From Somniosus microcephalus (lineage: Eukaryota), in assembly GCA_052327205.1 (NCBI GenBank), contig CM126220.1:27900001-27964000 (forward strand): DNA of 64,000 nt, in the 5' to 3' direction. The notes under the pieces were generated by a model. That model did no database searches and was not told the DNA's origin. It worked only from the letters and a program-made list of their open reading frames with translations. Of the stretch, positions 1 through 64,000 are shown one piece after another. Position 1 is the first letter of the stretch. Every line of letters starts with the position of its first letter. The translations under genes and the position numbers were made by a program.

Positions 1-239
1 CCTAAATATGCAAATCGAGGTTCTGCACGTATTGTAGGACCCCAATTGCAACTATTGGGAAGAAATGGATGAAGAATGCAGGGTGCGTACCAGTCCCACT
101 TTCTCCAGACCGTTGGAGCCTGTTACAAATGGTGAGATTTTAGGAGGAGCAGGAGTATTCCTCCAGGCCCCACCAAAAATCTTCCAGCCCGCTGTTGGCC
201 TGTTCTCGCCCCTGCCCAGAATCTGCTCCCCTCCCCAAA

Positions 240-618
240 TAGGGTCGCCGACCATCCAGATTTGGCCTGGAATCTCCAGGAATTAAAGATTAATCAGCAG
301 GACACTGCTGCGAGCAGCCTGGGAGAAATATCATCGGGGCGATTAAAAAAAAATGTTTGTTTTCATTTTCTTTGAGCAGTTCTGTTCATTAGTTATAAAA
401 ATATTGGAGCTGGCGGGGGGGAAGGCTGTTTGACTGACAGTCAAGAATCATCCAGTCGGATAATGAAAAGTCTTTTCGCTTTCCAATTGGTGTGGGAAGG
501 CGGGGCGCCGCGAGGATGGACATGTTGGGCGACCAATGGCGGGGAGCGGGTCAGTGGAAGGCAGGAGGTCACCTTATGAAACCTCGAGGAATACAATTAA
601 CCAGAGTTGGTAGCCCGA
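240..618. mobile_element. Non-autonomous TIR element (MITE) with TAGGGTTGCCAAC-type ends, copy 1
   Basis: Ends tagggtcgccgac / gttggtagcccga are imperfect inverted repeats; internally colinear with 8869-9244. Confidence 0.7.
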
Positions 619-869
619 TCGACCCCCCCCCGCCTGCCGACTGGCTGCGTGCAGTAGCTGGCCACATTTGCTCCAGAACAGTCTCGAGCTGCAGCAGAAT
701 GCGCATTTGGCGTGCTCACGGCTCACCGAAGAAAATGTCAGTAAGGCCCGAACCTGAAAGTGGACTGCGCCATGCGAATGCCACATTGGGCGGGCGCCCA
801 ACCTGAATGTCTCCTCCTCCATAATGTCAGTTGAGGATAATTAAAAGGAATTTTAGGAGTAAGAAAGCA

Positions 870-1442
870 ATAGATAGGCGGATTATAGACAGTAGCTGCA
901 AAGATCCAGATCAATCTTTTTAACCGCGCCTGACTGATCTTCAGAGGATGATAAGTTAGATATAAATATTACACAGGATCAGGAAATGACAGATGCATTA
1001 AATGAATTCTTCACGAACAAAGACAGTGGACATTTTGGCTCAGGCATCCATATGTATTTAGGGGTCAGTAAAACATGACACTAAGAAATTAAAGGATGGA
1101 TTGTGGAATCGGGTGGCCCCGTGTAGGAGGGTTGCTGACAGGGAGAGTGCAGAATGGGATATCGCAGGCCCACTATCCATGGTATTCCATCCATTAATTT
1201 TAATAGATGGAAAATTACAGGCTGCAAGCCCACAGTTGCCTGACCTGTACTCCCTGTGAACGTTGCTTCTTGTGATGAATTAGCCCTTAAATATCCACAC
1301 AGTACCTGGATTAGATGGGATAGACCAAAAAACCTCAGGAAAGCAGACACGGATTTGATTTCATATATCTAGGAGCTTCATCAATGTAAGAGCAGCACCT
1401 GAGGACTAGAAGATAGTGAATGTTACCCTGATGTTCAAAAAA
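870..1442 (+). mobile_element. Degenerate CR1 LINE ORF2 fragments (with an unrelated insert) in the crybb3 intron
   Basis: Motifs ggaaatgacagatgcattaaatgaattcttc and gaggactagaagatagtgaatgttaccctgatgttcaaaaaag correspond to CR1 EMA.ALN.YF and PEDWRIANVTPLFKK. Confidence 0.55.
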
Positions 1443-1478
1443 GATGAATTAAGTATTCTGTGCCCTGTTGTTCTGCAG

Positions 1479-1656
1479 GTGGGTGGGGTACCAGTACCCC
1501 GGTTACAGAGGACGCCAGTACATCTTCGAGAAGGCGGAATACAAGCATTGGAATGACTGGGATTCTAACCAGCCGCTGATCCAGTCTGTCCGCCGCATCA
1601 GGGATATGCAGTGGCACAAGCGAGGCTGCTTCCAGGCCACCCCACCCAGCAGCTGA
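1479..1656 (+). CDS. crybb3: Beta-B3 crystallin, last coding exon (Greek key motif 4 plus C-terminal arm); upstream exons lie outside the window
   Basis: Acceptor ttctgcag|G at 1478/1479, phase 2. Reads [58 protein letters not shown]. The [27 protein letters not shown] pattern is beta-B3-like, and the exon lies directly upstream of crybb2 as in mammals. Confidence 0.9.
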
Positions 1657-1773
1657 AGGAGACAGGCGGAGGACCTGAGGCAGGAGGTCAGGAGTAGGTT
1701 GTACGCAAAGAAAAGAAGAATGAAATAGAACAGGAACCTGACATCCCTGTGCTGTGAAAATAATACTGCTGCA

Positions 1774-1862
1774 AATAAAATGGTGACTGACGAGAGCCAC
1801 CTGTGTGTGTGTGTTTGTTCACACAGATTTTTCTGTTTCTTTTCCTCTTTAACAAAAATAAA
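1774..1862 (+). terminator. Candidate crybb3 polyadenylation signals
   Basis: AATAAA at 1774-1779 followed by a TG/T-rich tract (about 1800-1850); second AATAAA at 1857-1862. Confidence 0.6.
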
Positions 1863-2424
1863 ATGTAACAGTACCACTTGGCTAGGAAGGAGAAAATATA
1901 TTAGCCAAAGTTCCTGCTCCGATCACCATCCAATGATCCAGACTGGGAAGTGCCTGTCTGTGGATATTGGGTGAGTACAAGGCTAGGCTCAGTTAGCTGA
2001 GAAATAGCTCAGTGTGCAGGCTGACACACGACGGATGGTCACTTGGGCAAGATGCCAAAGGGCTGTCAGTGACCATGGTACTGGACCCTTCCATCATTCA
2101 GAGCTTTCAGGGGAAAATTGAGCTATAAATGTATTTCTTTTAAGAGTTTTGAAAATTTTCCAATCCAACATCTGCTGCATTGTGAGCTTAACCTCGCCAC
2201 GAACACGACAGAACCTCTAATAAAAGCAGACTGTTATTTCTGAATGCTGCACGAACTTGACAATGCTTCAGTAAAAGGCAACTGAGACCACTCATCTCCA
2301 AATAATAAACAGAGTATCACACTGGTAATGGTGAGCCTCAGGCTTAGGAGTAAACTTCTCTACTAATAGGGTCAAAAAACACTCCCTTAAAAGTAAACAA
2401 CAAAACAAGTGTTTTACCCAGTTT

Positions 2425-2858
2425 CAACAACAACAACTTATATTTATATAGCGCCTTTAACATAATAAAACATCCCAAGGTGCTTCACAGGAATGTTATC
2501 AAAAAAAAACTAAATTTGCCACCGAGCCATGTAAGGAGATGTTACGGCAGATGACCAAAAACTTGGTCGAAGAGGTAGGTTTTAAGGAGGAAAGAGAAGT
2601 GAAGAGGCAGAGATTTAGGGAAGGAATTCCAGAGCTTAGGACCTAGGCAGCTGAAGGCACGACATGGGTGAGCGGGACTTGGTGAGCGTTAGCACACGGG
2701 CTGCAGAGTTTTTGATGACCTCAAGTTTATTGGAGGGTAGAACTAGGGAGGCCGACCAGGAGTACATCGGAATAGTCAAGTCTAGAGGTGATACAGGCAT
2801 GGATGAGGGTTTCGGCAGCAGATAAGTTGAGGTAAGGGCAGAGATGAGCGATGTTACA
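2425..2858 (-). mobile_element. L2-clade LINE 3' fragment
   Basis: Minus-strand translation LSAAETLIHACITSRLDYSDVLLVGLP is the L2 ORF2 C-terminal motif; the tail ends ggcgctatataaat...(gtt)n. Similar to 57927-58495. Confidence 0.8.
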
Positions 2859-3479
2859 AAGTTTCACTCTGCAAATGAATTGAGGCACGACCTCGAACCC
2901 CCAAGGAGAAGCCTGTCGTGCCAAAAGTGCTCTCGATCAAATGAAAGACCACTACAACTCAGAATAGCTTTGATCACCCATACAAACTACAACTGACAAT
3001 CACCAGGGCCCAGTCCGTAGGTTCAGCCGTTTAAAATCTTTCTATATTTATTTGTGTTTCAAAGTCTTTCTTTGAGAATGCAAATAATTACCATTAATAT
3101 TGAGTAGGTCTTAATAGTCTGTGAGTTTGTTTGGATCTTCCTTATTTTCTCCATCCCCCAGAAAGAGAGAAAATGATTGGTGCGAAAGAAAAAGTCTTCA
3201 CACAAAATTCAGCCATTATAAATATCCGTAGCCTCACCACATTCTCAGATCCACTCGCCATTGAGAGTGGAGCCAGGTGGCCTGACCCTGGGGTTTTGCC
3301 CAGTACTACTGTGGAACTGACTGCTTCTCTGCACGATCACTGGCCAAGTGCAGGTAATAATGTCACACAAAGTGCAGTAGCCCCCCCTGGTGGAGATTAG
3401 TGTACCTCAGTGTGTTCCACAATAGGCTCTACCCCTTAGAATACTTGGCTTTTCAGGAACAGCAAAAAGCTATTAGACC

Positions 3480-4135
3480 CAAAAAGAGAATTCCCTTTTG
3501 ATACCTTTCAATTCCACCTATGTGCCATCTGACTATATCCCTCATTCTACTCTCTCTCCAGAAGCAGGTCTAATGGCCTCTTGAACCAACTGACAATATT
3601 CACTTCAGTGGTCTTCCCAGATAACTGAAGTGAATAGTGTTATTGGGTTAGAGATAGTGGTCTTCCTGGGTAACTTATTCCATACTTCTATTATCCATTG
3701 TGTAAAACTGTTTCACCTAGTTGTTGTTCTTATCCTAACTTACTACTTTTTAACTTGTGTCCTTGACAAGCAAACCCTTTACCAAAGTGAAGAATTTACA
3801 GAAATACCTTTTCTTAGTTCTTCGCATATTGTTTAAAATCTAAATTTGGTTATCTTAAATTATTTTTCCAAAGAGAATAAGGCCAACATCCTTAACCTTC
3901 CTTTGAAATTAGATTCCTGATACAATCACCTTAATTTCTCACCACTGTCCTCTCTGAAGGGTAACAGTATCCATCCTACGGTTAGGTGCCAAGAAATGCA
4001 CACTACACCAGATTTGATCAAAGCTTTAGACAATAACAAAGCCCTCAATAATCTCTTTAGTTTTGTGCTCTAGCCCTCTGCTAATGCAACCAGTACCTCA
4101 TGTAGTGTTGATCATTGGTGGTTTGGTTACTTGTT
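3480..4135 (-). mobile_element. Old CR1 LINE fragment
   Basis: Degenerate antisense match to the CR1 3' ORF2 region seen in the younger copies in this window. Confidence 0.55.
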
Positions 4136-5029
4136 TGGAGGTGCATGCATCCAGTCTGCTCTTTTAAGCAGCTTGTAATATCCCAGTTGTGAAATCACCA
4201 TAATCTGTTACAGACTAATAATAAGATCCCAGGACACAGCCGCCTCTCATGATTATAAAATTCAAAAATTAGGTATTAAAAGAAATATACAAACCTAAAT
4301 TATTAGTGGTATGATACAACTCATTATAATACAACTATAAGTACATTCAGTTGTATCTTGCTGGGCAGATGCTTGCTGAAGACCTGTACTCATTGGCCCT
4401 CTCCCATTAAATGGATTTAAATATTCCCGACACTAGGATTTGGGATACCCAACATGCGACACTGGCATGAAAAATGCAACAATGGAATGGAGGGTACCCA
4501 ACAAGGTATAGAAGGATCAAGGGATTTACAGTTAATTCCATTGTAAAGATTTTATTGATAAAATAAACACTTTCATCTCAATAACGTCCAGTGTATTCTG
4601 TTTTGACCCCAATGCCATGTGAAGGATAGAGAGGCCTTTTGAGGCAAAACTTAAGAAAAAGTGCAGGGAAATTTTTTTATGTTTCTACAAGGTTTCATAC
4701 ACAATCGGATAAGTAACATAAAATATCTTAAATGTTTCTTTAATAAAACATTAAAATTATAAGTTTCTAAATATGCTAAATAGAAACAAAGTTACTGCAG
4801 ATGATTTTACTGGGTGTTTTAAAAAAAATTTTGGAACAAATTAAAATGTTACACATACCATTAAATGTTGTACTTCTGTCAGATTCAAGCACTTGTTACA
4901 CTGGGAATTTACGCACTATTTCCAAAGGTGAAAACCATTGATGGAAAAAAAACAGTTGAGGTGCAAAACGGGCTGCCGATTCGCCATCATTGGTTTATTG
5001 CTCAGGAATAAAAGTTACAATTATCCCCA

Positions 5030-6630
5030 AAGAGAGTAAAAGCAGAAAATGCTGGAAATGCACAACAGGTCTGTCAGCATTGAAAACAAACATTATAGCT
5101 TAACATTTCAGATGGGACCCTTTATCAAAACTGAAAAATAAAAGCAAGAAAGCCCCTTTATGGAATCAACTAAAACAAAGAAGTGGAGAATAAAAGGTCA
5201 AGAGTACAGGGGGAAAATTTGGTTGATTTGCGCCTCCCATTAGCGCCCAGGGCGCTAACGGGGGGCGCAAAGCAACTAGCGCCCGGGCACGGCGCCGCCA
5301 ACGCCTCCCGTGAAATTCAACGGGAGGTTAGCGGCGGCGGTAACCGTTAGTGCCCCGCGGTGCTGCACCACCGGCGATGACATCATCACCGTGCACAGTG
5401 ACCAGCTCACGCCCCGGCCGCGATCTTTGGTAGCGCCCCCCTGACTTACTGCCGGACGATATGTCCGACAGGGTCGGGGGGGCCCTACCTACGGCCGGGG
5501 CGGCGCAAATTAAAGGGGAGGTGCCAGCCGGTCATTTTTGTTGCTGGCCGTCTGCTAGCATCTGCCCCCATTGCTGTCCCCGGCCTTCTGTGCAGCCCCC
5601 CCCGCAGGGTGCCGGCTGCGCTCCGTGAGCCCGGCACATCCCTTGAGTGCCGGGCTCGTTTGCTGGCACTCTGATCTCTGGTGGCCCAGCTGGGCCCTGG
5701 GTCACGCTGCGCAAGGCCCCTCCCCTTTAATAAGGGGAGGAATGCCTGCAGTACAGCGGCGCGACCTGCCCTAGAGTGCCCCACCTCCCTCTTGGGCGCT
5801 ACCAATGAATTTCGGGTGCGGGGTTGCTAAAAGTAGCACCCCGGTAAAGGTGGCACCCCAAAGGGGGCACGACCCAATTTTTCCCCCAAGATACTCTAAC
5901 CTCAAAATGGCAGCTAATGGGTTTACTAGCCAGTAAGAAATCATTTAAAGTGGAAAGAGGTGAAAAGTGTTGGATGATGTACATGGGTCATATCAGTCAG
6001 TCTGTGAAAAGGCATTAGAGAGACTTACAGTTGAATGAAACAGCTTTAGAAGGGAACTTGATGGAATGTTAATGGGAGCAACTGACAGAAAAATCTAGGA
6101 GAGACCCAAGGTTTGTGGTTGCTAAATTCAGTGTTCAGATCCAAAGCTGGAGAATGTCCAGGAGGAAGCTGAAATACTGGGTGTAAATTTCCTAGTGGTG
6201 GTGGTGGGGAACGCTGCCCAATGTCATCAAATCACAGGCGCATTCCCCACAGTTTTCCGATTTGTGTTGGTGGAGGGCAAGGTTCTCCATCATGAGCACG
6301 CGCTCAGAAAATTACCTCCGCTGTTGTTGCAGTTTTGGATTGAGCTTGGTTGGAGTAGCGTAGGTGCAGGAGGTCAAACAGCAAAAAATCAGATTGCAAG
6401 TGGGAGCAGTAGATGAAGTCGAAGGTCCCGGGGAGGTCAAGCTTACGTTGTGGATAGAAGAGATTTTAGACAAAGCATTCACCCAATCTGCATTTGGGTC
6501 TCTGCAATATGGAGGAAACTGCACGAAGCAGCAAATACAAAATACTAGATTGCAAGAAGAATTTGTAAAGCACTGCTCACGCGGAATGTGTTTGGGGCCT
6601 TGGACGTTGATGTGGGAGGACGACAATTAA
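5030..6630 (-). mobile_element. Penelope-like element remnant (GIY-YIG region plus terminal repeat), interrupted by MITEs
   Basis: Minus ORF 6312-6626 contains VQGPKH...FTNSSCNLVFCICC, matching the Penelope GIY-YIG motif FTC.S.NLVYCI.C. Region 5030-5135 matches the terminal repeat at 16426-16560 and carries a degenerate hammerhead. Confidence 0.72.
5209..5887. mobile_element. GC-rich PIF/Harbinger-like MITE, copy 1
   Basis: TIRs gggggaaaatttggttg / cgacccaatttttccccc; many internal palindromes; colinear with 29952-30813. Confidence 0.75.
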
Positions 6631-8029
6631 TATATGTTGCACCTGCTGTCATAAAAAAGGAAGGCTCTGCCAGGGCGTTCTTCCACAGAACACAGGACAA
6701 CAGTAAAACGAAGAGGAGGACATCCCCACCTTTAAACCCCTGGACCTTTCAAGGAGAAGGCCATGGAGCTAGTGATAACTTACTCAGCTCCTGCCATTAG
6801 AGATGGCAAGGTTGGTGGCGTCTTGCCAGGTTAGTGACTGAGCATCTACACTGTTGCCCCGGCCTCCCTATGAAGCACCGCACAGGCATAAATTTCCATC
6901 CCCTTTCTCTGCCTCCTTAATCCCAGAGGGGTAGTGCGTACTCATTCGTAGCTTCAACCCTCCTTTCCTGCTGATCCTCCACAGCAGGGGAGAGGGGTGA
7001 GGTGGCATGGGAGCAGGCAGATAATAATGATGAGGAGGAGGAAGAGCTGGGGAGATATTTCTCCCTTTGTTGCATATGACAATGACAAGGATGAGGAAGG
7101 GGAGAATGAGACCCAGGACACTTTCCCCGTGCAATTGCTTCACCCTGTCCTGTCTTCCTCTGCCACAAGCCCTGCAAACTCACCATCTGCAAAAAAGTTT
7201 CAAAGAGCGTTTGCAAGTGGCGGAACTCACGATATAAAGTTTACAGACTCTTCACGTTCCGAAACTCCTCATTTCTGCCTTGACAAGGCGATCGTGACAG
7301 TTGCTGCACCTCATTTACCCAGAGTACAACACCAGTGCAAATCCAGGAAACTCAAAGAGCTGCCACACCACTGGCTCTCACTCTTAAATATGCAAATGAG
7401 GCCAGTGGCTCCCCAGTGGACAGATTGTGACAAGGCTTAAAAAGCACAAGGAAATTCGGTGGAGGCGTTTTAAAGGTGCAGACATGGCTTCCACTGAAAT
7501 TTCCTTGCAAAAAAAAAAATCCTACGCGTAAACTATACCGAAAACACAGAAAAAATTCGCCCTCAATGCATTCAGAACAGACGAGAAAAAATTGAAAGAA
7601 AAAAAGGTGCAATCAATATTGAGAGCTGCATCTGAAATAGGGGTAATTGGCATTAATGTTGGATCAGTAACTGCAATGTGGTAGTTTTATTAGTAACATT
7701 ACTCCACATGGGACAATCCAGGACTAGAGTCTATATGCCCACTCTCCACCACATTCAGCAAGTTTCTCTCGATGTGTTTTAACTTGGTTGCAGACTCTCG
7801 TTTCCAGTCTTTTCCAGATCTATGGTGAAGTTCTGGTTTGTGATTGGCAATAGGAGCCTGGCTCGGAAACCACTGGAGTAGAGCTGATGTGTGCTTTGTC
7901 TGCAGGGTCACGCTCGCAGCTGCTGGCACTGGGAGAGCTGATGCAGGCACTCTTCAAATCTCTCTGCTCTAAACCCAAACAATGTGGGCACCCGATGAAT
8001 CTGAAAGCTAATGAAATAATTCTACCCGC

Positions 8030-8217
8030 CTTGTGTTCAGCAAAACAATGCTCTCTGCATGTCAGTAAAAGTGATGCTTTATTTAGCATTAATCCCAATC
8101 CATCTGTCCACAAGCCCGCTCTAACCAGTTAACAAATAATTTTTGGCATGGTTCTGTTTGAGTTCAGTATAAATTCTCAGACAGACCGCCATCCTGCACT
8201 GACACGACTGGGTACTG
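8030..8217 (+). promoter_or_regulatory. crybb2: Putative crybb2 lens promoter and short non-coding exon 1
   Basis: TATAAAT at 8168-8174 and splice donor ctg|GTAAGA at 8217/8218, about 45 bp downstream. Upstream are a half-MARE with AT-rich flank (TCAGCAAAA, about 8037-8045), a SOX motif AACAAT (8044-8049), a second MARE-like GTCAGTAAAA (8061-8070) and a bicoid-type TAATCC (8090-8095). Mammalian CRYBB2 also has a short non-coding first exon. Confidence 0.65.
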
Positions 8218-8690
8218 GTAAGAGCGGTTACATCTCCGGGCAATTCTAACTCAATAGTTTACTTTTTGTAAAATGACTAGAATTCAAATATTTTATTGAC
8301 ATAACTAGTGCTTCTCTCTTGTTTTGTGTCTGTCAACTACTGTTTATATTTTCTGTTGAAGGCTACTCAAGATAGTTGGGGATCTTCTGCAATTCTGTCT
8401 GGTAGAATAACTGAATCTAGGTAACCGTAATGAATAGGTTTGGGAGTGGGTGTGTGCGCAGGGGAGGGGGGGTTAATGGGTGGAATGTTTTGAGTATGAA
8501 ATAGGGCGTGTCACTAACAGGTTAAGATTAAACAATCAATAATGAATGCTACAGATCTCGACATTAATATATATATATATATATAAGCTAAGATGGAAGT
8601 ACTCGTTATTTTTAATGTCGCATAGAAAATCAATAAAATTGATTAAAATGATTAAACAGTTTATGATTCTTCGAATGATACATGAGCGCC

Positions 8691-8770
8691 GATGTTAACT
8701 TGGGGTGGGAGTGGTGCGGGCAGGGATTGAGATGTTAACTTGGGGTGGGAGTGGTGCGGGCAGGGACTGA
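8691..8770 (+). repeat. 40-bp direct tandem duplication, G-rich
   Basis: gatgttaacttggggtgggagtggtgcgggcagggattga twice, one mismatch. Confidence 0.9.
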
Positions 8771-8868
8771 GATGGACGGCAAACCATTCAGAGCTCAGCA
8801 GAGTGAGGCCTGGGAGATGTTAACACCTGGGCCTTATCTGCACAGCACCTGTCGGCTTCCTGCACAAA

Positions 8869-9244
8869 TAGGGTAGCCAAGCCTCCAGGATTGCCCCGGA
8901 GTCACCAGGAATTGATGATTAATCTCTAGGACACTGCTGCCAGTAATCCCGGAGAGAAATCCGACAGGGGCATTCAACAAAATTGTGGGTTTTTCCATTT
9001 TCTTTGAATATTTCATTTGTTAGTTATAAAAATATTGGAGATGGGTAAAAACATGGCTGTTTTACCCAGCAGTCGAGATGAATCCAATTCGGTAACAAAG
9101 TCTGCTCCCTTTCCAACTGGCGTGGGAAGGCAGTGCTGCTGGAGCAGGGACCAATGGTGGGCATGTAGGGGCGGGGTGCTTCGTGGCAAGAGGTTCACGT
9201 GACGAAACCTCCAGGGATACACCCAACCAGAGTTGGCAACCCGA
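8869..9244. mobile_element. MITE with TAGGGTTGCCAAC-type ends, copy 2 (crybb2 intron 1)
   Basis: tagggtagccaa ... gttggcaacccga; homologous to 240-618. Confidence 0.7.
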
Positions 9245-9894
9245 TACCAAGAAAACGGTAGGAAGTGATGGCTGCCCGGCAGGCGGGAGTGGAACGTCAG
9301 GCGGCAGGAGGCCATCGCCAGGGACCCGAAGGTACGGTCCCTGGCACTCAGGTTAAGTGGTTGGAAGGGCCTCACGGTCGGGGGGGAGCCCGGGGCAAGG
9401 CAGGCCTAAACTTTCCTTGTAGGACTGGGAGGAGCCTCATGCTCCTCCAGGCACCACAAGGATAGTGAAAAAAAGAAAACCATTTACCTTTTTAGGCCCC
9501 TTCTGGACCCGGCTTCTCTTCCCGTTAGGTTCGCCTGGCGGGGCAGCCACAATGCATTCCCCCTCCAGGCTTCCAGTTAAATTTGCAGACGGGCCCCGAT
9601 AACATCATTGGAGCCCGGTCTGCATATTTAAAGAAGGATCTGCTGGGTGTCCCTCTCGCCGACTCAGATGAGCAGGTTATAATCGGAACCCGTGGGAAGA
9701 TAGCGGGACCTTAGTGGATAACTCCCACGGGATACATTTACTGCCTGCCGGGTTTCTGCTGGTGGGCAAGGTTCAAAACAATCCTAGCATTTTAGAAACT
9801 AATGTCAGTAATGGTCTTCTGATGTGCTTACTGTAAAAACTTAAACAGCATTTCTACTTTTAACAAGAAATTAGATCAAAATTGCAAGAATAAT

Positions 9895-10072
9895 AATGGA
9901 TACCACAGGAGTAACGTATAGGTTGGAATCTGTTTCCAGATTTATGTGGTTTATATACAGAGAATAACAGATACCAGATGGCGAGTTACAGTCTGGAATC
10001 TAAACAAGGTGTTGAGATGCTATATAAAGAATGACAGATACTTAGGAGTGATTACAAGGCAGTAATTAATCA
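9895..10072 (+). repeat. Degenerate tandem repeat, unit about 68 bp, about 2.5 units
   Basis: Recurring aataacagatac..ggag.gagttacag.ctggaatcta....tatata.ag motif. Confidence 0.5.
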
Positions 10073-10423
10073 AGGAAGAAAGCCGAAAGTGCTGGGAATA
10101 TGCAGCAGGTCACCTAACATCTGTAAAGAGAAAAAATTGCAATGAACCAAGGAAGTTAAATAACATCATGCACTGTGAGAGAGATGCTTGTGATTATATT
10201 ATTGACTTTTGATTGCTTCCGAGTGCTTCAGGTATTTTACAATTTTGGGTAGGTTTTTATGCCAACAGAAATTGTCAGTGTATAAACTCTGCTGATGTTC
10301 CTCTTATTGTGTGATGATATTCACACTGAAGGATTAGCCACTGTGACATTATTATCGGAATATTATTGAGAGAGTTTATAGCCAACGAGTGTTACACCAT
10401 TACAGTTTTGTTTGGAATGTTGT

Positions 10424-11183
10424 GGGGAAGCTGGGGTTGTTCTCCTTAGAGCAGAGAAGGTAATGAGGAGATTTGATAGAGGTGTTCAAAGTCATGAAGG
10501 GTTTTGATGGAGTAAATAAGGAGAAACTGTTTCCAGTGGCAGAAGGGTCAGTAACCAGAGGGCACAGATTTAAGGTGATTGGCAAAAGAACCAGAGGCGA
10601 CACGAGGAAACATTTTTTACACAGCGAGTTGTGATCTGGAATGCACTGCCTGAAAGCAGATTCAATAGTAACATTCAAAAGAGAATCGGATAAATACTTG
10701 AAGGGAAAACATTTACAGGGCTACAGGGAAAGAGCAGGGGAGTGGGATTAATTGGATAGCTCTACCAAAGAACATAGGAACAGGAGTAGGCCATTTAGCC
10801 CCTCGAGTCTGCTCCACCATCCAATGAGATCATGGCTGATCTGCGACCTAACTCCACATATCCGCCTTTGGCCCATATCACTTAATACTTTTGGTTAACA
10901 AAAATCTATCAATCTCAGATTTAAAATTAACAATTGATCTAGCATCAATTGCAGTTTGCGGAAGAGAGTTCCAAACTTCTACCACCCTTTGTGTGTAGAA
11001 GTGTTTCCTAATCTCACTCCTGAAAGGACTGGCTCTAATTTTTAGACTATGCCCCCTAGTCCTAGACTCTCCAACCAGCAGAAATAGTTTCTCTCTATCG
11101 ACCCTATCTGTTTCCTTTAAGAGTCGGCACAGGCACGATTGGCCGAATGGCCTCCTTCTGAGCTGTATCATTCTATGATTCTA
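10424..11183 (+). mobile_element. CR1 3' fragment (+) interrupted by an antisense CR1 3' fragment (about 10771-11117)
   Basis: Host reads ...gatagctctaccaaaga|...|aagagtcggcacagg...ttctatgattcta. The insert translates on the minus strand as VDREKLF..VGESRTRGHSLKIR. Confidence 0.85.
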
Positions 11184-11718
11184 AGGATTATCCTTGAAAT
11201 TTTGTAGCATTGTCTAACTCTATTATAAAATTGATCATTTGAAATATACTGAAAAATCTTTTTTCCAGATGACAGATTATGGAAATTAGTCATGCATTAT
11301 GGAAGCTGGAAAGTTCCTCCCATTCTCACAGTTACAGAACTGCCTCGGTGGTAGCAAGTGTCAGAAATCACTCGGGTGCTTGCTGAGGGGCATATTGAGT
11401 TATCTTCGACAATTGCTTTGCTTGAATTTTGGGGAGGGTTAAATTACATGATTCACTATGAGAGGAATCAAAAAGGGGAAAAAAGGAACAACTTATGCTT
11501 TAATTCTATTAATGAAGGATCCTGATAACAAGTCTCACTCATCTGTAGCAGGTGTTTGACCTATCTAACAAACAACAATGGATAGCAATTACTTATTTCT
11601 GATTTGCAGTATGAAGTATTGCAGTTTGGTTCAATAGTTATCAGACAGATGTAATCCATTTACTCCTTTCTGTCTCTTTTGTTAGAGATTTGCAGAAACA
11701 CATCTAGTCCCAGCCACA

Positions 11719-11778
11719 ATGGCGTCTGAACAGAACCCAACTCCCAAGCAGCACCCCACTTCCACAGTTGCCCACAAG
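11719..11778 (+). CDS. crybb2: Beta-B2 crystallin coding exon 1 (N-terminal arm)
   Basis: Kozak ccacaATGG; MASEQNPTPKQHPTSTVAHK then donor AAG|gttggt, phase 0. Pyrimidine tract and AG acceptor at about 11685 or 11695. Confidence 0.88.
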
Positions 11779-11986
11779 GTTGGTTCATTGCTTTCTTCTT
11801 TCATATCTACCTATTTATCTATAAATGTTGTGTCCTTCACTCTGTTCTGCTTAAGCTGGGACAATGGGATGATACGCTCTGAGCTATATGCTTCTCAGTC
11901 TAAAAATTCTTTGAATTAGTAACCCTATTTCTTATTCAAAATAATGGAATGACCATCCTGAATCCTATTTTATTGCACTGTTTCAG

Positions 11987-12105
11987 ATTGTCCTGTTTGA
12001 GCAGGAGAATTTCCAGGGCCGCTTCCATGAGATAAACAGCCCCTGTCCCAACTTGAAAGAGGCTGGATTGGGAAAGGTTGGCTCCCTTGTGGTGCACAGT
12101 GGACC
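11987..12105 (+). CDS. crybb2: Beta-B2 crystallin exon, Greek key motif 1
   Basis: tttcag|ATT...GGACC|gtgagt; 119 nt; [40 protein letters not shown]. Confidence 0.96.
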
Positions 12106-12112
12106 GTGAGTA

Positions 12113-12198
12113 TTACATAGATTTACGTAGAATTTACAGCACAGAAACAGGCCATTCAGCCCCACTGGTCTGTGCCGGTGTTTATGCTCCACACGAGC
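12113..12198 (-). mobile_element. Very short antisense CR1-type 3' tail just downstream of the crybb2 motif-1 exon donor
   Basis: tagaatttacagcacagaaacaggccattcagccc is the reverse complement of the CR1 3' stem-loop/tail found in the other copies. Confidence 0.65.
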
Positions 12199-12689
12199 AA
12201 TTGGGGGGATTGCAGGAGAGCCTGGAGAGCTTGAGGTCAAATGAACAAATACACTAGAGAAATATTAATCAGACTAAGGGTAACCAAGGGCAAATGTGGG
12301 CATTGTTAGGCTACACGGACACATATCTGTAACTGTGCACATATGGTTAATGGGAAAACATTGGATAAAAATGAAATGTGGTGAATAAAAGCATAGAAAT
12401 TACGACAATATTAGTAACCAGCACTTAACATGCTCATACGACATTGTTCTTTCCATTATTTTCATGAAGGTGTCAACCCATTTAAACACCTCAAATGTGT
12501 TTGTAGTAGGAAACTGAAATGTGAAGGTCATCACTTTGAGAGATACCTAAATTGAATTAAAATGTCTGGACTCTGCAGTTGGTAGTAACAGCACTAGACC
12601 ACCTGTCACCGAATAAATACACTCTGTTGTTACAAGGTGGATAACATTCATTGATGTCTGACACCAAATCTGCTTTGTTTTATTTTCAG

Positions 12690-12822
12690 ATGGGTTGGCT
12701 ATGAGCAGCCAGGCTGCAAGGGTGAACAGTTTGTATTTGAGAAAGGAGAATATCCCCGCTGGGATACCTGGACAAACAGCCGCAGGAGCGATAGTATCGG
12801 CTCCTTCAAACCCATAAAACTG
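12690..12822 (+). CDS. crybb2: Beta-B2 crystallin exon, Greek key motif 2
   Basis: ttttcag|A...CTG|gtatgt; 133 nt; [44 protein letters not shown]. Confidence 0.96.
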
Positions 12823-12899
12823 GTATGTTGGTATTGATCGCACAGCTAAAACAGAAGGAAACCCCAACCAAACAGAATCAGACCAGCAGAAATGTGGAA

Positions 12900-13318
12900 C
12901 CCCTGGTGTGGTACTTAGCCTCATAGATAAGTAAGGTAGCGAGTTCAACTTCAGTCTATGCTGAGTTAGCGGACCTCAACCAAGGCAGCAGGTGAGACAA
13001 TATAATTGTCCTTGGCACCTCTGGGCGCACCTCTGGGCTAGGGAGGGGAGAAATCAGATGGCGAGGGGCGTGGGTTTGATTCTATTCATTATTCAATGAT
13101 GCCAGATGGAAGATGCACATGTGTGCAGATTGGGTGTGGAAAGTATCAGGCTGACACTTGAAGCTCCTCGTGGTTGACCAGCCTGTCAACATGCAGCATC
13201 AAAGCTCATGAAAGAAGAATGGTGGCTGGAATGAAACGCCAAAGGTCTGCTGTCACTTTTGGAACTGCACCCCAGGATGAATCAACACTTGCAGGAGAGG
13301 AAGGAAAGGAAAAAAAAT
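12900..13318 (+). mobile_element. Old tRNA-headed SINE (family not recognised, here called SINE-X)
   Basis: Shares tgctgagttagctgatctcag...ctgggctagggagggg...gaagaatggccacttg...caggagagg with at least 12 other loci in the window. Confidence 0.65.
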
Positions 13319-14296
13319 GAAACTGTAGGAAACCTGGAGGGTGCATCCCCTCATAGGCACCTGTAATGAGTTTGACATGAGCACAGTTGGAGGGAAAATG
13401 TTGGTCGTCCCTTACACAGTGCAGGTGTTAAGGCACCTCACACTTTAAACATGTTTCCACTTGGTCAGATTCCAAAATGGCCAATATTTTCAATGTTGTC
13501 CCACAGTTTGGAGATTCTGTTCACTATATAGCTAGCTGGGTAATAGTTAATATGCCTATCCTGCTGTTGTTCTTCTAATTCTGTGGCGATTGCATTTATT
13601 GGCTACTGTAACACTGCAGGTTCTGTTCAGGAGTTCTTCAGTGGAAGCACCATATCTTCACTCCGAGGTTTCAGCTTCAAGCCTCCCAACTACTCTCCTT
13701 GGTACTCTGCTGATCTCTGCACCATTCAAGTTGAAAACACTTATTAAAGCTTTATATAATCGGGAATAGAGAGCAGGCACATTAGTCACATGCTAAAACA
13801 GATGAGTTATGATGCTAAGTATTAAAGTTAGAAAGTCCTTATTGTCTCACAATCGCAGTCAAGAAGCTCGCAATCATTTACCTGGACTATTGGAACTCAA
13901 TTCTATAATTAACTAGAACATTATATAACTAAAGGAAATAACTATAAATTTTTTAATGAGAACAGTTATTATTTCTCCAAAATATAAACACCTCCATTTG
14001 TTACTGTACAAGATGGGCTAAGAATCAGTCACACCATGCATTACATAACTATAGGAAGTTCCTTTTTATTAAGGAGGCAAAGGGTTAAAGTGCTGCTCAC
14101 TGTTTGCATACTGGAATTTCTGGCTTATTGGTAAATAATTCTTTGTGGCATTTTATCTGCCAATGTCAATTAAATGATCAGAAAAAGCTAACCAAATGTA
14201 GCAGAAATAGTGATCTGACTTTATATTCAGTTTAATGGCTAGTAGAGTGGACTAGTAGTTACTACAAATGTTGCCACTCTAGTTAATAGTTAGAAT

Positions 14297-14700
14297 GGCC
14301 TGATGGCCTAGTTAGTAAATGCACCGCCTCATGTCGCCCTGAACCATACAGATCAGGAAGGTTCCAACTTCCAGCTCTAGTCTGTGATCTTATCCAGGCA
14401 GCAGTCAGATTCTACAATTTGCTTCATTATCCCCAGTCAAGAGAAGGGAGAAACTAGGATTCTCGCTCCTTGATCTCAATGACTCTTGCTGAAAAGTGTG
14501 CATGTGGACACTGGATGAGGATGGAGTTGAACTTGACTATGATCCCTCAAAGTCAAATACCCTACAGTTGTTTACTGTCAAGGCTCATGAGGAGTGGTCA
14601 CTTAGGTGAGGTATTGGAGGGCTGCTGGCAACTGTGAACCCACACTCCACTATGAGGCAGTACCTTCAGGTAGGAGGGGAGAAAAAGAGGGAGGAAATTG
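14297..14700 (+). mobile_element. SINE-X copy
   Basis: Same conserved blocks; near full length. Confidence 0.65.
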
Positions 14701-14804
14701 AAAATAAAAATCAAAGGGTGGCCACTAAATGATTCATAGACATTGTGACTGACTGAACTCCTATTCTGAAAAGGACTTACACTTTTGTATCATTGCATCT
14801 ACAG

Positions 14805-14947
14805 GATGGGAATGAACACAAGATCATACTTTATGAAAACCCTAACTTTACTGGAAAGAAAATTGAAATCATAGATGACGATGTACCAAGTTTCCACGCT
14901 CACGGATACCAGGAGAAAGTGTCATCCATCCGTGTTCTGAATGGAAC
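14805..14947 (+). CDS. crybb2: Beta-B2 crystallin exon, Greek key motif 3
   Basis: ctacag|GAT...GGAAC|gtgagt; 143 nt; [48 protein letters not shown], nearly identical to mammalian beta-B2. Confidence 0.97.
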
Positions 14948-15324
14948 GTGAGTACTGGGAGAGGACTTCTAGAAAAGCTATTGTTTTAACATATTTTGAC
15001 TCCACTTGATATCGGACATATTTGGGAGTAATTTTCCAATGATGCACTGGGTCGGGCCATCAGAGCATTGGGAAATTAGCCCCTTTGAGTGATCTCACCA
15101 GACAAGTGAATATTTTCTAAATGCAGGGTATAGTGTTGCTCGGTGCCCCAGCTGCTTTTAGCATGTCTTCCACCAAGAGAACACATACGTTGGTAAAATA
15201 CCAATGTGAATAGGGTTGCCAGCCTTTCCCAGTTGCAAACCCAGATGGGCAGAGGGCAGGGAACAACATCATGGCTCTGGTTCCAACCTGTGCTTTGCTG
15301 CTGATGAAAGTTCTCTGAAAGCCT

Positions 15325-15630
15325 TAATCCGCTGATTGGGGACATAGCCGAAGAATTAGAGCCAGGCTTTTCAGGAGTGAAGTTAGGAAACACTTCTACA
15401 CGCAAAGGTTGGTAAAAGTTTGGAACTCTCTTCTGCAAATGACAGTTGACGCTCGGTCAATTTTTAATTTTTAATCTGAGATTGAGAGATTTTTGTTAAC
15501 CAAATGTATTAAGGAAAATAGGGCAAATATGGCGGGTAAATGGATTAGGTCATAGATCAGCCATGATCTCATTGAAGGGCGGAACAGGCTTGAGGGGGTA
15601 AATGGCCTCCTCCTGTTCCTATGCTCCTAT
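15325..15630 (+). mobile_element. CR1 LINE 3' end
   Basis: aggaaacacttctacacgcaaagg...gatcagccatgatctcattgaa...(ttcctatg)n tail. Confidence 0.85.
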
Positions 15631-16061
15631 AACCTTAATACCTCCATATCATGAAACACAGAAGTAGAGAAAAAGTACTTTGGATTTGGTTTGCATTTAA
15701 AATTTTTCAGACCTCCCACTTGAAACCCAAACTATCCAGTTCAAAACTGGACAGGTGGCAGCCCTAAAGATGAAAGAAAAGAATGAAAGACAGATTGTGC
15801 GAGGCCTTTGTCATGTTCAGGAATTACGTTGATGTCAAGAATGCAAAGCACTACTTCCACAGTTCTGACCAAATTGTTAGAAATGCTAGAGAGAGACAAG
15901 CTTGGCACTGTTGTCTCTGTGCCAGAAATGAGAGTTCTAAACATAGTCTTTCGCTTACAGATTTATAGATGAAATGATACTCACAGACAACACACGGCAA
16001 TGATACAAAGGCTGTGGGAAACCATACATTACAGTTGCTGAGCTCAGTAGCAGGGCGGCCA

Positions 16062-16560
16062 ACCCTCATCTTCCGATTAGGCACTTTACAGCCTTCCGGA
16101 CTCATTATCAAGTTCAACAATTTCAGATCATAACCTTGGCCCCTATCATATTTTTATATATTTTTTATCCACACCTTTGGTTTGTGCCTTTTTTTTTCCC
16201 TCTCCCACACGGCAGCTGTCTCTCACTCTGCCAGCGCATTTCACACTACATCTAGAGCCATCCTTTGTCTCTTTACCTGTCCTATTACCATCTTGTCTCG
16301 CCTTGAATATCTCTTAATGTCTCTTCACCTCTCCCAGACCTTCCCTTTTGTTCTTTCATCCCCTCCCCCATTTCCCAGCCCCCCAAACTTGGTTTTTAAT
16401 GTGTTTCATTTCCTGCTTTTTTCTCAGTTCTGACGAAGGGTCTTCGACCTGAAATGTTAACTCTGTTTCTCTCTCCACGGATGTTGCCTGGCCTGCTGAG
16501 TTTTTCCAGCTTTTTCTGTTGTTATTTTGGATTTCCAGCGTCCGCAGTATTTTGCTATCG
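16062..16560 (+). mobile_element. Penelope-like element 3' fragment with terminal repeat
   Basis: Starts with the end of the ORF (LIFRLGTLQPSGLIIKFNNFRS*, a typical Penelope C-terminus), then a pyrimidine-rich UTR and the hammerhead-bearing terminus. Confidence 0.8.
16426..16462 (+). ncRNA. Minimal type I hammerhead ribozyme motif (Penelope-associated)
   Basis: AGTT-CTGACGA-A-GGGTC-TTC-GACCT-GAAA-TGTT-AACT: helix I AGTT/AACT, core CUGANGA, helix II 5 bp, GAAA, and a loop-less helix III. Confidence 0.72.
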
Positions 16561-17259
16561 TCTCAATGTTCCATAGCTTTGCGTTAAAATAATCTGGTTA
16601 TTATACCCTCAGCTCCAGCCCATTACATTATTAACCTCCCATGATTTTTACCCTTAGTTTACATCAGCTTCCATTGGCTCAGCAATCCAGAGACTTGCTG
16701 TCTCTCTGGTAGAGATACACAAACTTCACTCATAAGCTGCCTGTCTAATTACATTTAGGTAAAAGGGTAAAAGCTATTCCTTATCTACCAGAAGGTGAGA
16801 ACTACACAAAGAACAAACAACTATCTTTATGACCTTGAAGGTCTGGGCTGATTGGACATGTTCCTGATACTGCCTGTTTCAGCAGTATTCTGCAGACTGT
16901 CTTTTAATCATAAAATGCAGTCCTCAGCATAAGATGGAACCTAAACGCAATCTTCATTGAGCATAGCCTCTCAAACACAAAGCTCTGATAACACATGCAC
17001 TAACAACATTAGTCCAAGTACCACTATTTTCATTGATACAACCGCCTGGAATTTCCATGTGGGGTTCTCTGATGGGAGATAAGCAGAACCCCTGGAGAAA
17101 CAGCGTAAATGACCATTTATGCCATTTCTCCAGGGTTTTCACTTAAGAGATTGGGAGAATCCCATGGAAATTTTCCCCCATTCCTTTTTTTATGTTGGGA
17201 GGTTTTTTTTTGTTCCCTCCTCGTGTTTTTGATTTTTCTTTTCCTCCCCAAACTCATTA

Positions 17260-17646
17260 AAAGAAAGAACTTGCATTTATAGCGTACCTTTCACAACATC
17301 CCAAAGCGCTTTAAAGTAACAAAATAATCTTTCAAGTGTAGTCACTGTTGCAACGTAGAGAAATGCATCAGACGATGTGTGCACAGCAGGATCCCACAAA
17401 CAGCAATGAGATAAATGACCAGATAATCTGTTTTAGTGATGGCTCAGGGATCCTCCACCCAAGAGGGCGGACAAGGCCTCGATTTAACATTTCATCCAAA
17501 AGACGGCACCCGCGACAGTGCAGCACTCCCTCAGTACTGCACTAAAGTGTCAGTCTAGATTGTGCGCTCAAGGCACTGAGTGGGACTTGAACCCACGATC
17601 CTCTGAATCAGAGGTAAGAGTGCTACCACTGAGCCATGGCTGACAC
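17260..17646 (-). mobile_element. DeuSINE (SacSINE1-like), internally deleted
   Basis: Reverse complement of the tRNA-like head (gtgtcagcc.tggctcagtggtagc...ggttcaagtccca) plus Deu-domain pieces and an L2-like tail. Confidence 0.85.
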
Positions 17647-17794
17647 CTCAATAGCCCCTCACAGCCATCAGTGAAATCAATTATCCAGTCTACAGATATC
17701 TTCTGAAATGCCAAAAAAACTGTTCTATGGTTGACCTGCACAGTGGTGTATTTCTTGGACTGGATTTCTTCTTCTTTCGAAAGATTAAATCCTT

Positions 17795-18243
17795 GTGTCA
17801 GCCGTGGCTCCCTCGCCTCTGAGTCAGAAGGTCGTGGGTTCAAGTCCCACTCCAGAGATTTGAGCACAAAAATCTAGGCTGACACTCCAGTGCAGTGCTG
17901 AGGGAGTGCTGCACTGTCGGAGGTGCTGTCTTTCGGATGAGATTTTAAACGTCTGCTCTCTGCTCTCACAAGTGGACGTAAAAGATCCCACGGCACTATT
18001 TAAAAGAGCAGGGGAGTTATCCTCGGTCTCCTGGCCAATATTTATCCCTCAATCAACATCACTAAAACAGATTATCTGGTCATTATCACATTGCTGAGAG
18101 CTTGCTGTGCGCAAATTGGCTGCCGAGTTTCCTACATGACAACAGTGAATACATTTCAAAAACTACTTCATTGGCTGTAAAGTGCTTTGGGACGTCCAGT
18201 GGTCATGAAAGGCACTATATAAATGCACGTCTTTCTTTCTTCT
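17795..18243 (+). mobile_element. DeuSINE (SacSINE1-like), near full length
   Basis: B-box GGTTCAAGTCC; Deu core gtggacgtaaaagatccc..ggcactatt...ggccaatatttatccctcaa...gctgtgcgcaaattggctgcc; tail ggcactatataaatgca. Confidence 0.88.
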
Positions 18244-18282
18244 ATGAAGCACCTTGACCTGGGAGGAGAGAGTGATTCAATA

Positions 18283-18582
18283 TTGCCAATTTCTCCCTCC
18301 TTTCTGGACAGTGTTGACTCTTGCTGGGGTACATTTCCACCTAAGTGACCATTTTTCATGTGTAACTGAAAGAGTCAACATCAACTGGGTATTCAACCAT
18401 TCAACCCATTCTTGTCCTCACCTGATGTCCACACATACACGCACGTTCCAGCAGGAGTCACTGACTAGTGATCAAGAAGGTAACGCCTTGCTGATTTTCC
18501 GTCCCTCGCCAATGGTTGTGAGGCCAACTATAACAGCTCAACTACTGCCGCAGCTGAGATCAGTTAGCTCAGCACTGACCTT
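18283..18582 (-). mobile_element. SINE-X copy, antisense, about 100 bp before the last crybb2 exon
   Basis: Reverse complement of the SINE-X blocks (gctgagatcagttagctcagcac). Confidence 0.65.
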
Positions 18583-18683
18583 GGGGGTGCAGGGACGAGG
18601 GGTTGAAAGTCTTTCCTTTGCCCGAGAGGATGAGATTTGTGGTATTCCTCTTTCAGTAACTCCTGTTTACGTATTTCTTCCAG

Positions 18684-18852
18684 ATGGGTCGGCTACCAGT
18701 ACCCAGGCTACAGAGGCTACCAGTACCTGCTTGAGAAGAAAGAGTACAAGGACAATAACGAATTTGGAGCCCAGCAGGCTCAGATCCAGTCGGTCAGACG
18801 TATTAGGGATATGCAGTGGCACCAGAGGGGAATCTTTCATCCCACTAATTGA
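18684..18852 (+). CDS. crybb2: Beta-B2 crystallin last exon, Greek key motif 4 and C-terminal arm
   Basis: cttccag|A; [55 protein letters not shown]. Spliced CDS is 60+119+133+143+169 = 624 nt (207 aa), frame-consistent. Confidence 0.97.
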
Positions 18853-18978
18853 AAGGCACCTCTGCTCCCAAGCTTCTTGCCAACAGTTTCTCTCTGATTT
18901 GCTGCTAAATTCCTAACTACAAGTTAAATGAACGCTTCCCCACAATATTCTGTATGAATACAACAGCTGAGCCAATTC

Positions 18979-18984
18979 AATAAA
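18979..18984 (+). terminator. crybb2 polyadenylation signal
   Basis: AATAAA about 130 nt after the stop codon, with a T-rich element at about 19010-19035. Confidence 0.7.
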
Positions 18985-21515
18985 ATCCCGCACTTCAAAC
19001 TCACCTTCTCTATTATGCGTCTTTTTTTTTATCTGTTAACTGACTCAACAACAGAAGAAGGCTGGAGGGAAGGATGCAAAGATTGGATTGCCCACAAAAT
19101 TGATCCTGTTGGATGCTGACAACAGCGAAGTTCTGTAGGAAAAATTCTCTCAAAGAAGAATGCCTCCCAATCTGTACTGAATAAACTATTCTCAGCTGGG
19201 GAGAGGGAGACAGTCAGGGGCTACAATTTACCTCAACATCCCTGGGCTATGAAATAAAAATCAGCTTGGGTGTTTACTCTTGATCACCGTCCAATGGTCT
19301 GTGCTGGAAAATGTGCATCTGGTGTGGGTCAGCTGTGATGCTCCCTACAATGGAATGCATTTTGCAGGATGCCAGACAGTGATCAGCACCCAGTGAACCA
19401 AAGCTCAGCATAAGTCACTGCCTCTGTTGGGGAGAGGGGAAATTACGGCTATCTACCAATTTAAATCCATGTGTATACCTTGCAAGAGGTTCGTTTAACC
19501 GGTAGGCCATAACTCACTAGCAAACCCTAACAAGACCAGAGGGTCCCAATGTATTCTGCATATACCATATAACACTATATAGCTAGCAATGTAGAAATAT
19601 CTTTTTCAATATAAAATTTGACTATTTGATCATTTATGCAAAGCTGAGCCATTCAATTAAATGAGTAGGTTTTCGCACTGTTCATTCCAGGTGACGTTGG
19701 TCCTTGAACAGGATTCTAACACTGTGCTAAATTGTTCTTAAAGGGGCTGGCCATTTACTTAACAATTATGTGTAAAGATCCAAGGCTGAGAAAAGGTGGA
19801 ATCTGTAGCTGCATACCTTGCTAATCTTTATCTCTTGTCATATACCAGTGTGGCCACTGTGTGTCACTGCAGGGCTGTGGTGAAGAACAACCTGGGCTGG
19901 ACATTTGTACCAGACCAGAGGACAGACTGAATAGTTTCAGTTCGGCTGTACTGAGTAAGAATGGTTTGTTGAGACCACGTACAAAATGTATCCCATCATG
20001 GGCTGCGTACAACCTCCGGAAGAATATTTCTGCAAATGTCTTCTTGCTCCCCACAAGGGCAAATCAATCAAAGCTCCTGAATATCAAGCCATCCCTGTAC
20101 TCCACAAAATTCATCCTTGCCCAGGTTCCCTCCTTAGGCAGGCAGTTCTATGGTTCCAGCAGCTGAGGAACACTGAATGTTCTTATCTCTTACTACATCC
20201 CAAATAATCCTCGATCCTACCCCTGGCCAGATATTCATTCAGCTGTTTCTAAAAGGTACAAATGAACACAACATTAACTGCTTCCGCTGGTAGTCGATTC
20301 CACATAACCACGGCTCTGTGCAAAAGTGAAACTTCCTTTTAATGAAAAGAAAGCTTCCAGTCTCAGCAGCAATTATGGCAGTCCAAACCATACAGCACAC
20401 AATTGTCATAATACGCAATATTATTACTATTTGTGATTTTAGATATTAACTATACAGAACATTAAATACAAGCCGATAATCCAATATTTAATTTGTCATT
20501 CAATTCAATGTAAAACCACAGCTTTAGCATTTATCCTTGTTACTGTAAATTTCAGTGGATACTTACTTTGCATCAGTATTTACAGTAGAGGAAGAGGATA
20601 GCATGCCAGAAATCCCAAGGAAACTAATATTGAATCGGGGACAGGGACTCAATAAAATTAACGTAAGTAAAATAACAGTAATGAGGAAAATAATGGCACT
20701 AAAGAGTGACAAATCCCCAAGCTTCCATCCTAGGGTTTTAAAGGAAGTAGGTGAGCACATTGCAGATGCCCTAACTATAATCTTTCAAAGTTCTCTCGAC
20801 TCAGGAACTGTTCCTTTAGATTGGAAAACTGCACATGTCACTACGATATTTAAGAATAGCGAGAGAGGGAAACCAGGGAATAATAGACCAATTAGCCTAA
20901 CATCTGTTGTCGGGAAATTGCTAGAGTCTATAATTAAAGATAGGGTGACTGAACACCTCACAAATTTTCAGTTGATTAGAGAGAGCCAGCATGGATTTGT
21001 GAAAGGTAGGTCATGTCTGACAAACCGGATTGAATTTTTTGAGGAAGTGACTAAAGTAGTGGACAGGGGAATGTCTATGGATGTTATTTATATGAACTTC
21101 CAGAAGGCATTTGATAAATTCCCACATAAGAGACTGTTAACTAAGGTAGAAGCACACGGAATTGAGGGCAAATTATTGAACTGGTTAGGAGATTGGCTGC
21201 GCGGCAGGAGACAGGCAGTAGGGATAATGGGTAGGTACTCAAATTGGCAGAATATGATTAGTGGTGTCCCACAGGGATCTGTGTTGGGCCCTCAAATATT
21301 GTAAATACAGTATTTATTAAAGAATTAGATGATGGCATAGAAAGCCATATATCCAAATTTGCTGATGACACAAAGATTTTAAGCAGTGTAGATGAAAGCA
21401 TAAAATTACAAAGGGATATCAACAGATTAAGTGAATGGGCAAAACTGCAGCAAATAGATTTCAATGTAGGCAAATGTGAGATCATCCACTTTGGACCTAA
21501 AAAGGATAAAACAGG

Positions 21516-22773
21516 ATAGAATCATAGAATGGTTACAGCACAGAAGGAGGCCATTTGGCCCATCAAGCCTGTGCCGGCTCTCTGCAAGAGCACTTCAGCT
21601 AGTCTTACTCCCCCGCCCTTTCCCTGTATCCCTGCAGATTGTTTTCCTTCAGGTACTTATCCAATTCCCTTTTGAAAGTCACGATTGAATCTGCCTCCAC
21701 CACCCATTCAGGCAGTGTATTCCAGATCCTAACCACTCGCTGAGTTTAAAATGTTTTTCCTCATGTCGCCTTTAGTTCTTCTGCCAATCACCTTAAATCT
21801 GTGTTTTCTGGTTCTTGACCTTTCCGCCAATGGGAACAGTTTCTCTCTATCTACTCTGTCTAGATCCCTCATGATTTTGAACACCTCTATCAAATCTCTT
21901 CTCAACCTTCTCTGCTCCAAGGAGAACAACCCCAGCTTTTCCAGTCTGTCCATGTAACTGAAGTCCCTCATCCCTGGAATCATTCTTGTAAATCTTTTCT
22001 GCACCCTCTCTAAGGCCTTCACGTCCTTCCTAAAGTGCGGTGCCCAGAATTAGACACAATACTCCAGTTGAGGTCGAACCAGTGTTTTATAAAGGTTCAT
22101 CATAACTTACTTGCTTTTGTACACTATGCCTCTATTTATGAAGCCCAGGATCCCGTATGGTTTTTTAACCGCTTTCTCAATCTGCTCCGCCACCTTCAAT
22201 GACTTGTGCACATGTACCCCTAGGTCTCTCTGTTTATGCACCACCTTTAGGATTGTACCCTTTAGTTTACATTGCCTCTCTTTGTTCTGCCTACCAAAAT
22301 GTATCATTTTGCACTTTTCTGCATTAAATTTCATCTGCCACATGTCCGCTCATTTCACCAGCCTGTCTATGTCCTCTTGAAGTCGATCACTATCCTCCTC
22401 ACTGTTCACTATACTTCCAAGTTTTGTGTCATCTGCAAATTTTGAAATTGTGCCCTGTACACCCAAGTCTAAGTCATTAATATATATCAAGAAAAGCAGT
22501 GGTCCTAGTACCGACCCCTGGGGAACACCACTGTGTACCTTCCTCCAGTCCGAAAAACAACCGTTCACCACTACTCTCTGTTTCCTGTCACTTAGCCAAT
22601 TTCGTATCCATGCTGCCACTGTCCCTTTTATTCCATGGGCTTCAACTTTGCTGGCAAGCCTATTATGTGGCACTTTATCAAACGCCTTTTGGAAGTCTAT
22701 GTACAACACATCAACCACATTGCCCTCATCAACCCTCTCTGTTACCTCATCAAAAAAACTCAATCAAGTTAGT
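21516..22773 (-). mobile_element. CR1 LINE inserted antisense into the host CR1
   Basis: Minus ORFs with [21 protein letters not shown] and SKFADDTKL; (ttctatga)n tail at 21516. Confidence 0.92.
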
Positions 22774-23162
22774 GATTGTACTTTATAAATGGCGAAAGGC
22801 TAAAAACAGTGGAGGTCCAAAGAGACTTAGGGGTCCAGGTACATAGATCATTAAAGTGTCATGAACAGGTACAGAAAATAATCAAAAGACCAATGGAATG
22901 CTGGCCTTTATATCTAGAGGATACAAGAGGGTAGAAGTTATGCTGCAGCTGTACAAAACCCTGGTTAGACCACACCTGGCATACTGGGAGCAGTTCTGGG
23001 CACCTCACATTTGGAAGAATAAATTGGCCTTGGAGGGAGTGTAACATAGATTTACCAGAATGATACCCGGACATTAAGGGTTAAGTTATGAGGAGAGATT
23101 ACACAAATTAGGGTTGTATTCCCTGGAATTTAGAAGGTTAAGGGGTGATCTGATCAAAGTTT

Positions 23163-24253
23163 TGTAGGTGGTTTGCCTTGGTGGGTCGAATCACCCCTCC
23201 TACTTAGTTCTAGACGACAGGAATTACGGTGAACAGGATTGGAACACAGACAAGCTTTTCGGACTCAACCGTACGGTGTTCAATAAGGTTAACACACACC
23301 CGCCTCCAGTACGTAAAATGCCTGGTGGCGTAAAACAAACAGTACAACAATACAACTTGGCCCGTTGAACAGGCCCCTGTCTCGTACTAAGACGCCTAAA
23401 ATCACACTGTGTTGCTATACAGAGTATAACATGGACTTGTCCCACAAACCCCGGAACATACATTATATAATACACACAGAACCTCCCCACTAAGCCCCTC
23501 TGGATTGGTCGGGACACACAACACCCCCTCACAAAGTACCAGTGGTCTTAAGGATGCGTGGGCTTGGACAACGCTCACCCCGATTGTCCGTTTTCTTGCT
23601 CGCTGCTTCCCCGTGTAGAACGTGTCTCCTGGTTCCGTATCGCCGATGCAGTATCCAAGTCCCAGTTTCGAGGTTTGTTCCTACAGTCGAAGAGCAAGGC
23701 AAAGCTCTTGTCGCTCGTGGTGGTTTCTTCTCTCCATCTCGGATGGAGTGATCGGTTCTTGGTTCAGAGATGAGGGCACGCGAAGGCGAGAGCAAGCGAG
23801 AGAGAGCGAGAATGGCCAAAGCTGCCTTCTCTTATACCCTAAAAGTTCATTAAGGTCTGTGTATTGCAGAGATGTCTTTTTAATCACCCTTCTTTGTCTG
23901 GTTTCCCGCCTTTCGGGGCTATCCCATCTAGGTGCTGGTGTTAATGGCAGATGATGGGCTGCACTTCTCACCCGATCCTGGGTTAAGTGGTTTCCCATTA
24001 ATTTACAATGGCCCTCCATCTTCTGCCCGTTACCGTATGAGTCACCTACTCAGGCCCATTGTTTCCCAGAGAACCCTGTCTGCTCAGACATTCGCCCGTA
24101 ATCAGTTTGTAGGCCTAGCTGGAATCTCCTGTCCATCACGAACACCTGGGCCCCTCCCATCTTCTCCAAACAGGCTGCTGGTCAATCAGCAGTAACAATC
24201 ATACAAAATGTCCAATACAAAAAAAATCCTTGGGACCTGCATTGATGCTTACA
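23163..24253 (-). mobile_element. Solo LTR, 1091 bp (ERV or Gypsy)
   Basis: TGTAGG...CTTACA termini and an exact 4-bp TSD GTTT (23159-23162 / 24254-24257); removing it restores CR1 aaagttttcaag. Minus-strand TATAAG at 23836-23831. Confidence 0.85.
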
Positions 24254-24764
24254 GTTTTCAAGATATTATGGGGGAACAGATAGGGTAGATAGAGAGAAAC
24301 CATTTCCGCTGGTTGGGGGTTCTAGGACTGGGGGCATAGTCTAAAAATTAGAGCCAGACCTTTCAGGAGTGAAATTAGGAAACACTTCTACACACAAAGG
24401 GTGGTAGAAGTTTGGAACTCTCTTCTGCAAATGGCAATTGATGTTAGATAAATTGTTAATTTTAAATCGGAGATTGATAGCTTTTTGTTAACCAAAGGTA
24501 TTAAGGGAGATGGGCCAAAGGTGGGTATGTGGAGTTAGGTCACAGATCAGCCATGATCTCTTTGAATGGTGGAACAGGCTCGAGGGGCTGAATGGCCGAC
24601 TCCTGTTCCTATTTTCCTATGTTCCTATGAAACATTTCACATCAATAGCTTTCCTACCTGGGCCTGACATACAGGGCATCAATGGTGAATCTGGGATCTG
24701 ATGTATAGATTCTCAGCAGTGACTGAACGCACTGCCTTATGTTGGGTCTCTGCCTCAACCATCC

Positions 24765-25235
24765 CCTGTGGCAAAGCACCTTAACAATCCTCTATGTAAA
24801 GAACTTTCTCCTAACTGCTCTACTCATTTTCTTAGTGATAATTTAAAATTGATGAACCCCTTGTTGCAGACGACCCAACCAGAATAAAGAGCCTTTCACT
24901 ATTTACTATCAAAGCTCTTCATAATTTTAAAAATCTCCATTAAATCTCCGCTTAGCCTTCTCTCCTGCAATGAACATTGTCCTATTATCTCAAGTCTCTC
25001 TTCAGTACTACAGTATCCCAATCCCTAGCATCATCCTGGTGAATCAATGTAATATGTGCCCCCTCGTTTGAGACCCCCCAGCCTGGGGAAACATCCTCCC
25101 TGCACCCAGTCTGTCTAGCCCTGTCAGAATTCTATACGTTTCAATGAGATCCCCTCTCATTCTTCTGAACTCTAGTGAATACAGGCCCGAAATTGCACAA
25201 TGTACCCTAACTCTGCCCTAACCAATGTTTTATAA
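24765..25235 (-). mobile_element. Old CR1 fragment containing a 133-bp patch of younger CR1 (25055-25187)
   Basis: Degenerate antisense CR1 flanks; the central patch is about 92% identical to 26912-27044. Confidence 0.7.
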
Positions 25236-25435
25236 TGTCATTGCGTGAAGCACTTTGCAACCTCCTGAAGCTGTGAAAGGTGGATGTACCTGTAATTGCA
25301 AGTTCTTTTTTTATTTGTACTATTAGGATTCTTTTCACTGATTGGCAAATTGGTTATAAAGAAGAAAGAAAAAACTTGCAGCACCCCATCACATCCTCAA
25401 ATGTTTTAGAACCAATGGACTACTTTTTGAAGTTT

Positions 25436-25643
25436 AGGTACTGCCTGAAAGGGTGGTGGAAGCAGATTCAATAATAACTTTCAAAAGGGAATTGGATAAA
25501 TACTTGAAGGGGAAAAAACTTACAGGGCTATGGGGAAAGAGTAGGGGAGTGGGACTAATTGGGTAGCTCTTTTCAAAGAGCCGGCACAGGCACGATGGGC
25601 CGAATGGCCTCCTAATGTGCTGTATCATTCTATGATCCTATGA
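25436..25643 (+). mobile_element. CR1 3' end
   Basis: ctgcctgaaagggtggtggaagcaga...gggccgaatggcctcc...ttctatgatcctatga. Confidence 0.85.
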
Positions 25644-25722
25644 ATGTTACAGTCCTATATTGTAAGTGTACTATGTTATGATCCTAAACTATAAGTGTAT
25701 ACTCTTAGTTTTGCAACACAAT

Positions 25723-26485
25723 GGCCCTGAAATTAGATCGGGGGCTTGCCGCGCGTGCAAGCCCCGATGTGCACTCACCCTGCGTGCCGACATCTGAAGC
25801 CCGGGCCTGCTTGCATTTCCTGTCACAGGCCCGGTTCAGCTGTCGGCGCGCTGTGCTAACCTGATCCAGCGGCGTAGTTAGTGCGATGTGCCGGCTGGGA
25901 TCAGGTGAGCACTGTGCAGCCAATCAGGGGAGGGGAAACTCATTCATGAGTTTGACAGTAAGAGCTGTCAAACTCATGAAAAGTATGGGCTGCCAAAACA
26001 CTACTTTAACTTTAAATAAAATTTTTAAAAACATCCCACTGATTATAATAACTATAAATAAGTTTTTTAAAATGTTTTAAACAATTAATCAATTTTTTGA
26101 AAAAAATAAATTTTTTAAAAATAGGGTCTAAAACTAAACTTACCATCCTGTAAATTCTTTAAAAATAACAAACCTGTGGAAAAAAAATTTCTACATTGTA
26201 CTAAAAGCCCACTTACCTGAAAAACTAAATACTTACATCTTGTTTTTCCACGCGTAGAGACCGGAGGCCTTTACACGCGCGCAACACTGAAAAAAAAAGG
26301 AATTTTACTGCGCACGCGCTGCCTGTGCAGTCGCGCGCGTTCTGCCTCTGAACCCCTTCATTCAGAGGACAGGAAATGCCGGTTTTCCCCGCATGCGCTG
26401 TGCATGCTGAAAACCGGCATTTCCTCCGGCCAGACGCGTGAGTACCCCGACCGTACTCACGCGTTGGGACAGGAATTACTGGCCC
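25723..26485. mobile_element. Harbinger-like MITE
   Basis: Ends ggccctgaaatt / aattactggccc; GC-rich arms around an AT-rich centre, same layout as 34063-34681. Confidence 0.6.
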
Positions 26486-26615
26486 TATATCTTGATATAT
26501 GTGTATAATGTCTGTCATGAGAAGCACTAATCTGTTGATTGCAGCTGTCTGTAACAGAATCTTGTCACACTCAGGTCTCTTTGAAGCATCCTGAATCTTC
26601 TTGTTTTCAGAAGGC

Positions 26616-27306
26616 TATAGAAATATAGAACATAGAAAAATAGGAGCAGGAGTAGGCCATTTGGCCCTTCGAACCCGCTCCACCATTCAATATGATCATG
26701 GCTGATCCTCTATCTCAATACCATATTCCCGCTCTCTCCTCATACCCCTTGATGCCTCTTGTGTCTAGAAATCTATCTATCTCCTTCTTAAATATATTCA
26801 GTGACTTGGCCTCCACAGCCTTCTGTGGTAGAGAATTCCACAGGTTCCACCTCTGAGTGAAGAAATTTCTCCTCATCTCAGTCCTAAATGTCCTACCCTG
26901 TATCCTGAGACTGTGCCCCCTCATTCTAGACCTCCCAGCCAGGGGAAACATCCGCCCTGCACCCAGTCTGTCTAGCCCTGTCAGAATTTTATACATTTCA
27001 ATGAGATCCCCTCTCATTCTTCTAAACTCTAGTGAATAAAGGCCTAGTCGACCCAACCTCTCCTCATACGACAGTCCTGCCATCCCAGGAATCAGTCTGG
27101 TGAACCTTCGCTGCACTCCCTCTGTGGCAAGTATATCCTTTCTTAGGTAAGGAGACCAAAACTGCACACAGTACTCCAGGTGTGGTCTCACCAAGACCCT
27201 GTATAACTGTAGTAAGACATCCTTGCTCCTGTACTCAAATCCTCTTGCAATGAAGGCCAACATACCATTTGCCTTCCTAACTGCTTGCTGCACCAGCATG
27301 TTTGCC
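26616..27306 (-). mobile_element. Young CR1 LINE 3' fragment
   Basis: Minus ORF 26715-27353 (QQAVRKANGMLAFIARG...RPHLEYCVQFWSP) with (catagaaa)n tail. Confidence 0.92.
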
Positions 27307-27630
27307 ATTTCCCAAACCAAATTGTTAAATGCACTAGAGCATGCTTTATTCACTGCCTCTGAAGGAGTAGTACTAGTCCTACACCGCAGCTGTGGGCAGT
27401 AATCCCTCCGATATTATGGTTCTCCAATCATCAACATGTTAGGCCACAATATATAATAGAAACGAATTTGCAGTGAATTCTAAGCAGAGGTCACATTCCT
27501 ATTCCCTTGCCGATACTGGTATTCTCGACATGTATAGGCAGGGTAGACTGCAATCACACTTTTACACGGACCTCCAATCCGATCCTCCTTCTGTTCACAT
27601 ACCTGTGGGACAGAGACTGATTATTGAGTC

Positions 27631-27890
27631 TGATGTGCCTCAATGAATCCGAGACTCGACGTTAACGGAGCAAAGCAAGGCTTTTATTAACTCAGAAAGT
27701 AATGCACATTGGAGAAGTGTCTCTCATCCAGAGATCTGCTGTACTGCTGTGAGACACGCTGGGGCTTGCTTAAGTAGGGGCCAGGTATGGGCGGAGCCCT
27801 ACACACAATACAATACAGGTAAGGAAATGAAACTGAAACTAAACTAAACACAGGGAATACAGTGCCTGATGAATGGCATATTTCATCACG
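27631..27890 (-). mobile_element. Solo LTR, 260 bp (Gypsy/BEL-like)
   Basis: 5-bp TSD GAGTC (27626-27630 / 27891-27895); ends TGATG...CATCACG; minus-strand AATAAA at 27688-27683, GC box at 27789-27796, TATA-like TACTTAAG. Confidence 0.7.
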
Positions 27891-28000
27891 GAGTCCATCT
27901 CTCCAGCTGAGCTAGGGGGAGGCAAAAGCAGCAAGGTTGGGGATGAGCTGAAGCAATTTGGAAAGAATATAATTTAGAAATCTGCATTTTTATAGAAGTA

Positions 28001-28080
28001 CAGGAAACTCTTTTTTATCCGGCACCAACGGGACCGGCGTGGTGCCAGTTGATCAAAAAGTCCGGATTACAGAGAGGTAT
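28001..28080. mobile_element. Possible pogo/Tigger-like terminal fragment
   Basis: TA followed by CAGGAAACTCTTTTTTATCCGGCACC, with internal inverted ggtgcc...ccggattacagagag. Confidence 0.4.
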
Positions 28081-28101
28081 ACTTACTAAGGTACGAGAGC
28101 C

Positions 28102-28260
28102 CCGTACACGGCCACAGGTGCAGGAGTCCCGGTTACACGGCCACAGATCCAGGAGTCCCGGTTACACGGCCACAGATCCAGGAGTCCCGGTTACACGGCC
28201 ACAGATCCAGGAGTCCCGGTTACACGGCCACAGATCCAGGAACCCCGGTTACACGGCCAC
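28102..28260 (+). repeat. 29-bp minisatellite, about 5.5 copies
   Basis: ggttacacggccacagatccaggagtccc starting at 28131, 28160, 28189, 28218 and 28247 (partial), with a degenerate first unit. Confidence 0.95.
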
Positions 28261-28477
28261 TAATACAGTACACCCTTTCCATTTCAACAAATAAAATAAA
28301 AACCTACTTCTCCATAAAACCGGCACAATCTTTAACAAATAGGGCCTGGCAATTTTTGTTTCTGTTGTTTGCCAAACACTGCAATAAAATTTATGCCAAA
28401 AGGTGTCACTGCACTGCAGCAGTTGAAGATGAGATATGACAGTTTTAGGTGCTGTTGGATGCCTTTTTGAATGTGTA

Positions 28478-28912
28478 AAAAAGAAAAAAAAGACTTGCAT
28501 TTATGTAGCGCCTTTCGTGACCACCAAACATTTCAAAGCATTTTACAGCCAGTGAAGTACTTTTTGAAGTGTAGTCACTGTTGTAGTGTAGGAAACGCGG
28601 CAGCCAATTTGCGCACAGCAAGCTCCCACATGGGCTTGTGCTGTCTTAGCTGATCTCAGGCAGCATCAGCAGCTGGGGGCACTACAATAGGCCCAAAGGG
28701 AGGGGGAATTTCAGCCAGACTTCCTGCTTCTGATCACTAACCAATGATAATGACCAGATAATCTGTTTTAGTGATGTTGATTGAGGGATAAATATTGGCC
28801 AGGACACCGGGGAGAACTCCCCTGCTCTTCTTCAAAATAGTGGCATGGGATCTTTTAGGTCCACCTGAGAGAGCAGATGGGATCTCGGTTTAACTTCTCA
28901 CCCAAAAACAGC
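28478..28912 (-). mobile_element. DeuSINE (5'-truncated) carrying a 113-bp foreign insert at 28633-28745
   Basis: Antisense Deu domain and tail; the insert duplicates 29001-29113. Confidence 0.85.
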
Positions 28913-28919
28913 TGAAATC

Positions 28920-29865
28920 TCTCCTCATGGCTCAGTGGGTGAAGGCATTGCCTCGTGTGGTACTGAGCCATTCAGATCACACAGTGCAGGTTCAATTCCT
29001 GGCTTGTGCTGTCTTAGCTGATCTCAGGCAGCATCAGCAGCTGGGGGCACTACAATAGGCCCAAGGGGAGGGGGGATTTCAGCCAGGCTTCCTGCTTCTG
29101 ATCACTAACCAATAATTTCTGCTGGAAATTGGAGATTGCTGGCTATTGACACTCAGGCCTGGATTTTCCTCTTGGAGTTTCAGCAGGGTGGAACTCCTGA
29201 CGGTCCTTCCATGTCTACCCCAGTGCAAAGCCCACTTTCCTGGCTGGGGCTTATTAAATATGTACACTGAGCTCCCGATGAGATTTCTGTTGCCCAGAGG
29301 GAGTCTGCCAGTGGGCAGAGCAGAAACCTGTCGCTGCAGCACCAGAAGATCCATCGAGGAACCTTAAAGGGGCAGAAGCGCCCCGAAGATTGGAATAAAG
29401 ACTCCCACTGAGGGTCTTGACCAAGAAGTTAAGTTTCTGGGGCCAGCTGGAGGGGGAGGAGTCTGCTACAAAGCCATCTCCCTCCGATTGGGTATTTACT
29501 GCCATCTCCCAGGGCCCAGGAAGCAGTGGTGGAAAGCAGGAAAATCCTCCGGGACCCCAGGCCTCACCCATCCCATCACCATTTGCATGCAGTGGGCAGG
29601 AAGGAGCGGGCAGCGGTGATCCCAGCAGGGGCGGGGGAGGGAAATCCTGGTTGGGCGGTGAGGTGTCAGTAGGCCTCACCTCCTGAATTTTCCGATGTTC
29701 TCCGTTGTATCCCGTCTGATGTTACGGTGGAGAATTTCCTCCTTCTGTGTAGGATTACCTGATTAATAGCTGCCTGAGCAAGTTAACAGTGGTGCTGCCA
29801 AAACCATACCTCAGTAAGGAGTCAGCCCATACAGGAGAGGAGGGTAAGGGAGGGGGAGAAAAACA
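28920..29865 (+). mobile_element. SINE-X copy split by a GC-rich MITE-like insert (about 29156-29740)
   Basis: tRNA-like head ctcatggctcagtggg...ggttcaattcctgg; the SINE 3' part resumes near 29745. Confidence 0.6.
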
Positions 29866-29951
29866 GAAGAAATAAATGAAAACCAGGTATAGAAGCAGTT
29901 AACAACAGCATTGAGCTATATAAATTATTTTCATCCAATTGTAAAATGTAT

Positions 29952-30813
29952 GGGGCAAAAATTCTGTTGCTTTATGCCTCCTGTTAGTGCCCTAAGAGGG
30001 CACTAATGGGGTGCAAAGCAACTAGCGCCCAGGTACGGCGCTGCCAGCGCCTCCCGCGAAATTCAGCGGGAGGTTAGCAGCGGCGGTAACCGTTAGTGCC
30101 CCACAGCACTGCGCCGCCGGCAATGAGGTCATCGCCGTGTGCAGCACCCCGCTTGCGCCCCCTGACTTACCACTGGACGTTATGTCCGATGGGGTCAGGA
30201 GGGCCTACCTGCGGCTGGGGCGGCGCTAATTACAGGCGAAGTGCCAGGCAGCCATTTTTGTTGCTGGCCGCCTGCCAGCACCTGCCCCCGTTGCCGTCCC
30301 CGGCCTCCTGAGCAGCCCCACCCCGCGGATTGCCGGCTGCGCTCCGTGAGCCCGGCACTCGAGAGGAGTGCCGGGCTCTTTTACCAGCACACCGATCCCT
30401 GGTGGCCCAGCTGTGGTCTCACCAAGGCCCTGTACAACTGTAGTAAGACATCCTTGCTCCTGTACTCAAATCCTCTTGCAATGAAGGCCAACATACCATT
30501 TGCCTTCCTAACTGCTTGCTGCACCTGCATGTTTGCCATTCCCCAAACCAAATTGTTTAATGCACGAGAGCATGCTTTATTCACTGCGCAAGGCCCCTCC
30601 CCTTTAAGAAGGGGAGGAAGGCCTGTAGTAGCGCCGCGATATTCCCTCGCCTTGCCCCAAGAGGGAGGCGGGGCGCTTCCAGTAGCGCCCTGCTTCTCTC
30701 TTGGGGCGCTACCGATGAATTTCGACCGTGGGGCGCTAATTTTTCCAGGGCGCTGAAAGTAGCGCCCCGGCGAAGTTAGCGCCCCAAAGAGGGCGTGACT
30801 CAATTTTTCCCCC
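29952..30813. mobile_element. PIF/Harbinger-like MITE, copy 2, with a captured 176-bp segment
   Basis: TIRs ggggcaaaaatt / aatttttccccc; 3-bp TSD TAT (29949-29951 / 30814-30816); homologous to 5209-5887. Confidence 0.8.
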
Positions 30814-33538
30814 TATGAGTTTTGCTTGTTCAATACCACGTTTGGTTTTTGGGGCTCCTGTCATGATATGATTTTTATTTACATCTGATTCAGCAGCTGT
30901 TTGATGTAACAGATCATTTAAGAATGTCTTGTGCTTCCTGTTGAGTTTCATTGTACAGGGTACTACCAAATGTCAAGCATTTGTTAACAGCCGCGTTAGA
31001 TGCAAATTATTACCAATCACTAACCGGCTGATTGAGGAATTAGGAAAAGAACACAAATAAATCATTCGGCTTGGAGCCACCCACATTCTGCATGTTTGCA
31101 AGTAGCTGTTCATGTGTTTTGAGGAAACACATTCAGAAGTATGTGTTAGATACAGGACATTGCCGTCTGTTCATAACCCATTACAACAGGAAAATAAGCC
31201 TGCTTTGAAGGACCTTTATGATCACACTGTGTACATCCATCAAGAATGGATACAAGATCACTGTATGTACTCCAAATACTTTGCTATACTTGCTCTTCCT
31301 CCTTCTTGATAAAATGAAGACTAATGGTAATGTCTTATACTGTACTCTCAGGACCTTAGAACTGTGGAACTTCTGACCTCTTCATTTTTCCCTTCCTCCT
31401 CGGCTTTGAAAACCCAATGTTTCTGTCATCTAATCACTGGATTAATCTTCTATTCTTTCCAACCTTGGTGGTGCCCTACACTGTGGACCTTGGTCTTTTC
31501 AATGAAGGTTCTCAATTTAAAAAAAAGGTCTGATGGAAACAGGAGATGTTCTCCACTCAGCAGAGTGGTAGTGATTGAGAACAGTTTCATTCTGATGGGT
31601 AAGCCCCAAACAACTCTGAGCAGCTGGCTCAGATCGCCACTAAGGGATACCCATGAGCAAATAACCCCCTGCTATCCCTTTGGCCACAGTTGATACTTGG
31701 CTTGAGAACACCAAGAAAGCTATCTTCTCTCAAATAAGAAAAATAAAATTAGATGATCTCTGTGCATTTGATCCTTTGTAATGCCTCTCTAGCCTGCAAC
31801 ACTGACTTTTTTGTGTTCATCTAAATGAGGGATGTCAATTCTGGGGAATCAAATGTTTTTTACTATCAACATCCAGTGTCAGCATCAAGCACTCACAGGC
31901 CAGGGATAGCAAGGGCTAGAAGCTGATCAAAGCTAAGCCACTACTCTGCTCAAACAATTTGCTTCAGCCCCAAATCAGAAAAAACAACCTCGACTGTGCA
32001 ATTTGACATTTCCAGTTCCCACCAAAAGCCACCCTTTGACCTAGTTGTGTAGAATGCCAACTTGCCATCATTTAGTATCGAATTAGGGTCAGTTTTATGC
32101 AATGCTTGAGATAATCCTAACTCACTTCACCAACATCCCTTACCTTGGCAAAGAGGAAACATTATCTCAGCAGCATAGGCTGGTTTCAAGCCTAGTTCCC
32201 ATAGAAAAGAAAGAAAGATAATGTTCAAAGTGACAAAGTCCTCTCTGTTGAGACCATTTATATAGCTTGTTAAAGTGAAAAGACTTGCATTTATATAGCG
32301 CCTTTCACAACCACCAGATGTCCCAAAGCACTTTACAGCCAATTAAGTACTTTTTGAAGTGTAGCCACTGCTGTAATGTAGGAAGTAAAGTGATGAATTT
32401 TATAATTCACAAAGCCTTTTAATGCTCGGAGCTTTCTTCAATGTATAAACTATTTAACAGCTAATAAATGACTGTACAAATGTAATATAATCTAGCTCAG
32501 TATTAGAGTATATTGCAGCAAGTGTCAAGTTTCTAAATGAAGTTGAAGACAAGCATTTAAAAGAGATCCTGAATATGGTAAGAACTCAAACATTTTGATG
32601 GATCCGCCATCATTTTTATTACTTGTTGACAGTTATATTTAAAGAAGGAACCATGGATATAATTTGTGTTTAAACAGAATAGACATTAAATCCATTTACA
32701 CAAGCTTTTAGGGAAATCAATCACTGCTAGCTTCACAACGTTCCTCAGGCTAATGTTTAAAGCAGTTATAGAAGGAGGAGGCTTCAACCCCTGTAGCGCA
32801 GAGGGTGGGACTAAGATAAAGAGGGATAGTACCTCTTGTTTGATTTGGCGTAGTTTGCTGAAGTTCTTTATATTTGTGGACTCCTTTTGTCTCTGGTCTA
32901 TCACCAGCAGGACCATTTTGATTCATTGTGAAGGATACCATTAATACTCCATTGTGCCACCAGGAGATCAAAGAACAGAAATACAAATAACCAACCTGGC
33001 ACTCCATGGTCTTCACTTTCCCATTTTGCTTTGCAGTTACATGAGTTGGGTCGTATAGGGGTTCTGAGAGATTAATTTCTCCTGTAATTTTTTTTTATAA
33101 ATTAAGATCTCATGTTCAAAATGTCTTGAAGAGAGCTGATAACTCAAACTCCTTTATTTGTTTTGGAAGCAGGGTATAAAGTTTAGCTAAGTACTGTATT
33201 TGTTATGTTTACCTGATGATTAGGGCTTGCTTCTGTATAATTTTACTTCTTAATAAATTCAAATGGCTAGATTTTAGCTTCAGCTAAGTGGTCTGACAGT
33301 GTGGTATTTTGCACCAGTTTGGAGAGACCTAGAGCACACATTGCGAGTGGGTAGTTCATATTATTTCTGATGAGTACTCCAAAGGTAGAAGAGTTCATTG
33401 GTCACTCTGTGGCCACACTATCCTAGATATTTTGCACATAAGATCAAGATTCAATTCAGAGTGGCCTGTGGAAGCTGACTTTCGTGAATTGTATAAATAA
33501 AGAGCATTGGGAAATATCCCAAATTGTAACATACTCCT

Positions 33539-33614
33539 CACTGTAACACTGTCTGATTTACCATGCACTGTAACACTATCTGATATAGCATGCACTGTAA
33601 CACTGTCTGATATG
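33539..33614 (+). repeat. 27-bp tandem repeat, about 3 copies
   Basis: cactgtaacactgtctgatttaccatg and variants. Confidence 0.9.
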
Positions 33615-34062
33615 CACTACAGCCCCTGACAGCTCAGTCTACTAATGCACAAAGTAGTGTGATGCTGAGCCATTTAAAGTAGGAAGATCTCAGGTTGAAT
33701 TACCAAACTATAGCAAGTTGGGTGATTTCAGTCAGGATAACAGTAGAGGGCCACAGTTGCTCTGAACAAAGGAAACAAAAACCAGCAGAGGTTCCCACTC
33801 TACAATTCTATCCCACAACCCCTGCTAGATAATGGCCCGGAATTTGCGGTGGGTAATAATGTTATTACCCCTTTGAAACAGACCGCAACTTCAAGATTTA
33901 GCGCATGCGCATCCTCACATGGAAATCCTGAAGTTGCGGTCAGTCGTTCACTGCTCCGACACTGGCTGTGCTGTGGCCCCTCCCTACCCACCCCCTGGCA
34001 ATCAGTGTAATCAGGGAAATCAGTGAAACTGACGAAAACTTGGGCTTTTCCACGGGAATATC

Positions 34063-34681
34063 GGCCCGTATTTTCCGATCCTAGGCCTCCTGGAAAAATC
34101 TATGCCCTTACCTGAGGGCTCCTAGGACGCATATGCTTTCGCTCCTGGGCCTCTCCAAACATGAAATGCGCAGGGCCCACGTATCTCAGAGGCGCAGGTA
34201 GTTCGCAGCTTCCCTGGGATCACATGGGCCATAGGGAGCCAATCAAAGAAGGGAATCTCCCTGTCAAATATATAAATGGAGATCACCCCAAAAACATAGT
34301 AAAACTTTAAATAATTTTTTTTTTTAAATCACATTTTTAAAATGGCTTGAAAATAAAAATGTAATTTTTTGAAAAAAGTTAAAAGTTTTTTACGGGGCTA
34401 AAAATAAACTTACCTTTTTTTAAAGTATTTTTAAATGATAAATCAGTGAAAAACCTGCTTTTACCAGGTGTATGAATTGTAAGTGTTTTCTGTGGGCGGA
34501 GGGTCTCCAAAAAGCGGAACTATCCGCCCGCAGAGGCCCTTCTCCAGGGCAGGCGGAGGATCTGTCAAGACCATCCGGTTTTCAGCTAGTACGCGGTGCA
34601 TGGCTGAAACCAGCATTTCCGATGTCCCTACGGGTGGGTACACAGCGCGTACTCACCTGTAGGGATCGGAATATCTGGGCC
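34063..34681. mobile_element. Nested Harbinger-like MITE
   Basis: TIRs ggcccgtattttccgatcc / ggatcggaatatctgggcc; 3-bp TSD ATC (34060-34062 / 34682-34684). Confidence 0.8.
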
Positions 34682-35120
34682 ATCATTGTTAAATGCCCCA
34701 TTAAAAGTTAGACCCTTTTGGATTAGGTGTAACTGGGGTTTTAACAGCGTATTGACTGCTAAACAAACGTTATGGATTTGAAAAACTAATTTTAATTTTG
34801 TGGAGTGTCAAATTTATCCATTGTAATAAAAATTTTAAATTTTAAGAAACTTTAATTTTTTTATTAAAAAAAAAGTTTGTTCCTCTTTATTTCAGTTTTA
34901 CCCTTTCTCCCTTTGAGAGCCCCAATCTTTGTTTTGCTCTCTATAACATTTTTTAAAAGTTAGAATAAAAGGAGCTTATTTGCTTCCTGGTTCCCGGTCT
35001 GTGAGAATTCTGCATTATGATTGGCTGCTTCGGCAGGTTGTTGACATCACAGCAGCTCGTGTTAGGGATTCCCCATTAACTTACTCTGCTCTCAACTAAA
35101 CGTTTGAAACGCCGAACTTC

Positions 35121-35872
35121 AATAGATTGGGAGAAGGGGAAGTGCAACGAGACCTGGGTGTCCTTGTGCACCAGTCGCTGAAGGTAAGCATGCAGGTGCA
35201 GCAGGCGGTTAAGAAGGCAAATGGTATGTTGGCCTTCGTAGCGAGAGGGTTCGAGTACAGGAACAAGGATGTCTTGCTGCAGTTGTACAGGGCCTTGGTG
35301 AGACCACACCTTGATTATTGTGTGCAGTTTTGGTTGCCTTATTTGAGGAAGGATGTTCTTGCCATGGAGGGAGTGCAGCGAAGATTCACCAGACTGATAC
35401 CTGGGATGGCAGGAATGAAAAATTAGGAGAGATTGGGTCGATTGGGCTTGTACTCGCTGGAGTTTAGAAGAATGAGAGGGGAACTCATTGAAACTTATAA
35501 AATTCTAACAGGACTAGACAGACTTGATGCAGGAAGGATGTTCCCGATGGCCGGGGACTCCAGAACCAGGGGTCACAGTCTAAGGATAAGGGGTAAGCCA
35601 CTTAGGACTTCGATGAGGAGGAATTTCTTCACCCAAAGAATGGTGAACCTGTGGAATTCTCTACCACAGAAGGCAGCTGAGGCCAATTCATTAAATATAT
35701 TCAAGAAGGAGTTATATATATTTCTTAAGGCTAAAGGGATCAAGGGATATGGGGAGAAGGCAGGGACCGGGTACTGAATTTGGATGATCAGCCATGATCT
35801 CATTGAATGGCGGAGCAGGCTCGAGGGGCCGAATGGCCTACTCCTGCTCCTATCTTCTATGTTTCTATGTTT
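35121..35872 (+). mobile_element. Young CR1 LINE 3' fragment
   Basis: QRDLGVLVHQSLKVSMQVQQAVKKANGML...; (tttctatg)n tail; same subfamily as 46904-48351. Confidence 0.93.
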
Positions 35873-37822
35873 CTCGCCACAGAGATTGCAAGATCTTTGT
35901 GGGAAGCTTACTTCGGGGCTAGCGAGGAACAGGTCATTTTGTTTATAATGATTTTGCAAAAAGGCAGGATCAGGCTTGGCTTTGATGTCTCCTGTGTTCA
36001 AACAGCCAGCCAGCACTCACTGTTTATAATGGGCACTTGAGAGTGTAGTTTCACTCCAAAAATGGAATAGTGGAAATCAATAAATCATTTGTGGTTTACA
36101 ATGTTCCCCCTGTGATATTTACAGGCAATCAGTGTTTGCTGCTGTGATGGGAAATGGGTGTCTTTTGAAAACCCGTAGCACGCATTTGCTGAAAGGTGAG
36201 TGTAGTTCTCTGACAATGATTAACGGTTTTAACTCATCTGCTGCAGCAAAGATGAGGCTCGAGGTAATCCCGCCAACCGACTCACCCCCCTCCCCCAGAT
36301 CTGACCGGAAAATCAGCAGAAAGTGGCGGAAAATTGCAGTGCCTGGAGGCCATCCGCCGATAGTAGGTAGGTGGTGGGATTGGCTGTTGGGGCTATCCCT
36401 TGGGGTTTAACGATGACATCATCAGGACCCGGCATGGATGCGGACAAAAGGGCCCCACCGGCTTTGGGCCGCCTGCTCAGGTGAGCAGGTTAAAATCAGG
36501 AATAGTCAGGTCCCAGTGGCTCCAGGGTGGGTAAGTAACCTAGACAATTTTATTTGCCTTCCCGTCCGGTTTCCACCAGGCACATAGTGTTAAAATCACA
36601 CACTTGGCTTTGGTGTAATATCATCAGCATTGCCTTTAAGGACACCTAATGCTTCTCAAGAGAACCTGTAATGTTTCACTGTCATTAGAATTCTGTTTAC
36701 AAACTCGTCACTCAGATTCCAGGAACAGATGGCTGCTAATTACATTAGTGATACCCTTGCAGTTCTCTCTGCACAGCTTTATCTCCTTAATTTTACATTT
36801 TCATGTAAAATGATTTTGGGACATTTGAGCACACAAATTTACAAGTCAAGTCATTCCAACAACTTCCCACCTACTAGTCTCCAGTTTTTTTTCAAGTCTA
36901 TTTTTATATTTTCTGTATTCTTTACACTTTTTTCAATGCATTTTCCATTCTATGGTTGCCCAGAAGTACAGTGCAAATGATCCACAGTCTGAAATGCACT
37001 AACCAGTCTACACAAAACAGACATAGTCCAATATCAACAGCCCACTAACACCCCACAACTACTAGCAACATTCCCGTCTGTATGGAAATTCCTGTATTTA
37101 GCAGGATTTGCAATATGACTGCTCATACTGGTCTTCCTTGATGCCTCAGGAGATAAATGTAATAGGTTGTGTGGTATAGGATTCAAGAAAGCCCCAGGTT
37201 TAATCCATAGTTTATGCTGATTTAGCTGGTCTCAAGTTGGATGGTACTAGTATACTACAATCAGCCTTGGTGTCTGCAGGTTCCTTGGGGGCGGGGGGCA
37301 GCGGGGCGGGTAGGAAGAGGGGGGAGAAGGGATATCGTCCAGGTCATTATTGCTACCCAGTGACTCTTTTTCAAAATTCCTTGCATAAAGATTTCAGGTG
37401 AGGACACGAATGAGCTTGGCTGTGATGTTCCTCACAATCACACAGCTTGCGAATTGTTTAGGATCAATGGTGGAGTTCAATGGTCAGTTTTATTTGTAGT
37501 AAGGATAAAGAAAATTGGGCAATGATCAATTTTCTGGGGGGCTAAGGTTGCAGAAGCAAAGGAGAGGGTGGGTGGACTAGTGCAGAGAGCAGAAGAATAC
37601 CCAATGTTGTCATCGATCCAGGAATAAATGAAATAGGGAGGACTTAGAGATGCTGAAAAGTGAGTTTAGGCAAATTGCCTGGAAATTGAAATAAAGCTGA
37701 GTTTTCTGGATTATTGCCAGTCCTTGGTAAACACACTGGCCTAGCATTTCCACAACGCTTTTGGCATAATTTCACCATATAATCAAGGCAAGTAACTCAA
37801 ATAAAAGGAACATTCCTTCTAC

Positions 37823-38085
37823 TCAAAATCAAAAATCAAATCAACTTTTATTGTCATTGTTAGTGCACAAGTGCAGTACAACAAAATGTAGGCTTGCGGC
37901 TCCCGAGAGTGTACATTTAGATTAAGACATTTAAACATTCAACATACATTTGGCTTGTAATACATTAACATAAACATAACCATAATAAAGTGCATTGGCA
38001 GATGTGCAGGCTTTAGAGTTTATTTGTGGAGTTCAGTAGGATGACAGCCCTGGGAAAGAAGCTGTTCAGTACCTATCCGAGAACA
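37823..38085 (-). mobile_element. Rex1/Babar-type LINE 3' end
   Basis: Minus strand reads VLNSFFPRAVILLNS* followed by gacAATAAA and a (gattt)n-like tail. Confidence 0.65.
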
Positions 38086-38599
38086 TGACAACACATCTCC
38101 CCTCTTTGCCCCTACATAACTGTGCCAATAATCACACCTAATTGAATAAGTCAGCACCAAATAAGTGTGCCCTTTGCTGTATGACTCTAAACTGCATGAA
38201 TAACAAAGCACAACAAAAGTGCACATTCTATTTTATTGCAAGAAAGCCCAAAGTAAATACAAGCCAACCTAACACCGTTCTTCTCCTGGTTGGCTACATT
38301 TGCCTTTCTTTCACCTATTCGCATACTTCTCCTCAGTGCACCCTTAGGGCCAATGTCACAAGAGGTGGTTGGTTGCATACGTTCTGCAAAAGGGTCATGG
38401 GACTGAGGTGGCCATCTCTCACGACAGCTGGCTCCTGAAAGGAAGCCGCTGTTCGTTGCCTCTCTGGTGCTTGTTTCCGGGCAGCTTGGTGTTGCCTATG
38501 TTCCGCTGGTGTGGTGCTCTGCGAGGGAAGGCCAGAGGGCTGGCATGTGCTGCTGTCCTGAGAAACAGTATTATCAGGCAGGTTAACTCCAGCTGTTGC

Positions 38600-39900
38600 T
38601 ACCCCACTGGGTACTTCTGGTCGAAGATTTAATTCCTAGTTTACTACTCCCCGAGTGAGATGAGGTTGAACGGTGGGAGGCTTTGGGCAGCTAGAGGTCG
38701 CAGTAGCAAGGGGTGCTGTGCCCACGTCTGAAGTTCCTTCATGTAATCATTGGAGGGGGCCTTAAGGAGGTGGGCTCACTGCCACTGTCCAGAGAGACAG
38801 CGACAGCTGCAGCACTCGTTGTTGCTCAATGGCACAGGGCACAGGAGCAGAGGTACTACTGGTTGGTGCCATCACAGACTGAATAGCCCCAAACGAGTCT
38901 TGGAAGTCCCTGCAGGTGTCCTGTTCAAAGCATCTATTCCTAGTGTCATGATACTGCAGCAATCTTCTGGGCTGTCAAAGTCTCCAGGATGTTCTGCAGG
39001 TTGTGAGAAAGTTCCTGCAATGCATTGCAGATGCAGGTAGTGGACTCCTCCCACTTACCCAACATCTCAGGCAAATGTGTGGAAACACTCTCCACTGCCT
39101 GCAGATGAGATCAATGCTCCAGAATCATAGCTCTTTTGAAGAATGGACCCCCATGCTCCTCAGTTGATGGTGGCTGTTTAACACCCCCTTCCCCCCCACC
39201 CATAAAGAAATGGCACTCTTCCTCTCTAAGGACTTCATTCTCACCAGTATTCCGTGACTCACTCAATGACAATCCTTATGACTGTTTAACTAATTTCTCA
39301 CAAGTGGGTGTCTCTGTGCTGGTGCTTGTACATGTAATAGGTCAGGATGGAGTTGGTGAGGATGTGCCAGCAACTGTGGATCTGGAAGTGACTAGGAGGT
39401 GGTCATCAGAGTGGCTGGCCTCTTCCTCCAAGACACTATGATGTGAAAGGCAGAAAAGCTTGTTTAGCTGTGCGCACAACGATAGTTGTTCTTGAAGAAA
39501 GTACGGATGAGTGTAAGGGCATTGCAATTCTTTGAGAAAGCTCGATGAAGCTGAAATTACATATGATGCGACTTGCCCAATCTTTACCAATCTTTTCTTG
39601 CCAGCTCGCCTCCAACTTTGCCTTCTCCTACTACCTTGCCCTCTCCTACAGGCTCTCCTGTTCATCTGCCTACTCAGTCTAACATCTCCTCTTCCTGTGG
39701 ATGCAGAGATTTCAATGATGGTAGTCCCCCGCCAGTTGTCTTTCTGTGGTGTTAATTGTGTGCCAATTTTCCTCTGGAGGGACAGAAGAGAATGTTACAG
39801 GCCTGTGCGTGTCATGAAAGCCTGCCCTATATGAGGCCATGCATGCCAGGATCATGAGAGGTGATGGTGCCATGTCCCTTTCAATGAAGGGTCCTTGAAG
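38600..39900 (-). mobile_element. Possible highly degenerate Harbinger Myb/SANT-like gene remnant
   Basis: Minus-strand W-QVASYVISASSSFLKELQC resembles the Myb/MADF W..VA..V....R...QC motif; similarity is weak. Confidence 0.3.
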
Positions 39901-39959
39901 ACTGAGAGACTAGTCCTTGAAGACTGCTTGTTGTAGGGCTGGTGGAGGTTCAGAGATAG

Positions 39960-40178
39960 GAAGTGGCAAGACCATTAAGGGATCGAAATACAAGCATGAT
40001 CATTTTAAATTTGAGGTGTTGGGAGACTTGGGGCCAATATAGGTGGGTGAGCAGGAGCTGGTGTGTGATAGGATATGGGCAAAGTTTTGGCTGAGTGCAA
40101 ATTTACGGAGTGTAGAAGATAGAATTCTGGCCAGGAGAGAATTGGAATATTTGAATCCGGTGACAAAGTCCTGGACAT
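39960..40178 (-). mobile_element. L2 LINE fragment
   Basis: Matches the 58250-58480 region (IQAFVTS.LDYSNSLLA equivalent; ORF reads VQDFVTGFKYSNSLLA). Confidence 0.65.
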
Positions 40179-40209
40179 AATGCGACCCTGGTGGTTGCTG
40201 AGGCACCAC

Positions 40210-40570
40210 AGTGACCCCACCCTAATCAACAGCATCTGCTCCACCTATTCTACTCAATGACTCAACACCTACCTATTTTAATCACCAGACTTAGCCTCAC
40301 CTACTCTGATCAATAATGCCAGCCCCAATTACTTTAATCAACAATGCCAGCTCCATCAATTATAATCAATAATCACAGCCCTAACTACACTAGGCAATAA
40401 CCCCAGTCCCACCAATTCTAATGAAAAATTCCACCCCACTTGCTCTGCTCAATAATTACAGTCCCCATTTACTCTAATCAGTAAACTACTCTACTCTAAT
40501 AAATGACCCCAGCCCTTTTTACTTAATCAGTGATCACAGCTCCCTTTACCTTACTGAAATGATCAAAGGT
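40210..40570 (+). repeat. Degenerate 28-bp minisatellite, about 12 units
   Basis: Units such as gccagccccaattactttaatcaacaat / gccagctccatcaattataatcaataat / cccagtcccaccaattctaatgaaaaat keep a 28-bp period. Confidence 0.75.
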
Positions 40571-41439
40571 ACTAATCAGCACTTTAAGCACCCGCACCAT
40601 GTTCTATAATGCCTTTCCAGCTTGTATGACGGGCAACTTCATTCTGACAAACAAAACTCACTCTCAAAGATGATGACCTGGATTTACTGCACTTTGGTAA
40701 TTGGCGCGCATCTCCAGGGGGTGGGACTTCTGTCTGCCACAATGCGCTTACGCCAGCTGATCTTCTAACCTAAGGGTGGTTTGAATATTGGAGGTGGGCT
40801 TCCTGGTCTCTGCCAAGAATTTGTACCAGATGGTGGGGTGGAATTTTGGTGCAGCAGGCCCGGAGGCCGGCTACAGCATAAAAATGTGTAGGGAGCATCT
40901 GCACTGCCTGCAAAACTCACCTACATTTTCTGTATTTTATTGACAACGCCACTTTACCCTGTGTAAGTCCACACTCTCCAAGCACTTGCACGGGGCCTGA
41001 CTTACAAAAAGCATTTATCAGCCCTTCCACTGTCCATTCAAAGGATGCAAATTGAGGGAAATATGTCAAAGGACTTGATTTACATTTTCCCAGCGTACAA
41101 TCCTACACTGGGCCCAAAGGGGGTGTGAAGGCACATAGGAAGAGGTACGGAAGTGACAGAACATGACTGAGCAATTTTCTAACTTTGTCCATTCCAGATC
41201 CACTGGAAAATCAGTGGGGGAGGGATCGGTGGTTAATCCAGCCTGATATTTCCTCTCCTGAACTGTTGATTCTGCTGGGACTCCATGCCACTAACCTCTT
41301 AACCATGTGGCCATTCATGCATGAACCTCGATGGTGAGTGTAGGGAGGCTATTCAACCATAAAGGGTACTGCATCCTGTTCTCACTCAACTCCCAGTCGG
41401 GTGTAATCAGATATTGTTCAGCACAACAACTCTTCGTTT

Positions 41440-41970
41440 TTTCTAAGCAGCCAATCACATTGCAGAATTCTCAGACAGGGAAGCAGGAAATGAGAACCTG
41501 CTTTTATCCCAACTTTAAAAAAAAGATGTTACAGAGAGCAAAGCAAAAAATGGGGCTCTTGCATGGGGATAAGGTAGAATATGAAATATCATGAACAACC
41601 TTTTACATTTTTTTTCAAGTTACTTAAAAATTGTAATCTTTATCATAATGGAGAAATTTGACACTCCACAAAATTAAAATGAGTTATTCAGGACCATAAT
41701 GTTTGTTTTGCAGTCAATATGCTGTCAAAACCCCAGTTACACCTAATCCAACAAGGCCTGACATTTAATGGGATATTACCACGGAAAAACCCAAGGTTTT
41801 GTCAGTTTCACTGATGAAGGTGATGGAGCAGTGAATGACTGGCCGCAACTTCAGGATTTCCATGTTTAGATGCGCATGCACTACATCCTGAAGTTGCGGT
41901 CAATGTTAAAGTGGTAATAATGGCGAATGCAGTTAGTTCGCCGTTATTGTCCAACGCAAATTCCGGCCCA
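41440..41970. mobile_element. MITE, inverted sister copy of the 33835 element lacking the nested insert
   Basis: Ends cgcaaattccggcc; contains the ccgcaacttcaggat...atcctgaagttgcgg hairpin. Confidence 0.7.
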
Positions 41971-42449
41971 TTAAAGTGTGGTCTTTTTCAGTGCAATTTG
42001 CTTGGTAGACAGGGTATAGCACGAATAATGGGTGTTCTTTTTTTGTTTTGTGTATTTTCATTTGCTATCCATCCATTATGGAGCAATAATGTGTTCATTA
42101 TAATTTGATCATGGACACATTTCTTAGAAAGGCAAAAGTGAATCAATTAAATCACTCAATTTATGTTTATTCAAGGAAAATTCTGGAATTTTTTTTATGA
42201 TTGACAACACAAATAGCCATTTATAACTCGCTGTTTGTTAGCCCATCCCTCGCCTCTTTCCAAGCCATTGAAATTGTTGGCAGCATAAAGATAGAAATCA
42301 TTTTCAGCTTGAATGTAAAAATAAATTTGCTATCTTGTATAAAAACATGGAAGCAGTGTCAAGTATTTACGTTTGAATATTCCCATTCCCCAGAGAGTGG
42401 ATTCTTTATTTATGCTTCCTTTTTATCTTTCCTCCACTGCTGTCAGACT

Positions 42450-42860
42450 TGGCCCCTCCCATCAGTGCTGCCAAACCCTGTGTGCTCCTGCCTTCTAGTA
42501 CTGCCTGATCCTAGGAATCTCTGAGCATTTGCCTCCTTCTGCTTTCTCCATTCCCGTCTGCTGTGCCAAACCCAGGACCTCACAAATATCTCAAAATCCT
42601 GGGTCCCTCTCCCCAGTGCTGCCAAATCCGAGGACCTTCAAGATTCCCCCACTCTCCAGGACCTCCTCGCAGTGCAGCTAAACCTCAGAACCACCCTCTC
42701 AGTACATCCAAATCCCACCACCTCCACTGCATGCTGCCAATCTCCAGGACTTGTAAGTGCTGGGACCTCCTCCCAAATCTGCCACACAGGATCACCCCTT
42801 TCCCCATTGCTGCCAAAACCTAGATCCCTCTCCTTCAGTGCTACTATATCCCACAACTCT
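42450..42860 (+). repeat. Degenerate C-rich minisatellite, unit about 30 bp
   Basis: Recurring cagtgctgccaaa.ccc.ggacc.tctc motif. Confidence 0.6.
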
Positions 42861-43702
42861 TCCTTTCCTCAAAGCTGCTAAATGTGAGGTACCCATCTCC
42901 AAAGCTGGAAAATTGTCTGCTATCTTTTTGTGTACACTGGATTGTAAAAAAGATTGGAGATATAATTTACCACATAAGTAAACATGACATTTAATAATAA
43001 TCAAATCCACCGATTTATAGCTTTCACAGAAAAATGAACAGAATCGTGAAAATTGATTTCCAAATACTGATGAAAATCCCAGAATATCATCTGATAAAAA
43101 TATAATTTAACAAATTCATTCACCCTAAATCAGTAGCCTTGATAATAATACATGGCATAACATCCCTATTGTTATAAAACAATATATCCTCTAACTCAAC
43201 ATGGACAATTCCATCAGGGCTCTGTCGGCAGTGTTGTTAAAGCGGTATGGCTGCAAACATTTCCAGTTATCCATCACACTGCACATCATCCTGTAGTTCA
43301 TTGGTTGAAATTTCAATTTCATGAAACAGTTACAAAGACTACTATATAGGTAGACACCATGCCAACTGGCAAGTAGCTAAAGGGGGATGAAAACCACTAA
43401 TTGGGAAAATAAAAGAAACACAAATCAAGATGGGCAGTCAGTAAAGCTACCAATAAAATAAACTGAGTCAGTCAAATCATTCAAAATGTTTTTCAAAAAT
43501 GTTTTGTATGTTATTTTCTTTTCCCACAGACTAAAATATCCAGAGTTGAAAATAGGTGATCAGAAAATCCATGGTGGTGGGTGGGGGGCAGTGGCAGGTG
43601 CGTGGGCGTGGAAGGGAATAAGTGATGATATGATCTGCTGTCCTGGGACCTCCCGCACCGACCTTACAATATGAATAGTGCATGCTCTCATGCCACTGGG
43701 GA

Positions 43703-43905
43703 TAAAGAAAGGAAGTTCCATTTATATAGCACCTTTCACAACCTCGGGACATACCAAAGCGCTTTACATCCAATGAAATACTTTTTGAAGTGTAGTCACA
43801 ATGTAATGTAGGAAATAGGGCAGCCAATCTGCGCACAGCAAGATCACACAAACAGCAATGTGATAATGATCAGATGTTCTGTTTTAGTGATGTTGGTTGA
43901 GGATA
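43703..43905 (-). mobile_element. DeuSINE 3' fragment
   Basis: atttatatagcacctttcac...gcagccaatctgcgcacagcaag. Confidence 0.8.
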
Positions 43906-44668
43906 TATATATCTCGGGCAAGTGGTTGGTGCGGAAAAAATGTCAGTGAAAATAAATCCTTGGTATTCAGGGTCCAGTTCTGGGCCTGGACCCCCAGTTG
44001 GTCCCCCACATGAACTGTTGCACAGCCCAGTTACACTGGCCTTGCCAGAGGTACCAGCTACCGGTGTTTGATGGGCCTTTGCTAGGCCAGGGGCACAGGA
44101 ACTTCCAGAGTTGGGAGTCTCTGCTATCGGCCCACCCCTTTTGTGCCAATGGGCTTGCCGGGGCGGGTGGAGACTCCACCCTCGCAACCCCCCCGATAAA
44201 AACTGAGACAATGTCCTAACCTGGTATATCTGAATTCTGACCCAATTTGCTGGCCTTCTGCTGCATTCTCACCATCATCATGGCAGGAGTGCGCCAGAAG
44301 GGCTGCAGATTTTCAGCCCTAAGGCTTCTAACATAATTAACACATAAAAATATTCCCAATAACATGATTAGACTAACATATCAAATTGTGTTTTGTACCT
44401 TCGAGTGCCTTCGTTAACATTTTTAGTTGGAGGCCTCAGCTTCTTTCACATTACTGAGCTTGCAGCTGATACTTTTTCCAGAGCTATCACTCAGTCAGCT
44501 GATATGAGTTATCAAATACACCTGTGCCCTGCAAGGTCCAGAATGCCACAGTTTGAGCATATGCACATATGCAGCATGCAGAATTTCCAAATGATTTGAG
44601 AATCCGCTGGGAAATTAATTTGAAGAATTCTTTTCAGGTAAGGTTTTTTCATTTAAACTATTATTAAC

Positions 44669-45413
44669 TGTATATTGTTTTTACTTCAGATAGTGGGTCT
44701 AGCTCAGAGACAGAGCGAGGAGAAACGTGAATGATAGTATACCTACCATGGCAAGCTAAATGGCTTGGTATATTCCCAGAGCATGATGAGATAGTTAGCA
44801 TATAATGTGAAGGAGCGAAGTGTGTATGTGCAGTGAAGCACAAAGAATCAGCTGAACTCGGCTGACAGAGAGGCCGAGATAAAAACTGAACAAAGGCAGC
44901 TGGTGTAAAGTAGAACTAACTTTGAGTGTAAGATAATCTTAGAATTAGGTCCAGATAATCACAAGATGAACAATGTGAAGAGACAGTGCCAGAGTTAGTC
45001 AAGTCAATGCAACCTTATACAGAAAAATACTGAGAGATGAGTTTAGTGTAACAAGGTAATGAATGCAGGATTCAGCTTGAGGACTGGTATAGATAAAGAA
45101 TTGTGGCCCATATTCCACATAATTTCACGTCAAAACCAGTAACGTGACATCTGCTGAGTCCGTATGAGTGACAGCTGCAGACAAAGTAGGTGTGTAAGTA
45201 GGTATAAATATGTAATTAAACCCTGTTAGATGAACTCAGCATTAGGAAAGCCTGGATTGGTGATGCTCCTAGCCCCCGATGAGTCTCCTATGGGTGAGTG
45301 TATGGACGTATAACTTACTTGTATTATTCACGTGTGCTGTCCAATAAAATCTGTCAAGTTGATCTGACGCCTGGGTTTCAAACCTTTATTCGTGGAGTGT
45401 GGATAATTTTGCA
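44669..45413 (+). mobile_element. Probable ERV-like solo LTR, about 745 bp
   Basis: TG...CA candidate ends, repeated AGATAA motifs, TATAAA at 45203-45208 and AATAAA at 45343-45348; no convincing TSD. Confidence 0.5.
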
Positions 45414-46777
45414 ATAAAAGGGAGCGATTAACGAATTTCCGTTTCCTTTTGCTTATGTTGAGAATTCAGAAACAGAATATATTTATTTTTCTCAGTGCTA
45501 ATGTTGAAATATATTTTTCATCATCTTATAAGAGGATTTCTGAGTTTCTATCATTTTCCAAATGCTTAGAAATGAAGCTGTAAAATAAATTTCAGAAACT
45601 TTTTGAGTAAAATTTGCACAATCAAAACTATTATTGACTGCTTTTTATTACTTCAGAAAGTTTAGCTAGAAAAGGGAGACTAGAGAGGGAGAAAGATAGA
45701 GAGACAAAAGATTATTACAATACCCATGCTTTCTTTTGTTTATACTGAGAATTCCAAAATAATTGTTTAAAACAAGATTTGATTATGCAGCTGTACTAGC
45801 TATACTCAGAGTGTACTGTCAACTAGCCAAAAAAACTATAAACAACAAAAGGAACAAACAGCTGAAAAATAGTAATGTTTTTTACACAATAAGCCATTAA
45901 ATAAAAATGATGTGACAAGTATTGTTTGTGATAATTTTTTTTGCTTCTTCACTTGACGTTTGTGTGTGGCAGGGTTATTTATTTATGCAGCTTATATATT
46001 TAGTTATTGTTCCAAAGAAAGAAAGCGAATACTTATTTATACAATAGCACTACATAAGGAAAACACCATTTTCTTAGGAACAATGAAAAACACGCTGCTA
46101 CTTCCAGGGAGACCTCTTACAAACTTCTTTCTGAATTCTTTCACTACAGATGTCCTCCAGCACTTCTACATTTCCATACTGTTGTACTCTCTCCCTTAAA
46201 ACAGCATAACCTCTAACTCATTGTAAGCAATCGGAGATCTGCTAGTAATATAAAAATGGTATGACTGCGTACATTTCCTGTTGTCCAGCACATTTCCTGT
46301 AGCCTTAAATGGACATACTGCAATCTAAACAGCAGAATAATCAATCCTACATTACATGGAATAACACTCCTGTTGTTATAAAACAGCATTTCCTCCAACA
46401 TCATAAGCAATATCACAGGGAGTCCACCAGTAATTCTTGTACGTCTTGCGTATACAGGGTATTGTGCTTCTGCCACACTGTCAAAGTGCTTCAAACTTTC
46501 AAACTGTCAGACCTAAAAGTGTTACACTTGAACATGCACCTGATTGGCTCAAATATTGTTTTCATAAAACACCAACAAAGCACAACCAAATAGGTACAAA
46601 TGTGCCAATGCACAATCAGCTAAAAAAAAAAACACCAATCAAAGGTTAACGGTCAACACACAACTGCCAATAAATTAGAAGAGGAACCAATTAAATTGCT
46701 CAAATCATTTTTTGAAAATTGCTTGGATGCCATTTGCCAGTTAGGCCTTTATAATTTCAAATAAATATAAATGAATT

Positions 46778-48550
46778 CAGATGAGATGTTAAACCGAGGC
46801 CCCATCTGCCCTCTCAGGTGGATGTAAAAGATTCTATAGCACTATTTGAAAAAGAGCAAGGGACTACTTCCTGGTGTGCTGGCCAATATTTTTCCCTCAA
46901 CCAGTAACCCCACTATTTAAAAAAGGTGGTAGAGAAAAAATGGGGAATTATAGACCAGTAAGCCTGACATCGGTAGTGGGGAAAATGCTAGAGTCCATTA
47001 TAAAAGATGTAATAGCAGAGCACTTGGAAAACAGTGACAGGATCGGACAAAGTCAACATGGATTTACAAAAGGTAAATCATGCTTGACTAACCTACTGGA
47101 ATTTTTTGAGGATGTAACTGGTAGAATAGATAAGGGAGAACCAGTGGATGTGGTGTATTTGGACTTTCAGAAGGCTTTCGATAAGGTCCCGCATAAGGGA
47201 TTAGCGTGCAAAGTTAAAGCACATGGGATTGGGGGTAAGGTACTGACTTGGATAGAAAACTGGTTGGCAGACGGGAAGCAAAGAGTTGGAATAAACGGGT
47301 CTTTTTCCGAGTGGAAGGCAGTGACTAGTGGGGTACCGCAGGGATCGGTGCTAGGACCCCAGTTATTCACAATATATATTAATGATCTAGATGAGGGAAC
47401 TAGATGTAATATCTCCAAGTTTGCAGATGACACAAAGCTGGGTGGGCGTGTGTGCTGTGAGGAGGATGCAGAGAAACTCCAGTACGATTTGGACAGGTTG
47501 GGTGATTGGGCAATGCACGGCAGATGCAGTATAATGTGGATAAATGGGAGGTTATCCACTTTGGTGACAAAAACAGGAAGGCAGATTATTATCTGAACGG
47601 CAATAGATTGGGAAAAGAGGAAGTGCAACGAGACCTGGGTGTCCTTGTGCACCAGTCGCTGAAGGTAAGCATGCAGGTGCAGCAGGCAGTTAAGAAGGCA
47701 AATGGTATGCTGGCCTTCATAGCGAGAGGATTCGAGTACAGGAGCAAGGATGTCTTGCTGCAGTTGTACAGGGCCTTGGTGAGACCACACCTTGAGTATT
47801 GTGTGCAGTTTTGGTCGCCTTATCTGAGGAAGGATGTTCTTGCCATGGAGGGAGTGCAGCGAAGATTGACCAGACTGATATATGGGATGGCAGGAATGAC
47901 GTATGAAGAGAGATTGGGTCGATTAGGCTTATATTCGCTAGAGTTAGAAGAATGAGAGGGGATCTCATTGAAACTTATAAAATTCTAACAGGACTAGACA
48001 GACTAGATGCAGGAAGGCTGTTCCCGATGGTGGGGGAGTCCAGAACCAGGGGTCACAGTCTAAGGATAAGGGGTAAGCCATTTAGGACTTCGATGAGGAG
48101 GAATTTCTTCACCCAGAGAGTGGTGAACCTGTGGAATTCTCTACCACAAAAGACAGTTGAGGCCAATTCATTAAATATATTCAAGAAGGAGTTAGATATA
48201 TTTCTTAAGGCTAAGGGGATCAAGGGATATGGGGAGAAAGCAGGGACAGGGTACTGAATTTGGATGATCAGCCATGATCACATTGAATGGCGAAGCAGGC
48301 TCGAGGGGCCGAATGGCCTACTCCTGCTCCTATCTTTTATGTTTCTATGTTTCAACCAACATCACTAGAAACAGTTTATCTGCTCATTATCACATTGCTA
48401 TTTGTTGGACCTTGTTGTGTGCAAATTGGCTGCCGTGCTTCCTACATTATGACAGTGACTACACTTCAAAAATAATTCATTGGCTGCAAAGCACTTTAGA
48501 ACGTCCTGAGGTCATGAAAGGTACTATATAAATGCAAGTCTTTTTTTCTT
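46778..48550 (+). mobile_element. DeuSINE (46778-46903 and 48352-48550) split by a CR1
   Basis: The Deu domain continues seamlessly across the CR1. Confidence 0.85.
46904..48351 (+). mobile_element. Young 5'-truncated CR1 LINE, RT domain with two frameshifts
   Basis: [45 protein letters not shown]; 7-bp TSD TCAACCA (46897-46903 / 48352-48358). Confidence 0.95.
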
Positions 48551-48624
48551 TCAAAAGGGAAGGCCATGCATGATCAACCTTATTGAATTATTTGAAGAAG
48601 TAACAGAACAGAACTTACTTCCAA

Positions 48625-49410
48625 TTTACGAACAAGCCCCAGTTTGTTTAATTTCTCCTGAGAACTAAAGCCTCTCATCCCTGATATCATAGTTAATCGC
48701 TTATACACCCTCTCCATGGCCTTGATATTTTTCCGAAAATCAGGTGCCCAAAACTAGACACAGTATTTTAACTGCGACAAAACCAATGACTTGTATAGAT
48801 TGAGCATTACCTCTTTGCTTTTGTATTCCATGATTCTATTTATAAAACCTAAGATCCCATATGATTTTTTTAAAAAGCTTTATCAATTTGTCGTTCACTT
48901 TTAAGGGTTTGGATCCTTAAGTTTCTGCATTCCTCCCTACCTTTTAAAGTTTTACCATTTAATGTGTATTTCCTCTCATTCTTCCTCCCAAGATGTATCA
49001 CTTCAGATTTCTCCACATTAAATTTCATCTGACATCTATCTATCCAATCTGCTAATCTGTCTAAGGTCTCCTGAAGTCACTTATAGTCCTCTTCACAATG
49101 AATCACTATTTTTGTGTTCTCTGCACATTTTGATATTGTGCCCTCTAAAGCCAGTCTGAAAGATATTCATTAATTGTAATGCTCTATCTTCTGACCTTTA
49201 ACCAACTTCCTAACCATGCTACCGCATTAATACCGTGTGACTTAATTTTATCAATAAGCCTCCTATATGGCACCATATTAAGTGCTTTTTGAAATTTCCT
49301 ATACACAACCACTGCATTCCCTTTATCAATGCATTGTTATTTTCGCAAAATAACTCAAGTTGACTTGCCTTATACACATGTGCTGCCTGCCCTTAATTAA
49401 CCCAAAATAA
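48625..49410 (-). mobile_element. Old CR1 RT fragment
   Basis: Degenerate antisense match to the CR1 RT and C-terminal region. Confidence 0.7.
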
Positions 49411-49846
49411 TTAATGAACTCCTGCCCTTCATATACCAATTGCTCCACTCCAAATGCAGTTGTGCTAGAGTCAGCCTAAACCTGGTATAATGTAAGCCTT
49501 TTGTTTGCCACATGTTCACCATTACTGGGCATAAATATAGTTCCATTTCCCTGGATTTACTATTACTGAACCCCCAGCAATCTCATATTACATGGCTGTA
49601 TTTGATTCTTTTCGACTGCATCACAGGTTCTTATCCATATCAGTGACTTACTGCTTTGTGTCCCAGATTATTGCATTTAAAACATTTAAGTTCTTGACTA
49701 TCTCTCCTCTGTGATCTGCATGGCCAACACAGGCTCACAGGGCGCAGGTTGATCAACCGATTCTATGATCTTTCTAACTAATGATATACAAACGCTTATA
49801 CAACAGCAAAATACTGCGGATGCTGGAAATCTGAAATAAAAACAGA

Positions 49847-50342
49847 CCAAGATGGAAACATCGAGAAAGACTGAGGGGGCACTTTATTTATTTATTTAAA
49901 TTAATTAATTAATTAATTAATTAATTAATTAATTAAATTTATTTAATTATAAGTTGTGAGTTCCTCACGATGCTCTCCCAGTGCGGCCACCCTGTAACCA
50001 GAGATTATTCTAGAAGCCTGGGTAGAAATATCAATGTAATTACTGTAGAAATTACTTTTTTTACATTATTGCTTGTTCATTTTATGTGCTGTCTTTTTAT
50101 ATCTTTTATTTATTTTATGTCTGCTTTATTTATATTTAAAGTATGTATGCGTGTATATGTTGGTATGTGTTTTTTTGTGATGGTGCCGATGAAGATGGCT
50201 GCCGTCCTTGCGAGCTCCGTGCATACCAGGCAGCTCAGTGTTCTTGCTGCTTGGTGCTCTCGGCTCGTCAAGAAAAAAGCATTTCACTGACTAATTACAC
50301 TTCTTGTATTTAGTTAGTGACCAATAAAATTGAAATTGAAAT
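49847..50342 (+). mobile_element. Rex1/Babar-like 3' insertion containing an (ATTA)n microsatellite
   Basis: Ends with a 16-bp hairpin (50284-50320), AATAAA (50323-50328) and an (aattga)n tail; (TTTA)n(TTAA)n at 49882-49950. Confidence 0.5.
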
Positions 50343-50520
50343 ACTCAGCAGCTCAGGCAGCATCTGCGGAGAGAGAGAAATATGTAATGGCTTTTAATCT
50401 CTCCTGCCTTCCGCCCTATCATAGGCCTTCCCTTTTGTTCTTTCCTCCCCTCCCTCCTTTCCCTCCCTCTGTACTTGCTTAAAACTTGATACATCTCTAA
50501 CTTTTTCCAGTACTGACCTC

Positions 50521-50931
50521 AAAAATAAAAACTTGCATTTATATAGCGCCTTTCACGACCACAGGACGTCCCAAAGCAAAGTAATTTTGATGTGTAGTCA
50601 CTGTTATAATGTAGGAAACGCAGCAGCCAATCTGTGCACAGCAAGCTCCCACAAACAGCAATGTGATAATGACCAGATAATCTGTTTTTTAGTGATGTTG
50701 GTTGAGGGATAAATATTGGCCAGGACACTGGGGATAACTCTCCTGCTCTTCTTCAAAATAGTGCCATGGGATCTTTTACGTCCACTTGAGAGAGAGAGAG
50801 CAGACAAGGCCTCAGTTTAACGTCTCATCCGAAAAATGGAACCTCCGACAATGCAGCGCGCCCTGAGTACTGCACTGGAGTGTCAGCCTAGATTTTTGTG
50901 CTCAAGTCTCTGGAGTGGGACTTGAACCCAC

Positions 50932-50973
<42 letters not shown>

Positions 50974-50983
50974 TGGCTGACAC
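50521..50983 (-). mobile_element. Full-length DeuSINE (SacSINE1-like)
   Basis: Complete antisense head, Deu domain and tail. Confidence 0.9.
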
Positions 50984-53085
50984 ATGAAACATTAACTCTG
51001 TTTCTCTCGCCGCAGATGCCGCCTGACCTGCTGAGTATTTCCAGCATTTTCTGTTTTTACATCCAAATACTTCTTGGAAAAGGAGTAGGCAGTCGATTCC
51101 TAACGGTTAGTCTTTCTTGGAATTGCTCTTGGTAGGCATTCCTACTACAGAGTTGCGTCTTACCTCTGTCTGTTACAGCTTGGTCAAAACTGAAATTGAT
51201 GTATCAAAAGTGTCCAATCCCTTAGAAATACAGTGTAGCATTTGAGAAGTCAATTTGAGGCACTTTACTTGAATAGTGAACATCAAGCTTCATATTACAT
51301 CCACAAAGGCATACCGATGGTCACCTCAGATGTCTCACAAATGTTGTTTAGGTTAGGGCTATCCTGATCACATTATATTGTGGAATCAGAGAGCTGGATA
51401 ATAGAGGAGATGTGATGGAAGAGGAAGGCTTGGTTTAATGTATCAAATGCTACAGAGAAGTCGGGAGGACAAGGAAAGGTAGATGGTCACAGTCACAGAG
51501 GATTTCATTCATGACTTTAGCCAGGGCAGGCTCCTTTAGCCAGGGCAGTCTCAGTGCTGGGAACTGAACTCAGTGCTCCTGAACTAGGGAAGGGATAAAA
51601 GGCCAGGCTTCTTACTTGTGATTGCGATCCATTATACTCGATTATAAAAAGCATGCATGTGGATGTCAAGTGAGGACATAATGAGGCTCAGGATGATACC
51701 TGCCACAGTGAAACAGCCCGTTCACATTCACTGTCTAGACTCATATGCGAAGAAGAATGGCCACTTGGATGAGCTACCCGTATGGCTGGTGTCTGTGGAA
51801 CTGTATTCTAGCAAAAGTCAGCACTTTCAGGAGAGCGGCGGGGTGGGGAAGTACAATCATTTTAAGATGCAAAGTCAAATCTATGTGATAAACACATAGG
51901 CCATTCTAACTATGAGTCAGTATTGCAGATGGGGGAAGAAGTGTCCTTAAAGTATGTAATATAGTACATTTTACATGGTTCTGATTTTGCAATGAGAGTG
52001 AATGCTTCCAGGGGACAGAGAAAACAGTTAGATTTTTTTAAACAAAAAAAAGAAGTGAAAGTTATATTCAAATGAGTTATGGTGGGCTTGCCACGAGTGT
52101 TTTTTCTCACACAAGGCTTGGGTTCCTCATGTGCGTTCCATTTATAGAACATAATTTGATTTGTCTTTTAATTGTTATTTCGAAGTAGTTTTGTTGATTT
52201 TGGGCAAACTTACCAATGTGGATTCAGACCTGCGGTGTGACATGTGAGTAACATCATAGCACAGGCAGAAAGTTACTTGAAATTAGCAAGCAAAAAAGAA
52301 ATTAATCATTCAAAAATTGATCAAGAAGTGGACAGCTCACCAAAAAATTCAAATTAAATCGAACTTCTGGTTCCTCATAATGGTTCAGTGGGGTGGGTAG
52401 CGGGGTTGGGGAGGTAAATGCATCAGGTAAATGCAGGTTGATTTCTGGACTATGCTGATTTACTTATTCTGAGCCATCAAGGCAACAACCTCAGCTATTG
52501 TGAAATTGTACCCCAGCAAGAATCAGCACCTCAATGAAAAGAGAGGAGAAAACTGGGGGGGTGACAGAATGGAAAAAAAGCCTCCTGTTTTTTTCTTTGG
52601 GTTTTCATATCTTGTCTTGACTGTGTTGACATATGCTGTGGTACAGTTCCATGGGTCCCAGCATTCAATCAGGATCGTCCAAATGATCAATCTTCATGTG
52701 TGAACCTCATATCCTGGTGTCTGCATAGGTGGGCTATCCAACAAGTGACAGGTCTGATGGTAAATAAAAAGTGCTAATTGTTGGTTGATGCCAGCACTGA
52801 GCATTAATCACCAAGATAACCGAACTTAAACTTAAAATGTACAGAACTGACTGCTCCTTGCTTTTTGTTTTTAAATTTTGACTTGCTATTCAAATTATTT
52901 GTTATTTCTAATTAAAAATGTCCAACCTATCGCAGGAACTAATAAATATTGGAAGTTGTTTTGTATATGGTTGAATTGAATAAGGTGCTCACGCCTCTTT
53001 GTGTATTACAGACCTTATCTCATTGAATACCCCTTATCTCATTGAATACCATGAGTTATAATTGAATCTGACAAAATCTTGATAA

Positions 53086-53211
53086 GATAGCAAAATACTG
53101 CAGATGCTGGAAATCCGAAATAACAACAGAAAATGCTGGAAAAACTCAGCAGGCCAGGCAACATCCGTGGGGAGAGAAACAGAGTCAACGTTTCGGGTCG
53201 AAACCCTTCTC
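53086..53211 (-). mobile_element. 126-bp Penelope terminal fragment with TSD, upstream of grk3
   Basis: 12-bp TSD AAATCTTGATAA (53074-53085 / 53212-53223); closely matches 16435-16559. Confidence 0.85.
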
Positions 53212-53719
53212 AAATCTTGATAATGTCGCTCTTTCTGACACCAACCTGATTGTACCATTTTAAATCTGAAATAGGCTTCACAAGCGCCTCCAGTTTGCTT
53301 CAAGCACAAGTAGCCAATTTTTTTTGTCTCTCTTTTCCGATGTGTATTTTTTGTTCTCAAAAGATAAAGCTGTTTGCAAATTTCTGTATTTACTGTAGAA
53401 GAAGCCTCAGTCAGCCAGTGACCCTGATCCGGCAAGCCTCTGATTAGAAAAATAAGAGAACTCCAGTTCCACGTTTTCAGAGAGATCCTCTCTTTGACAC
53501 CAGGAGGAAGTGGAAAGCTTCAGTCTCTGCTCATGGCCACTGTACAACAGAGAGCATCAGTCTGCACCAAGAAAAAAGGGACAAAATAAAGACTGTTGGG
53601 GCAGAGAAGATCTAAGGAAAAAAGACCCTTCTCTTGAAAGCTATCCTGGAGGCTTCCTATTCCAGGAATGAGGACTGAAACCTGGCTGGTTCCCAGATGA
53701 TACAGTTGGACAGAGTTTC

Positions 53720-53942
53720 TGTCTGTTAGCTCATTGAAGAAGCTCTTGGTCTCCCCCCCTCCCTCTTTCTCTCTCTCTGAAGCAGGGCTTCTTGTTTCCC
53801 CCTGGGGAGGTTGCAGTGTTCCCCTCCCTGCCTTGGGCCTGCCTCTGGCAGTTTGTGGGTGCCCGCGTCCCTCTGCTTTTGCCCTTCTTTGCGAGCCTCC
53901 CTTGCCTCTGTGTGTGTGTGTCTCTCTCTCTCTCCCAGCAAG
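53720..53942 (+). promoter_or_regulatory. grk3: Probable grk3 5' UTR / proximal promoter
   Basis: Pyrimidine-rich leader with a (TG)n(TC)n microsatellite just before the ATG; no clear TATA box and only modest CpG content. Confidence 0.45.
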
Positions 53943-54055
53943 ATGGCGGACTTGGAGGCTGTGTTGGCTGATGTGAGCTATTTAATGGCGATGGAGAAAA
54001 GCAAATCGACTCCAGCCGCCAGAGCCAGCAAGAAAATTGTACTTCCAGAGCCCAG
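53943..54055 (+). CDS. grk3: G protein-coupled receptor kinase 3 (beta-adrenergic receptor kinase 2), coding exon 1
   Basis: Kozak caagATGG; [37 protein letters not shown](S); donor CCCAG|gtaaga; 113 nt. Invariant GRK2/3 N-terminus; IVLP and the position after crybb2 favour GRK3. Confidence 0.94.
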
Positions 54056-56164
54056 GTAAGACATGAACGAAAGAAAGAATGAATTCTGAGGGGAAAATGT
54101 CTCCAAATCTGAATTTAAATGATGCAGCCCCGTTTGTCATGTCAAGCGCAGCACCTCCGAATTACCATCAAAACACAACAACAGCAGCAGCTGTCATTTA
54201 TTGCACGAATTCTTAATAATATATGAAAACATAAATACGTTATTAACAGAAGCCAAAGAGATCAAACGCGCATAACCTCGGTGCAAATCCAGCGGGATTG
54301 AATCGACAGTTCGATCCGAGACATTCTCTGCAGCCTCGCCGTTAATATCCCAATTTGAGTGAATCACAAATTTGCTTTATTTATTTTTAAAATGTTAAAT
54401 ACCTCATTAAAAGGACTAACGTTTATGAAGTGATGCTATAGCCCTAAAAAAAAAACAACATCGTGCCAACAGGGTCATGCATATATATATTTGTAAAAAA
54501 TCAAAAAATATATATTCCCAGTGCAGAAAAAGTGCAAACCCAAAATAATATAGGTTGGAATGATTTATTTTGTTCTTGTCGAGCTATCACGTGAGGCCTC
54601 TGTCCATTTTCTGCATTAACACATCCCCAGTAAGAATTATACTTAAGAATTTGTTTTATCTGATCAAAATTAATTTGAATAAAAAATGAAAAACAGCTTC
54701 ACAAAGAAATTAAATTGGAGAAGATGGTTTAATGGTTTATTTTTAAAAAATAGCACTGCTATCAATTTAAGATTATGTCTTCATGCAATGAGGCTGAATC
54801 GTAATAGATTTTTTTTTAGAAAAGCTCTCGTAAAGTGAGATTACATGTGAATGCAGTATCATGTAAAATTGGATACAAAATTTGGTGTATATTCAGCAAA
54901 ATCCATTTTTGGGAGGAAAAGGCGCAAAATAAATGTTTAATTTTTGAAAATAGGCCATTCATGCTAGGAGTAACAAGATTGTGTAGGTTTTATGGTTCCT
55001 TCCTGTCTGATTTGAACAAACAAGCACAGCAGAGTGTGCAATGTGTGTTGTGAGAGAGTTTGTGGATACGTTGCTTCTTAACTGTGAACAATAATAATTT
55101 GGAAATTCAGATTAAAGCAAGGACATTGGGAAATTAAATGAAATTAATTTTAAGTGCAAATATGGTGCATGTGTTTGTGTTTGCTGAATGTTATAGTGTT
55201 CTGATTGTTACATACTGTATGTATTCAAGGGCTGTAACTCAATCGGTCCTTAAAAGACTAAATGTTTGAGGAAGAGGAGGTAAACTGATATCAAATTTGG
55301 CTAAATTGCTGATAATTGTCCCCTACTACTCTTAAAGAACAAAGCTACTTTGTTGTAAATATAGTGTTCAGTATATGATTGTGTGTGTGTTTATATATAA
55401 ATATATACTTATGAAACTATACACAGGTTTTGTATATCTGTTACATGTAGTGTCTGTTGTAGGACTTAATAAAAATTAAAGTTATGTCATTTCTCCCCAC
55501 CCCCAAAGAGACCCACTTGTCAGTTTTGAACACATTTTCAATTCAATTGACCAGCCTTGCAATTTTTGTTGTGGATGTGATGCACTCACAGGAAACAAAA
55601 CAAGTTAGCCGATTTCCAGAGGGGGAATCTGGTTGTTATTTTTTTAAAAACAAATTCCATCAGTTTTAAAAAAGGTTCTTTTATTTAAAAAAAGGCTGTA
55701 AATATGTATATCAAAGTAACTATTATGAGGTTGTCTGGCTGACAATCTATTAAGCATCATTGGTGATGGTGATAAAGTATTCTCTCTGATCCATATTTTG
55801 AGCCTTTCAGGTGTTTTTTTTAAAAAAAACATTTCTTTCAATCATTAGATTTTTTTCCTAAAATGATAGTCTAGGAAAAAATATCCCATAGTGTTGAATG
55901 TTACAAAACTAGGAATTAAGCAAATGTAGATTCCAGGAATGAACCTCTGTTTATAATATCATTTGAATGACTTGTAAATTACCATTGTGCTTTCACTAGC
56001 ATGAAAGGCCCTTAATTCACAAACGCTGCGGGAGTGAGTTACGAAGAGCTCTCTCGCTAATGAAAGAGGAGTTTGACTGCATCATTTCCCCCCTTGCTGT
56101 GATAGTTTGCAATACTTATTCTTTGGCAGTTGATTGGCTGGGTTCGACGTCAGTTTGGAAGTTC

Positions 56165-56500
56165 CCCTTTGGTCTAGTGAGAAAAGGCACTGCCAGGTGT
56201 AGCATTAAGTAATATAGACCAGAATGTCCCAGGTTCAGTACCCGGTCTGTGTGGAGTTATCTGATCTAATCTGGGGTGTTACAATTGATCTCCGCGCCTT
56301 GGGATTAGGGATGGGAAAAATCAGCCATGGTTCTTACTTCTGATTGCTACCCAGTGGCCTCTGTTAGAAAGTGTGTGGGGTCAATGTTGCCCCCCATGGT
56401 TGAAGCTACCTGACACTGTCGAGGCTCAGAAATGAAGAATAGCCACTTAGGCGAGTTACCAACTGGCTGCCGGCATTCATGGAACTTTACCCCAGCACAT
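56165..56500 (+). mobile_element. SINE-X copy (grk3 intron 1)
   Basis: Same family blocks. Further copies at about 1885-2125, 19190-19445, 37170-37450, 51560-51850, 52370-52560 and 57305-57605 (+), and 41245-41395, 52600-52745 and 62292-62660 (-). Confidence 0.65.
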
Positions 56501-56684
56501 GTTAATTGCATTCAGTTTTTCATGGGTTTACAATTCTGCCGCTGGAATGAGAGTCAGATTTAGTGTAAACTGCTGGTCGCTGAACTGGCACACTGTCAGT
56601 ATTAAAGGGGCTTCAGAGAGATCACCAGAATGGTTGATGTGTGGAATGGTGATTCAGGGGGTTCTGTTGTAGTTGGAACTGGGA

Positions 56685-56935
56685 ATATTGATGGGATGGA
56701 ACACAGGAAGCTTTACTCTGCATCTAATTCGTGCTTTCCTGATCTCATTGAAGGAGGCAGTTTAGATCGAGCATTATTCTGCATTTAGCTGAGTTGTACC
56801 TGAACTCGGAGTGCCTGATGGAGAATTGCAGAGGGATTTTTACTCTGGATCTACCCCAGGGCAGAGGCAGCTTTATCTTTCATTCAAATATACTGTACCT
56901 GATCTTGGAGTGCTTGATGCTAACACTGAGTGCAC
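56685..56935 (+). repeat. Degenerate tandem repeat, about 4 units of roughly 60-65 bp
   Basis: Recurring agag.gagctttactctg.atcta....gctgtacctga.ct.ggagtg.ttgatg; a reverse-complement unit occurs at about 31875-31955. Confidence 0.55.
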
Positions 56936-57926
56936 AGGCTGGAAGATGTTTCCGTGCCCAGCATGGTCAACCCTGACATGGATGAGCATATATATATATA
57001 TAATCAAATTTTAAAAAAATTGCTAAAATTTGCTCAGTTCTGTATTTAGATAGAAATTATTGTTCACCGTGAAGCTTCATGCAGAAACATATTTATCGAC
57101 ACCATGCCTGCAATTATATCACAACAATACCTTGGGTTTCTGGAACATCCCTTTAATTACTATTATTATTTGTTCCTTTTTAAAAAAGAAAAAACTGATT
57201 TTCTGCTGCCTCTAGCTTTCCCAATGCCATGGCCCGTTCTCCAGCTGTTGGGCAGTTGGCTCAAGGTATTGAAGCTCTTTTTTAATTTAAGATGGAATTA
57301 TTGAGCTCCCCAATGGCTCAGTGAGTTTATCTGGTGAGTAACAGCCGTACAAACCAGGAAAGGGCCTAGTTTCATCGCTGGTATATATGCTGAGTTGTTT
57401 GGGCAATGTTAAGGATGCTAAAATAGACCTTGGTGCCCCCGGGTTAGGGAAGGGAAAAGTTCATGTGTCATGTGATGGATACAAGATTGGGCATGGCTGT
57501 CATGACTCACACCCCGCCCCCTTAGCCAAGCAGTCACTGTTGATGCTCAGGTGTTAATAACTTGGAGAGCAACAAGCAACCGTGGAAAGGGAGAGGGAGA
57601 AAATTGTTGAGAAAATTGATGTTTTAAGGCGGAGAACAAAAAATTGCTAAATATTATTAGGCTTTCATCTTTACAGTTTATACAAGTCCAGTTCTATTCT
57701 ATCCAGGAGATGAACAAGAACATTCCAGAGAATCCATCTTTCTGTCCCAATGGGGCATGCCTCATTGCTCCCGATGACATACCACACCATCGGGACTCCC
57801 CAGACGCCACAGCAGTTTTAACTACAATCACTAATTTTTAAAAAATAATTACATTTTTATAAATAGCAAGACTGACTGCCATAAATATCAAGTGTGTTCT
57901 GTTTTTACTGCTTTGAACTGTCTCCG

Positions 57927-58495
57927 ACAACAACAGCAACAACTTGTATTTATATAGCGCCTTTAACGTAGTAAAACGTCCCAAGGCGCTTCACAGGAAC
58001 GTTATTGAACAAAATTTGACACCAAGACACACATTAGGACAGATGAGAGGTAGGTTTTAAGGAGTGTCTTAAAGGAGGAAAGAGAGGAGGAGAGGTTTAA
58101 CGAGGGAATTCCAGAGCTTAGGGCCTTGGCAGCTGAAGGCACGGCCACCAATGATGGAGTGATTTAAAATCGGAAATGCTCAAGAGGCCAGAATTGGAGC
58201 GCAGATACCTCAGGGGGCGGAGGATGTCGGGCTGGAGGAGGTTACAGAGATAGGGTGGGGCGAGGCCATGGAGGGATTTGAAAACGAGGATGAGGATTTT
58301 AAAATCGAGGCGTTGCTTAACCAGGTGCCAGTGTAAGTCACTGGAGATGGGTGAACGGGACTTGGTGCGAGTGAGGACACGGGTAGTAGCGTTTTGGATG
58401 ACCTCAAGTTTACATAGGGTAGAACATGGGCGACCGGCCAGGAGTGCATTGGAATAGTCAAATCTAGAGGTAACAAAGCATGGATGAGGATTTTG
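57927..58495 (-). mobile_element. L2-clade LINE 3' fragment
   Basis: Minus strand encodes LIHA..TSRFDYSNALLAG; tail ggcgctatataaatacaag(ttg)n. Confidence 0.85.
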
Positions 58496-58864
58496 AAAAT
58501 TCCAGCAGCATGGTGCAAAACTGCTCCAGCCTCCTACGGAGGGTTAATTGTGCATTTAATGGCACAACGGGCTTCACTCTTGTGTCAAAATGAATTCCCA
58601 TGAACCATCAGCTTGGAGATATAAAAGTCAACTTGATAGAATATCCTTCCCTGCAATTCCTTTTGTGAAGATACCTGAATTTTTTGTAGCAGATGTCAAT
58701 AACAGGAATATGCAGTTTGTCTACTTGTGTCACTGATGTGTGTCCTACAGCCCTAGTTTGTGGCTCTACAATGACAGGAACCCGTCGGTAAGGAAATGTC
58801 AATACCTTTGTGATAGATGCAGTGAGGGAAAAATTTGGTTCCAGCTTTGTGCCCCTCCTCTCCC

Positions 58865-60120
58865 ACACATAGAGCCACAGAAGATTACAGCACTGAAGGG
58901 GGCCATTCGGCCCAGCATGTCTGTGCTGGCTCTTTGGCAGACCAATCAAAAAGCTAATCTCACTATTCTGCTCTCTTCTCATAGCCCTGTATTTTCCTCT
59001 ACTACACATAATTATTCAATTTTGGTGCCGTGGTCTCTGCCTCAAGCATTCCCTGCGGCAAAGCATTGCATACTCCAACAAATATCAGTGTAGGAATTTC
59101 TCTTAACCTCTCATTCTCTTACGGACAATTTAAAATTGATGGCACCTTGTCACTGACTCCCTGGCCAGAGGAAATATTCCTTCCCTATACATGCTATCAA
59201 AATCCCTCATAATTTAAAAAAAACCTCTATTAAATCTCCTTTTAGCCTTCTATGCACCTGTGGAAATAATCCCAGAATTTCAATTATTTTCCTAATTATA
59301 GTTTTACTGTATGCTGTTTATGGCTTTAATGACCCTTCTAAAATGGGGTGTCTAAAACTACATCATTATTTTAATTGTGGCCTAACCAATGTTTTGTATC
59401 TTCATTAAATTGCATCTGCCATCTTTCTGCCCATTCTACTAATCTGTCTGTTTTCCTGAAGTCTTTTATAGTTCTCCTCGCTGTTTGTCAAATCCCCTAC
59501 TTTGGTGTTTTCCTCTCATGCTCCAGTCCAAATCATCATCTTTATATACCAATAACAAAAACAGGCCCATCACTGACCCCAAGGGGACAGCATTTCCAAC
59601 CCTTCTCCAATCCAAGCAGCACCTATTTATACCAACTCTTTGATTTCTATCCATGTGGCTATACTTCTTGTACCATATGACTGATTTTTTTTTTAAACAA
59701 ACCTTTTGAGAGCCACCTTACTGAACACTGTATACATTACACCTGTTACATTCACTTTATGTATTCAATTAGTTACTTCTTCAAAAAAACTCTTACATTT
59801 TTCAAACATGACTTACCTTTAACAAGTTCGTGCACTGTCCTTGACTAACCCTTGCATTTTTATATGCTCACTAATTTTCTCTCGAATTATGGCTTCTGAG
59901 AGTTTGCCCACAACTGATGTTAGTCTAACTGGTCTATAGTTACCCAGTTTATCCATCCCTCCCTTTTTGAACAAAGGTGTGCATTGGCTACTTTCCAGTC
60001 CAGTGGCACAATTTGCATATTTAAGGAATGAAAAACTGTGGACAAAGCCTCTGCCTCTATGACCTCAACAGTTCTGCGTGTATGCGATCAGGGCTCCGTG
60101 ACTTATTCACTTTGAGTTCT
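58865..60120 (-). mobile_element. Old CR1 LINE, antisense, degenerate
   Basis: Tail catagagccacagaagattacagcactgaaggggccattcggccc; RT remnants (QRVGIN, VPLGSVMGL, YRPVRLTSVVGKLSE). Confidence 0.75.
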
Positions 60121-62025
60121 GCACTGCCATGGTACTACAGTACAAGGATTGGCACAGTGAGCAAGTGATCTGTTCACAGGGCTATGTCCGTGATGCTGTG
60201 TACATATGCCCATTAGGGGATGGATTTGATTATTCTTCTCGGGGGAAGCGGCTTGCTGCCTCCTGTCTTCCGAAAAGGATGAGATCAGGAACTATAGATG
60301 TAGACCCAACTAACTGACATACCATAGTGCATCGTGTTTGCACATCAACATGCTAGGCTGCTGGGCCGGTGCAGCTTTCTTGCCTACTACATAAAGGGAA
60401 TGGAGCGATTCTGAGAAAACCGCGGGACTGACCCCTGCAACCACTGTCAGTTGCAGGCTAAAGAGAAACAATTTTTTTTTGAAGATTGGTTGAAATTCTC
60501 ACTTGCGTAAAACAAGCAGCAACTTGATTTAATTTGCTCCGTTCATGTAGAAAATGTCTCGAGGTGCTTTTACATAGGGAGGAGATTGACAAAATAGTTA
60601 AAAGAAATAAAGAAAAAGATGGCCAGCCATGGTGCGAGAGTTAGGAGGGGTGACTGTAAGGTCGAGAAGATGAGTTTTGAAAATGTTCTTGCAGTGAACA
60701 GAGAAGTTAAGAAAGGGATTTTCAGAGAGTACGGCACTGGTGGCTGAAGGTGGGGCGAAGTGAGGGGACACACACACAAGACCAGAGTCGGCAGAACGGA
60801 CGTTGTGGGTAAGGATGTGATGCTGAAGGAGGTTGCAGAGACAAGAAATAGCAAGGGGGGATTTTACTTGGATTTTGCCATTGGCTGCATGAGACCCTTA
60901 CATTGGTAGCCGGTGGTACTACTGCGACACCAGGCTTAATACAAAAGCAGCTTAACACTAGAGTAAAGTCCTGGTGGTTATAGATCTGTGGGAGCAATTT
61001 GAGATGCTGAATTAACAATAGTATATCATACATTGGCATAAGTAAGATTTTCCCTATAGCTTAATGATAAAAAGCCCAGTGACAACAGCCTCCCAAAGTC
61101 TCCATGCCAGCACCTTTTGTTCCTGTAATCAATAAAGAATAACAGAAAACTGAAGCACTTTAAACCTCAGTGGTTTGTTTATCTCTCAGTATAGTGCTCT
61201 ATTGCTCTCCAGTTATTGGAGGATTTGATTGCAACTGGTTAAGTCAGATGACCAAATGATATATAATCTGTAAATAAGTGGTGAGAATGAATTTGATGGC
61301 CAGAACTTTATACAAATAATTGGTACACTTGGTGGTCCAGGCCATGCCCTCTAAAATGTGTTCAATTAAGAAGGATACGATCACACAGTGAATAGTGAGA
61401 TTGGAGCTGTATGCAGTTGTAACTTCCCATGCCATGACCTCAGCCACACAACTCTGATGAGTGGAGGGGCCAGCTATTAGCTGAAGGTAAAAATCACCCA
61501 AGAGTAATGGTTAATAGTAGGTTGGGGTGGTCATTTGTATGCTAGGAGAGAATAAAATCAGAGGAAGTGTCATTTTGGGAGAACGGGCGGTGCAGAGGGG
61601 GGAAATGAGCAATTCCCTAGAGGGAGGGGGAGGAGCTGCTGTACAAATGGCCAAATACAGAGATCAGCATTGACAGACCAGGTTTTGCCTGCCCCCTTGG
61701 TTGCGGAGGGCTTGTGGCATGGAGGGCTACCAAAGAAAAGTAGAAAAACGGAATAATAAATAGTTCCAAAATAATTTTTTTTAAAGGAGGTTCCATATAT
61801 CCAGACAATTACTGTATTACTGAAAGGAAACCTCTGCAGCATTCACCCTCTCCACTCAACCATAATTTGTTGCTCATTTGTCTCTCAGAAACTAATTAAA
61901 GAAAATCATATGTCTCAGTCAGTCGTAAAACATATGGGACTTCATGTAATTTGTTGGGAGTCAACATGTTGCTCTTTAATCGAACAATTGGGAGATTTTA
62001 TTTTTTAATTGTTCTTAATTTTCAG

Positions 62026-62102
62026 CATACGCAGTGTTATGCAAAAATATCTGGAGGAAAGAGATGAACTGACCTTTGAGAAGATCTTCAACCAGAAAAT
62101 TG
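62026..62102 (+). CDS. grk3: GRK3 coding exon 2; the gene continues beyond the window
   Basis: ttttcag|C...ATTG|gtaagt; 77 nt, in frame with exon 1: (S)[25 protein letters not shown](G). NQKIG is GRK3-like (GRK2 has SQKLG). Confidence 0.94.
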
Positions 62103-62291
62103 GTAAGTGAAAAAAATTTGCACGTGTTTCAGTGATAATGGTTATGTGCTGTAGGGGTTTGATTTTCTGAGTTCCGCTTTTAATAGTGTCCTACAAACAG
62201 CAGACATGTTATGAAAGAGGGTGTGAAATTCAACCCTTTGAATGCTGGCTGTCCCTGTCCACACATTTTGTTCACTTGACAATTTTTCTTA

Positions 62292-62660
62292 TCTTTTTCT
62301 TCACTTCTCTCCTGAAGTTGCAACTTTTGATGGGGTGCGGCTCCGCACTTGCTCACAGCCATCCGGTACATAACCCAAATAGTCATTCTTCATGCGTAGC
62401 TTAGAATGATAAAAATAAAACAGTCGTGCAGGCTATCAGACTGGAGCCTGACCTACACACGCATACTTTCCAGTAGGAGTCACTAGATGATTGACCGGGC
62501 ATGGAAACCCTTGTTTATTTCCACCCTCGCCACCAGCCTGAGAGTACTGAGGCCAAGTGTAGTTTCCCCTGACCATATTCAGCTAGTTCAGGATAGACCT
62601 GGGATTGAACCAGCGACCTTCCTGGCCGTAAGGGCTCGGGGACTCGCTAACTTAAGTCAA
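62292..62660 (-). mobile_element. SINE-X copy, antisense (grk3 intron 2)
   Basis: Reverse complement of the family; head with gggattgaacc. Confidence 0.65.
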
Positions 62661-64000
62661 TGTGCGAGCACAAACCTGCATTTAATCAGCGCACATCTGA
62701 ATAACGATATGCTGTCACATTTTAATGTTGAGTGTTATCAAACAAGGTGAGAATAAAGAGCATTTTGAACAGGCTGTTTATTGATCAATGTGCTGGAGCC
62801 CTGATACAATCAAATACATTTATTGAAGAAATAGGTGCACCAGCAGGATTGAAATGGCAGAAATAATGGGAGAAATAAATGGTCCTAAGTAGACCAATCT
62901 GAAGTATCTTCAGTGGTATTCCCATGTTCCCTGTCCTGCCCACCCAAGGCTGCTGCTTTGCTGCCTCCTGAATGCTCGATCGTTATTTCCGGTCTGCTGG
63001 TTTCTCATTCCCAAACTGCTGGTCTGCCCTCAATCTGCTAGTGTGTTCAACCTGGCAGCTAATTTTCTGACCTGGATTAGTCCAGCTTCCATTTCTGATG
63101 CCAACACTGACTCACTCCGATACATTGCTGCTACCCTGCTGAATACCACCAATGTCCTACCAAAAGCCATCACCATCCTTCTGCACAATTAGTGTAAATG
63201 ACTAAATTCTATACTCAAAAATTAACAAAATAAAGCTTCCGCAACTCCAGGGCTACAGATGATTGTTGAGACGCTATGAACTCAACTACAGTGATGCACA
63301 GAATGTTTTATGGCTTACTCCGCTGATTTTTACTCAAACGTTTCATGGAGACTTTGTTTTGCTATCTGAAATTTCAGTGTCCTCTTGTCAGAGAGCACTG
63401 CATAGAGCATCAGAAGCTAACAATAGATCTGGAAACATTAATGGTAGAAAGAATTGATGATTCTCCAAACTGTTCTTCCAGTAGGGCATTCGGGTAGTTT
63501 ATTCTGTTCCTCAATTTTTAAGAACAAATGCAAGAATGGTTCAGGAAAAGGCTTATTGAGCCATGATATAACACCTGGTCTATCATTAACTTTACCAGAC
63601 CATATGTCTGACAAAGCGGTCTGTAAAATTTCTGTTCTCTCCAAAAGGCAAATTAAGTAATACTACAGAAGACTTATCTAATCTTAAATCCTACAATATA
63701 CATTCTAGATCTTCTTTGATATGCCATTTCCAAAGTCTTGACAGCCAAGAAACTACAGTGATGGATCCTCAATCCTGTTACTAGCCAGACATTCATCCAG
63801 TTTTTCTTTTAAAGGTGTTGGTTGACATGTCATTAATCCGGGACACTAATCCATATATCTATTATATTCTGGAGTTCTTGTGTTCATCAGTATTTAGCTG
63901 TTTGAAGAACATTGTTTGAGTAAAGGGTGCAGTAAAAGATACGATTTCTCATAAACATCCCAGTATACAGTATTATTATTCTTAGTTCGACAAGGGTTCA

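Follow-up and report, generated by a model that had tools for sequence, protein, structure and literature searches.

Nearby DNA in an old Harbinger-like MITE of Somniosus microcephalus: a locus-specific patch probably written by germline repair

When a transposon contains a piece of the DNA that lies beside it, did the element acquire that piece through its own activity, or was it simply the place where a break happened to be mended? A locus in the Somniosus microcephalus assembly GCA_052327205.1 raises this question. In a 64,000-nucleotide stretch of contig CM126220.1 (positions 27,900,001 to 27,964,000 of the forward strand), which we call the window and whose first letter is position 1 of the coordinates used here, a Harbinger-like MITE holds a segment that is also found upstream. 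An earlier note on this DNA saw in it a sequence capture by a TIR element, and we have followed that reading from the copied segment to its host, its junctions, its age, and its place among similar scars.

Comparison of the window with itself reproduced the match described in the earlier note: the segment at 30412-30587 (plus strand) is a gapless, same-strand copy of 27181-27356 (plus strand), identical at 170 of 176 positions (96.6%) and offset by 3231 bp. The donor consists of 125 bp of CR1 and 51 bp of single-copy flank; the copy is CR1-derived up to 30536 and flank-derived from 30537, and CR1 makes up 71% of the cargo (125/176 bp). The CR1-type LINE fragment itself (26614-27305, minus strand) is 5'-truncated, comprises the ORF2 C-terminus and tail, extends further left past the donor start, and shares 92-96% identity with the majority of the family copies nearest to it. 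The clade of this fragment is our assumption from motifs, the open frame reading like the C-terminus of CR1 ORF2; a Pfam scan of that frame gave no match. The note had the copy crossing the truncation point at about 27306 and running some 50 bp into flank, and the boundary does fall at 27305|27306: all 24 of the other best CR1 loci fetched diverge from the donor at 27306, and beyond it donor and copy stay alike for 51 bp.

A search of the 6.45-Gb assembly with 27300-27400 returned exactly two hits from two candidates, the outcome that the earlier note had named as support for local templating, and the flank is thus no part of a high-copy CR1 subfamily or composite repeat. A 25-mer across the chimeric junction on the left has a single occurrence when at most one mismatch is tolerated, and the right junction query is covered in full at its own locus only, 39 of the 40 scored hits being the MITE part alone. 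The patch is therefore a locus-specific copy of 27181-27356; that it came from the donor locus and not from CR1 RNA, as proposed, is borne out by the two genome hits of the 51-bp flank and by the divergence of the 24 CR1 loci. Donor and copy differ by six substitutions, three of them in the single-copy part, and the polarity of the change is readable at just one or two of the six sites. At 27295 the donor changed after copying, the family base being present in the copy and in 23 of the 24 CR1 loci. A two-template origin was considered, since at two bases the copy agrees with CR1 copies elsewhere in the window; the closest two unselected CR1 copies share one of these, and the idea was rejected because two donor changes and one copy change account for the three sites.

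The host of the patch is a non-autonomous TIR element at 29952-30813 (no strand assigned), of a family whose majority sequence is 747 bp long. It is flanked on both sides by a 3-bp TAT target duplication (29949-29951 and 30814-30816, plus strand), as the note had claimed, and the claim of intact TIRs needs qualifying: they are just 12 bp long, the left (29952-29963, plus strand) agreeing with the right at 11 of 12 bases, with one change, and the right (30802-30813, minus strand) being identical to the family majority. A sister MITE at 5209-5887 (no strand assigned) lacks the cargo and represents the empty site; its own target duplication is degenerate, with no match between the sides. For comparison we used 78 other family copies, each with 10 kb around it, found by searches anchored beside the break site, which for that reason under-sample copies altered there. 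Among the end-to-end alignments of these copies, the 3-bp flanks agree completely in 38 of 78 and with no more than one mismatch in 53 of 78, the commonest triplets being TAA, TAT, TTA, and ATA; a 3-bp target duplication is given as the Harbinger hallmark in passages of PMC9179366.

The label "Harbinger-like" is reasonable, not proven, and is suggested by sequence features that agree with the superfamily in part. PIF/Harbinger TIRs are usually 25-50 bp, whereas this family has a perfect TIR of 12 bp that is weak beyond; transposase-bearing elements in this genome also end in short TIRs. A genome search for PF13359 (DDE_Tnp_4) gave 96,622 first-look candidates, of which 150 were scored. PIF/Harbinger MITEs share their ends with an autonomous element that encodes a transposase together with a Myb-like protein, whereas here the similarity of the ends is limited: the 12-bp ends of 3.55-kb DDE_Tnp_4 elements match the MITE majority end at 8 of 12 bases and a variant MITE end, carried by 8 of the 78 copies, at 10 of 12. 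No internal homology to the 3.55-kb elements and no direct parent emerged from 30 short loci and 6 long ones, and since the MITE shares no internal sequence with the transposase-bearing elements, no parent element was identified. Seven family-like loci per 864 kb of unselected DNA, two of the seven in the window, suggest by rough estimate tens of thousands of copies in the genome.

Several further features of the family and its presumed relatives deserve record. The expansion of Harbinger-type transposases appears very large, with many of the top PF13359 hits sitting in 386-aa open frames, and one locus of the L264-L269 set, L269, holds a MITE related to the focal family within such a 3.55-kb element. 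The family is GC-rich and rich in internal palindromes, its left end comes in two variants, and its deletion ends concentrate near positions 25-75 and 675-725, within subterminal repeats.

The cargo has not spread and exists in this element as a single copy. None of the 78 other copies carries cargo from within 5 kb; their large inserts are nested insertions, a 232-bp dispersed repeat in L137 and, in L148, a 606-bp CR1 together with an LTR element (L148:419-4784), and the remaining length differences reflect length variants of the family or ends that were misaligned. L148 at first resembled another local capture (290 bp, 99.7%), but the pair proved to be the two LTRs of the element nested in the MITE.

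At the junctions, 168 bp (30414-30581) are unambiguously new DNA in the MITE. The spacer between the two flanking matches is 12 bases in 72 of 79 MITE copies, 11 in one, and deleted in six, so the patch put 168 new bases in place of 12 bp; the replacement that the earlier note saw against the sister MITE stands, and its size of about 14 bp does not. The note's microhomologies are likewise present at both ends, the right one with its length revised: on the left, 30407-30413 (plus strand) shares six of seven bases with donor 27176-27182, and on the right, 30582-30587 (plus strand) comprises six bases, not four, common to the family of the MITE and to donor 27351-27356. Among 200,000 placements made at random, the left match arose at a frequency of 0.0007 and the right at 0.0012, and both together not once. 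The MITE sequence resumes in register on either side of the patch, which has neither a LINE tail nor a target duplication, as first observed. The matches at both ends support microhomology-guided templated synthesis from the donor, the core of the earlier reading. On the left, the break falls within a 14-bp family palindrome situated between two hairpins. A fragile site at this palindrome was considered and set aside, deletion ends not being enriched there: in 79 copies, a sample biased by the search anchor beside the site, we counted 2 + 2 ends in the 25-bp bin against up to 33 elsewhere.

Divergence indicates that the MITE is likely older than its patch. Of 534 non-CpG sites in the focal MITE, 30 depart from the family majority (5.6%, a value that rests on one family majority sequence and that subfamilies may inflate), and the closest relatives of this MITE among the compared copies are at most 89% alike over at least 150 bases. 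Between copy and donor, 6 of 176 sites are different (3.4%, 95% interval 1.3-7.3%), or 6/352 per lineage, a lower rate than 30/534 (Fisher p = 0.005). Both MITE ends occur at the same site in contigs of two other organisms (M and A), whose flanks are 4.8-5.7% diverged, and the CR1/flank junction is present in the contigs of organism M. In the same contigs of M and A, a segment at about 27626-28266 of the window is missing or replaced, its start resembling the LTR end seen in L148; it reads as a younger insertion in the present lineage.

To see whether such patches belong to TIR elements at all, one has to look at other repeats. Our census covered 159 sequences (1,644,000 bases) and collected local non-tandem pairs of 30-1500 bp, at least 88% alike and less than 9 kb apart; its 225 pairs reduced to 51 that were locus-specific and to four that interrupted a dispersed repeat, an interruption requiring at least three family copies to bridge the site. 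The focal patch passes the interruption test but was removed by the locus-specific filter through its mostly CR1 cargo, so repeat-derived patches are under-counted in the census. The four further scars measure 58, 104, 106, and 113 bp, have donors 0.4-1.1 kb off, and show one full-length genome partner per donor. One of them lies in the window, 1.7 kb from the focal patch: 28633-28745 (plus strand) matches 29001-29113 (plus strand), 368 bp away, at 110 of 113 positions and splits a SINE-like repeat at about 28476-28912, and its donor is matched in full length at just two places, itself and the patch. The others, each with two genome hits, are L195:2553-2656 (donor 1720-1823), L196:4727-4832 (donor 3649-3754), and L116:6689-6746 (donor 7369-7426). 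Taken together, the five strict scars are all direct, span 58-176 bp, have donors 0.4-3.2 kb away, and replaced 9-21 bp of their hosts.

From motifs we take the hosts of the four further scars to be two copies of a SINE-like repeat (in the window and L196), a CR1-type tail (L195), and a LINE-like repeat (L116). Because all four hosts are SINE- or LINE-like, the transposon has the look of a bystander, and single-copy "capture" here needs no TIR property. The proposal that we are seeing a transposon-specific first step of Pack-type capture is accordingly not upheld: the patch is probably younger than the MITE, is single-copy, and has four counterparts in non-TIR repeats. In 60 kb of other MITE sequence there were no scars, against 0.40 expected at the rate of four per 602 kb of non-MITE repeat, a comparison with little statistical power. 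Among the remaining 47 locus-specific pairs are LTR pairs, TIR pairs, and local duplications, and about fifteen more may be patches lying in single-copy DNA; the interruption test cannot read the direction of these. One more pair in the window, 25055-25187 and 26912-27044 (92.5%), was tried as a patch and failed the locus-specific and interrupted-repeat tests.

Four other structures were encountered on the way. L187:5854-6112 and 6271-6536 carry a 165-bp direct and then a 63-bp inverted copy of adjacent DNA, resembling a multi-switch event; L197:7221-7489 and 8833-9101 form a 269-bp local duplicate (99.3%) in non-repeat DNA just past the scar cluster described below; a 58-bp local duplicate in L095 (8126-8269 and 9569-9626) is also one arm of a hairpin and may be a fold-back template switch; and at 10770-11115 of the window a CR1 3' fragment, whose ends show duplication of a short motif, sits within another LINE tail (10651-11183).

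We consider it very probable that a 168-bp copy from 3.2 kb upstream replaced 12 bp in an old MITE, likely in one germline repair event well after insertion. A break or stalled fork would have opened inside the MITE, and its left end would have annealed to the nearby donor by the six-of-seven-base match. Extension by about 170 bases would then have run over the CR1/flank junction, and the new end would have annealed back to the right MITE side by the six-base match with the loss of 12 bp. By analogy with single-copy Pack-TIRs, the patch would represent transposition-independent gap filling through template switching, and the MITE is likely to be merely where the break fell. The length of the patch and the distance of its donor suit synthesis-dependent repair of a strand-invasion type better than they suit end joining by polymerase theta in its classical form.

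Polymerase theta, which the earlier note had named alongside template switching, nonetheless has features on its side. Its templated insertions (TINS) also accompany short deletions and, in the portions of PMC7165422 considered, have second microhomologies that exceed the first, much like the weak left and longer right match seen here. According to the same portions, a template usually lies no more than 30 bp away, primary tracts seldom exceed 10 bp, and distal templates account for less than 0.1% of repair; 168 bp drawn from a donor at 3231 bp is so weak a fit to such a scale (~30 bp, ~10 bp) that we regard this enzyme's classical pathway as very improbable. Somewhat less improbable, though still unlikely, is an RNA-templated repair insert (class 2 TSIP), in which a host transcript over the CR1/flank junction was reverse-transcribed to mend the MITE break. 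Such a transcript might span the junction, which therefore excludes CR1's own RNA only, and the class 2 inserts described in the excerpts of PMC5110952, of 73-414 bp in cell lines, combine microdeletion and microhomology with the absence of a target duplication and poly(A). Their templates are described there as distant, whereas all five strict scars have direct donors 0.4-3.2 kb away.

Two further readings would change what the locus means. If the MITE had been the active agent, the cargo would have been captured during transposition or post-excision repair, as in Pack-MULE-like or FoSTeST models; the retention of both ends and the TAT duplication, the very many DDE_Tnp_4 copies in the genome, some with long open frames, and the position of the break in a 14-bp palindrome flanked by two hairpins would all suit this account. 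We nevertheless hold it to be highly unlikely: the patch is single-copy and seemingly younger than the element, the gap is internal and of 12 bp only, the donor lies beside the final insertion site, the 79 copies of our biased sample reveal no deletion hot spot there, and like scars occur in non-TIR repeats. An assembly artefact, or a larger local duplication later trimmed by deletions, is hardly credible. No piece crosses either copy junction among those listed from four runs (repeat-rich unitigs), which leaves room for an artefact; against it stand the six substitutions between the copies, three of them in the single-copy part, a window free of N letters, a MITE that continues in register, and four like events elsewhere. 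Templated repair of a break within an old MITE thus remains our preferred reading, and the event is real, well resolved, and ordinary.

The distribution of the strict scars raises a separate possibility. Four of the five lie within 60 kb (C19:27.929-27.989 Mb), and there were none in the next 200 kb of C19 and none in 400 kb of arbitrary stretches. With the focal scar left out, 11% of the repeat bases hold three of four (p = 0.005), and with the whole window left out, 9% hold two of three (p = 0.023); given very small counts and a 60-kb interval defined post hoc, the clustering is a lead only. The divergence intervals of the two window patches overlap (1.3-7.3% for the focal patch, 0.6-7.6% for 28633-28745). 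That local copy-and-patch repair has a narrow hot spot here in the germline, whether a fragile domain or one multi-step event that wrote several patches, is a tentative idea that we think doubtful. If it were true, slowly decaying repeats would provide a dated map of break-repair hot spots in this genome.

Within the window, a scan of 15 long frames found no host gene, the Pfam match being to one LINE reverse transcriptase alone, and no tRNA gene was found. No function is implied for the cargo, since it is non-coding, mostly LINE, and unmoved. The value of the locus lies elsewhere: it is a clean example of a dead transposon gaining neighboring DNA in which direction, microhomologies, and lost bases can all be read. 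In our literature search, which covered subscription journals thinly, we found no survey of a shark genome for scars of this sort, and the control offered by ours, the same scars in SINE- and LINE-like repeats, was not found in the parts of the Pack-TIR paper (PMC8277862) considered here.

Such captures are already known for vertebrate Harbinger elements, as the consulted sections of that paper attest. Tan et al. 2021 reported 370 Pack-TIRs in 100 animal genomes, 56.9% of them within 15 kb of their parent and mostly less than 5 kb away; microhomology was present in 67.6%, the gap had a median of 4.6% of the element, and capture followed transposition. The gap of the focal MITE is 12/747, or 1.6%. 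Their Supplementary Data 1, in the entries seen, tabulates 21 PIF-Harbinger Pack-TIRs from frogs and alligator, 15 with a same-sequence parent at no more than 15 kb, which corrects the earlier note's view that vertebrate Harbinger MITEs are rarely described in this role. The elephant shark, the sole cartilaginous-fish entry found there, has no Pack-TIRs and no annotated PIF-Harbinger.

Among known systems, multicopy Pack elements such as the rice Pack-MULEs and Drosophila Ssk-FB4, as outlined in the same sections of PMC8277862, resemble the focal MITE in being TIR elements with foreign DNA; unlike them, it shows no post-capture transposition, holds no gene fragment, and has its donor in cis. 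Cargo copies at several sites with different target duplications, the mark of Pack-MULE and FoSTeST elements, are absent. The class 2 TSIPs share with the focal patch an insert of 50-400 bp at a break, a microdeletion, microhomology, and the lack of target duplication and poly(A), but in the excerpts of PMC5110952 they are polymorphic and have a distant template, proposed to be RNA, whereas the focal template lies 3.2 kb away in cis. TINS, as characterized in those portions of PMC7165422, are likewise direct-repeat copies of DNA from the flanks, in which a short match primes synthesis and another match closes the join; the focal patch is about ten times longer and its template about a hundred times more distant than is typical of them.

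The closest counterparts are the single-copy Pack-TIRs, including the Pack-Harbingers VI_XL, Harbinger-N31_Gav, and Harbinger-N3_XT, which the consulted text of PMC8277862 presents as non-autonomous elements with both ends, like the focal MITE, and whose general form, a cargo of 100-5000 bp with a parent less than 5 kb away, microhomology, a small internal gap, and capture after insertion, the focal patch shares. Its cargo is flanked on each side by a part of the same TIR element, each end spanning 10 bp or more of the terminus; it is 168-176 bp long, 96.6% identical, and gapless (100-5000 bp, at least 90% identity, and 80-120% of the length being required); and it has a unique best parent, which rests on the 51-bp flank carried by the donor alone. 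The Pack-TIR filter, as set out in that text, also wants non-TE cargo and no TE within 100 bp of the parent, whereas here 71% of the cargo is CR1 and the parent adjoins a TE; for this reason, the case would be excluded by the filter of Tan et al. The focal patch works like a single-copy Pack-TIR, although it would not be filed as one.
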